Origin: Candidatus Methylomirabilis oxygeniifera
Lineage (GTDB): Bacteria > Methylomirabilota > Methylomirabilia > Methylomirabilales > Methylomirabilaceae
Reading direction: 5' to 3'
NCBI GenBank assembly: GCA_000091165.1
Contig: FP565575.1
Span: forward strand, 2,370,001-2,402,000
DNA: 32,000 nt
Part shown: positions 1 to 32,000 of the stretch, piece after piece
Layout: every line of letters begins with the position of its first letter
How positions within the stretch are numbered: position 1 is the first letter of the stretch
The notes under the pieces: generated by a model
Database searches by the model: none
Told to the model about the DNA's origin: nothing
Seen by the model: the letters and a program-made list of their open reading frames with translations, nothing else
Program-made: the position numbers and the translations under genes

Positions 1-1619
1 CGCGCCTGCTCGTCCTCCAACCGATCCAGCAGCAGCCGTAACGGATCGCGCCCTTCGCCGAGTAGCCGCTCAGCCTGTTGAATGACGCGTAGAGGCAACC
101 CAACCCGAGAGGCAATCGCCAAGCCATGGCTGCGACCGGAAAGCCCAATTAATAATTTATACAGCGGTCTCAGGGTGTCAAGATCGAACTCCACGCAGCC
201 GTTTTCGATTCGAGGGTGCGAATAGGCATAGGCCTTGATGGCGTCCAGGTGCGTTGTCGCCACGACCAGCGCGCCACGCTCCAGCAGCGCGTCAAGAATG
301 GCGATTCCCAAGCATGCCCCTTCGACCGGGTCGGTGCCGGCGCCAAGCTCATCGAGCAATACCAGGGTTCCGGGTTGCGCCGCGTCGAGGATGCGCCGAA
401 TCTGACCGATATGGGAGGAAAAGGTGCTCAGACTTTGCTCGATACTCTGTTCATCTCCGATATCCGCCAGGACGCCGCTGAAAAAGGGGACCTCGGAGTC
501 CGGAGAGGCCGGCAGATGTAGGCCGGCCTGCGCCATCAGGGAGAGCAGGCCGGCAGTCTTCAAGGCGACCGTCTTGCCGCCGGTATTCGGTCCGGTGATG
601 AGCAGCGCGTCAAAGCTATCGCCCAGACGCAGGTCGATCGGGATGGTTCGGTGTATCCCGGCCGCGTCGATCCGCTCCAGTAAGAGCGGGTGGCCGGCCT
701 CCCGCAGCAGCAGCGGACCAGCCTCCTTCAAGGCGACGGGGGCGCAGTGCAGCGTATCGGCAAATCGGGCAGCGGCACATCGGACGTCCAGCTCGGCCGC
801 GAGAAGCATCGTTGAGAGCACCGCATCGGCTGTTGCACGGAGAGTAGCGGTCAGCGCGGCCAGCACCCTTCTGATCTCCTCCTCTTCAGACCGCTGCAAC
901 AACCGCAACTGATTATTAAGCTCGACAACCTCCTGGGGCTCCAGGAAGATGGTGACACCGCTGATGGACCGGTCCTGGACCACACCTTTCAGAACGGTCC
1001 GATAGTTCGGTTTGACGGGGATCACGTACCGGTCGTTTCGAAGTGTCACAAGCGATTCAGTGATATAGGGCTGGAGGGTAGGAGTCATCAACAGGGACTG
1101 CAATCGCGCATGGATCAGGTTGCGGAGCTGATGGAGACCAATCCGAAGCTGGTTGAGTCGTTGGCTGGCGGTATCCTTCACCTCTCCATCGGCTTCGATC
1201 GTTGCGTGAATCTCCCCTATCAGGTCGGTATGATCATCCAGCCGGGAGACGATCGCATGAAGCCGTGGACACCGCTCCCTGGAGCGGACGATGGTGTGGC
1301 GGATCGCCGCCGCCGTTTCCAGTGATGTGACGATCCTGACGAAATCGATTGCCGCGAGTACGGCCCCTTCTGGTCGAGATCGTTGAACCGACTCTCTGAT
1401 GTCATGCAGTTGGTCAAACGGCAGTGCGACTTCCCTGGCCAGCAGCACCCGGAACTCCTCAATCTCGTTCCGGACCTTCTGTGCGTCCTCAAGCGTGGGC
1501 AGGGGATGAATCGCGTGCGCCAACTCTCTTCCAAGCGGCGATCCGGCCCGGGCGGCCACTCTCGCCTGGATGGCAGGCCATTCCAGGACCTCGAGGGTGT
1601 GCTGGTCGATCCGATTCAT
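1..1619 (-). CDS. mutS2: Endonuclease MutS2, N-terminal ~540 codons; the gene runs off the left edge of the window
   Basis: Absent from the ORF track because there is no stop codon inside the window. Manual reverse translation from the ATG at 1619-1617 gives MNRIDQHTLEVLEWPAIQARV... It contains Walker A LITGPNTGGKTVALKTAGL (reverse complement of ~541-600) and LLDELGAGTDPVEG (reverse complement of ~300-350). Confidence 0.9.
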   Translation of the reverse strand, partial: MNRIDQHTLEVLEWPAIQARVAARAGSPLGRELAHAIHPLPTLEDAQKVRNEIEEFRVLLAREVALPFDQLHDIRESVQRSRPEGAVLAAIDFVRIVTSLETAAAIRHTIVRSRERCPRLHAIVSRLDDHTDLIGEIHATIEADGEVKDTASQRLNQLRIGLHQLRNLIHARLQSLLMTPTLQPYITESLVTLRNDRYVIPVKPNYRTVLKGVVQDRSISGVTIFLEPQEVVELNNQLRLLQRSEEEEIRRVLAALTATLRATADAVLSTMLLAAELDVRCAAARFADTLHCAPVALKEAGPLLLREAGHPLLLERIDAAGIHRTIPIDLRLGDSFDALLITGPNTGGKTVALKTAGLLSLMAQAGLHLPASPDSEVPFFSGVLADIGDEQSIEQSLSTFSSHIGQIRRILDAAQPGTLVLLDELGAGTDPVEGACLGIAILDALLERGALVVATTHLDAIKAYAYSHPRIENGCVEFDLDTLRPLYKLLIGLSGRSHGLAIASRVGLPLRVIQQAERLLGEGRDPLRLLLDRLEDEQA

Positions 1620-1674
1620 CTGATACAAGGGCCTCCGAATACCATGGTACGGTGCGGACACGCTATAAACGCAC

Positions 1675-1698
1675 AGGGGACTCGGTTTCGAGTCCCCT
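1675..1698 (-). terminator. Stem-loop downstream of yqeY; possible intrinsic terminator of the rpsU-yqeY unit
   Basis: Perfect 10-bp stem AGGGGACTCG / CGAGTCCCCT with a 4-nt loop. On the minus strand it is followed by GTGCGTTTAT, which is only a weak U tract. Confidence 0.4.
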
Positions 1699-1756
1699 GA
1701 ACGGCCCACCCCCCCCAATACGGGGGTACACGTATAATGAGACAATAGCGCGGTCA

Positions 1757-2209
1757 TTACCGCCGTGATAATGCGTCCTTCACCATCTGACTGGCCACCT
1801 TCCCATCAGCCCGGCCTGAGATCTCCGGCATCAGGAGCGCCATGACTTTACCCATGTCCTTGAGGGAGCTCGCCTGCGCCGTGACGAGCGCGTCCTCTAT
1901 TTTCGTTCGAAGCTCTTCCGGAGAGAGCGGCGGAGGCAGGTACAACTCAAGGATCTTCAGCTCGGCCTCCTCTTTTGCGGCCAGATCATCGCGTCCCCCC
2001 TTTGTATACTGCTCGACGGCCTCTTTTCGGAGCTTGCACGAGACAATCACTGCCTGGATGATTTCAGAGTTGTCTAACTCACCCCGCTTTTCTATCTCCC
2101 TGTTCTTGATGAGGGCAAGAAGCAGCCGAAGCACCGACGTCCTCAACCGATCCCCACTCTTGAGGGCCGCCTTGAGGTCTTCGGCCAATCGCGCCTTTGA
2201 AACGCTCAC
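1757..2209 (-). CDS. yqeY: GatB/YqeY domain protein
   Basis: 150-aa ORF reading ...LKAALKSGDRLRTSVLRLLLALIKNREIEK...LKDMGKVMALLMPEISGRADGKVASQMVKDAL, typical of the YqeY family. GTG start 6 nt after the rpsU stop. Confidence 0.85.
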   Translation of the reverse strand: MSVSKARLAEDLKAALKSGDRLRTSVLRLLLALIKNREIEKRGELDNSEIIQAVIVSCKLRKEAVEQYTKGGRDDLAAKEEAELKILELYLPPPLSPEELRTKIEDALVTAQASSLKDMGKVMALLMPEISGRADGKVASQMVKDALSRR

Positions 2210-2215
2210 GTTGTT

Positions 2216-2413
2216 CTACTCTACAGCGAAGCCGACGCGCTTCAAGGCCTTCTTCCTGGCGGCTATCGATTTTTTCTTGCGGCGGACACTGGGCTTCTCG
2301 TAATGCTCACGCTTACGGAGCTCTGTCAGGACTCCAGTCCTCTCGCACAGTTTCTTGAAACGGCGGAGAGCAACCTCGAACGGCTCGTTCTCCTTGACCG
2401 TCACACTCGCCAT
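2216..2413 (-). CDS. rpsU: 30S ribosomal protein S21
   Basis: [42 protein letters not shown]... matches the S21 signature. Start trimmed to the ATG at 2413, with GGGGGTG located 9-15 nt upstream, rather than the GTG at 2422 used in the track. Confidence 0.93.
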
Positions 2414-2495
2414 CCCCTTCACACCCCCTTATCAATAGCGATGAGATGATCTACGGCTTGACATACGGCTCTGCGGACATCTGAGGCTACCCGTC

Positions 2496-2525
2496 ATAAT
2501 CGCATCGTTTGCCTCTGTATGTCAA
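2496..2525 (-). promoter_or_regulatory. Candidate sigma70 promoter for rpsU
   Basis: The minus strand reads AAAAATATTGACA-N18-GATTAT, with an A-rich upstream tract. Confidence 0.4.
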
Positions 2526-2557
2526 TATTTTTACCGGAGCGGCTCCTTTGACTTTCG

Positions 2558-3157
2558 CTATTCTCGAACGATGGTCACTTTGATCATTTTCACATCTTCG
2601 CGCGGTCGATCATTGCCGTCGCGGGGAACGTTGCTAATAGCGATGGCCACATCAAGACCTTCTACGATTTCACCGAAGACTGAGTGCTTGCCGTCAAGAA
2701 ACGGAGTGGGCGCAACGGTGAGAAAAAATTGACTGCCGTTGGTGCCTGGGCCCGCGTTAGCCATAGAGAGCATTCCAGGTTTAGAATGGTTGAGTTCTCT
2801 GTGAAACTCGTCGTCAAAACGATAGCCGGGACCACCGCGGCCTGTACCCGTGGGGTCGCCACCCTGAATCATGAATTTGGGAATAACACGGTGAAAAATA
2901 AGCCCATCAAAGTAATGGGATTTTCCCTTTTTCCCAGTGTAAGGATCGGTCCATTCTCTCTTTCCCTCAGCAAGCTCGGTGAAATTGGCTACCGTCTTTG
3001 GGGCTTCTTTCTCGAATAGTTTGATTTTGATCTTGCCTTTTGTGGTGTCCATTATCGCGTACAACACTTTGTCTCCTTGTTTTTGTTCTGTTTTGGCGTA
3101 GCCAATTGTTGGAATTGCCAGACTCAATAGAATAGATGCGATGAATACGCGAACCAT
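2558..3157 (-). CDS. ppiA: Secreted peptidyl-prolyl cis-trans isomerase, cyclophilin type
   Basis: Contains FHRVIPKFMIQGGDPTGTGRGGPGY and SMANAGPGTNGSQFF cyclophilin motifs. Start trimmed to the ATG at 3157 (MVRVFIASILLSLAIPTIGYA signal peptide), which is preceded by AAGGAG at 3165-3170. The track's 3256 start adds a non-signal extension that overlaps the PD40 relic. Confidence 0.9.
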   Translation of the reverse strand: MVRVFIASILLSLAIPTIGYAKTEQKQGDKVLYAIMDTTKGKIKIKLFEKEAPKTVANFTELAEGKREWTDPYTGKKGKSHYFDGLIFHRVIPKFMIQGGDPTGTGRGGPGYRFDDEFHRELNHSKPGMLSMANAGPGTNGSQFFLTVAPTPFLDGKHSVFGEIVEGLDVAIAISNVPRDGNDRPREDVKMIKVTIVRE

Positions 3158-3179
3158 ATCTTGCTCTCCTTTATTATTC

Positions 3180-3388
3180 TCAGTAGGGTGACCAACGTGC
3201 TTTGTAATAATTTGCTCGATCAACGGTGAGACGTCTCTCGCCGGTGCCGTCGACATTTATAATGAAAGCATCAAAGCGGGTGTGGTCTCGCCCGGCAAAG
3301 GCTATTTTTTGCCGTCCGGGGACCACGCAGGGCTCGCGCCGAATTTTCCAGCGAAGGTTAGGCGTGTTATGTCTGAATCGTACTTCAC
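3180..3388 (-). pseudogene. Frameshifted PD40 (TolB-like beta-propeller repeat) relic, or a small gene needing a -1 frameshift
   Basis: AGGAGG (3397-3402) lies 8 nt upstream of the GTG at 3388. The reading is MKYDSDITRLTFAGKFGASPAWSPDGKK followed by TAG at 3304-3302. The -1 frame continues from the A6 run (3305-3310) as IAFAGRDHTRFDAFIINVDGTGERRLTVDRANYYKARWSPY, with a stop at 3182-3180. The joined sequence shows the P-x-W-S-P-D-G-K-x-I-A-F PD40 signature. Confidence 0.6.
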
Positions 3389-3428
3389 ATTGTATTCCTC
3401 CTGTTAGAGTAAACGTTGTAGTGGTGGG

Positions 3429-4064
3429 TTACGGCGCGCGTCTGACCTCGAACTCGAACAGCAGCAGTTGCTCGGCCGAGCCGACATAGAACGAGCCAAC
3501 CTCAAGGATGACGGCTTTGGCTTTCGGATCAGCCGGCGGGAAAAGAAGCAGGCCCTCCCGATCGATCTTCGGAGGCACAACCAGGAACTTGGTCAGCATC
3601 GTCTCCTCTAATGTTCGCAATGCCAATGCCGACTCACGTTGCTCGGAAAAGAGGGGGTACAACTCGTCATAGGAGAGCGCCGGCGTGCGATGGTCCTGCT
3701 GATCCACCAACACGGCTTGGCCCGGATCGAAACTGACGCGTTCTCGGCCTACATTTTGAATTCGGAGAACAAAAGCGAGCAGGCCTTTGGTTTTCCACGG
3801 GAATATTTTTAGCGGGTTCAGTAGTGTTGATCGCCTGGCGTAGTAGGCGTCGAGGCCTTTTTCCGTCAGAGGCTCAACAGTGACGGTTGCCCCAGGAAGG
3901 GTCGCGATGATCAGGTCGCCCTGGGTCCGCAAGGTGGGCAGACGCTGCGGTCCGGGCCGTAGTCCCGACTCGCCGCTGCCTCCTGAGGCGCACGCGGCCA
4001 GCGACACCACGATCAGGAGAGAAAAAAAGCGGGCCATAGGCCCGCTGAGATATAAGGGTTTCAC
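3429..4064 (-). CDS. Hypothetical lipoprotein
   Basis: 211-aa ORF with a signal peptide and lipobox (FFSLLIVVSLAAC ASGG). I recognise no family. An alternative start is the ATG at 4037. Confidence 0.6.
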   Translation of the reverse strand: MKPLYLSGPMARFFSLLIVVSLAACASGGSGESGLRPGPQRLPTLRTQGDLIIATLPGATVTVEPLTEKGLDAYYARRSTLLNPLKIFPWKTKGLLAFVLRIQNVGRERVSFDPGQAVLVDQQDHRTPALSYDELYPLFSEQRESALALRTLEETMLTKFLVVPPKIDREGLLLFPPADPKAKAVILEVGSFYVGSAEQLLLFEFEVRRAP

Positions 4065-4088
4065 GTGCGACCGTACAGTTGAACCGCC

Positions 4089-4940
4089 TCAGACCACAAG
4101 CGCTCGCAGGCGCGCAATGCGTTCCTCAATGGGCGGGTGGGTGGAGAAGAGCTTGAACAGTACGTCCCCCCGAAGTGGGTTCACGATAAACAGGTGCGAG
4201 GTGGCTGGGTTGGCCTCCATCGGCAGACGGGTGGCGCCCACCTCAAGCGACTGAAGGGCTGAGGCCAAGGCGTACGGCTTGTGGGTCAGTCGGGCGGCCG
4301 ATTCGTCGGCATGGAACTCACGGGACCGCGAGATCGCCAATTGGATGAGGGTCGCTGCGATAGGAGCCAGAATAGCCAGGAACAGAAATCCCAGCGCGCC
4401 GCCTCCACGATCTTCGCTGTCGCGGCTTCCACCGCCGCTAAAGTACGGCATCCACATCGCCATCCTGGCCAGCATCACAATCACGCCGGCGATCGTCGCC
4501 GCGATGGTACTGATCAACGTATCGCGATTCCGCACGTGGGATAGCTCATGGGCCATCACTCCCTCCAGTTCCTCCTCATTAAGAATTCGCAGGATTCCGT
4601 GGGTGGCCGCGACGGCTGCATGTTCCGGGTCCCGTCCGGTCGCAAAGGCGTTCGGAGCCTCAGAAGGAATGATGTAGATACGGGGCATCGGCATTTGGGC
4701 TCTCAGCGCCAGCCCCTGGACAACTCTGTACAGTCCGGGCGCTTCAGCCTCTCCGACAGGCTGGGCTCTGTACATCGCCAGGACAATCCGGTCCGAGAAC
4801 CAATAGCTTCCGAAGTTCATCAGGAAGGCCATGACGAAGGCCACGCTCATCCCCTGACTCCCGCCGAAGTAGCCTCCGATCAGGATCAGCAGGCCGGTCA
4901 GCAGGCCCAACAAGGCTGTAGTTTTCACTGTGTTATTCAT
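4089..4940 (-). CDS. htpX: Zinc metalloprotease HtpX (peptidase M48)
   Basis: [10 protein letters not shown] zincin motif, four hydrophobic segments, and a C-terminal ...[11 protein letters not shown] motif typical of HtpX. Confidence 0.92.
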
Positions 4941-5008
4941 GTTCCTTCACCCTCCTCGATTCAACGCGGAAACACGATCATTCCGCGCTGCTATCGTGTT
5001 CTTCCTAT

Positions 5009-5037
5009 ACAGTAGTGCAGCCCTTCCGGTGTGTCAA
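5009..5037 (-). promoter_or_regulatory. Candidate sigma70 promoter for htpX
   Basis: The minus strand reads CTTGACA-N17-TACTGT, immediately downstream of the hspR stop. Confidence 0.4.
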
Positions 5038-5048
5038 GGACAACCGGT

Positions 5049-5432
5049 TCAGGGGTGGACCCTGCGGAGCAGTCCGCGTCTTTTGACCGGCACAAGCCCC
5101 TCCTCCTCGCGCCCCTCCCACTGTTTCATCTCGGCATCGAATTGTTCGGCCATGGCCCGCAACAGTTCATTCATCTGGCGCTGCATCCGTTCCATCCGGT
5201 CTCGCATGTTCAGGATAACTTCAACCCCAGCCAGATTGACACCGAGTTCCTTAGTCAGCCGCAGGATCAACTCAACCCGCTCCACATCCTCTTGCGAATA
5301 GACCCGCGTATTGCCCTCGGAGCGGGCCGGCCGGAGGAGGCCTTCCCGCTCATAGACCCGGAGAGTCTGTGGGTGGATATCGAACATCTCGGCTACGACG
5401 CTGATCGAATATCGACGCCGCCGCTGTCCCAC
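5049..5432 (-). CDS. hspR: MerR-family heat-shock repressor HspR
   Basis: YSISVVAEMFDIHPQTLRVYEREGLLRPARSEGNTRVYSQEDVERVELI is a MerR-type HTH. The position directly after dnaJ matches dnaK-...-dnaJ-hspR operons. GTG start with an AAGGGGGA Shine-Dalgarno (SD) sequence. Confidence 0.85.
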   Translation of the reverse strand: MGQRRRRYSISVVAEMFDIHPQTLRVYEREGLLRPARSEGNTRVYSQEDVERVELILRLTKELGVNLAGVEVILNMRDRMERMQRQMNELLRAMAEQFDAEMKQWEGREEEGLVPVKRRGLLRRVHP

Positions 5433-5480
5433 CTGTGTCCCCCTTTCAGTTCTCCTGTACCAACGAGCAGGTGCAGATAG

Positions 5481-6593
5481 TTACTTCCAGATTGTGCGCC
5501 TCGGATCCTCAGGATGCAGGCGTCCCAGCTCCCGGAACAGCTCTTGCGATCGCGCATCGAGGTTTCGCGGCAGCACAATCTTGATCGTGACGAACTGATC
5601 GCCCCGTCCCGTCCCCTTCAAGTGGGGTACCCCCATGGCGCGGAGTCGAAAGACCTGCCCACTGTTTGTCTCCGGGGGGATTCGCATCGAGGCCTTCCCG
5701 TCTACCGTGAGGACCTCGACCTTGGCCCCGAGTGCAGCCTCAGTCACGGAAATCGGCACCTCGCAGTAGATATTATCCCCCTTCCGTTCGAAAAAGGGGT
5801 GAGGGCGGACGCGGGTGACGATGTATAAGTCCCCGGATGCCCCCCCTAGTTGTCCCAGATGGCCTTTTCCCTGGACCCTGACGTTCGACCCATTTTCCAC
5901 GCCTGGCGGGATCTTCACGGCGATTCGTTCGGCCTTGAGCACCGTCCCTACGCCATCACAGGAGCTGCACAGGGATGAGGGCAGCTTCCCGGTCCCACGG
6001 CATCTGGCGCACGCCTGATGTCCGCCAAAGAGTCCCGGCTTCCCTCGCACCCGTCCACTGCCTCCACAGGCAGAACAGGCGCGCAACTGGCCCCCCGTCC
6101 CGGCCCCCGTACCTGAGCAGGAGGAGCAAGGGACGCGCCGCTGGAGACCGACCTCCGTGGAAAGGCCCCGGACCGCATCCTCAAACTTCAGATCAACGGT
6201 GTAATGGAGATCCTCGCCCTTTGATGGCCCGGTCTGGGCCTCATGCCCATGTCGGCCAAGGAGATCAGTGAAGAGATCTTGTATCCCACCCGGGCCTCCA
6301 AGGTCAAACCGGCTGAAGTCGAACCCACCCGGCCCGGCTCCAGGCTGCTGACCCGTCTCAGCCCCTGGGCCAAATGGCTGGTGCCCGAACTGGTCATACT
6401 GCCGACGCTTGGCCGGGTCACTCAAGACCTCATACGCCTCGGCGATCTCTTTGAACTTCGCCTCGGCCGCTTTGTTGTTGGGATTGACATCAGGATGGTA
6501 CTTCCTGGCCAGTCGCCGGTAGGCCTGTTTGATCTCCTTGTCCGACGTGCCCCTGCGAACGCCAAGGACCTCGTAGTAGTCGCGCTTATTCAT
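5481..6593 (-). CDS. dnaJ: Chaperone DnaJ (type I)
   Basis: J domain DYYEVLGV...[14 protein letters not shown], a G-rich linker, and four CxxCxGxG zinc-finger repeats ([32 protein letters not shown]). Confidence 0.95.
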
Positions 6594-6600
6594 ACCTGCA

Positions 6601-6719
6601 CTTGTAACTACTTAGGCGTTTAGACTGAAGGCTGAAGGCTATGTATGCCAGACGTGTATGATCACGTATGACATACCCCTAGCAACCTTCAGCCTTCAGT
6701 CTATCCACCTTGTAGCTAC
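6601..6719. repeat. Nested palindromic element filling the hsp20-dnaJ intergenic gap
   Basis: Perfect 18-bp inverted repeat TAGACTGAAGGCTGAAGG (6621-6638) / CCTTCAGCCTTCAGTCTA (6686-6703). Inner stem ACGTG/CACGT (6652-6656 / 6663-6667). Outer arms GTAACTAC (6604-6611) / GTAGCTAC (6712-6719). Flanking 11-mers CTTGTAaCTAC (6601-6611) and CTTGTAgCTAC (6709-6719). Confidence 0.85.
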
Positions 6720-6732
6720 CTTTTAGGCCCTA

Positions 6733-7185
6733 TTACTTTACGTCAATCTTCACTTGCTTCGGCTTAGCTTCTTCCGCTTTTGGCATGGTGACTTCCAGCA
6801 CGCCGTCCTTGAACACTGCCTTGATCTTGTCCTGCTGGACGACGGTGGGCAGGTTGAAGGCACGCTGAAACGCCCCGTATGAGCGCTCGATCCGAAGGTA
6901 ATTTTCCTCCTTGACCTCGCGCTCGAACTTCCGCTCGCCCTTCAGCATCAGGGTGTTGTCCTGTACCTGAATATCGATGTTGTCCCGGCTTACCCCTGGC
7001 AGCTCCGCCTTCATGACGATGCTGTCGGAGGTCTCGAAGATATCCACGGCGGGTGACCACATGGAGGCAGTCAACCCCTCCTCATCATCCATACGGGTTC
7101 GGGACAGCGCCTGATCGAACAGGCGGTTCATCCGCTCCTGAAGCGTTGTGACATCGCGGAAGGGATCCCATCGAACAATCGCCAT
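6733..7185 (-). CDS. Small heat-shock protein, Hsp20/alpha-crystallin family
   Basis: Alpha-crystallin domain (...PAVDIFETSDSIVMKAELPGVSRDNIDIQV...GAFQRAFNLP...GVLEVTMPK). Start trimmed to the ATG at 7185, 8 nt after AAGGAGGTGA (reverse complement of 7191-7200). Confidence 0.92.
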   Translation of the reverse strand: MAIVRWDPFRDVTTLQERMNRLFDQALSRTRMDDEEGLTASMWSPAVDIFETSDSIVMKAELPGVSRDNIDIQVQDNTLMLKGERKFEREVKEENYLRIERSYGAFQRAFNLPTVVQQDKIKAVFKDGVLEVTMPKAEEAKPKQVKIDVK

Positions 7186-7211
7186 CTGCGTCACCTCCTT
7201 TCTTCGGAAAT

Positions 7212-7295
7212 AGCCGTCAGCGATCAGCCGTCAGTCTCGGATAACGTGCAGGAGTCTAACGAAAAAGCCGATAGCTGACCGCTGAAAGCCGACTG
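7212..7295. repeat. Heptad-built imperfect palindrome in the dnaK-hsp20 intergenic gap
   Basis: The minus strand of 7212-7234 reads CTGACGG CTGATCG CTGACGG CT. The plus strand of 7275-7295 reads CTGACCG CTGAAAG CCGACTG. The arms TCAGCGATCAGC (7217-7228) and GCTGACCGCTGA (7274-7285) pair at 11/12 positions, and better with G-U pairs in the minus-strand RNA. Confidence 0.75.
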
Positions 7296-7299
7296 CTTC

Positions 7300-9219
7300 T
7301 CACTTCCTATCACCTTTACCGCCGAGGTCCTCGAACTCGGCATCGACAACCCCACCTTCCGGCGCCCCCTGCGACGGCTCACTCTGAGTCTGTCCACCAG
7401 GGGCGGCCTGTTGCTTGCTCTGCGCCTGCTGATAGAGCAACTCGGCAAGCCGGTGGGAGGCCTTGGTAAGCTGATCAAGCGTCTCGCGTTGCTTATCTAC
7501 CTCTTCGCCCTTCAGGGCTTCCTTGGCTGAGTTAATGGCGGTTTCCAGGGCGCCCAGTTCGGCAATCGGCAGTTTTTCACGATTCTCGCTCAGCATCTTC
7601 TCGGTCTGATAGCACAGGCTGTCGAGCTGGTTCCGGACCTCGATCTCCTCGCGTCGTTTCTTATCTTCTTCGGCGCATCGGTCGGACTCTTTGACCATTC
7701 GCTCGATTTCGTCTTTGGTCAGTCCGGAGCTGGCAGTAATCGTGATCTTCTGCTCCTTGCTGGTGGCAAGGTCCTTCGCGGCAACATTGAGGATCCCATT
7801 GGCGTCGATGTCGAAGGCGACCTCGATCTGCGGAATGCCGCGCGGTGCCGGTGGGATCCCTACCAGGTGGAAACGGCCCAGTGTCCGGCTGTCCCTGGCC
7901 AGTTGCCGCTCCCCCTGGAGGACATGGATCTCCACGCTGGTCTGACTGTCGGCCGCCGTCGTGAAGAGTTCGCTCTTGCGGGTCGGGATGGTGGTGTTCC
8001 GTTCGATCAGTCGAGTCATCACCCCGCCCAAGGTTTCAATCCCCAGCGAAAGAGGTGTCACGTCCAGGAGGACGACGTCTTTGACGTCACCCACCAACAC
8101 GCCGGCCTGGATGGCTGCGCCGACCGCGACCACCTCATCCGGGTTGACCCCCTTATGCGGCTCCTTCCCAAAAAGCTCCCGCACAAGCATTTGAACCTTC
8201 GGCATCCTGGTCTGCCCGCCCACCAGCACGACCTCATCGATGCTGCTGGGATCGAGACCGGCGTCCTTTAAAGCCTGACGGCAGGGCCCGATGGACCGTT
8301 GGATCAGGTCCTCGACCAATTGTTCGAGCTTTGCCCTCGTGAGCTTGATGCTCAGGTGCTTCGGTCCGGAGGCGTCGGCCGTAATAAACGGCAGGTTGAT
8401 TTCGGTCTCCAGCACCGTGCTGAGCTCACATTTGGCCTTTTCCGCAGCCTCTTTCAGGCGCTGAAGCGCCATCCGGTCCTTCCGCAGATCAATCCCCTGA
8501 TCCTTCTTGAACTCATCCACCAGCCATGAGATGATCCGCTCGTCGAAGTCGTCGCCTCCGAGGTGGGTATCGCCGTTGGTAGATTTGACTTCAAAGACCC
8601 CTTCACCCAACTCCAGAATGGATACGTCAAATGTCCCTCCCCCCAGGTCGTAGACGGCGATCTTCTCGTCCTTCTTTTTGTCCAAGCCGTAGGCCAGCGA
8701 CGCCGCCGTCGGCTCGTTCACGATCCGGAGCACCTCCAGTCCGGCGATTTTGCCGGCGTCCTTAGTAGCCTGACGCTGCGAGTCATTAAAATAGGCCGGG
8801 ACGGTAATCACCGCCTGTGTAATCTTCTCTCCGAGATAGGCCTCGGCATCCGTCTTCATCTTCTGGAGGATCATGGCGGAAATCTCAGGCGGCGAATAAG
8901 ATTTCCCTCTTACCTCAACTGAGGCATCGCCATTGCCGGCCCGAATTACCTTGTACGGCACCAGCTTAATCTCCTGGCTGACCTCCTCATTGCGTCGACC
9001 CATGAAGCGCTTGATGGAAAAGATCGTGTTTTCAGGGTTGGTCGTTGCCTGCCGCTTGGCGACCTGACCGACTAGTCGCTCCCCCTCCTTCGAGAAGGCT
9101 ACCACCGATGGGGTCAATCGACCGCCCTCGGCATTGGGGACGACCACAGGGTCTCCGGCCTCCATGATAGCCATCACTGAATTGGTAGTTCCAAGATCAA
9201 TACCGAGAACTTTTGGCAC
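7300..9219 (-). CDS. dnaK: Chaperone DnaK (Hsp70)
   Basis: 639 aa with [17 protein letters not shown] and [10 protein letters not shown] Hsp70 signatures. GTG start at 9219, 8 nt after AAGGAGG. Confidence 0.97.
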
Positions 9220-9295
9220 CTCTTGTCCTCCTTATAAGAAATGTCTTCGTTAAGTTAACCAAGGATGAACCCGATCTTCAGTATTCTCACATCGA

Positions 9296-9324
9296 AAGAT
9301 AAAGCATTAGTCTATAACTGTCAA
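9296..9324 (-). promoter_or_regulatory. Candidate sigma70 promoter for the dnaK operon
   Basis: The minus strand reads CTTGACA-N17-TATCTT, about 75 nt upstream of the dnaK start. Confidence 0.45.
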
Positions 9325-9390
9325 GTATATTTAACAGATTTTATTTAGATTATAATCCCATTTCCCGGATGAGTCCATTCGGGAAATCCC

Positions 9391-9419
9391 TTGACCCACC
9401 CCACGGTGTAGGATAATGT
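9391..9419 (+). promoter_or_regulatory. Candidate sigma70 promoter for cutA, divergent from dnaK
   Basis: TTGACC-N17-TAATGT. Confidence 0.35.
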
Positions 9420-9516
9420 TGCTATAATTGACTGTATCTACCGTAAAATACGCGGTTTAGCAGAGCCAAAAGACTTCAGGGGCGCTCCACTAAGGTCTTT
9501 ATTAGAGGAGGGCGGA

Positions 9517-9846
9517 TTGGAACCAAACTCTACACATATCGTCGTGTTCATTACGACAAGCTCCAAACAGGAGGCCGAGACGATCGGAAAAGCGCTGATC
9601 GAGTCGCGACTGGCGGCCTGCGTCAACATCATCTCGGCTGGCGTGCACTCCCTCTTTTGGTGGCAGGGAGTGATTGAACGGCAGGACGAAATGCTCATGT
9701 TGGTCAAGAGCCGAAGCGATCTTCTCCCGTCCATCATCGAGCTGGTTAAGGAGTTGCACTCTTACACGGTGCCGGAGGTGATCGCGCTGCCCATTGTTGC
9801 CGGATCCCCTGACTACCTTACCTGGGTGGATGAGTCGTTACGGTAA
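9517..9846 (+). CDS. cutA: Divalent-cation tolerance protein CutA
   Basis: IVVFITTSSKQEAETIGKALIESRLAACVNII...LMLVKS...YTVPEVIALPI is the CutA1 fold signature. TTG start preceded by GAGGAGGG. Confidence 0.85.
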   Translation: MEPNSTHIVVFITTSSKQEAETIGKALIESRLAACVNIISAGVHSLFWWQGVIERQDEMLMLVKSRSDLLPSIIELVKELHSYTVPEVIALPIVAGSPDYLTWVDESLR

Positions 9847-9899
9847 AGCCTGTTGGACTCGTCGGCGGTCTCCCACCACAGTGACATCCTGTAAGAAAC

Positions 9900-9986
9900 G
9901 AGCGTTCAGCGTTCGGCCTCAGACAAAACAAGGAATGTGCCACACGAACTGACAGCCGACCGCTGAAAGTTGATCGCTGCCTCAGA
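9900..9986. repeat. Heptad-built imperfect palindrome downstream of cutA
   Basis: The arms GTTCAGCGTTCGGC (~9904-9917) and GCCGACCGCTGAAA (~9955-9968) pair at 12/13 positions. The plus strand of 9949-9983 reads CTGACAG CCGACCG CTGAAAG TTGATCG CTGCCTC. It shares the exact 12-mer GACCGCTGAAAG (9958-9969) with 7277-7288. GCCTCAGA is directly repeated at 9916-9923 and 9979-9986. Confidence 0.75.
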
Positions 9987-9994
9987 TGAATTGC

Positions 9995-10023
9995 TTGACA
10001 AACCGATCGAAGCAGGGTATAAG
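9995..10023 (+). promoter_or_regulatory. Candidate sigma70 promoter for mltD
   Basis: TTGACA-N17-TATAAG, about 105 nt upstream of the ATG at 10129, which has an AGGAGG SD. Confidence 0.5.
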
Positions 10024-10128
10024 ACTCTGCAACCGCCCGCTACCATAGGGGCCCTTCAGACAGCGCGGATCGCCACAGCTTCTTGATTCTTGCCAGCTTT
10101 TGCCTATTAACCCTGACAGGAGGTCAAG

Positions 10129-12132
10129 ATGGACCCTCGATTCTCCCGAAGACTCCTAGGGGTAGCGGTCGCCATTTCGTTGAGCGTCTCGCCCTTCGCC
10201 TCCATTTCAGCCTTCTCTGCGGAGTACCAGGCTCGCAGTAATAGTCTCACCGAGATCCCACAGCGACACAGCCTCTCCGATAATCAGCTTACAGCCGCCG
10301 TGGTATTGCCTCCCCATGGGGTGAGTATCCAACCCCAGAGTCACGTCCTCGACGGAACGCTTCGAACGCCAGGCGACAACGAAAGAACCCTTCGGAATGG
10401 GTTAGTGCATTCTTCTAAGGGAATGCAGGCATTGGCGGCGGGAGATCGAGTCGGGGCTCAGAAAGAGCTGGAGACCGCAAGGAGCATCCTGTCACAGCTT
10501 CCTAAGGCGGCGACTTCGGATGAACTGCGGCTCAGACTTATCGAAGAAACGGCGCTCCTCCATGCGGCGCTTTCCGGCGCCCTTTCAGGTCAAGAAGCAG
10601 ATAGTCCGACAGACGAGCGAGAGGAAGAGGAGAACGAAGCCGATACCGAGGCGGCCCCCGACCTCGTTGTTTCCGAAGAGGAGCCGGTCCTGGCGTCTCC
10701 GGGCAGCGAGATCCTGTCGATCCCTGCACTGGATCCGAGCGACTTTGATGTGCCGATCGAACTGAATGAACAGGTGAAGGCGTATATCCTCTACTATCAA
10801 ACTCGAAAATCGGGAGTGATGAGCCGGGCCTTTGAGCGATCAGGTCGCTTTCTGCCGATGATGCGCCGGATCTTTCGAGATCACGGCATCCCACAGGACC
10901 TCGTCAACCTGGCGTACGTCGAAAGTGGTTTCAACTACCGCGCTTATTCCAAGGCAAAAGCATCCGGGATCTGGCAGTTCATCAAACCGACCGGGAATCG
11001 GTATGGGATGAGGGTCAACTACTGGCTTGATGAGCGGCGGGATCCGGAAAAGGCGACCCACGCGGCAGCCGCCTACCTGAAAGACCTGTATGAGATGTTT
11101 CAATCCTGGCCGCTGGCTCTGGCCGCATACAACGCAGGGGAGTATCGGATTCAGCGGGCCATCGAACAGCAGGGAACCACCGATTTCTGGTCGTTAAGGC
11201 TTCCGAAGGAAACTGAGCTCTTTGTTCCCGCCTTCATGGCGGTCACCATCATTGCCCAAGACCCCGATCGGTACGGCTTTGCCGCACCGGTTGAGGAGCC
11301 ATGGAATGTGGAGCGGGTGACAGTGCCAGGGGCCATTGAGCTACGTTCTGTGGCTCGGACGGTAGGCGTGTCGTCAGACCTGATCCGGGATTTGAATCCG
11401 GCCCTGATGCGCGGGGTGACTCCCATACACGCTTCCGAATACGAGATTCTGCTCCCGCCTGGCGCCAAGGAGATCCTCTTGGCTAACCTCGATCAGCTCC
11501 CACGGTACTCGTACCGTGAGCCGGTCAGGACAGCAGTAAAATGGCATCGGGTCAGAAAAGGGGAGACGTTGGAATTAATCGCCTCGCGGCACCGGACTGT
11601 CCCTGCCGAGCTGGCCGGCTTCAACGGCCTGAAGGTTGGCGACAGGTTGAAGGTGGGGGCGCTGCTTCGATTGTCGCCGGCTGCACCGGCGAGCAAGGGG
11701 GCCGTGGTCTCTGTGCGAGGCGCCGGCTCCAGGGGTCGTCCGATGGCAGCGAAGAAGGCTGTATCCTCGGCCCGTTCCGCCGCCTATATCGTCAAGCGCG
11801 GCGATACGCTCTCGAAGGTCGCCAGAATTTACGGCGTGACGCCTGACAATCTGCGACAGTGGAATGGCCTGAAACGCCAGGCGAAGCTTCAACCGGGACA
11901 AACATTGCAGGTAGTCGCTCAGACCGCAAAAAGCAATCGTGACACCGGACGCGGGGATGTTCCAGCCTCTATAACTCCCGTTCGGTACAGGGTGAGAAGA
12001 GGCGATACCCTATGGGAAATCGCCAGGGTCCACGATGTTACCCCGGACGAACTCCGCCGATGGAACGACCTGGGGCACAAGACTCCGCTTTTGGTGGGTC
12101 AGGAGTTAAGGATCCGCGTCAGCGAGAGCTGA
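10129..12132 (+). CDS. mltD: Membrane-bound lytic murein transglycosylase D-like protein (SLT domain plus three LysM repeats)
   Basis: Signal peptide, an acidic low-complexity linker, the SLT catalytic region YVESGFNYRAYSKAKASGIWQF...AAYNAGEYRI, and three LysM repeats (HRVRKGETLELIA..., YIVKRGDTLSKVA..., YRVRRGDTLWEIA...). Confidence 0.88.
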   Translation: MDPRFSRRLLGVAVAISLSVSPFASISAFSAEYQARSNSLTEIPQRHSLSDNQLTAAVVLPPHGVSIQPQSHVLDGTLRTPGDNERTLRNGLVHSSKGMQALAAGDRVGAQKELETARSILSQLPKAATSDELRLRLIEETALLHAALSGALSGQEADSPTDEREEEENEADTEAAPDLVVSEEEPVLASPGSEILSIPALDPSDFDVPIELNEQVKAYILYYQTRKSGVMSRAFERSGRFLPMMRRIFRDHGIPQDLVNLAYVESGFNYRAYSKAKASGIWQFIKPTGNRYGMRVNYWLDERRDPEKATHAAAAYLKDLYEMFQSWPLALAAYNAGEYRIQRAIEQQGTTDFWSLRLPKETELFVPAFMAVTIIAQDPDRYGFAAPVEEPWNVERVTVPGAIELRSVARTVGVSSDLIRDLNPALMRGVTPIHASEYEILLPPGAKEILLANLDQLPRYSYREPVRTAVKWHRVRKGETLELIASRHRTVPAELAGFNGLKVGDRLKVGALLRLSPAAPASKGAVVSVRGAGSRGRPMAAKKAVSSARSAAYIVKRGDTLSKVARIYGVTPDNLRQWNGLKRQAKLQPGQTLQVVAQTAKSNRDTGRGDVPASITPVRYRVRRGDTLWEIARVHDVTPDELRRWNDLGHKTPLLVGQELRIRVSES

Positions 12133-12156
12133 CGAGACATTCGCTCCGGCCCATCG

Positions 12157-12462
12157 TTGAATTCGGGTCGTTGGATGTCATCACATGGGGCACACAGGTC
12201 TTCTCACGTCATTCAGAGCTCACTCGTGCCACCAGGCGGAGCTAACCGGCGTATTCGGTTCATCGCAGGCGTTGCCTTCATTGCCGTAAGCTTTCTGGTC
12301 TACCCATCCTATCTTGTGATTCCACTCCTTCCACTTTCCGGTACGATGAAACTGGGCATCACTCTCCTCGCTTCGCTTCTGAGCTGGGGGATGTTCGGCG
12401 TCGGCTTCTATCTGAGTGGGCGAGAAGGGTATGACTGGCTCAAGCGACGCCTTCGTCGCTGA
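12157..12462 (+). CDS. Small two-TM membrane protein (transporter-suffix-like); start codon uncertain
   Basis: The C-terminal ~75 aa are hydrophobic (FIAGVAFIAVSFLVYPSYLVIPLLPL...LGITLLASLLSWGMFGVGFYL) and end in a basic tail. An in-frame GTG at 12226 is an alternative start. Confidence 0.5.
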   Translation: MNSGRWMSSHGAHRSSHVIQSSLVPPGGANRRIRFIAGVAFIAVSFLVYPSYLVIPLLPLSGTMKLGITLLASLLSWGMFGVGFYLSGREGYDWLKRRLRR

Positions 12463-13126
12463 TCCGCGTCAAGTCGATTGATCGTCCGTTACCCGGCAAG
12501 TGTAGTCCGTCCCATGCTTCCTCCTATCTCTATATTCGCCTGCAGCCAGCCGAGTGGTCATTTACTCAATACGTCTTATCCTTGGAGGCCTGCCGTTCTC
12601 TCCGCACCGCTTTCATTAGAATCGCGTGAGATTGTATACGCCAAAATGCGTATTGACTGATGTGGCCATTTGTTGGATAGTGCACGATTGTGTGCCTACA
12701 CCTATGTGCGATCTCACAGTAAAGTAGGATAGTATGCGGCGAGATACATCTCATGTCGCATTCAGTTCTTGGTAGTCGTTATGGCATGCGTGTAAGTAGA
12801 GGTAGATAATAAAAACGACTCACTTATTGATGACATGACAATAGCGTGTGTTTTTCAGACAACGCCAAGTGCCGATTTCCTGAACTGAAAAGGAGGTGAT
12901 TCTTACAGACTCATGAAGTATCAGGCCGCGGCTTCTTTGGATCACTCTTAGTTATGTGCCGTGAAGTCGTAGGGCCAGCGCAGCCCGGTCGGCTGACTGA
13001 CGTTGCTGTGCCGGGTGTATACGACAGGTGACCCGATTCTTTACTTATCCTGGTGGTCGTGGTGTTCCGCGTGGCGGAGCTCCCGTCGATCCCTGGTACG
13101 TCTAGTAAATGTGGAGGCAAATACGG

Positions 13127-15511
13127 ATGAATGAGATGAGCGTCACAGGCAACTTGCTGGTACGAGGCAAGAGTAATAAGAGGAGAAGTAAGAGTAAAGG
13201 TTTCGCGCTGATCGGCGCATTGTTGGGAACGCTTGCGGCCGTTTCCCCGGGTTCAGCGGCCCAGAGCCCGCAAGTTCGATTGGATCCCGACAGCATCCCA
13301 CAGTTCGCGCAGCCGCTGCCGGGACTCGATCTCGGGGCAGTTGTCAGTAGCGGACCTACCGGTGTAGGTCTCAAGGTGTATGTCGGCGCCGATGCCATCG
13401 TCGGGTCGACCGAGATCCACATCTGCGAATTCGACGCGAGCGTGTTGCCGTCGGGTACACCGGGCGTGACGGCGAAGACGCGCTCATGGGGATATATCGT
13501 AGGTCCATCATGTCCGGCCCCAGGCACGCCGGAATATACACAGGACAGTTATATCGGCCCGGTACTCGTGGCCGTCCGCAACTTACCCTCTACCCTGAAG
13601 TTCGTCAATGACCTCGGGAATGCCGACTCGACTGGAGTGCTGGCGTACAAGTATTCTGTTGACCAGACGATTCACTGGGCCGATCCGCTCGACCTTCATG
13701 CCACGGCCCACTGCTATCACCTGGCCGAGGACGGACACATTCCGGACCCCGGTTCGGAGTGCGCCCAGAACTACGCCGGCCCCATCCCGGCGGCAGTGCA
13801 CCTGCATGGAGGCATCATTCCACCGGAACTGGACGGCGGTCCGGATGCCTGGGTCGCGAGCGACGGTCGCAAGGGTCATGGCTACTATACCTCCGCCCCG
13901 GCCCCGCCCAACGGTTTTACCTACAAGTATCCTAACGCCCAGGAAACTGCCCCACTTATTTTCCACGATCACGTCCTGGGTAACTTGCGTCTGAACCTCT
14001 ACGCGGGGATCGCCGCCGGTTACATCATTGAGGACAATACCCTCATCCCGACAGATGCCACTGGGGTTTGGGGGAGCACCGTTCTCGGTGTTGCCGCTTG
14101 CGACCCGGCTTCCAATAAATGCCTCCCTTCGAATCTGCCAGGCACCGCCGAGATCGTCCCGGTCATTATCCAGGACCGCATATTCGACACCAACGGACAG
14201 CTTTTCTGGCCGGCCGACGATGCGGGCGGTATCCTGTCAAGCCCGAACCCTGAGCACCCTTACTGGGCCCCCGATTTCTTTGGCGATGTCAATGTGGTGA
14301 ACGGCAAGGCGTGGCCGTACCTCGAGGTCCAGCCGAAGCGATACCGCTTCCTCTTCATTAACGCGTCTCACTCGCGCATCTACAACCTGAACCTGGGTGT
14401 ACCGATGTGGGTGATCGGCACGGATGGCGGATACGTAGACACGCCGATTCGGGTCGATAATCTCCTGATCACTTCCGGCGAGCGATACGAAGTCATTATT
14501 GATTTTAAAGGTCTGAATGAGCAAAATCTGATCCTCCGTAATACGGCCGAAGCACCGTACCCGAACGGCACGGCGCCGAAACCAACGACCCTTGGGCACG
14601 TGATGCAGTTCCGCGTTGCGGCTGCGGACGCAGCGGATACCAGCTTCGATCCGGCTTCCGGCAATCGGATACGGGGCAAAGAGGCGCAGATCGTACGTCT
14701 CGTGAAACCGACCAAGGGGAAGTTGGCCGTAAAGAAGAAGAACGTGGCTGTAACTCGCCAGCTCGTCTTTAACGACGTGGACGGCGCGAGCAAGACCGTG
14801 ACCAACCCGGTCACCGGCGAGCCCGGAACTACCTACCTGGGCGGGCGGCTGGAAATCCTGATGAACAATACCAAGTGGTCAGGCGAATCGGATAGGACGT
14901 ATGGCGACTTCACGCCGATTACGCTCAACGGTGTTACGAATAACTACTCTGAGATTGTTCAAGAGGGCAACATCGAAGTGTGGGAGTTTGTCAACCTGAC
15001 CCAGGTGTCTCACGCGCAACACCTGCATGGAGTCGCGTTTCAGGTGCTCAATCGCCAGGACTTCAATAAGGGCGCCTACATGGCGGCCTATGCGACGGCG
15101 TTTCCTGGCGGCGCATTTATTCCAGGCTTCGGCCCACCGTTAGACTATAGGCCGTCATCCGCTTCCGGTAAGAAGTACGGCGGTAACCCCGACATCAAAC
15201 CGTACCTGCAAGGGAAAGTCATACCGCCTCGACCTGAAGAGTCCGCCTGGAAGGACACCGTGATCACCCTTCCCGGTCAGGTGACCAGGGTTGCCGTACG
15301 GTATACGCCTTCCGATCTGCCGATCAGCGCGAAGGCTCAGGATCGGTACTTCCCATTCGATTCGAGCGGTGGCAATCAGAACGGCTTTGTCCACCACTGT
15401 CACATGACCGAACATGAAGACAACGAGATGATGCGAATCAGCCTGGTCACGTTGAACCCCGACGCGCCGGCACCTGCAAGCAGGCTGCTCAAGAAAGGTA
15501 TAGACTACTGA
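13127..15511 (+). CDS. Secreted multicopper oxidase (CotA / bilirubin-oxidase-like, oversized, ~794 aa)
   Basis: All four MCO copper motifs are present: HLHGG (13799-), FHDH (13964-), HAQHLHG (15011-) and HHCHMTEHEDNEMM (15395-15430; C-x4-H-x4-M type-1 site). Start set to the ATG at 13127, 9 nt after GGAGG. The N-region is KRRSKSKGFALIGALLGTLAAVSPGSAAQ, a signal peptide that is possibly Tat-like. Confidence 0.9.
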   Translation: MNEMSVTGNLLVRGKSNKRRSKSKGFALIGALLGTLAAVSPGSAAQSPQVRLDPDSIPQFAQPLPGLDLGAVVSSGPTGVGLKVYVGADAIVGSTEIHICEFDASVLPSGTPGVTAKTRSWGYIVGPSCPAPGTPEYTQDSYIGPVLVAVRNLPSTLKFVNDLGNADSTGVLAYKYSVDQTIHWADPLDLHATAHCYHLAEDGHIPDPGSECAQNYAGPIPAAVHLHGGIIPPELDGGPDAWVASDGRKGHGYYTSAPAPPNGFTYKYPNAQETAPLIFHDHVLGNLRLNLYAGIAAGYIIEDNTLIPTDATGVWGSTVLGVAACDPASNKCLPSNLPGTAEIVPVIIQDRIFDTNGQLFWPADDAGGILSSPNPEHPYWAPDFFGDVNVVNGKAWPYLEVQPKRYRFLFINASHSRIYNLNLGVPMWVIGTDGGYVDTPIRVDNLLITSGERYEVIIDFKGLNEQNLILRNTAEAPYPNGTAPKPTTLGHVMQFRVAAADAADTSFDPASGNRIRGKEAQIVRLVKPTKGKLAVKKKNVAVTRQLVFNDVDGASKTVTNPVTGEPGTTYLGGRLEILMNNTKWSGESDRTYGDFTPITLNGVTNNYSEIVQEGNIEVWEFVNLTQVSHAQHLHGVAFQVLNRQDFNKGAYMAAYATAFPGGAFIPGFGPPLDYRPSSASGKKYGGNPDIKPYLQGKVIPPRPEESAWKDTVITLPGQVTRVAVRYTPSDLPISAKAQDRYFPFDSSGGNQNGFVHHCHMTEHEDNEMMRISLVTLNPDAPAPASRLLKKGIDY

Positions 15512-15578
15512 TGCCATATTCAACTGCATTCGCATATCGCATCATTATCAGGACTGCCGAGAGAAGGAGCGCTAGATA

Positions 15579-18095
15579 ATGAAGAGCATACAGAGGTTGT
15601 CAATCTATCTCATCATGGCGATAGGGATGTGGATCGGTACGGATGCCGACGCCAGTTCCGTGCAATCGCAAGACCCGGCCGCGATCTTTGCGCGAGCCTG
15701 CGCGACCTGTCATGGCGCAAAGGGTCTCGGAGGTGTCTCGTGGGTCAAGAATAATTCGCGGGATCAGCGAACGGCTCCCCAAATTGCGGGCCACCCTGCA
15801 GACAGCATCAAAGCGATGGTCAGAAGAGGGTCGGAGAATGCCGCAATGCCCGGATTTGGGGTACAGGAGATTACGGATGCCGAGCTGGACGCCTTGGCAA
15901 CCTTTATTCAGGATAACTCGAGCAGCATACCGACACCGGTGAAACCCAGCGGAAAACAGGTGGCCCTGTATGTGCTGGATGCCGATCCATGGTTTACGGA
16001 TCGTGGCGCCGACAATGATGCGGATCCGTTTAATGACGTGAGAAGAGTCGTGCTGGAGCCAGGCCAATACCTGAAGGTTATCAATACCGGTCGCACCTGG
16101 CACAGTTTCACCAGTCTTGAGTCCGGCAAAGACTCCGGATTTATCGGTTACGCCGGGAACTACAAGAATAAGACCAAGGATCTGAATCAGAACCGAAAGG
16201 CAGGTATGGGTTTCTACTACGCCGACCAGACGGCCGGCCTCGCATCGGGCTGCAATAAGTACATTTGTAAGATCCACCCGTACATGACGGTTGAAGTCTG
16301 CACCGCCGGTAGCACCCCGAAAGGGCCGAACGATGTGCTCGGCTTAACGCGGGCGCACAAGCAGCCCCTTGGGCTTCCATCAGTCCCAGGAATCGGCGAT
16401 GAGATATGGGTCAGTGCCCAAAGTCAGGAGGAAGTGGGCGAAAAGACGACGAAAATCAAAAAGAAATCAGTCCGCGACTTTGATGGCGCTTACCAGGTCA
16501 TCAATACCGCTACCTGGAATGTCACCCGCGTCCCCAATGTCGGCAATAACCCACACAATTCCTGGCCGGGTCATACCGCGACGCGGGACGTGGTCGTCTC
16601 AACCAACTGGCATGACAACAGACTGACGTTGATGGATGCCACAACCAAGACCGTTGTCAGGGAATTCCGGTCTGGCGCCACCAACGCGCACGTGATGGCG
16701 GTGCCAGGCGTCGCAAATCGGGATACCTGGTTTGTGAGCCATATGGGCGGTAAGGCGATGGCCGAAATCAGTGTGGACCTGCTTGAACTGGGGACCGACC
16801 CGAATGTCGGCCTCTTGCGTGGCGCGCCAGGGCCTCACGGTCTGTGGATGTGCGACGATACGTATCACTTTATCGTTGCCGACACCTTCAATAACTCGGC
16901 ATCCATGTATGATATCGATTTCGGAAACGTTGCCACCACCGCTACCGGTGGAACGATCCCCCTGGCGACGGGCATCAAGAACGGTTTCGGGCCTGGAGGG
17001 TGCACAAAGGGCTTTGCGGCGAATGCCGGGACCGCCGATCTTGCGGTCTACAATATCACCCCCACCTTGGGCGCCGAGGAGCTTGACCGCGATACGACTT
17101 GGTCTGCCGAACACGCAAATGGCGTCCATAAGAACGTCGCCGGAAACATTGCGCTCAGAGCGACAGACCCCGGAACGGATGTGGCGTCACCCCATGCGCT
17201 TCTGCCGGCAGAAACCATCGAGCAGAAACGGTGGTCCCATCTGCCGATTCAGAGCCCGGTCAGCCCCGTCGACGCCACGACCCACGGGCGTTTCATGGTG
17301 ACGGCCAACAAGGCCAGCTTTAATGTTGTGATTACCGGCCTGGATCCCAGCGGTCGTCCGTGGGGTGTCTTCACCGCACCGGCCGGTCTTGGCGCCCACG
17401 GTGTCAGCTTCGGTAAAAAGAATCGGTGTGACACCAATAACGATGGCGTGGAGGATACGGATGCCTCTGCAGCCGTGATCTGCTATTACGCGTTTGTTAC
17501 CAACACCTTCGAGGATTATGTTAGTGTCTACGATCTGGAGAAGGTCGATGTGAATGACGACAGGGTCATCAACAATCCTGCTGGGTTGGGTATGCAGGGA
17601 CCAGGTTCGGCGCTCTTGACCGAGAACGTCTATCTCGAAGGTGGGGCGGTCGCTGCGGTCGTTGCTCTCGATCCTGGCGTTGCAGGGCTCTGCGGGTCCG
17701 TTCTGAAGTGCGGTACTGGGCCAACCGGTGGAACGTATATCTCGAATCTCCCCATTGGAATCCTTTGTCCGGATTGCCGCAGCGGGGTACACGTTGGCGA
17801 TATTCCGCTCACGCTGACCACCGGCGCGCCGCTGGCCGGTCCTGCAGATACCGTTGCCAACAGCGGTGCCAATGCGAAGTATGTTTATCTGAAGGAGCCC
17901 GTATGGGTAGATACGATGACCGTGGGATGCGCCTTGTCGGCAAACGACTGCGACAATACTGCAGGCGAACCGTTCGGAGCGGGCACAGAAGTAGGAAACC
18001 TGAACACACAAGTGACACTTGACTTGGAGCTTGGAACGAATACGGGCGCTCAGGGTATTGTGGTACGACCGGCTTCAGCGCCGTGGACGCCGTAG
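15579..18095 (+). CDS. Secreted fusion protein: class I cytochrome c + amicyanin-like type-1 Cu cupredoxin + YVTN-like beta-propeller + Cys-paired C-terminal domain
   Basis: GAAGGAG SD 9 nt upstream. Sec signal peptide ending ...TDADA. Heme motif CATCH (15699-15713) with downstream AAMPGF. Type-1 Cu ligands H175 (TWHSF, 16101) and C230-K-I-H233-P-Y-M236 (16266-16286). Recurrent propeller-blade motifs are NPHNSW...VVVSTNWHDNRLTLMD, GPHGLWM...HFIVADTFNNSASMYD and GAHGVSF...YAFVTNTFEDYVSVYD. The C-terminal ~140 aa carry three closely spaced Cys pairs. Confidence 0.8.
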   Translation: MKSIQRLSIYLIMAIGMWIGTDADASSVQSQDPAAIFARACATCHGAKGLGGVSWVKNNSRDQRTAPQIAGHPADSIKAMVRRGSENAAMPGFGVQEITDAELDALATFIQDNSSSIPTPVKPSGKQVALYVLDADPWFTDRGADNDADPFNDVRRVVLEPGQYLKVINTGRTWHSFTSLESGKDSGFIGYAGNYKNKTKDLNQNRKAGMGFYYADQTAGLASGCNKYICKIHPYMTVEVCTAGSTPKGPNDVLGLTRAHKQPLGLPSVPGIGDEIWVSAQSQEEVGEKTTKIKKKSVRDFDGAYQVINTATWNVTRVPNVGNNPHNSWPGHTATRDVVVSTNWHDNRLTLMDATTKTVVREFRSGATNAHVMAVPGVANRDTWFVSHMGGKAMAEISVDLLELGTDPNVGLLRGAPGPHGLWMCDDTYHFIVADTFNNSASMYDIDFGNVATTATGGTIPLATGIKNGFGPGGCTKGFAANAGTADLAVYNITPTLGAEELDRDTTWSAEHANGVHKNVAGNIALRATDPGTDVASPHALLPAETIEQKRWSHLPIQSPVSPVDATTHGRFMVTANKASFNVVITGLDPSGRPWGVFTAPAGLGAHGVSFGKKNRCDTNNDGVEDTDASAAVICYYAFVTNTFEDYVSVYDLEKVDVNDDRVINNPAGLGMQGPGSALLTENVYLEGGAVAAVVALDPGVAGLCGSVLKCGTGPTGGTYISNLPIGILCPDCRSGVHVGDIPLTLTTGAPLAGPADTVANSGANAKYVYLKEPVWVDTMTVGCALSANDCDNTAGEPFGAGTEVGNLNTQVTLDLELGTNTGAQGIVVRPASAPWTP

Positions 18096-18122
18096 CTCCT
18101 CCATTGGGTTGCGGTTATTATC

Positions 18123-18155
18123 ATGAGGAGGGGATGCCAAACATCCCCTCCTCAT
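18123..18155 (+). terminator. Rho-independent terminator of the MCO operon
   Basis: Perfect 14-bp stem ATGAGGAGGGGATG / CATCCCCTCCTCAT with loop CCAAA, followed by TCTATTTC, 28 nt after the stop codon. Confidence 0.75.
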
Positions 18156-18167
18156 TCTATTTCAGAT

Positions 18168-18196
18168 TTGACAACCTGAGGTCCCTTCCGTACAAT
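18168..18196 (+). promoter_or_regulatory. Candidate sigma70 promoter for the nucleotide-sugar cluster
   Basis: TTGACA-N17-TACAAT, a near-consensus match, about 115 nt upstream of the rmlA GTG. Confidence 0.6.
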
Positions 18197-18315
18197 TCTC
18201 CCCGTCCTACAAATACATTGAATCTTCCCGCCAGTTCAGACTTAACATTTACAGAAGAACGCGTTGCGTAACGCCCTGCTAATAGGATGACGATCAGCGC
18301 GGTCGAGGAAATATC

Positions 18316-19380
18316 GTGAAAGCATTGATCTTGAGCGGAGGCAAGGGCACCCGTCTACGTCCGATTACCCATACCAGCGCCAAGCAACTCGTACCGATCG
18401 CCAATAAACCGATCCTCTTCTATGCGCTCGAAGCCATGGCGGAAGCCAAGATTCTGGAGGTGGGGATTGTGGTGGGCGATACCAAGCGCGAGATTCAGGA
18501 AGCGGTGAGGGACGGCGCACAGTGGGGCCTCAAGGTCTCGTATATCGAGCAGGAAGCGCCCCTGGGGCTGGCCCATGCCGTGAAGATCGCTGAGCCGTTT
18601 CTGGCGAATCATCCCTTTGTGATGTACCTCGGAGACAACCTGATCAAGGACGGAATCGGTTCACTGGTAGAAGAGTTCAGACGATTGGGGGCCAACTCTC
18701 AGATTCTCCTGGCAAGGGTTCGTGATCCACAACGATTCGGCGTGGCAGAGCTTCGAGATGGTCGCGTCATCTCTCTGGAGGAGAAGCCGGCGAGCCCTAG
18801 AAGTGACCTGGCGCTTGTGGGTGTCTACATGTTCGACCATACCATCTTCGGGGCAGTGAACGCCATCCAACCTTCGCACCGAGGCGAGCTGGAAATCACC
18901 GATGCCATTCAGTATCTGATCGACAACGGCTATCAGGTCCATCCTCATGTCATCAGCGGCTGGTGGAAAGATACCGGGAAACTCGAGGACATGCTCGAGG
19001 CCAACCGAATCATGTTGGAGACAATTATCTCCAGGGTAGATGGAGAAGTGGATGAGGTCTCGCGCCTGATCGGCAAGGTGGTCGTAGAGGAGGGGGCACG
19101 CGTGACGGGCAGCACGATTCGAGGGCCGGTCATCATCGGCAAACGTTGCCGCATCGTCAACTCATATATTGGGCCCTTTACTTCCATCTATCACGATACA
19201 CTTGTCTGCAATAGCGAGCTCGAGCACAGCATCATCCTCGACCAGTGCCGGATTACCGATATCGGCGGGCGGTTGGAGGATAGCCTCATCGGAAAGAATG
19301 TCGAGGTGTTCCGATCCGACGGGAAACCGAAGGCCTACCGCCTGATGCTTGGGGACAGCAGTCAGGTGGGATTGGTATAA
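18316..19380 (+). CDS. rmlA: Glucose-1-phosphate thymidylyltransferase, long form with a C-terminal left-handed beta-helix
   Basis: LILSGGKGTRLRPITHTSAKQLVPIANKP nucleotidyltransferase motif. 354 aa with hexapeptide-like C-terminal repeats. GTG start after GAGGAA. Confidence 0.85.
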   Translation: MKALILSGGKGTRLRPITHTSAKQLVPIANKPILFYALEAMAEAKILEVGIVVGDTKREIQEAVRDGAQWGLKVSYIEQEAPLGLAHAVKIAEPFLANHPFVMYLGDNLIKDGIGSLVEEFRRLGANSQILLARVRDPQRFGVAELRDGRVISLEEKPASPRSDLALVGVYMFDHTIFGAVNAIQPSHRGELEITDAIQYLIDNGYQVHPHVISGWWKDTGKLEDMLEANRIMLETIISRVDGEVDEVSRLIGKVVVEEGARVTGSTIRGPVIIGKRCRIVNSYIGPFTSIYHDTLVCNSELEHSIILDQCRITDIGGRLEDSLIGKNVEVFRSDGKPKAYRLMLGDSSQVGLV

Positions 19381-19391
19381 CAACGTTCAAC

Positions 19392-19865
19392 GTGCGAGGT
19401 GCGATGACGCTTATTGATGGCGTGCAAACCAGGCTGTTGCGCCGGGTTCCTGATGAGCGCGGTTTCCTCACAGAGCTGCTTCGCAGTGACTGGGAGGAGT
19501 TCGAGCGGTTCGGACAAGCATATATCACGGCGGCCTATCCAGGGGTGGTAAAAGGGTGGCACTACCACAAGAAGCAGACCGACCACTTTGCAGGGGTGCT
19601 TGGGATGTCTAAGGTGGTCCTGTTCGATCCCCGTGATAACTCACCGACAAAAGGCCTCATCAATGAGTTCTTTATTGGGGAGCAGAATCCGACGTTGGTG
19701 AAGATCCCACCTCTGGTGATCCATGGGTATAAGCCTGTGGGCGACCGGATGTCGGCGATCGTAAATTTTCCGACTGAGCTCTACAATTATCAGGAGCCTG
19801 ATGAGTTTCGGATTCCCCATGATAGTCCGGATATCCCCTACGATTGGGCGGTAAAGCTGGGGTAG
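19392..19865 (+). CDS. dTDP-4-dehydrorhamnose 3,5-epimerase-family cupin (short form; could also be a 3,4-ketoisomerase)
   Basis: DERGFLTEL...YPGVVKGWHYHKKQTDHF...VVLFDPRDNSPTKG is the RmlC-like cupin core. It sits between rmlA and rmlB. The start is either the GTG at 19392 or the ATG at 19404. Confidence 0.65.
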   Translation: MRGAMTLIDGVQTRLLRRVPDERGFLTELLRSDWEEFERFGQAYITAAYPGVVKGWHYHKKQTDHFAGVLGMSKVVLFDPRDNSPTKGLINEFFIGEQNPTLVKIPPLVIHGYKPVGDRMSAIVNFPTELYNYQEPDEFRIPHDSPDIPYDWAVKLG

Positions 19866-19867
19866 CC

Positions 19868-20890
19868 ATGCGAATTCTCGTGACCGGCGGGGCTGGATTT
19901 ATCGGGTCGAATTTCATTCGCCATCTGCTGGCGACAGAATCGGCGTGCCACGTCGTGAACCTCGACAAGCTGACCTATGCCGGCAACCTCGAAAACCTGA
20001 CGGACGTTGAACACGATCCGCGGTACCGATTTGTCAAGGGAAGTATCTGCGACGCTCTGCTGGTGGATGAGCTGCTGAAAGAGGGATTCGATGCGCTGAT
20101 CAACTTTGCGGCTGAATCGCACGTTGATCGGAGTATCCAGGATGCGAGAGCGTTTACGGAAACCAATGTGCTTGGGACACAGGTGATGTTGGACGCGTGC
20201 CGCCGGCATCGGGTCCCAAGGATGATGCAGGTCTCGACGGATGAGGTATACGGGTCTCTCGGAGCATTCGGTCGTTTTACGGAGGAGAGTCCCCTCCACT
20301 CAAACAGTCCCTATGCAGCCAGTAAGGCGGCGGGGGACCTGCTGGCCCTGGCCTACTGTCGCACCTACGGGCTGCCGGTCATCATCACCCGGAGTTCTAA
20401 CAACTATGGCCCTCACCAGTTCCCGGAGAAGGTGATTCCACTCTTTATTACCAACGCCCTTGTTGGTGAACCGCTTCCGCTCTACGGCGACGGCCTCCAC
20501 ATCAGAGATTGGCTGCACGTACGGGACCATTGTGAGGCCTTGGCGCTGATTCTGAACAACGGAGTCTCCGGAGAGATCTACAATATCGGCGGTCGCTGCG
20601 AACGGGCCAACATTGATGTCGCACGCTTCATCCTGAGGACGCTTGGCAAGCCCGATACGTTGATCGCGCACGTCAAGGACCGGCTCGGACATGATCGGCG
20701 ATACGCCCTCGACGCGTCGAAACTTGAGCAGGCGCTGGGCTGGAGCCCTCGCATTGCCTTTGAGGCCGGGCTGGAGGAGACGGTCCGCTGGTACGAGGAT
20801 CACGCAACCTGGTGGAGGCGCATCAAGGCAGGGCAGTATCAGGAGTATTACCAGAAGACGTACGGGGACCTCTCTCGCGTCTCTCCATAA
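19868..20890 (+). CDS. rmlB: dTDP-glucose 4,6-dehydratase
   Basis: MRILVTGGAGFIGSNF Rossmann motif, STDEVYG, and YAASKAAGDLL (YxxxK). Start trimmed to the ATG at 19868. Confidence 0.92.
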   Translation: MRILVTGGAGFIGSNFIRHLLATESACHVVNLDKLTYAGNLENLTDVEHDPRYRFVKGSICDALLVDELLKEGFDALINFAAESHVDRSIQDARAFTETNVLGTQVMLDACRRHRVPRMMQVSTDEVYGSLGAFGRFTEESPLHSNSPYAASKAAGDLLALAYCRTYGLPVIITRSSNNYGPHQFPEKVIPLFITNALVGEPLPLYGDGLHIRDWLHVRDHCEALALILNNGVSGEIYNIGGRCERANIDVARFILRTLGKPDTLIAHVKDRLGHDRRYALDASKLEQALGWSPRIAFEAGLEETVRWYEDHATWWRRIKAGQYQEYYQKTYGDLSRVSP

Positions 20891-20962
20891 TGTGTCCTGG
20901 ACCTCGGGCCACCCATACGTCCTGACAATCGGTTTCGTTCACAGGTCACGCCAAGCTCGTGC

Positions 20963-21370
20963 GTGACACTCCAAGACGCTATGGACGCTAAAGATGCAAT
21001 AGACGCAATTTCCGGGCACACGGCGCTGACCGGAATACGGCCCTGGGGATGCTGGACAGTCCTTGGGGAGGGGGAAGGGTATAAGGTCAAGCGGATTGAG
21101 GTCAACCAGGGCCATCGGTTGAGTCTGCAGCGCCATACCCACCGAAGCGAGCATTGGATTGTCGTGGCCGGTACGGCCCGAATCATCATTGGGGACCGGA
21201 CCACGTTGGTTCAGACTCAGGAATCGACATTTGTACCGGCAGGAACGGCCCACCGGATCGAGAACCCCGGTCCGCACCCGCTGATCATTATCGAGATTCA
21301 AAACGGCCTCTACCTCGGAGAAGATGATATTGTCCGACTTCAAGACGACTACGGGCGGAGTGACGGATAG
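20963..21370 (+). CDS. Stand-alone mannose-6-phosphate isomerase type II cupin domain
   Basis: RPWGCWTVL...YKVKRIEVNQGHRLSLQRHTHRSEHWIVVAGTA...FVPAGTAHRIENPG...LIIIEIQNG matches the C-terminal cupin of bifunctional ManC/PMI-GMP enzymes. The start (GTG at 20963 or ATG at 20981) is uncertain. Confidence 0.8.
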   Translation: MTLQDAMDAKDAIDAISGHTALTGIRPWGCWTVLGEGEGYKVKRIEVNQGHRLSLQRHTHRSEHWIVVAGTARIIIGDRTTLVQTQESTFVPAGTAHRIENPGPHPLIIIEIQNGLYLGEDDIVRLQDDYGRSDG

Positions 21371-22433
21371 GGGCGAACGTTACGTCACCTCGTCCGTGTA
21401 TGCCGTGGTACTCGCCGGCGGGAGGGGTGAGCGCTTCTGGCCGGTCAGCACCGACGCACAACCGAAGGCCTTCCTCCGTTTGGTTGGGAACGAGTCGCTC
21501 CTGCAGGTGACGGTCCGGCGGATGCGACTCCTGCTACCTTGGACACAGATTATCGTCGCAGTTAGCCGAACGCACGCTGAACTCGTTCGAGCGCAACTCC
21601 CGGAGCTTCCCGCCAAGAATCTTCTGCTCGAGCCGCATGGCAGGGACACTGCAGCAGCCATCGGCCTGGCCTCACTGCATATCGAGCGGCTTGATCCCGA
21701 CGCAATGATGATCGTCATGCCGGCAGACCATTATGTCCCCGACGGTGACGCGTTGGTGACAGTCCTGCGACGAGCTCTCGACCTGTGTGCCTCGCACCAG
21801 GACTGGGTTGTCACAGTTGGAATCCCCCCGACCCGGCCGGAGACCGGCTACGGGTATCTGGAGGTCGGTGGGCCGCTTGCCCAGCCTCCCAACGCTTTTC
21901 ACGTCAATCGATTTCTGGAGAAACCGGATCGACAGACGGCCGAGCATCTGGTGACAGATGGGCGGCACTACTGGAATAGCGGGATTTTTCTGTGGCGGAA
22001 TAGTACTATCCAGAGCTTGCTGGCTCAGCATATGCCGGATGTATGGGCAGGCCTGTGTCGTGTTCGCGAGGCGTGGGAGGTGCAGGAGGTACTGGTCCGC
22101 GAATATAATGCGTTTCACAAGCAGTCGGTGGACTACGGCGTATTGGAGCGAATGGAAAGAGGGGTTGCGATGGTCAGGGCCGATTTTGCCTGGGACGATC
22201 TCGGGACCTGGGATGCATTGGCTCGGGTGCTGCCTGTGGACGATGGCGGTAATGTGATCGTCGGCGAGGCGCAGCTCCTCGACACCGGTCGGTCGGTTAT
22301 TGTGTCGACGGGGCCGCGGGTAGCTGTTGTCGGGCTGTCGGAGATTATTGTGGTAGCAACCAAAGATGGCGTACTGGTCTGCCCCAAGGGGCGGGCCCAG
22401 GAGGTCAGAAGGCTTGCGCGGAACGCCTCATGA
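21324..22433 (+). CDS. manC: Mannose-1-phosphate guanylyltransferase (nucleotidyltransferase domain only)
   Basis: [17 protein letters not shown]..., ...PADHYV..., GYGYLE... The start is uncertain: the track start overlaps the cupin gene by 47 nt, and in-frame GTGs occur at 21360 and 21396. Confidence 0.85.
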
Positions 22434-22642
22434 CTGCGTGGCGGGCGTTCATTACCGGCATCATGGGTCAGGACGGCTCTTACCTGGCTGAACTTCTGCT
22501 GCAGAAAGGATACGCGGTCGCCGGGATGGTACGGCGGTCGAGCGCCGAGTCTTACGTTTCGAGTCGACCGAATGTATATGAAATCGGAGTCTGGCAGGTC
22601 CTCGGCCGGAAACCCGACGCCCATAGCTTGGAGGGTAAGTGA
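22430..22642 (+). pseudogene. gmd: GDP-mannose 4,6-dehydratase relic (70 codons)
   Basis: [33 protein letters not shown] matches the Gmd N-terminal Rossmann motif, but full-length Gmd is ~340-370 aa. The tail ...RPNVYE...VLGRKPD resembles the Gmd C-terminal ...RP-EV-...LGWKP-. ATGA overlap with manC and TGATG overlap with uxs. Confidence 0.7.
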
Positions 22643-23610
22643 TGCCACGTACGCTGATTACCGGCGGCGCCGGGTTCCTTGGCTCTCACCTGTGCGACCG
22701 ATTGATCAAGGAAGGACACCAGGTCATCTGCCTCGATAACCTGATCACCGGTATGGTAGATAATGTGGCCCACCTGATCGGGCATGATGCGTTCCGGTTC
22801 ATTAAGCTGGATGTGACTGAGTACCTGTATATCGACGGCCCGCTGGATTATGTGCTCCATTTCGCCTCTCCGGCCAGTCCCATTGATTACCAGCGCCTTC
22901 CGATCCAGACGCTGAAGGTCGGCTCCCTTGGGACGCACAAGGCCCTTGGGCTGGCCAAGGCCAAAGGCGCCCGCTTCCTGCTGGCGTCGACTTCAGAGGT
23001 CTACGGCGACCCCACCATTCACCCGCAGCGGGAGGAGTACTGGGGCAACGTGAATCCGGTCGGCCCACGTGGGGTATATGATGAGGCGAAGCGGTTCGCC
23101 GAGGCGATGACCATGGCCTATCACCGATACCATGGGCTCGATACTCGGATTGCCAGGATCTTCAATACGTATGGACCCCGAATGCGGCCGAACGACGGTC
23201 GGGTTGTATCCAACTTCATCAACCAGGCGTTACGTGGGGAGCCCGTAACGGTCTATGGCGACGGATCACAGACCCGAAGCTTTTGTTACGTTTCCGATCT
23301 GGTTGAGGGGTTGTACCGGCTGTTGATGTCGGGAGAGGTCAACCCGGTGAACATCGGGAATCCTAAGGAATTTACGGTGCTCGATCTCGCCCATATGGTC
23401 CTGAAGGCGGTCGGCGGTCCATCCACTGATTCGACAGGGCCCACCACAGGCATTGAACTCCGTCCGTTGCCGGTGGATGATCCTAGAGTTCGTCAGCCGG
23501 ATATCGGTCTGGCACAGGAGAAATTCGGCTGGGAGCCGAAGGTGCAGATTGCTGAAGGGCTGGCGTTGACCATCGAATACTTCCGCAAGCAATTGACGAG
23601 TTTTTCCTAA
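22642..23610 (+). CDS. uxs: UDP-glucuronate decarboxylase (UDP-xylose synthase)-like SDR
   Basis: [68 protein letters not shown] and [16 protein letters not shown] are UXS family hallmarks. ATG at 22642, 7 nt after GGAGG. Confidence 0.88.
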
Positions 23611-23641
23611 ACCCTCTACCCTACACCTTAACCCCTTGTAT

Positions 23642-24556
23642 TTAATAGACCGACGTGAGCCAGTGCGCGTACTTTTTCTGCTTGCCCTTCACGACATCGA
23701 AATAGAGCGCTTGGATCTTTTCGGTAATCGACCCTATCCTGCCGTTACCCAGTAGCCGTCTATCGACTTCGATGATGGGCGAGACTTGCGCGCCCGTCCC
23801 GCAAAGGAACGCCTCATCGGCGACGTACAGCTCTGTCCTGCCGATAGGCCGCTCGATTGTTTCGATCCCCAGCTCCTCTCGGGCCAGCTCGATCACTGTG
23901 TCACGCGTGATCCCCTCAAGGATATCTTCGGACAGGGCAGGCGTGATCAGCTTTCCATCCCTGATGAGAAAGATGTTCTCCGCCGAGCCTTCCGAGACAA
24001 AACCCTCCTCGGTAAGAAAGATCGCCTCATCATAGCCATGTTCGAGTGCCTCGGTCTTGGCCAGGGCCGAATTCACATAGCCACCGGTGATCTTGCAGCG
24101 GGCCGGGATGGTATTATCGTGGATCCGGCGCCATGAAGAGAAGCCCACCTTGATCCCGCTTGAGACGTTAATGTAGTCGCCAAGCGGCAGTGTGTACATG
24201 GCAAAACCGCTGGCATAGCCGATAAACTTCGGGCCGATTCCGTCTGAATCGACATAGGCGATCGGCCGGATATAGGTGTCAGTTTCGGGGTGGTTTCGCC
24301 TGAGTAAGTCGAGGGTAATCTCCGACAGCTCCTTCACGTCCTTACCGATATTGAGCTTCAGGACGCGGCAGTTCCTGAGCATCCGGGCGTAGTGCTCCAC
24401 CATGCGGAAGACGTAAAGTTGCGGCTCATCCCGATTCCAATAGGCTCGGATTCCCTCGAAGATTCCAGTTCCGTACTGGAAGGTATTGTTCTGGATGCTG
24501 ATCTTGGCTTGATCAAGCGGGACGACCTGTCCCTTGAAATAGGCGTATATCATCAT
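23642..24556 (-). CDS. ilvE: Branched-chain amino acid aminotransferase
   Basis: 304 aa fold-type IV aminotransferase (...FEGIRAY..., ...EGSAENIF..., ...GITRD..., ...CGTGA...). Confidence 0.9.
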   Translation of the reverse strand: MMIYAYFKGQVVPLDQAKISIQNNTFQYGTGIFEGIRAYWNRDEPQLYVFRMVEHYARMLRNCRVLKLNIGKDVKELSEITLDLLRRNHPETDTYIRPIAYVDSDGIGPKFIGYASGFAMYTLPLGDYINVSSGIKVGFSSWRRIHDNTIPARCKITGGYVNSALAKTEALEHGYDEAIFLTEEGFVSEGSAENIFLIRDGKLITPALSEDILEGITRDTVIELAREELGIETIERPIGRTELYVADEAFLCGTGAQVSPIIEVDRRLLGNGRIGSITEKIQALYFDVVKGKQKKYAHWLTSVY

Positions 24557-24600
24557 ATCCCTCTCTCTGCGCCGTCACGCAATACCCGAATACCGGGCTC

Positions 24601-24629
24601 AACCTAGCCGGAATGAAGTGAAAAGTCAA
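24601..24629 (-). promoter_or_regulatory. Candidate sigma70 promoter for ilvE
   Basis: The minus strand reads TTGACT-N17-TAGGTT. Confidence 0.3.
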
Positions 24630-24666
24630 TAGATTTTGGGCTTCTCAAGAATGGGTCAACTTCCTC

Positions 24667-24695
24667 TTGACAGAGGATAATCCGGGGTGCAACAT
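24667..24695 (+). promoter_or_regulatory. Candidate sigma70 promoter for the cytochrome c gene
   Basis: CTTGACA-N17-CAACAT; the -10 element is weak. Confidence 0.3.
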
Positions 24696-24763
24696 GAACA
24701 TGTAAAAAGATGTCGGGTACTCATTACATGGACTGAGCGAGAACGACTTCGCGGGAGGAATCG

Positions 24764-25153
24764 ATGGTGAGAAGAGCGACGGTGCACGTGATGGTGCTGA
24801 CAGCTATGGTCGTCAGCTCGACAGGGGCTTGGGCGGCCGGGGCAGCCAATACCGAACCCAAGCCCCCGGAAAAGTTTGGGACCTTCTGTGGTCCGTGTCA
24901 CGGTTCTGCCGGTAAGGGGGACGGGCCGGCAGCGGCGTCTTTGAATCCCAAGCCGCGGAACTTTGCTGACGGCAAGTATATGAATACCAGAACCGACGCG
25001 CAACTGATCAATGTCATCAAGAACGGCAGCGCAGCCGAGAAGTTGAGCCCGCTGATGGTCGGCTACGGTAGCATGGTAAACGACAAGGAGATTCAAGACA
25101 TCGTGGGCTATATCCGTTCAATCGCTGTCCCGAAGTACCAGCCGAAGAAGTAG
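24764..25153 (+). CDS. Periplasmic class I c-type cytochrome (monoheme)
   Basis: Signal peptide, a CGPCHG heme-binding motif, and a downstream SPLMVGYG candidate Met ligand. GGGAGG SD 5 nt upstream. Confidence 0.85.
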   Translation: MVRRATVHVMVLTAMVVSSTGAWAAGAANTEPKPPEKFGTFCGPCHGSAGKGDGPAAASLNPKPRNFADGKYMNTRTDAQLINVIKNGSAAEKLSPLMVGYGSMVNDKEIQDIVGYIRSIAVPKYQPKK

Positions 25154-25175
25154 GGGCACGTTGCAACGCGCCCCT
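25152..25175. terminator. Palindrome bridging the convergent stop codons of the cytochrome c gene and thiI; possible bidirectional terminator
   Basis: AGGGGCACGTTGCAACGCGCCCCT is a near-perfect 24-nt palindrome with one mismatch and no U tract. Confidence 0.4.
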
Positions 25176-26376
25176 ACGGACCGGGAAACGTCAGCTCAAG
25201 GGAGTGCGCAGTAGCGTGAGCTTGCGCCGTGAGCCGGTCCAGGTCAAGGGGACGCTCGGCGAGCTCGACCTCGTGGTGAGTCGTGTGTGTCGCCACCTGC
25301 CTTGACAGAAACATCGAACAGCAGTCCTGATCGGGGATGATAGAGACATCATAACTGCCGATCTGTTGCGCCTGCTGCGTGATCTCGTCCTTATCCATAC
25401 CGATCAACGGCCGCAGGATCGGCAGGGTCGATACCTGTTCGATGGTGGAAATATTTTCAATGGTTTGTGACGACACCTGGCCGAGACTCTCGCCGGTCAC
25501 CAGGGCTTGGGCGCCTTCCTTCCTGGCGATCTGTTCGGCGATTCGCAGCATCAGCCGTCGATACACAGGGACCCTCAGGCGTCCCGTGACGTGTGCGACG
25601 ACTTCCTGCTGGATTTCGCCGAAGGGCACCAGGTAAAGACGAGAGGTAAACTGACACCGGGTGAGCAGACGTACCAGCTCGATTGCTTTGTCTTGTGAGG
25701 TTCGATCGGCAAACGGCTGGCTATGGAAGTGGATAAAGACGATACGGCAGCCCCGCTTCATCATTCGGTAGGCCGCAACCGGGGAATCGATCCCGCCTGA
25801 CAGCAGACACGCAAGAGTCCCGCCGGTCCCCACCGGCAGGCCCCCAGGGCCCAGGAACTTTTCGAAGTAGACAAACGCCTCATTGGGAAGGACTTCGATA
25901 GTGATAGTCAAGTCCGGGTCTGTGAGATCGACGCGAGCGCCGCAGATACGCTGTACCCTGGCCCCGATCATCTCGTTGATCTGCTGGGAGGTCTGTGGAA
26001 AGGTTTTGAAGGCACGACGAGCTGCCACGCGAAAGCTGCGGAATGAACGGCCGGAGACCTCTTCTTCGATCCGTTGTGCGAGTAGTTCCAAGTTGGGTGC
26101 CATGGTCAAGGCGGGGGCGAAATTCGCAATTCCGAAGATACGACTCAGTCGGTGCCGTAGGACCTCCCACGAGGCCTCCTCGGATGTCGTGAGGAACAGC
26201 CGACCGGCTAGTCGCTCAAGCGGACCGCAGCCGAGATCGCGCGTGGCTGCCAGGAGATTGGCCTCAAGCTGCCTCAGGAAGAAGCCCCGGTTTTTCCCCT
26301 TGAGGGCGATCTCATTGTAATGAATGAGGGCGCCCCGCACCGGCTCTCGTGCTCTCGCGTGACTTTCGTTTTTCAT
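25174..26376 (-). CDS. thiI: tRNA 4-thiouridine synthase ThiI (no rhodanese domain)
   Basis: THUMP-type N-terminal half and a PP-loop (LLSGGIDSPVAAY). Start trimmed to the ATG at 26376 (MKNESH...) with a GGGGGGGGAG SD-containing leader. Confidence 0.88.
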   Translation of the reverse strand: MKNESHARAREPVRGALIHYNEIALKGKNRGFFLRQLEANLLAATRDLGCGPLERLAGRLFLTTSEEASWEVLRHRLSRIFGIANFAPALTMAPNLELLAQRIEEEVSGRSFRSFRVAARRAFKTFPQTSQQINEMIGARVQRICGARVDLTDPDLTITIEVLPNEAFVYFEKFLGPGGLPVGTGGTLACLLSGGIDSPVAAYRMMKRGCRIVFIHFHSQPFADRTSQDKAIELVRLLTRCQFTSRLYLVPFGEIQQEVVAHVTGRLRVPVYRRLMLRIAEQIARKEGAQALVTGESLGQVSSQTIENISTIEQVSTLPILRPLIGMDKDEITQQAQQIGSYDVSIIPDQDCCSMFLSRQVATHTTHHEVELAERPLDLDRLTAQAHATAHSLELTFPGP

Positions 26377-26476
26377 AATGTCTCCCCCCCCTAGACTCCT
26401 ATTTCCCCCCCCGATCATCCTAGCACGTTCTCCCTCCGCCGTGATCGACAATCAAGGAGGGACGGACACTGTTATC

Positions 26477-26505
26477 TTGACAATTTATAGTATTCGCTGT
26501 AATGA
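26477..26505 (+). promoter_or_regulatory. Candidate sigma70 promoter directly abutting the RAYT-like ORF
   Basis: TTGACA-N17-TAATGA. The -10 element ends 6 nt before the ATA at 26512. Confidence 0.5.
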
Positions 26506-26511
26506 TCTTAC

Positions 26512-27189
26512 ATAGCGCGGATTGCTCGAATCGTTGCAACGGGCCACCCTTATCATGTTACGCAAAGGGGGAATTATCGCCAAGCGGTCTTTCGAAACGA
26601 CGAAGATCGTTCTCGATATTTATCCTGGGTTAATGAATACAGCCGCAAATTTCACCTATCGGTATGGGCCTATTGCTTAATGGACAACCATGTTCATTTC
26701 ATTGTCCAACCGTTGAAAGAGACATCGTTGGCTAAAGTGTTCAGCGTGACCCATATGCGGTATGCTCAATATTTCAATAAAGAGAGGAAGGTGTCCGGAC
26801 ACTTGTGGCAGGGACGCTTTTATTCCTGCCTACTTGATGAGCCTTATCTTATGGCGGCAATACGGTACGTTGAGAGGAATCCGGTACGGACCAAGATGGT
26901 CAACAGGCCCTGGCAATGGAAACGGTCCAGTGCAGCCGCTCACATCGGTGGAACAGATGAGATAGTCGATGTCATCGAGATAAAGGAATCGGTAGGCGTT
27001 TCCAAGGAGTCATGGAGAGAGCACATCGAATCGGATGATAATGCCCCAGATGTGGAAGTCCTTCGAAAGCACACGATGACAGGACGACCATTGGGAGGGG
27101 ATGGGTTCATCGGGGAATTGAATAGACAACTGGGACAAGTAGTAAGCGTTTTGCAGAGAGGAAGGCCAAGAAAGGATCTCAAGAAATAG
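26512..27189 (+). CDS. REP-associated tyrosine transposase (RAYT) / IS200-like HUH Y1 transposase homolog; no canonical start codon for the conserved N-terminus
   Basis: The track ORF starts at the ATG at 26680 (MDNHVHFIV), but the same frame is open from 26506. That stretch encodes IARIARIVATGHPYHVTQRGNYRQAVFRNDEDRSRYLSWVNEYSRKFHLSVWAYCL, the conserved family N-terminus. HUH motif HVH at 26689-26697. GHLWQGRFYS and RYVERNPVR motifs are also present. Confidence 0.75.
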   Translation: MARIARIVATGHPYHVTQRGNYRQAVFRNDEDRSRYLSWVNEYSRKFHLSVWAYCLMDNHVHFIVQPLKETSLAKVFSVTHMRYAQYFNKERKVSGHLWQGRFYSCLLDEPYLMAAIRYVERNPVRTKMVNRPWQWKRSSAAAHIGGTDEIVDVIEIKESVGVSKESWREHIESDDNAPDVEVLRKHTMTGRPLGGDGFIGELNRQLGQVVSVLQRGRPRKDLKK

Positions 27190-27241
27190 TGTCTGTCCCC
27201 ATTAAGCCCTCGCGTGGTTGTGCAACCGGTCTCGTGGCAGC

Positions 27242-28762
27242 ATGAAGAAATCCTCATCCTCATTAATCGCAATCGGTGGTGAAGGTGTGCGAGCGGCTCG
27301 TCGATGCGCCATCTCTCCTCCTTCCCCTTCCGTCGAACAGCGCTCAACGCTCCCCCTGATCATTCAAGGCGGTATGGGTGCCGCTGTCTCCAACTGGCGG
27401 CTAGCCAACGCCGTGGCACGAACGGGCCAGTTGGGGGTCGTCTCCGGCACCGGTCTCGATACGGTGTTCGTACGTCGCCTGCAGGATGGCGATTGTGGCG
27501 GTCACATGCGGCGCGGGATGGAACAGTTTCCGATCCGTCGCGCTGCAGACGAGGCCATGCGCCGCTACTATCGGCCCGAGGGCCGGGCGCCGGGTGAGCC
27601 GTACACGATGCTTCCCCTGTACCGCCAGGTGGTGGCTCCCGCTCGGCACGAGCTCACCATGCTGGCCGCATTCGTCGAAGTGTTCCTTGCCAGAGAGGGA
27701 CACGATGCGCCGGTCGGTATCAATCTGCTCACCAAAATTCAGCTACTCACGCTGCCGACGCTCTACGGCGCGATGCTCGCCGGGGTCGGCTACGTCCTGA
27801 TGGGCGCCGGCATCCCGCGAGAGATTGCAGGAGCGCTCGACCTGCTTGCCGGGCACCACACGGCCAGGCTCCGATTCGACGTGGAGGGACTCCCCTCCGA
27901 CGCCGTCGAATACCTCGAGTTTGACCCCAGCGCTCATTGGGAGACGTCGCCGCCGCCACTCGTGCGGCCGAAGTTCTTCCCGATCGTCGCAAGTAACTCC
28001 CTGGCGACGATGCTTGCCCGCAAGGCGATCGGCCAGGTGGACGGATTCGTGATCGAAGGCCCCACCGCCGGTGGCCACAACGCCCCACCTCGCGGGGAGC
28101 CATGGTTTAACGAGCGCGGTGAGCCGATCTACAGCAAACGCGACGAGGTAGACCTCGAGAAGATCAGGGAGCTGGGACTGCCTTTCTGGGTGGCGGGCGG
28201 GACCGGACACCCCGAGTGCCTGGTTGCGGCACGCAAGGCGGGAGCCGCTGGAATTCAGGTCGGGACACTCTTCGCCTTCTGCGACGAATCAGGGATCGCC
28301 GAGCCGATCAAGCGCTCGGTACTCGCCCATGCGGCCCGTGGCGAGGTAGACGTTCGCACGGAGCCCCGCGCATCGCCCACCGGCTTTCCAATCAAGGTTG
28401 TGGAATGGGCCGAGAATCCCGCCATGGGCATATCGCGCGAGCGGGTCTGCGATCTGGGGTACCTGCGTGTCGCCTTCATGACGGCGGATGGGAAAATAGA
28501 CTACCGGTGCCCCAGTGAGCCGGAGGCCGCCTACGTGAAAAAGGGCGGCAGGATGGAGGATACGATCGGCCGTCAGTGCCTGTGCAACGCGCTGCTCTCC
28601 GTCATCGGTCACCCGCAGATCAGTGCCGACGGGACCGTGGAGCCGCCGATCGTGACCAGCGGCGATGATCTTGCGACCATCGGTGACTTCCTGGGCGACC
28701 GGACGAGCTACACTGCCGCAGACGTCGTCGCCTATCTGTTGTCAGATCGTGGTGCGGCCTAG
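27242..28762 (+). CDS. Nitronate monooxygenase / 2-nitropropane dioxygenase-like FMN oxidoreductase (long form)
   Basis: LPLIIQGGMGAAVSNWRLANAVARTGQLGVVSG and ...DGFVIEGPTAGGH... are NMO/FabK-like TIM-barrel motifs. The start (TTG at 27218, ATG at 27242 or GTG at 27287) is uncertain. Confidence 0.7.
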   Translation: MKKSSSSLIAIGGEGVRAARRCAISPPSPSVEQRSTLPLIIQGGMGAAVSNWRLANAVARTGQLGVVSGTGLDTVFVRRLQDGDCGGHMRRGMEQFPIRRAADEAMRRYYRPEGRAPGEPYTMLPLYRQVVAPARHELTMLAAFVEVFLAREGHDAPVGINLLTKIQLLTLPTLYGAMLAGVGYVLMGAGIPREIAGALDLLAGHHTARLRFDVEGLPSDAVEYLEFDPSAHWETSPPPLVRPKFFPIVASNSLATMLARKAIGQVDGFVIEGPTAGGHNAPPRGEPWFNERGEPIYSKRDEVDLEKIRELGLPFWVAGGTGHPECLVAARKAGAAGIQVGTLFAFCDESGIAEPIKRSVLAHAARGEVDVRTEPRASPTGFPIKVVEWAENPAMGISRERVCDLGYLRVAFMTADGKIDYRCPSEPEAAYVKKGGRMEDTIGRQCLCNALLSVIGHPQISADGTVEPPIVTSGDDLATIGDFLGDRTSYTAADVVAYLLSDRGAA

Positions 28763-28793
28763 GGGTGTTTCGGCCTAACCATCTACCACTGCA

Positions 28794-29501
28794 ATGAAAC
28801 CACTCCTGGTCTTTCAGCACATCGGGTGCGAGACGCCTGGTATTTTTCTCGACCTGCTCCAGACGCAGCAGCGACCCGTGGAAACGGTGAGGCTGTACGA
28901 GGGCGATCGGCCGCCAAAGGATCTGTCGCCATTTTCCGGACTGCTGGTCATGGGCGGGCCGATGAGTGTCAACGACGAAGCGGATTATCCGTGGTTGAGG
29001 GAGGAGGATCGACTCCTGAAAGAGGCACTGGAGCTCGATTTTCCCACATTGGGCATTTGCCTCGGCTCACAACTCATTGCCAAGGCGGCCGGCGGGACGA
29101 TCCGCCAGGGGCCGTGCAAGGAGATCGGCTGGTACCCGATCCAGCTCACGACGGCGGCGCGCCACGATCGACTATTTGGCGGATTCCACGAGTCGGTTGA
29201 GGTGTTCGAGTGGCACGGCGAGTACTTTGATACGCCGCCGGGGGCAGTCAACCTTGCCAGGTCGGCACTCTACGAGTGTCAGGCCTTTTCGATCGATCGC
29301 AACGTCTACGGCCTGTTGTTTCATCTCGAGGTCACGTCGTCGATGGTCTCCGACTGGGTCAGGATCTTTGCGCAGGAGCTGGATGGGGTCAAGGACTATA
29401 TCCGGCCCGATACGATCCTTGAACAGCTTCCATCCAGAATCGACGCACTCAACCGGCGAGCCAGGATTCTCTTCGCGCACTTCTGCGAGAACCTACGCTA
29501 A
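28794..29501 (+). CDS. Class I glutamine amidotransferase-like protein
   Basis: The GICLGSQLIA nucleophile elbow and FHLE motif are typical of the GATase1 family. Confidence 0.8.
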   Translation: MKPLLVFQHIGCETPGIFLDLLQTQQRPVETVRLYEGDRPPKDLSPFSGLLVMGGPMSVNDEADYPWLREEDRLLKEALELDFPTLGICLGSQLIAKAAGGTIRQGPCKEIGWYPIQLTTAARHDRLFGGFHESVEVFEWHGEYFDTPPGAVNLARSALYECQAFSIDRNVYGLLFHLEVTSSMVSDWVRIFAQELDGVKDYIRPDTILEQLPSRIDALNRRARILFAHFCENLR

Positions 29502-29800
29502 CTGCCGGGCGGCTTAAGACGGACCACTGTCGCCCCCCAACCTCCGGCCTGTAGCGGCGCATCGGCACAGGACAGGACATCGGGATGGTTCGTCAGAAGT
29601 CGCCTGACGATTGCCCGCTGCGTACCGGTTCCCTTCCCGTGAATCAGCCGCACGTCCAGGATTCCAGCCTGACGGCACTGCCATAGATACTCCTCGACCA
29701 CCGAGACGATCTCTTTCGGCGCAAAGGGGTGAAGGTCGAGCAGTCCCTCGATCGGTACGCAGACCGGTTCTTCAAAAGGCGGGAGATTCTCGGGTGTCAT
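29498..29800 (-). CDS. Stand-alone Smr domain protein (~100 aa)
   Basis: LDLHPF...EEYLWQCRQAGILDVRLIHGKGTGTQRAIVRRLL is the Smr core. Start trimmed to the ATG at 29800, because the track's 30082 start overlaps the permease gene in another frame. The stop codon overlaps the GATase stop codon. Confidence 0.75.
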   Translation of the reverse strand: MTPENLPPFEEPVCVPIEGLLDLHPFAPKEIVSVVEEYLWQCRQAGILDVRLIHGKGTGTQRAIVRRLLTNHPDVLSCADAPLQAGGWGATVVRLKPPGS

Positions 29801-29817
29801 GGCAGCGTCCTGATAAC

Positions 29818-30321
29818 CTACGATCGGAGAAACAGGGCGTACAGACGCTGGCCGATCATGCCGACAATCGGTGGCAGGAACAGGCTGGGAAGTGTCCTGG
29901 CCATGACAAAGGCCCAGCCCAGAAACGGGACCTCCCACGTGAACAATCGAATCGGCGACAGAAGCGCCTTCGCCGTGATAAAGGTGAGTAGCGGCCCGAC
30001 CCCCATTCCTTCCCTGAAGAGCGACGCGGCCAAAGGGAAGACGATATACGGCCCGCCGGGCATCAGCAGACCCACCAGCCACCCGAGCAGGATGCCCTGC
30101 ACGCCGGACTCCTTACCCATCCATTTGACCAGCAGCTCCCGGGGAACGAGCACCTCGAAGAGGCCGGCCAGACAGAAACCGAACAACAGCGGCAGCCAGA
30201 CCTCCCGGAGCAGCCCGAATCCGGCCTGAATACCCTGCAGGGGCAGATCCTTCCCTTTCGTCAAGGCCCACGCAATCATCAGGATGGTCAGCCCCCCCAT
30301 CACAAGGACGTCGGTATCCAT
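29818..30321 (-). CDS. Predicted permease (multi-TM membrane protein)
   Basis: Four to five hydrophobic segments (...LLFGFCLAGLFEVLVP..., ...GILLGWLVGLLMPGGPYIVFPLA...). The ATG at 30321 lies 8 nt after GAGGGGA. The track start is the GTG at 30360. Confidence 0.65.
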   Translation of the reverse strand: MDTDVLVMGGLTILMIAWALTKGKDLPLQGIQAGFGLLREVWLPLLFGFCLAGLFEVLVPRELLVKWMGKESGVQGILLGWLVGLLMPGGPYIVFPLAASLFREGMGVGPLLTFITAKALLSPIRLFTWEVPFLGWAFVMARTLPSLFLPPIVGMIGQRLYALFLRS

Positions 30322-30395
30322 GGTCTTTTTTCCCCTCTGCGTCGTCGGTGTGTCTGCCACACCACTCCTCCCGTGATCGAAGGCCTGAGGATGAA

Positions 30396-31787
30396 TCAGG
30401 GCCGGGATAGGCCGAACTTCTTAAGCCGATAACGAAGCGTGTCTCGACTGAGGCGAAGCAGCCTGGCGGCCTTCGTCTGATTGCCGCCGCTGTCCCGTAA
30501 CGCCAGCTCCACCAACGACCGTTCCCACGCCTCCAGGTCGATCCCCTCCCGCGGGAGCGCCCCAGGAACAAGACCGGCAGTCGACAGGAGGTCCGGCGAC
30601 GTGCTCGGCGGCACAGGGGCCAGAGAGAGCTGATCGATCGACAGCCGATCCCCGTGGCTCCACAGGACGGCACGCTCGATGACGTGGCTCAGCTCCCGAA
30701 TGTTGCCGGGCCACGAATACTCAAGGAGGGTTCGGGCGGCCCGGTTGTCGATCGTGCGAATCGCCTTACCGTACTTGGCGTTGAACGTCTCCAGAAAGTG
30801 GGTGGCGAGCAGCAAGATATCCTCGTCGCGCTCGCGCAATGGCGGCAGATCGATGGTGATGACGGCAAGCCGATAGTAGAGGTCTTTTCTAAATCGAGCG
30901 GCCTTGACCTCGGTTTCGAGGTCCCGATGGGTGGCAGCTACAATCGTGACATCCACTCGCCGATCCCGTAGCCCCCCGACCCGACGGATGACCCGTTCCT
31001 CGACGGCGCGAAGCAGCTTGCCTTGAAGGGCGAGTTCGGTGTCGCCCACCTCGTCCAGGTAGAGGAAGCCTCCATCAGCCGCCTCGAACAGACCCATCTT
31101 CGATTCCTTCGCATCGGTAAACGCCCCGCGCTCGTATCCGAACAGTTCCGCCTCCATCAGCGTGGCTGGGAGCGCCGTGCAGTTGATCTCGATGAAGGCG
31201 CGTGACGCCCGCCGACTGTGGCGGTGCAGTGTGCGCGCCACCAACCCTTTTCCGGTCCCCGTCTCCCCTGTGATCAGAATGGGGGGGGAGTCCTCCAACG
31301 CGGCAATCTGCTGGATCCGAGCAACGATCTCGCACATGGCCGCGCACTTCCCGATAATCCCCATGTAGGGGCGCTCCCGGACGTCCCGCTCCCTGTAATA
31401 GGAGAGCTCCTGTCGCAACCGTGCGCTCTCACACGCCCGGTCGGCCAGCATCTTCAGTTCATCAAGGTCGACCGGTTTCTTAATGTAGTCGAACGCTCCC
31501 AGCTTGACCGCCTCCACCGCTCCCTCAATGGAGCCGTAGGCGGTCATGATGATGACGGCAATATTGCGGTCGAACTCTTTGATTCTGCTCAGCAACTCCA
31601 TGCCGCTTTGGCCCGGCAGGCAGACATCCAGAAAGACCAGGTCCGGACGGAGGCGATCCAGCAGCTCCAGCGCCCTGTCGGCGTTCTCAGCCACTTCCGC
31701 CTCGTACCCCTGTTCGGTCATGAACAGCTTGATCGAGCGAGCCAGGGTGCGCTCATCGTCCACAATTAACAGAGTCGAGGGGTTCAT
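30396..31787 (-). CDS. Sigma54-dependent response regulator (NtrC/AtoC family)
   Basis: Receiver domain (LLIVDDE...[11 protein letters not shown]), an AAA+ domain with GETGTGKG, the GAFTDA motif and [10 protein letters not shown], and a C-terminal Fis-type HTH ([22 protein letters not shown]). Confidence 0.92.
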
Positions 31788-32000
31788 GTTGTCCTGTCCC
31801 GGTTGCCCGATGAGGTCGGTAGTGTGATGCTCACTGTGGTTCCGACTCCCGGTGTGCTGGCGATGTCCAGTGATCCGCCGTTCTGCACCACATACCGTTT
31901 TGCGATGGCGAGGCCAAGACCGGTTCCTTCCGCCCTCGTCGTGAAGAATGGATCACAGACCGACGGGAGGACCTGTGTGGCGATCCCATTTCCGGTATCG
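31784..32000 (-). CDS. Sensor histidine kinase, C-terminal HATPase fragment; the gene enters from the right edge
   Basis: Manual reverse translation gives [60 protein letters not shown] (G1, F and G2 boxes). Its TGA stop overlaps the response regulator ATG (ATGA). Confidence 0.85.

What the first reader, a model, noticed from the sequence alone, without database searches (positions are those of the whole stretch)
13127..18095. Two-gene secreted redox operon: oversized multicopper oxidase plus a heme c / type-1 Cu / beta-propeller fusion
A complete four-motif multicopper oxidase (MCO, an O2-reducing enzyme) is followed 67 nt later by an 838-aa secreted protein. That protein covalently links a class I cytochrome c, an amicyanin-like cupredoxin and a YVTN-like propeller. 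The pair is framed by a 660-nt non-coding leader and a strong terminator at 18123-18155, so it looks like a self-contained transcription unit. I know of no described system with this composition. The nearest known analogies are the MADH heavy-chain propeller / amicyanin / cytochrome c551i electron-transfer complex and the Nitrosomonas ncgABC-nirK cluster, which combines an MCO with c cytochromes. My inference is a periplasmic substrate-to-O2 electron wire that is independent of the membrane respiratory chain. The substrate is unknown; candidates include a metal ion, an N- or S-compound, an amine or a phenolic.
Basis: partly seen in the sequence, partly recalled or inferred. Interest (0 to 1): 0.82.

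Follow-up and report, generated by a model that had tools for sequence, protein, structure and literature searches.

The report
Copper oxidase plus heme-copper-propeller enzyme pair
In the nitrite-dependent methane oxidiser Methylomirabilis oxyfera, a laccase-type copper oxidase gene sits next to a gene for an uncharacterised exported enzyme (heme c, blue copper and a histidine-lined propeller), and ammonia-oxidising archaea and bacteria carry the same blue-copper/propeller core fused directly to a copper oxidase.

Summary
The window is Ca. Methylomirabilis oxyfera.

**The two genes**
- Gene A (13127-15511) is a complete CotA-type three-domain multicopper oxidase (MCO). It belongs to a large family of 720-800 aa proteins, so its size is ordinary.
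- Gene B (15579-18095) is an exported fusion of a class I cytochrome c, a type-1 copper cupredoxin and a seven-bladed YVTN-type propeller.
- In gene B all heme and copper ligands are invariant. Four propeller histidines (H326, H371, H420, H607) and Q558 are also invariant, and they sit at repeat positions that align with CuZ ligands of N2O reductase.

**Synteny**
- The MCO/gene B adjacency is conserved only within Methylomirabilis. None of 15 other loci has an MCO nearby.

**New support for an MCO link**
- The cupredoxin plus His4-propeller core recurs in about 200 retrieved proteins.
- In ammonia-oxidising archaea and bacteria it is fused to a two-domain laccase instead of cytochrome c.
- In Nitrosomonas and Nitrosospira an MCO-like gene directly precedes it.

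**Reading**
- My best reading is a periplasmic oxidoreductase that sends electrons from a propeller (probably copper) site through blue copper and heme c to the MCO and O2. The substrate is unknown.
- N-intermediates and Cu(I) are the leading candidates. A copper-homeostasis role is a serious rival.
- I found no paper describing this family.

The parts
12636..12653 (+). Perfect palindrome ATACGC-N6-GCGTAT abutting the -35-like hexamer. Candidate operator for the unit.
   Evidence: It occurs once in the window (0.07 expected). It is present at the equivalent place upstream of the MCO gene in L022-L024 and in none of the other 32 loci. It is the only well-conserved island of the leader.
12653..12681 (+). 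Sigma-70-like promoter candidate (TTGACT-17-GATAGT). It would give a 5' UTR of about 440 nt.
   Evidence: Consensus scan. The equivalent site TTGACA-17-TATGCT is in L022 at 2790-2818. A consensus match only; no transcript data.
12463..13126 (+). 664-nt non-coding leader.
   Evidence: No ORF over 69 aa. No Rfam match at E<=1. Poorly conserved and about 300 nt shorter in the related species.
13127..15511 (+). Gene A: exported three-domain CotA-type multicopper oxidase, 794 aa (an alternative ATG lies at 13109). Copper motifs: 13799-13807 (HLH), 13964-13972 (HDH), 15011-15028 (HAQHLH), 15395-15430 (HCHMTEHEDNEM).
15512..15578 (+). 67-nt intergenic spacer with the ribosome-binding site AAGGAG (15564-15569). 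No terminator-like site on the + strand.
   Evidence: The equivalent spacer in L022 is 222 nt, also without a + strand terminator.
15579..15653 (+). Gene B signal peptide (residues 1-25, cleavage after A-D-A).
   Evidence: Read from the sequence. An equivalent A-Y-A / A-x-A site is present in relatives. AF2 pLDDT is below 50 for residues 1-26. No signal-peptide predictor was available.
15669..15914 (+). Gene B class I cytochrome c domain (residues 31-112). Heme motif C41-A-T-C44-H45 at 15699-15713. Axial M90 at 15846-15848.
15948..16301 (+). Gene B type-1 copper cupredoxin domain (residues about 124-241). Ligand H175 at 16101-16103. Loop C230-K-I-H233-P-Y-M236 at 16266-16286.
   Evidence: The ligands are invariant in 24 and in 18 sequences. 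Profile hits: 9CCK pendant cupredoxin E 1.3e-6, amicyanin E 0.005. PF00127 hits relatives.
16386..18095 (+). Gene B seven-bladed YVTN-type propeller with C-terminal elaborations (residues about 270-838, plus the stop codon). Invariant hub set: H326 (16554-16556), H371 (16689-16691), H420 (16836-16838), Q558 (17250-17252), H607 (17397-17399). H738 (17790-17792) is conserved in the cytochrome c-type subfamily only.
18123..18155 (+). Intrinsic terminator (14-bp stem, 8 G-C pairs, T-rich tail) closing the unit. A strong promoter-like site for the next gene follows at 18168-18196.
   Evidence: The same promoter-like site is in L022.

Best explanation
The two genes encode an exported redox pair.

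Gene B is the substrate-handling enzyme. A small substrate reacts at a centre in the hub of its seven-bladed propeller. That centre is built from four invariant histidines, one on each of blades 1, 2, 3 and 6, plus an invariant glutamine on blade 5. It most probably holds one or more copper ions.

Electrons pass from the hub to the neighbouring type-1 copper of the cupredoxin domain, and then to the N-terminal heme c.

Gene A, a CotA-type multicopper oxidase encoded 67 nt upstream, is the most likely sink. It would take these electrons at its own type-1 copper and reduce O2 to water at its trinuclear cluster.

Shown: the domains, the ligand sets and their conservation, export signals, and the conserved cupredoxin-propeller core with interchangeable heme c or MCO partners.

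Inferred: metal occupancy of the hub, direction of electron flow, heme-to-MCO transfer, and co-transcription.

The substrate is not known. My ranking is a nitrogen intermediate of the hydroxylamine/NO/HNO level (about 0.3), Cu(I) (about 0.25), and others such as Mn(II), Fe(II) or sulfur compounds making up the rest.
For: 1. All cofactor ligands are invariant across 24 relatives at 35-79% identity: CxxCH plus Met, and His/Cys/His/Met. They remain invariant across the 2dMCO-fused subfamily.

2. H326, H371, H420, H607 and Q558 are invariant in 18 sequences spanning both subfamilies. The pattern H-H-H-x-Q-H appears in about 200 retrieved proteins, and 191 of 204 also carry the C-x2-H-P-[YF]-M copper loop. 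The histidines occupy the same register, the x of the YVTN 'P-x-G' motif, in their blades. The family profile aligns GAHG and GPHG with IHG and NPHG of N2O reductase 2IWF. From my knowledge of that structure, these are CuZ ligands.

3. The partner module varies while the core stays fixed: one, three or eight hemes c, or a SLAC-type two-domain laccase. This is what is expected if cupredoxin plus propeller is the catalytic unit and the third module is the electron outlet.

4. The link to MCOs appears three times independently. The genes are adjacent in Methylomirabilis: one search shows it at one locus set, and six further pairs have equal longest-contig lengths. The modules are fused in ammonia-oxidising archaea and bacteria; all 13 organism-named hits are ammonia oxidisers. 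An overlapping or 36-nt-spaced upstream MCO-like gene precedes the fusion in Nitrosospira and Nitrosomonas, with complementary copper motifs between the two proteins.

5. The solved structure closest to the cupredoxin is the pendant cupredoxin of Nmar_1354. That protein is an MCO that oxidises NH2OH to HNO (PMC11761707).

6. Nitrogen-oxide contexts surround the homologues. NirS, nar-like genes and an FNR-type regulator surround the Sulfuricaulis homologue. NarG and a hemerythrin/DUF2249 protein lie near the homologue in L026. An EB_dh-cytochrome c protein and MoaA lie near it in L004.

7. A promoter-like site with a conserved palindrome, a ribosome-binding site, no internal terminator and a strong terminal hairpin frame the unit.
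Against: - Outside Methylomirabilis no homologue of gene B has an MCO within the sequenced flanks: 15 loci.
- Within the genus the whole neighbourhood is collinear, so the adjacency there is weak evidence.
- The MCO in the fusions is a two-domain laccase, a different class from the three-domain gene A.
- The gene A family is huge and usually stands alone.
- The gap between the genes is 222 nt in the sister species.
- Model coordinates could not be inspected, so the clustering of the histidines at the hub rests on repeat register and on a non-significant alignment to NosZ (E 0.1).
- M. oxyfera lives anaerobically, so an O2-dependent sink would rely on internally made or trace O2.
- No expression or biochemical data were found.
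Confidence: 0.45

Rival explanations
1. Copper homeostasis. The pair is a periplasmic copper-handling system. The propeller hub binds copper ions as substrate or cargo. The blue copper and heme c change their redox state, for example by oxidising Cu(I) with cytochrome c as acceptor when O2 is scarce, or by reducing Cu(II) for uptake. The MCO acts as a CueO-like cuprous oxidase. Organisms with copper monooxygenases would need such a system.
For: - A distant relative in Paracoccus has the same PHN / AHV / PHG / PIQ / AHG pattern. It is fused to a DUF305 (CopM-type copper-binding) domain. It lies beside a heavy-metal P-type ATPase and an HMA protein, and a class I cytochrome c gene follows 6 nt later. 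CopM is described in PMC4335983.
- The copper-induced curA operon of Myxococcus xanthus holds the same parts as separate genes: a cupredoxin, the MCO CuoA, a propeller lipoprotein, a DUF305 protein, CopA and a PF13442 cytochrome c (PMC3707914).
- Archaeal MCO4 genes are the most strongly induced genes under copper limitation (PMC7785015).
- NapH/CcoG-type polyferredoxin membrane proteins lie next to the homologues in L002 and L003.
Against: - The window and the Methylomirabilis loci hold no copper ATPase, CopC/D, Cus or copper-responsive regulator near the pair.
- An all-histidine ring that is invariant over archaea and bacteria looks more like a fixed catalytic cofactor site than a Cu(I) substrate site. 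From general knowledge, Cu(I) sites usually use Met or Cys.
- The Sulfuricaulis-type contexts are denitrification genes rather than metal resistance genes.
Confidence: 0.25
2. Independent neighbours. Gene B is a reductase that takes electrons from the periplasmic cytochrome c pool through its heme c and blue copper and delivers them to the propeller hub. It would reduce a nitrogen oxide or another oxidant, as N2O reductase and cd1 nitrite reductase do. The MCO is an unrelated laccase-type oxidase that happens to be adjacent in this genus.
For: - The architecture mirrors NosZ (cupredoxin feeding a His-ligated propeller hub) and NirS (N-terminal cytochrome c plus propeller). NirS is the top Foldseek match.
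- The homologues sit in nar/nirS neighbourhoods.
- MCO adjacency is absent in 15 non-Methylomirabilis loci.
- The spacer is 222 nt in the sister species.
- The organism respires nitrite.
Against: - The fusion of the same core to an O2-reducing two-domain laccase in ammonia oxidisers makes sense for an oxidase but not for a reductase.
- An MCO-like gene precedes the core in two genera of ammonia-oxidising bacteria.
- No accessory genes of the nos type are near any homologue examined.
Confidence: 0.2
3. Non-catalytic propeller. The propeller is a binding or cell-surface scaffold, like the YVTN propellers of archaeal S-layer proteins. The heme c and blue copper are simply a tethered electron shuttle of the cell envelope.
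For: - The best sequence match of the propeller is an S-layer YVTN domain (1L0Q).
- The gene lies between a lytic transglycosylase and sugar-nucleotide (rml, GDP-mannose) genes.
- Lcl_C / Big_2 surface-type proteins neighbour the 50%-identity homologues.
Against: - In 1L0Q the positions of the four histidines hold Met, Gln, Leu and Lys (alignment), whereas they are invariant His here across two domains of life.
- A dedicated type-1 copper domain accompanies the propeller in 191 of 204 proteins, which argues for redox chemistry at the propeller.
Confidence: 0.05

Closest known systems
Nitrous oxide reductase NosZ (including clade II forms with a fused cytochrome c)
   Same: A periplasmic enzyme in which a cupredoxin domain feeds electrons to a copper centre held by histidines on the inner strands of a seven-bladed propeller. 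Some forms also carry a c-type cytochrome domain. The family profile places two of the invariant histidines on NosZ CuZ-ligand positions.
   Different: - The domain order is reversed: here cytochrome c, cupredoxin, propeller.
- The cupredoxin has a type-1 site (C-x2-H-x2-M), not binuclear CuA. The extra Cys225 is not conserved.
- There are four conserved histidines, not seven.
- Sequence similarity is not significant (E 0.1).
- No nos accessory genes are nearby.
Cytochrome cd1 nitrite reductase NirS
   Same: An N-terminal class I cytochrome c followed by a propeller. It is the best whole-chain Foldseek match (E 4e-11). M. oxyfera and the Sulfuricaulis locus both use or encode NirS.
   Different: NirS has an eight-bladed propeller binding heme d1 and no cupredoxin. 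PF02239 does not match the query. The rmsd is about 16 Å over the whole chain.
Two-domain-laccase / cupredoxin / propeller fusion proteins of ammonia-oxidising archaea and bacteria (uncharacterised; e.g. P0219, P0345 Nitrosopumilus adriaticus, P0436 Nitrosomonas, P0395 Nitrosospira)
   Same: True homologues of the cupredoxin-propeller core: 27% identity over 414 aa, E 5e-20. The type-1 ligands, H326, H371, H420, H607, Q558 and the C-terminal G-x-x-G...P-x-W motif are identical.
   Different: A SLAC-type two-domain laccase replaces the cytochrome c. H738 is absent. These proteins have no heme.
Nmar_1354 (archaeal MCO4; PDB 9CCK), a hydroxylamine-to-nitroxyl oxidase
   Same: An MCO with a pendant type-1 cupredoxin. 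That pendant domain is the closest solved relative of the gene B cupredoxin (E 1.3e-6). It shows that MCO plus extra blue copper can act on a nitrification intermediate (PMC11761707).
   Different: It has no propeller and no heme. The MCO and cupredoxin are one chain, and the MCO is a two-domain type.
Methylamine dehydrogenase / amicyanin / cytochrome c551i complex
   Same: The same order of redox partners: propeller enzyme, then type-1 cupredoxin with an amicyanin-type C-x2-H-x2-M loop, then c-type cytochrome. Amicyanin is a weak profile hit (E 0.005).
   Different: It is three or four separate proteins with a TTQ cofactor on a small subunit. No mau genes are present, and the propeller shows no detectable similarity to the MADH heavy chain.
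Copper-tolerance clusters such as Myxococcus xanthus curA, and the Nitrosomonas ncgABC-nirK cluster
   Same: They combine an MCO with c-type cytochromes. curA also has a cupredoxin, a propeller lipoprotein and a DUF305 protein (PMC3707914).
   Different: The parts are separate genes of different families. The window has no copper ATPase, no copper-sensing regulator and no nirK.

Membership tests
Three-domain multicopper oxidase (CotA / bilirubin oxidase branch) - gene A | Four copper-binding motifs (HxH, HxH, HxxHxH, HCHxxxHxxxxM) | tested here: met
   H225/H227, H280/H282, H629/H632/H634 and H757-C758-H759-H763-M768 are invariant in 25 homologues.
Three-domain multicopper oxidase (CotA / bilirubin oxidase branch) - gene A | Three cupredoxin domains with the CotA-like fold | tested here: met
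   phmmer against CotA gives E 1.7e-54. Foldseek against CotA gives E 5e-41 and TM 0.76-0.79 normalised to CotA. The model has only moderate confidence (pLDDT 69). The extra roughly 280 residues are loop insertions in domains 1 and 3.
Three-domain multicopper oxidase (CotA / bilirubin oxidase branch) - gene A | Oxidase activity with O2 as acceptor, and identity of the reducing substrate | not testable with these tools
   No NCBIfam equivalog reaches its cut-off. The best is PhsA at 143 bits against 950.
Class I c-type cytochrome - gene B residues 31-112 | CxxCH heme attachment, distal Met, and a Pfam match above the gathering score | tested here: met
   PF13442 scores 48.2 bits (cut-off 27) and PF00034 scores 33.4 bits (cut-off 21.3). 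C41, C44, H45 and M90 are invariant.
Type-1 (blue) copper cupredoxin - gene B residues about 124-241 | His ... Cys-x2-His-x2-Met ligand set on a cupredoxin fold | tested here: met
   H175, C230, H233 and M236 are invariant. Profile hits: 9CCK pendant cupredoxin E 1.3e-6, amicyanin E 0.005. PF00127 matches 4 of 24 relatives but not the query itself. Beta strands are predicted with pLDDT above 85.
YVTN-type beta-propeller - gene B residues about 270-838 | Repeated YVTN-type blades detectable by sequence, and a propeller fold | tested here: met
   The profile hits 1L0Q at E 5.6e-25. Foldseek against 1L0Q gives E 7e-11 and rmsd 4.0 Å. Pfam YNCE gives only E 0.009 for the query but hits 10 of 24 relatives.
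Nitrous oxide reductase NosZ | Seven histidine ligands of CuZ on the propeller | tested here: not met
   Only four histidines are invariant, with a fifth in one subfamily. The profile against 2IWF gives E 0.1.
Nitrous oxide reductase NosZ | C-terminal CuA domain with C-x3-C-x3-H-x2-M | tested here: not met
   The motif here is C-x4-C-x2-H-x2-M, and the first Cys is replaced by A, V, K, L or M in relatives. The domain lies N-terminal to the propeller.
Cytochrome cd1 nitrite reductase NirS | Heme d1 propeller domain (PF02239) | tested here: not met
   There is no PF02239 match for the query at E<=1, and a match in 1 of 24 relatives at E 0.009. A genuine NirS in L021 scores E 1.8e-92.
Methylamine dehydrogenase / amicyanin / cytochrome c551i system | MADH heavy-chain propeller, TTQ small subunit and mau genes | tested here: not met
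   No Pfam or PDB hit to the MADH heavy chain. The annotated ORFs of the window include no mau-type genes.
Thiocyanate dehydrogenase (copper propeller enzyme) | Sequence relationship to the solved TcDH chains | tested here: not met
Copper resistance / homeostasis cluster (cop, cue, curA type) | Linkage to a copper ATPase, CopC/D, Cus or a copper-responsive regulator | tested here: not met
   None is found among the window ORFs or in L022-L024. The feature is met only for the distant Paracoccus DUF305-propeller relative.
Conserved two-gene operon (MCO plus gene B) | Adjacency conserved in independent lineages | tested here: inconclusive
   The genes are adjacent in Methylomirabilis: L022-L024, plus six further pairs with equal longest-contig lengths. 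They are not adjacent in 15 other loci. A functionally analogous pairing or fusion with other MCO classes occurs in ammonia oxidisers.
Conserved two-gene operon (MCO plus gene B) | Co-transcription | not testable with these tools
   Sequence cues only: a 67-nt gap, a ribosome-binding site and no + strand terminator.

The most novel reading that the evidence does not exclude
The type-1-copper cupredoxin plus His4/Gln propeller core is a new class of copper enzyme. It acts on a nitrogen intermediate of the hydroxylamine/NO/HNO level. It is shared by copper-monooxygenase organisms: ammonia-oxidising archaea and bacteria, gammaproteobacterial methanotrophs and NC10. It is wired either to O2 through an MCO or to the cytochrome c pool. 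In archaea it would be a candidate for the long-sought copper-based enzyme downstream of ammonia monooxygenase. In M. oxyfera it would dispose of hydroxylamine or NO in the periplasm.
Probability: 0.13. Interest if true: 0.95.

Novelty: new variant of a known kind. Interest (0 to 1): 0.7.

Why it matters
Gene B defines a family with no characterised member that I could find. Its parts are familiar: heme c, blue copper and a propeller. Its conserved hub (four His and one Gln) matches no known copper centre.

The same core is fused to a laccase in ammonia-oxidising archaea and bacteria. The enzymology of those organisms downstream of hydroxylamine is an open problem, and their extra copper proteins are unexplained.

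The M. oxyfera protein gives a heme-tagged, single-chain version of the core. The archaeal and bacterial fusions give O2-coupled versions. Together they make the chemistry directly testable.

If the role is in copper handling instead, the family would be a new component of copper homeostasis in organisms that depend on copper monooxygenases.

Tried and rejected
- Riboswitch or other known RNA in the 664-nt leader: no Rfam match at gathering score or at E<=1. No convincing small ORF.
- CuA site: rejected, because the first Cys of C-x4-C-x2-H-x2-M is not conserved.
- Membership of NosZ, NirS, MADH or TcDH: rejected (see the membership table).
- 'Oversized' MCO as a special feature: rejected. More than 2000 homologues were found, the best listed mostly 720-800 aa, with an ordinary CotA fold.
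- Tat export of the MCO: the RR in the M. oxyfera signal peptide is not conserved in close relatives.
- A conserved partner gene across all gene B loci: all-against-all clustering found none. A SurA_N chaperone directly downstream and a PAS/GerE regulator upstream are conserved only in the gammaproteobacterial-type loci.
- Link to the NMO-family gene at 27218-28762: it is 53% identical to the NMO beside the L026 homologue, but its neighbours in the window are unrelated. Left as an aside.
- Literature: no hits for the accessions, and none for Methylomirabilis with MCO, propeller or cupredoxin that concern these genes. Papers on archaeal MCOs do not mention a propeller.
- Model coordinates are not exposed, so hub geometry could not be measured.


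Full report
**Source and layout.** Gene B is 100% identical to CBE69849.1 and gene A to CBE69848.1 of Candidatus Methylomirabilis oxyfera, on a 2.75-Mb contig. This organism is the NC10 bacterium that oxidises methane with nitrite. Upstream on the + strand lie a lytic transglycosylase/LysM gene (10129-12132) and a small membrane-protein ORF (12157-12462). Downstream lie dTDP-rhamnose and GDP-mannose genes. The dnaK-dnaJ-hsp20 genes are further upstream on the other strand.

**Gene A.** Pfam finds Cu-oxidase and Cu-oxidase_2 above their cut-offs. The four copper motifs are invariant in an alignment of 25 homologues. The nearest solved relatives are CotA laccases and bilirubin oxidases: phmmer E 1.7e-54, and Foldseek E 5e-41 with TM 0.76-0.79 normalised to CotA. 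The model has only moderate confidence (pLDDT 69). The protein has more than 2000 homologues, and the 120 best listed are mostly 720-800 aa and about 50% identical. They come from Acidobacteriota, Planctomycetota, Actinomycetota and others. The length is therefore a family trait, due to loop insertions in domains 1 and 3. No NCBIfam equivalog is reached, so the substrate is open. The signal peptide is Sec-like, and the twin arginine of the M. oxyfera copy is not conserved.

**Gene B.** The N-terminal domain is a class I cytochrome c with invariant C41, C44, H45 and M90.

Pfam misses the second domain in the query. However, H175, C230, H233 and M236 are invariant, with the amicyanin-type spacing C-x2-H-x2-M. 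The family profile hits the pendant cupredoxin of PDB 9CCK at E 1.3e-6 and amicyanin at E 0.005. PF00127 matches the most distant relatives. The nearby Cys225 gave a CuA-like look, but it is not conserved, so the site is type 1.

The remainder is a YVTN-type propeller: 1L0Q at E 6e-25 and an AF2 model with pLDDT 84 and pTM 0.89. Whole-chain Foldseek puts cd1 nitrite reductase first, then YVTN and lactonase propellers and hydrazine synthase beta.

**The conserved hub.** Histidines 326 (NNPHN), 371 (NAHV), 420 (GPHG) and 607 (GAHG) are invariant. H738 (VHVGD) is nearly so within the cytochrome c-type subfamily. They fall at the x of the YVTN 'P-x-G' motif of blades 1, 2, 3, 6 and 7. This position lies 10-14 residues before the YVTN-like strand of the blade (32 for H607, where there is an insertion; H738 was not measured). 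In the S-layer propeller the same positions hold Met, Gln, Leu and Lys.

**Synteny.** In a Methylomirabilis species with 74% (gene B) and 70% (gene A) identity the two genes are adjacent, but so is everything else from the transglycosylase to the sugar genes.

Outside the genus I examined 15 loci of gene B homologues at 27-55% identity. They come from Sulfuricaulis, other gammaproteobacterial-type contigs, Fimbriimonadia, Planctomycetota, Methylococcales and the 50%-identity clade. None has an MCO within the sequenced flanks, judged by tblastn, by an HMM of the gene A family and by Pfam on record. A 53%-identical gene A homologue has no cytochrome or propeller neighbour. As a two-gene unit, the pair is therefore specific to Methylomirabilis.

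**The wider family.** A profile search of 1.84 billion representative proteins found only about ten full-length clusters. It found many proteins that match only the cupredoxin and propeller. Several of these carry Cu-oxidase_3 and Cu-oxidase_2 domains at the N-terminus.

P0219 has all four MCO motifs, the loop F-T-C-K-V-H-P-Y-M and the propeller. It is 27% identical to gene B over 414 residues (E 5e-20). Its N-terminus is a SLAC-type two-domain laccase (E 1e-33). It has 608 homologues, and all 13 of the best 120 that carry an organism name come from ammonia oxidisers: Nitrosopumilus, Nitrosocosmicus, Nitrososphaeraceae, Nitrosomonas and Nitrosospira.

In a joint alignment of both subfamilies, these are invariant:
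- the type-1 copper ligands;
- N323, P325, H326, W329;
- H371;
- H420, G421, W423;
- P461, Q558, P563, H607, D652;
- a C-terminal G-x-x-G...W motif.

Among all retrieved proteins about 200 show H-H-H-x-Q-H, and 191 of 204 also have the C-x2-H-P-[YF]-M loop. The partner module is a two-domain laccase (116), one heme c (46), three hemes (5), eight hemes (1) or nothing. The sample is biased by how it was collected. A fixed cupredoxin-propeller core with interchangeable electron-transfer modules is the signature of a catalytic unit with alternative outlets.

**Independent MCO links.** In Nitrosomonas and Nitrosospira the fusion gene is preceded by a 334-338-aa MCO-like gene, with a 36-nt gap or a 14-nt overlap, and by a GerE response regulator. 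The small protein keeps motifs 1 and 2 and lacks 3 and 4. The fusion keeps 3 and 4 and lacks 1 and 2. In two-domain laccases the trinuclear cluster forms between subunits, so these two products probably have to assemble. This is a parallel to the order 'MCO gene, then propeller gene' in M. oxyfera. The caveat is that gene A is a three-domain enzyme of another branch.

**Clues to the substrate.** Two sets of contexts point in different directions.

Nitrogen oxides:
- The Sulfuricaulis homologue lies between a nar-like cluster (Fer4_11, EB_dh, NarJ, MoaA), a CRP/FNR regulator and a genuine nirS.
- L026 has NarG, a NarX/L-like pair, and hemerythrin/DUF2249.
- L004 has an EB_dh-dicytochrome c protein and MoaA.
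- The closest solved cupredoxin belongs to Nmar_1354, which oxidises hydroxylamine to nitroxyl (PMC11761707).
- The organisms with the core are largely those that make hydroxylamine with copper monooxygenases.

Copper:
- A Paracoccus relative with the same hub pattern is fused to a CopM-type DUF305 domain. It sits between a heavy-metal ATPase, an HMA protein and a cytochrome c.
- The copper-induced curA operon of M. xanthus contains the same parts as separate genes (PMC3707914).
- Archaeal MCO4 genes respond strongly to copper limitation.
- CcoG/NapH-type polyferredoxins neighbour two homologues.

I cannot decide between these. I rank a nitrogen intermediate slightly ahead, because an all-histidine, universally invariant ring looks like a cofactor site rather than a Cu(I) substrate site.

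**Transcription unit.** The leader is poorly conserved except for one island. That island is a perfect palindrome ATACGC-N6-GCGTAT (12636-12653) abutting a -35-like TTGACT. It is present at the same place in the sister species and nowhere else in the window or in the other 32 loci. No terminator-like site lies between the genes on the + strand in either species. A ribosome-binding site precedes gene B, and a 14-bp hairpin closes the unit. Co-transcription is plausible but unproven. The spacer is 222 nt in the sister species.

**Verdict.** The composition is right and apparently undescribed, and the MCO connection is strengthened by fusions elsewhere. However, the pair itself is confined to one genus, the MCO is ordinary, and the electron path, its direction and the substrate remain inferred. 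The more interesting result is the family behind gene B: a conserved blue-copper / His4-propeller core shared by NC10, denitrifying sulfur oxidisers and both kinds of ammonia oxidiser.

Noticed in passing
L028 6948-10751 (Nitrosomonas) and L036 7010-10934 (Nitrosospira): This looks like a 'split' two-domain laccase. The 334-338-aa upstream protein keeps copper motifs 1 and 2 only. The downstream laccase-cupredoxin-propeller fusion keeps motifs 3 and 4 only. A trinuclear cluster could therefore form only in a hetero-oligomer. A GerE response regulator precedes both cassettes.
   Followed up: partly
L016 8966-11043 and L011 (Paracoccus): A DUF305 (CopM-like) domain is fused to a YVTN propeller with the same PHN / AHV / PHG / PIQ / AHG pattern. 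A class I cytochrome c gene follows 6 nt later. A heavy-metal P-type ATPase and an HMA protein lie alongside.
   Followed up: partly
window 12636-12653: A perfect 6-N6-6 palindrome ATACGCCAAAATGCGTAT abuts a -35-like hexamer. It is conserved upstream of the MCO gene in a second Methylomirabilis species. The regulator that might bind it is unknown.
   Followed up: partly
window 27218-28762 (+): A 514-aa NMO (nitronate monooxygenase) family protein is 53% identical to a 513-aa NMO that lies 1.1 kb from the gene B homologue in L026. A shorter NMO also neighbours the Sulfuricaulis homologue. Its neighbours in the window are unrelated.
   Followed up: partly
L021 14058-16214 (Sulfuricaulis): A 718-aa NirS carries three N-terminal cytochrome c stretches. 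It lies 2 kb downstream of the gene B homologue. Two paralogous PAS/GerE regulators flank the gene B homologue and its SurA_N chaperone gene.
   Followed up: partly
L001, L021, L026, L027 directly downstream of the gene B homologue: A 187-228-aa SurA_N-domain periplasmic chaperone gene follows the homologue in every gammaproteobacterial-type locus. It is absent from the window.
   Followed up: partly
L002 8-1444 and L003 7788-9785: A membrane polyferredoxin (Fer4_5, NapH/CcoG type) fused to TPR repeats lies next to the gene B homologue in a Planctomycetaceae genome and a Fimbriimonadia genome.
   Followed up: no
window 24764-25153 (+): A small (129 aa) class I cytochrome c gene lies 6.7 kb downstream of gene B. 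It is conserved at the same place in the sister species (L022 14878-15267).
   Followed up: no
window 26680-27189 (+): A fragment of an IS200-type Y1 transposase (only the C-terminal part of the domain matches).
   Followed up: no
window 15600-18011 (-): Long antisense ORFs (225, 176 and 274 aa) lie inside gene B and recur in homologous loci. They mirror the coding frame of a G+C-rich gene and are not evidence of genes.
   Followed up: partly
P0033-P0037 (about 1200 aa) and P0052 (1414 aa): These are longer relatives of gene B. One group carries C-terminal TIG domains and a SoxA/TsdA-type dicytochrome. The other carries eight CxxCH motifs. They show further variation of the electron-transfer partner.
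   Followed up: no

Follow-up and report, generated by a model that had tools for sequence, protein, structure and literature searches.

NosZ is a periplasmic copper protein that combines a cupredoxin with a seven-bladed propeller, in which the innermost strands of the blades begin with histidines that face the hub; some forms add a haem c. In NirK proteins with a fused cupredoxin or cytochrome c (9cck, 6hbe), T1 copper feeds a His-ligated catalytic copper in a two-cupredoxin trimer, to which extra electron-transfer domains are attached. TcDH is a propeller enzyme that oxidises a small substrate at a His-ligated copper site at the hub and passes the electrons on to cytochrome c. The chain of MADH, amicyanin and cytochrome c551i distributes a propeller, a cupredoxin and a cytochrome over separate proteins; the MADH propeller itself carries no cofactor. 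Carotenoid cleavage oxygenases (ACO/RPE65) are seven-bladed and hold Fe(II) with four histidines at the axis, on three consecutive blades and on one blade three further on. A more recent addition is L-NosZ, the lactonase-type clade III (He et al., Nature 2025; NCBIfam NF052460), whose propeller is of the YVTN/lactonase type, as is the one described below.

The Methylomirabilis protein described here has features of several of these systems, but to judge from its sequence it does not belong to the MADH, NosZ, L-NosZ or TcDH families. Its gene (15579..18095, on the forward strand like all features given below; CBE69849.1, UniProt D5ML09) lies in a window of 32,000 nucleotides, the whole stretch of DNA that was analysed, and is preceded by a Shine-Dalgarno sequence, GAAGGAG, at a distance of 8 nt. 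The 838-residue product is predicted to be exported and periplasmic, and carries a cytochrome c, a T1 copper cupredoxin and a YVTN-type propeller on one chain. A preliminary description of this DNA had proposed these three fold types in this order, and the domain profiles bear it out, with matches that place all three assignments far beyond chance. Residues 1-26 (15579..15656) form a predicted Sec signal peptide with a hydrophobic core and a putative cleavage site between DADA and S; attachment of haem c requires export. The AlphaFold2 model is confident overall (pLDDT 86, pTM 0.90), with pLDDT below 50 for residues 1-25.

Directly upstream, at 13109..15511, lies a gene for a multicopper oxidase (MCO) of the three-domain type, 800 residues long and with a Tat-like RR leader. 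It matches the Pfam Cu-oxidase, Cu-oxidase_2 and Cu-oxidase_3 models as well as PhsA/CueO-like NCBIfam models, and all four copper motifs are present (HLH231-233, HDH286-288, H635-x2-H638-L-H640 and H763-C-H765...H769...M774). The gap between the two genes is 67 nt and contains no strong terminator; the hairpins near the junction are weak, with stems of 5-6 bp, lie inside the MCO reading frame and do not exceed the number expected from shuffled sequences. Downstream of the second gene, a terminator-like hairpin with a 14-bp stem, including 8 G-C pairs (18123..18155), appears to close a transcription unit made up of the two genes, and is followed by a near-consensus promoter of the next gene (18168-18196). 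The pair is kept in other Methylomirabilis genomes (L005/L006). The MCO is thus likely the operon partner of the propeller protein, and it is the most informative functional link of this locus, which the preliminary description had missed.

The cytochrome c domain spans residues 31-112 (15669..15914; PF13442 E=1.4e-12, PF00034 E=1.2e-7). Its haem attachment motif C41-A-T-C44-H45 (15699-15713) and its distal axial ligand M90 in AAMPGF at residues 88-93 (M90 codon at 15846-15848) are where the preliminary description had placed them, and C41, C44, H45 and M90 are invariant in an alignment of 35 sequences. With a CxxCH motif, a distal Met and a PF13442 score of 48.2 bits against a curated cut-off of 27, the domain has the hallmarks of a class I c-type cytochrome.

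The cupredoxin (residues ~123-242, 15945..16304) is of the amicyanin type. Its T1 ligands, H175 in TWHSF (16101-16103) and C230, H233 and M236 in C230-K-I-H233-P-Y-M236 (16266-16286), all line up with their amicyanin counterparts, and the two share the C-x2-H-P-F/Y-M spacing, in agreement with the ligand loop read earlier from the sequence. The set of His...Cys-x2-His-x2-Met on a cupredoxin fold is that of type-1 (blue) copper. Loss of these ligands in homologues had been named beforehand as an outcome that would refute the earlier interpretation; instead, they are kept in 43-45 of 45 diverse bacterial and archaeal members. C225 is variable, so that C230 is the single conserved Cys of the domain. 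PF00127 is matched in four of 13 family members. A family profile of the domain (A2) finds the NirK-fused cupredoxin 9cck as its closest solved relative (9e-10) and amicyanins at 1e-5. Amicyanin proper can be set aside: TIGR02657 is not matched, amicyanin is a free protein of ~105 aa rather than a domain of an 838-residue one, and the window contains no mau genes.

The remainder of the chain, from residue ~262 to 838 (16362..18092), is a YVTN-type beta-propeller that extends over about 577 aa and includes roughly 200 aa of insertions, which corrects the preliminary figure of about 400 aa of repeats. A repeated blade motif and a family-profile match to the YVTN propeller 1l0q (3e-24) mark it as YVTN/YncE-type. 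PF21783 is matched above its cut-off in five of ten relatives (best 1.5e-12), while the Methylomirabilis protein itself reaches 15.8-16.6 bits and stays below the cut-off of 27.1. DSSP strands of the AlphaFold2 model and seven G-x-x-P/A-X-G strand-A motifs point to seven blades, the last of which combines N-terminal strands with a C-terminal strand (824-830).

The preliminary description had seen a conserved His in every blade turn. This was overstated, since a His is universal in four of the seven blades. These residues are H326 of blade 1 (G322-N-N-P-H326-N-S-W329, 16542..16565; N323, P325 and H326 in 45 of 45 members), H371 of blade 2 (N-A-H371-V, 16683..16694; 44/45), H420 of blade 3 (G-P-H420-G-L-W, 16830..16847; 44/45) and H607 of blade 6 (G-A-H607-G...K614, 17391..17420; H607 in 45/45, K614 in 37/45). 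In the other blades the equivalent position is taken by L462, by Q558 in blade 5 (L-P-I-Q558-S-P-V-S-P, 17241..17267; 41/45) and by Q825 on the inner strand of the closing blade (T-G-A-Q825-G-I-V-V, 18042..18065; Q in 28 and N in 11 of 45). Each of the four histidines stands among the first one to three residues of the innermost strand, which opens a four-stranded blade, and the profile alignment puts them at the P-x-G position of the YVTN repeat. Two further residues are nearly or fully invariant, W344 (45/45) and Q281 (42/45); H738 (10/45) and H345 (16/45) are clade-specific.

In profile alignments, H607 falls on the 'GIHG' His of NosZ, which corresponds by spacing to CuZ ligand H181 of M. 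nauticus N2OR, and H420 on the 'NPHG' His, which corresponds by spacing to H323; those histidines of NosZ whose spacing fits CuZ ligands H181, H323 and H378 occupy the same position within the blade as the hub histidines do here. Nevertheless, clade I/II NosZ has seven CuZ histidines, one or two per blade, against four (with L462, Q558 and Q825 at the other positions) and a C-terminal two-Cys CuA domain against an N-terminal T1 cupredoxin with a single conserved Cys, C230. PF18764/PF18793 and TIGR04244/04246 are not matched, PDB entries of NosZ are reached at E=0.01-0.25, and neither the NosZ_RR nor the NosZ_Gp model matches. Nor were nos accessory genes found in the window or the loci inspected, and the partner here is an O2-reducing MCO. 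For L-NosZ, whose equivalog cut-off is 700 bits, the protein gives no match at E<=1, and its relatives reach E 2.5e-16 and 35-51 bits. TcDH was found neither by sequence at E<=10 nor among the Foldseek top 50, and differs in having a trinuclear site and no cupredoxin. The likeness to NirK lies in the design, with the difference that the predicted catalytic domain here is a propeller, and that a Cys-His bridge between T1 and T2 copper is missing. Among the top Foldseek matches are cytochrome cd1 NirS, NirN and NirF, but at TM scores of 0.25-0.28 and an rmsd of 16-20 Å over the full length; PF02239, the d1 propeller, is weakly matched in three of ten relatives and not in this protein, and we count seven blades against eight in d1. 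Carotenoid cleavage oxygenases resemble the hub in the pattern of His-bearing blades, an analogy of site geometry only, as their propeller class is unrelated, lacks redox partner domains and is absent from the top fold matches.

With the MADH chain the protein has in common the three fold types, the amicyanin-type loop and probably the direction of electron flow, but all parts are on one polypeptide and neither a TTQ light chain nor MauG is present. The preliminary description held that the protein recapitulates this chain while not being a canonical MADH. The second half of this statement stands: MauB is not matched, and the window contains no mauA- or mauG-like gene, as had been noted. The first half holds as an analogy of fold types only, because the MADH propeller has no cofactor. 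A specific kinship to MADH finds no support, since no MADH heavy chain appeared in the PDB profile search (E<=10) or in the Foldseek top 50, and the propeller is of a generic YVTN type.

Across Bacteria and Archaea the conserved core is the cupredoxin with the propeller, and we propose that this pair is ancient. Members diverge to about 25% identity outside the conserved hub residues and their neighbours. To this core is added either a haem c at the N-terminus or an MCO, the latter as a fusion or as the product of the gene just upstream; in Methylomirabilis the two occur together. In the cytochrome c clade, haem is present in 20 of 22 members and an MCO in none of the 22. An MCO is fused in 24 of 29 ammonia-oxidising archaea (AOA) and in 4 of 5 Nitrosomonas, and adjacent in 5 of 7 Methylocystaceae, in all 4 Methylococcus/gamma loci and in 2 of 6 Nitrospira. 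The cytochrome is the dispensable part of the family, a point that had escaped the preliminary description. Other modules occur on the same core as well, such as a C-terminal TsdA/SoxA-like dihaem (P0033-37), a multihaem tail (P0052) or a second cupredoxin (P0117). The fused or adjacent MCO of the other lineages is a two-domain, SLAC-like laccase type (1e-15). Two-domain (type C) MCOs of nitrifiers have been discussed as candidate components of hydroxylamine oxidation in AOA; they correspond to the partner module of the cupredoxin-propeller core. The passages of that discussion consulted here treat them as stand-alone proteins, and none of the papers found mentions the attached cupredoxin and propeller.

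Members coupled to an MCO occur above all in soil and thermophilic AOA, Nitrosomonas/Nitrosospira, Nitrospira, Methylocystis and Methylococcus, with the Nitrosomonas/Nitrosospira proteins 45-48% identical to the archaeal ones. Fusion to cytochrome c is seen in Methylomirabilis and also in several lineages of denitrifiers or sulfur oxidisers. As the family extends to Planctomycetota, Acidobacteriota and Fimbriimonadia, and no member carries the name Nitrosopumilus among the best 120 matches, a strict tie to ammonia or methane oxidation is unlikely. We propose as family signature a cupredoxin with C-x2-H-P-[YFW]-M and, after it, a propeller that bears the strand-A motifs N-x-P-H-[NSG], [AST]-H-[VI], P-H-[GA] and G-x-H-G; all are present in the Methylomirabilis protein and conserved across 45 members. 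Our searches brought up neither a structure nor a curated family model nor a paper for these proteins, which, judging by sequence, we propose to be a new, large and unstudied family of T1-cupredoxin and His4-hub propeller proteins.

The cupredoxin-propeller core is always joined to electron-transfer modules, which speaks for a redox role, and the protein is probably a new redox enzyme. The model we favour, to which we give about an even chance, is that the propeller hub holds a metal, probably copper, at which a small substrate is oxidised, and that the electrons go via T1 copper and haem c to the MCO and O2. H326, H371, H420 and H607 (blades 1, 2, 3 and 6) would come together at the upper end of the central channel and ligate a catalytic metal, for which one or two copper ions are most likely; the residues as such could equally hold iron or zinc. 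A metal site formed by blade histidines, as in NosZ or TcDH, had already been suggested in the preliminary description, and it is favoured by the invariance of the four residues in both domains of life and by the alignment with NosZ. The cupredoxin would exchange single electrons with the hub site. To our knowledge, MCOs act solely as electron sinks that reduce O2. Because haem c and MCO are complementary and MCOs are such sinks, electrons would normally leave the propeller, passing from the hub to T1 copper, then to the fused haem c, and on to the co-transcribed MCO or into the respiratory chain. Haem c in the Methylomirabilis clade and MCO in the nitrifier and methanotroph clades would then be interchangeable outlets, which fits the flow from dehydrogenase through cupredoxin to cytochrome c proposed earlier. 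The neighbourhoods of the cytochrome c clade differ from one another and lack an MCO, which counts against the favoured model. As substrate, a nitrogen intermediate of organisms with copper monooxygenases (NO or hydroxylamine) would rank before Cu(I), and Cu(I) before others. That the protein is specifically a copper enzyme still missing from the turnover of nitrogen intermediates in organisms that have copper membrane monooxygenases, be it an NO or hydroxylamine oxidoreductase or an NO/N2O-acting enzyme of the O2-producing pathways of Methylomirabilis and AOA, is a markedly improbable refinement. It is based on the family being common to Methylomirabilis, soil and thermophilic AOA, Nitrosomonas/Nitrosospira, Nitrospira, Methylocystis and Methylococcus. 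The enzymes for NO dismutation and N2O reduction in archaea are explicitly described as unidentified in the literature.

Electrons might also run in the opposite direction, from haem c through T1 copper to a His-lined hub that reduces N2O, NO, nitrite or O2, by the logic of NosZ and NirK on a new scaffold. Such a reductase is unlikely, although both the pairing of cupredoxin with propeller and the placing of the histidines follow the design of NosZ, the closest solved cupredoxin (9cck) is fused to a nitrite reductase, and high-potential carriers would suit any of these acceptors. The order of haem c, cupredoxin and catalytic domain is also that of three-domain NirK, and haem c-bearing NosZ has its haem c at the C-terminus. 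Weak L-NosZ matches occur in six of ten family propellers (best 2.5e-16), but not in the Methylomirabilis protein. Some neighbourhoods fit too, with Nar/Nxr-type genes, NMO and hemerythrin/DUF2249 at Sulfuricaulis-type loci and NnrS at Methylocystis loci, and the TsdA-like, thiosulfate-oxidising dihaem fusions (P0033-37) would make a self-contained donor-to-acceptor enzyme. In most lineages, however, an O2-reducing MCO replaces haem c, and with the hub as a second sink no electron source would be left; the hub has four rather than seven histidines, T1 copper with a non-conserved C225 takes the place of CuA, and nosDFYL is absent from the window and the loci inspected. Quite unlikely is a role in metal handling, in which the hub would bind a substrate metal, Cu(I) first, for oxidation via T1 copper to MCO or cytochrome c, or would store or deliver copper. 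MCOs oxidise metals without a helper domain, and the invariant T1 copper site together with a large conserved polar pocket (N323, N327, Q281, Q558, Q825) suggests catalysis on a small molecule and not the passing-on of ions. Metal handling is supported by the enrichment of the family among organisms that have copper membrane monooxygenases and a very high demand for copper, and by the resemblance of the MCO partner to cuprous and metallo-oxidases (CueO, CopA and MnxG-like NCBIfam matches). Further support comes from a CutA1 gene 3 kb upstream in conserved synteny, Cus/Czc-type efflux genes at two loci (L002, L010), a CcoG/NosR-type Fer4_5 membrane protein adjoining the cytochrome c clade in five genome-scan loci and at L003/L004, and a weak match of one member to the Zn chaperone propeller AztD; but the neighbourhood links to copper are few, and each is specific to a lineage.

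Alternatively, the propeller could be a docking or binding scaffold that positions a shuttle of cupredoxin and cytochrome, as in the MADH heavy chain, HZS-beta, YncE or the YVTN S-layer protein, with histidines that serve the structure or hold a structural ion. The closest matches in structure and sequence, generic or partly non-catalytic (1l0q, the YVTN S-layer protein, lactonases, HZS-beta, YncE), do count against a catalytic propeller. Yet 44-45 of 45 members, from two domains of life, retain the four histidines and their neighbours while the rest diverges to ~25% identity, the solved YVTN S-layer protein has M, Q, L and K at these positions, and one face of the propeller holds nearly all of its invariant residues, which lie in D-A loops, where strand A starts or where strand B ends, so that a non-catalytic propeller is very unlikely. 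Least credible by far is a true MADH analogue, in which a MauG-like enzyme would turn an invariant Trp near the hub, W329 or W344, into a Trp-derived cofactor of the TTQ or kynurenine type. W329, W344, W277 and W423 are all invariant, but such residues are common packing residues of propellers; MauG/CCP-like genes lie near members at L009 and L059, but none was found in the window or at the other ~85 loci inspected, and a light-chain analogue is lacking.

If the hub does bind a catalytic metal, as in the favoured model of substrate oxidation, these proteins would form an unrecognised class of copper oxidoreductases. The principle, a cupredoxin feeding a His-ligated metal, would be that of NosZ and NirK, here on another scaffold and probably in the oxidative direction. 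The striking part is the distribution, with an MCO fused or adjacent in terrestrial ammonia-oxidising archaea and bacteria, Nitrospira and methanotrophs. We know of no identified enzyme for NO or hydroxylamine oxidation in archaea, or for the 'third enzyme' of bacterial ammonia oxidation. The family would be a concrete candidate for these steps and for archaeal NO dismutation and N2O reduction, with defined ligand residues for mutation and tractable hosts in Methylocystis and Methylococcus. If the substrate is Cu(I), it would constitute a conserved copper-handling module in organisms whose key enzymes depend on copper.

The Cys motifs LCGSVLKC (704-711), LCPDC (729-733) and GCALSANDC (783-791) had been located correctly but taken for a tail. 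Minimal homologues (P0047-P0051, P0041-46), in which they fall into gaps, and the DSSP strands indicate that C705/C711, C730/C733 and C784/C791, together with H738, belong to insertions that are specific to a clade and separate strands within the last blades (17541..18008). In the AlphaFold2 model, the true C-terminus (residues ~809-838) would provide the closing blade with its inner strand. The insertions have lower pLDDT and are probably disulfide-stabilised loops.

The open reading frame at 15579-18095 (+ strand, 838 aa) of Candidatus Methylomirabilis oxyfera (spelled also "oxygeniifera" in the source) represents, in Methylomirabilis, a large and uncharacterised family of proteins that combine a type-1 (T1) copper cupredoxin with a propeller carrying four hub histidines, and that are coupled to a multicopper oxidase (MCO) or to cytochrome c. 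Its product is 100% identical to CBE69849.1 / D5ML09, for which "cytochrome c" is the sole annotation. The combination of the three domain types in one polypeptide, first noticed in the sequence, is real, and a motif check on the sequence placed every reported motif of the ORF correctly. The cytochrome c domain matches PF13442 with 48 bits, above the Pfam curated cut-off. The cupredoxin is undetected by Pfam in the target itself; in distant members of the family PF00127 picks it up directly. When a domain profile built on 13 homologues was searched against solved structures, it matched first 9cck, a cupredoxin fused to nitrite reductase (9e-10), followed by several amicyanins (1e-5), with all four copper ligands aligned and an identical C-x2-H-P-(F/Y)-M loop. 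For the propeller, the profile matched the solved archaeal YVTN propeller 1l0q (3e-24). An AlphaFold2 model based on 35 homologues (pLDDT 86, pTM 0.90) has four-strand runs in each blade; from this strand pattern and the number of G-x-x-P/A-X-G strand-A motifs we count seven blades in the predicted propeller, and the C-terminal strand 824-830 closes the last one. The Cys pairs that the preliminary description assigned to a tail are in fact located in clade-specific insertions, which are missing from minimal family members of ~580 aa, and for this reason CPDC and the other pairs were rejected as universal site features. Another two cysteines, C225 and C241 (nt 16251-16253 and 16299-16301), lie on either side of the T1 ligand loop and are gained or lost together across clades; they probably form a clade-specific disulfide rather than providing a second copper ligand.

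A search of 5.8 billion proteins returned 54 relatives with the architecture of the target, and the propeller profile gave 103 matches at E<=1e-30 against 1.84 billion representatives. The single-stretch matches to this profile constitute the wider family; cytochrome c is missing in most of them, and in almost all the propeller comes straight after a cupredoxin of amicyanin type (C-x2-H-P-[YFW]-M). When 45 diverse members were aligned, the T1 ligands H175, C230, H233 and M236 were kept in 43-45 of 45, and the hub histidines H326 and H607 in all 45, H371 and H420 in 44 each. Residues N323, P325 and W344 near the hub are likewise invariant (45/45), and Q281, also near the hub, is found in 42/45. 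The hub positions without histidine hold Gln or Asn on blades 5 (Q558, 41/45) and 7 (Q825, with Q in 28/45 and N in 11/45) and a hydrophobic residue on blade 4. From these counts, the universal signature of the family is one T1 copper and four histidines, on blades 1, 2, 3 and 6. H738, H345 and D741 were rejected as universal site residues, since they are clade-specific (10-16 of 45 members).

In the AlphaFold2 model, each hub histidine lies no further than three residues into the first strand of its blade. Within the YVTN repeat this is the "P-x-G" position, which the solved S-layer propeller fills with M, Q, L and K. The profiles align weakly with NosZ (E=0.01 and 0.25), and in these alignments the family motif GAHG (H607) falls on NosZ GIHG, GPHG (H420) on NPHG, and PLA (L462) on PLHT; judged by their spacing of 143 and 55 residues, the aligned NosZ histidines correspond to H181, H323 and H378 of M. 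nauticus, ligands of the catalytic copper site CuZ. The invariant residues of the propeller are found almost without exception in D-A loops, at strand-A starts or at strand-B ends, which in general propeller topology form one face, around the mouth of the channel. The placement of the histidines, the alignment with NosZ and the clustering on one face together make a metal site at the hub likely. Such a site had been suggested in the preliminary description, and with four hub histidines in 44-45 of 45 members it is the best-supported reading of the blade histidines. We regard it as quite probable that the target is a redox enzyme with a putative metal site of this kind. By analogy with NirK and NosZ, the metal would most likely be one or two copper ions; carotenoid oxygenases have a 4-His iron site with the same blade spacing as the family hub.

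Among known enzymes, the target would work most like NosZ and NirK; both pair a cupredoxin with the His-ligated metal site that it feeds, a site that is putative in the target. Every test of membership in NosZ, L-NosZ or NirK failed. Unlike NosZ, the target has a T1 copper instead of CuA, a reversed domain order with the cupredoxin N-terminal to the propeller, four hub histidines instead of seven, and no nos accessory genes. It matches neither the NosZ nor the L-NosZ models; the latter gives weak matches in 6/10 relatives, through the shared YVTN fold. MADH, with which the protein had been compared for its fold types, was rejected as well. The sequence and fold searches gave no MADH match, and the window contains no mau genes, mauA and mauG included; moreover, the MADH propeller carries no cofactor. 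The likeness to MADH is thus only an analogy of fold types. TcDH was rejected for want of any match at E<=10, and cd1 NirS because it heads the Foldseek list solely through the generic combination of cytochrome c and propeller, with TM 0.25-0.28. None of the solved structures and none of the Pfam or NCBIfam models that we searched describes the family, and a full-text search of the accessible literature found no papers on it or on CBE69849/D5ML09. Source annotations of members range from "cytochrome c", "YVTN family beta-propeller protein" and "lactonase family protein" to "YncE/plastocyanin" and "multicopper oxidase domain-containing protein".

Across the family, the core of cupredoxin and propeller occurs with electron-transfer modules of five kinds attached. 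These are an N-terminal haem c in the clade of the target, IPT/TIG plus a TsdA/SoxA-like dihaem domain at the C-terminus (P0033-37), a multihaem tail (P0052), an extra cupredoxin (P0117), and an N-terminal MCO of two domains, SLAC-like and laccase-type, with an HCH...H...M motif. The last of these is the fusion counterpart of the gene pair of MCO and target in the window. Haem c and MCO are complementary across the scored loci; several of the loci scored without a partner are located at the edge of a contig. The N-terminal haem c is present at 20/22 loci of the cytochrome-fused clade, where an MCO is neither fused nor directly upstream (0/22 each), and at none of the others. The MCO is fused at 24/29 loci of ammonia-oxidising archaea (AOA) and 4/5 of Nitrosomonas, never directly upstream; it is directly upstream, never fused, at 5/7 loci of Methylocystaceae, 4/4 of Methylococcus and other gammaproteobacteria, and 2/6 of Nitrospira(ceae), one of these last confirmed by Pfam. 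Methylomirabilis alone was seen to combine a fused haem c with an MCO gene next to it.

The only role known for MCOs is that of an electron sink, with O2 as the acceptor. Since MCO and haem c substitute for one another, they are most simply read as two electron outlets of the core. A substrate would be oxidised at the propeller hub, and its electrons, once on the T1 copper, would leave by one of two routes, through the MCO to O2 or through cytochrome c to the respiratory chain. For Methylomirabilis the sequence of centres would run hub, T1 copper, haem c, MCO. As a full statement for the target, this mechanism seems to us evenly poised between right and wrong. The outlets lend some support to the direction of electron flow in the "dehydrogenase - amicyanin - cytochrome c" chain proposed earlier; the kinship with MADH that went with it is not supported, no MADH chain having come up in the sequence and fold searches. 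That the family is concentrated in organisms that have copper monooxygenases suggests NO, hydroxylamine or copper itself as substrate, each of them an unlikely choice when taken singly. The distribution in nitrifiers and methanotrophs matters because several enzymes are still missing there, which makes the family one of high interest.

Several variations on these modules were seen. In ammonia-oxidising archaea and bacteria, a degenerate two-domain MCO paralogue lies directly upstream of the fusion gene (L045 3334-4437, L059 3399-4421, L033 2990-4138 and other loci), retaining the first HxH and HDH and lacking the HCH/T1 motif; the MCO found upstream in Methylocystis and gammaproteobacteria is a complete one. 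One Nitrosomonas sp. locus (L079 1570-9651) has two tandem pairs, each of an MCO-like gene (~350-375 aa) and an MCO-cupredoxin-propeller gene (~910-919 aa). Two IPT/TIG domains and the TsdA/SoxA-like dihaem domain (motif ...GRIQGCLxRSMN...) stand at the C-terminus of some cytochrome-fused members (P0033-P0037, L002 8001-11597, L017 4615-9561), so that two potential catalytic redox sites would share one protein. An extra segment of ~90-150 aa between cupredoxin and propeller (P0053, P0088, P0093, P0112, P0116, P0129) is common in MCO-coupled and membrane-anchored members; its consensus, ...LVNGI.VPT.SDLA.RLL.TFF.AT.P.NW.DY..., has no Pfam match.

In the window, the MCO gene (13109-15511, 800 aa, all four copper motifs by Pfam/NCBIfam matches and motif check) ends 67 nt before the target ORF, with no strong terminator between them. 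A ribosome-binding site, GAAGGAG, stands 8 nt 5' of the target ATG; 3' of the ORF follow a terminator hairpin with a 14-bp stem (18123-18155) and the near-consensus promoter of the next gene (18168-18196). The order Hsp20-DnaK-CutA1-SLT/LysM-small ORF-MCO-target is kept in another Methylomirabilis (L005), and the pair of MCO and target is retained in other Methylomirabilis with varying genes downstream. The other neighbours, DnaJ, Hsp20 and DnaK (heat shock), CutA1, the SLT/LysM transglycosylase and nucleotide-sugar biosynthesis genes, have no redox link. The CutA1 gene (divalent-ion/copper tolerance; 9517-9846, +) precedes the MCO by 3 kb and has a counterpart at L005 2215-2550. Between transglycosylase and MCO is a 101-aa ORF (12157-12462, +) that has two stretches of hydrophobic residues and for which Pfam gives no match; L005 has a called gene of 78 aa at the matching position (4697-4933).

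The distribution was scanned with one genome per GTDB species. Among the best 80 of 210 relatives, full-length cytochrome-fused proteins occur in a Nitrospirae aquifer MAG, Rhodocyclaceae, Acidobacteriota, Planctomycetota and Fimbriimonadia; the others are mostly from Nitrososphaeraceae, Nitrosocosmicus and Fervidifonticultor, with Nitrosomonas, Nitrospira(ceae), Methylocystis, Methylococcus and Rokubacteria also present. Full-length homologues with 44-72% identity on contigs labelled Patescibacteria, Uhrbacteria and Bifidobacteriaceae (L011, L013, L015, L019) carry improbable-looking MAG labels, which suggest binning errors. The Nitrosocosmicus fusion has >1100 relatives at E<=1e-10; its ~930-aa product (L049 4465-7272) is 45-48% identical to Nitrosospira P0325 and P0332 over 91% of the length, which suggests exchange of the gene between archaeal and bacterial ammonia oxidisers, an inter-domain transfer. 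Nitrosocaldus and Nitrososphaera members were found by name. As no Nitrosopumilus is named among the best 120 matches, AOA probably do not all have the family.

An operon partner common to the whole family was rejected, since at the loci inspected the recurring partners are each confined to their own lineage, the MCO to the nitrifier, methanotroph and NC10 clades. Methanotroph loci contain NnrS, an ECF sigma factor and SirB, and Sulfuricaulis-type loci contain Nar/Nxr-type genes, NMO and hemerythrin; further links are CutA1 and Cus/Czc-type genes. We take all these as lineage-specific hints to the substrate. MauG/di-haem cytochrome c peroxidase-like genes occur near members at two loci only (L009 11518-17812, L059 7347-8798) and are absent from the window. 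Also absent from the window is a small SurA_N-like (chaperone N-domain) gene that lies directly downstream of ~700-aa cytochrome-fused members (L001 12190-12855, L002 11629-12279, L009 9824-10387). In Planctomycetota and Fimbriimonadia, a membrane Fer4_5 (NosR/CcoG/NapH-type) plus TPR protein recurs beside the family (L021 3920-5788, L020, L022, L024, L027, L003 5881-7869).
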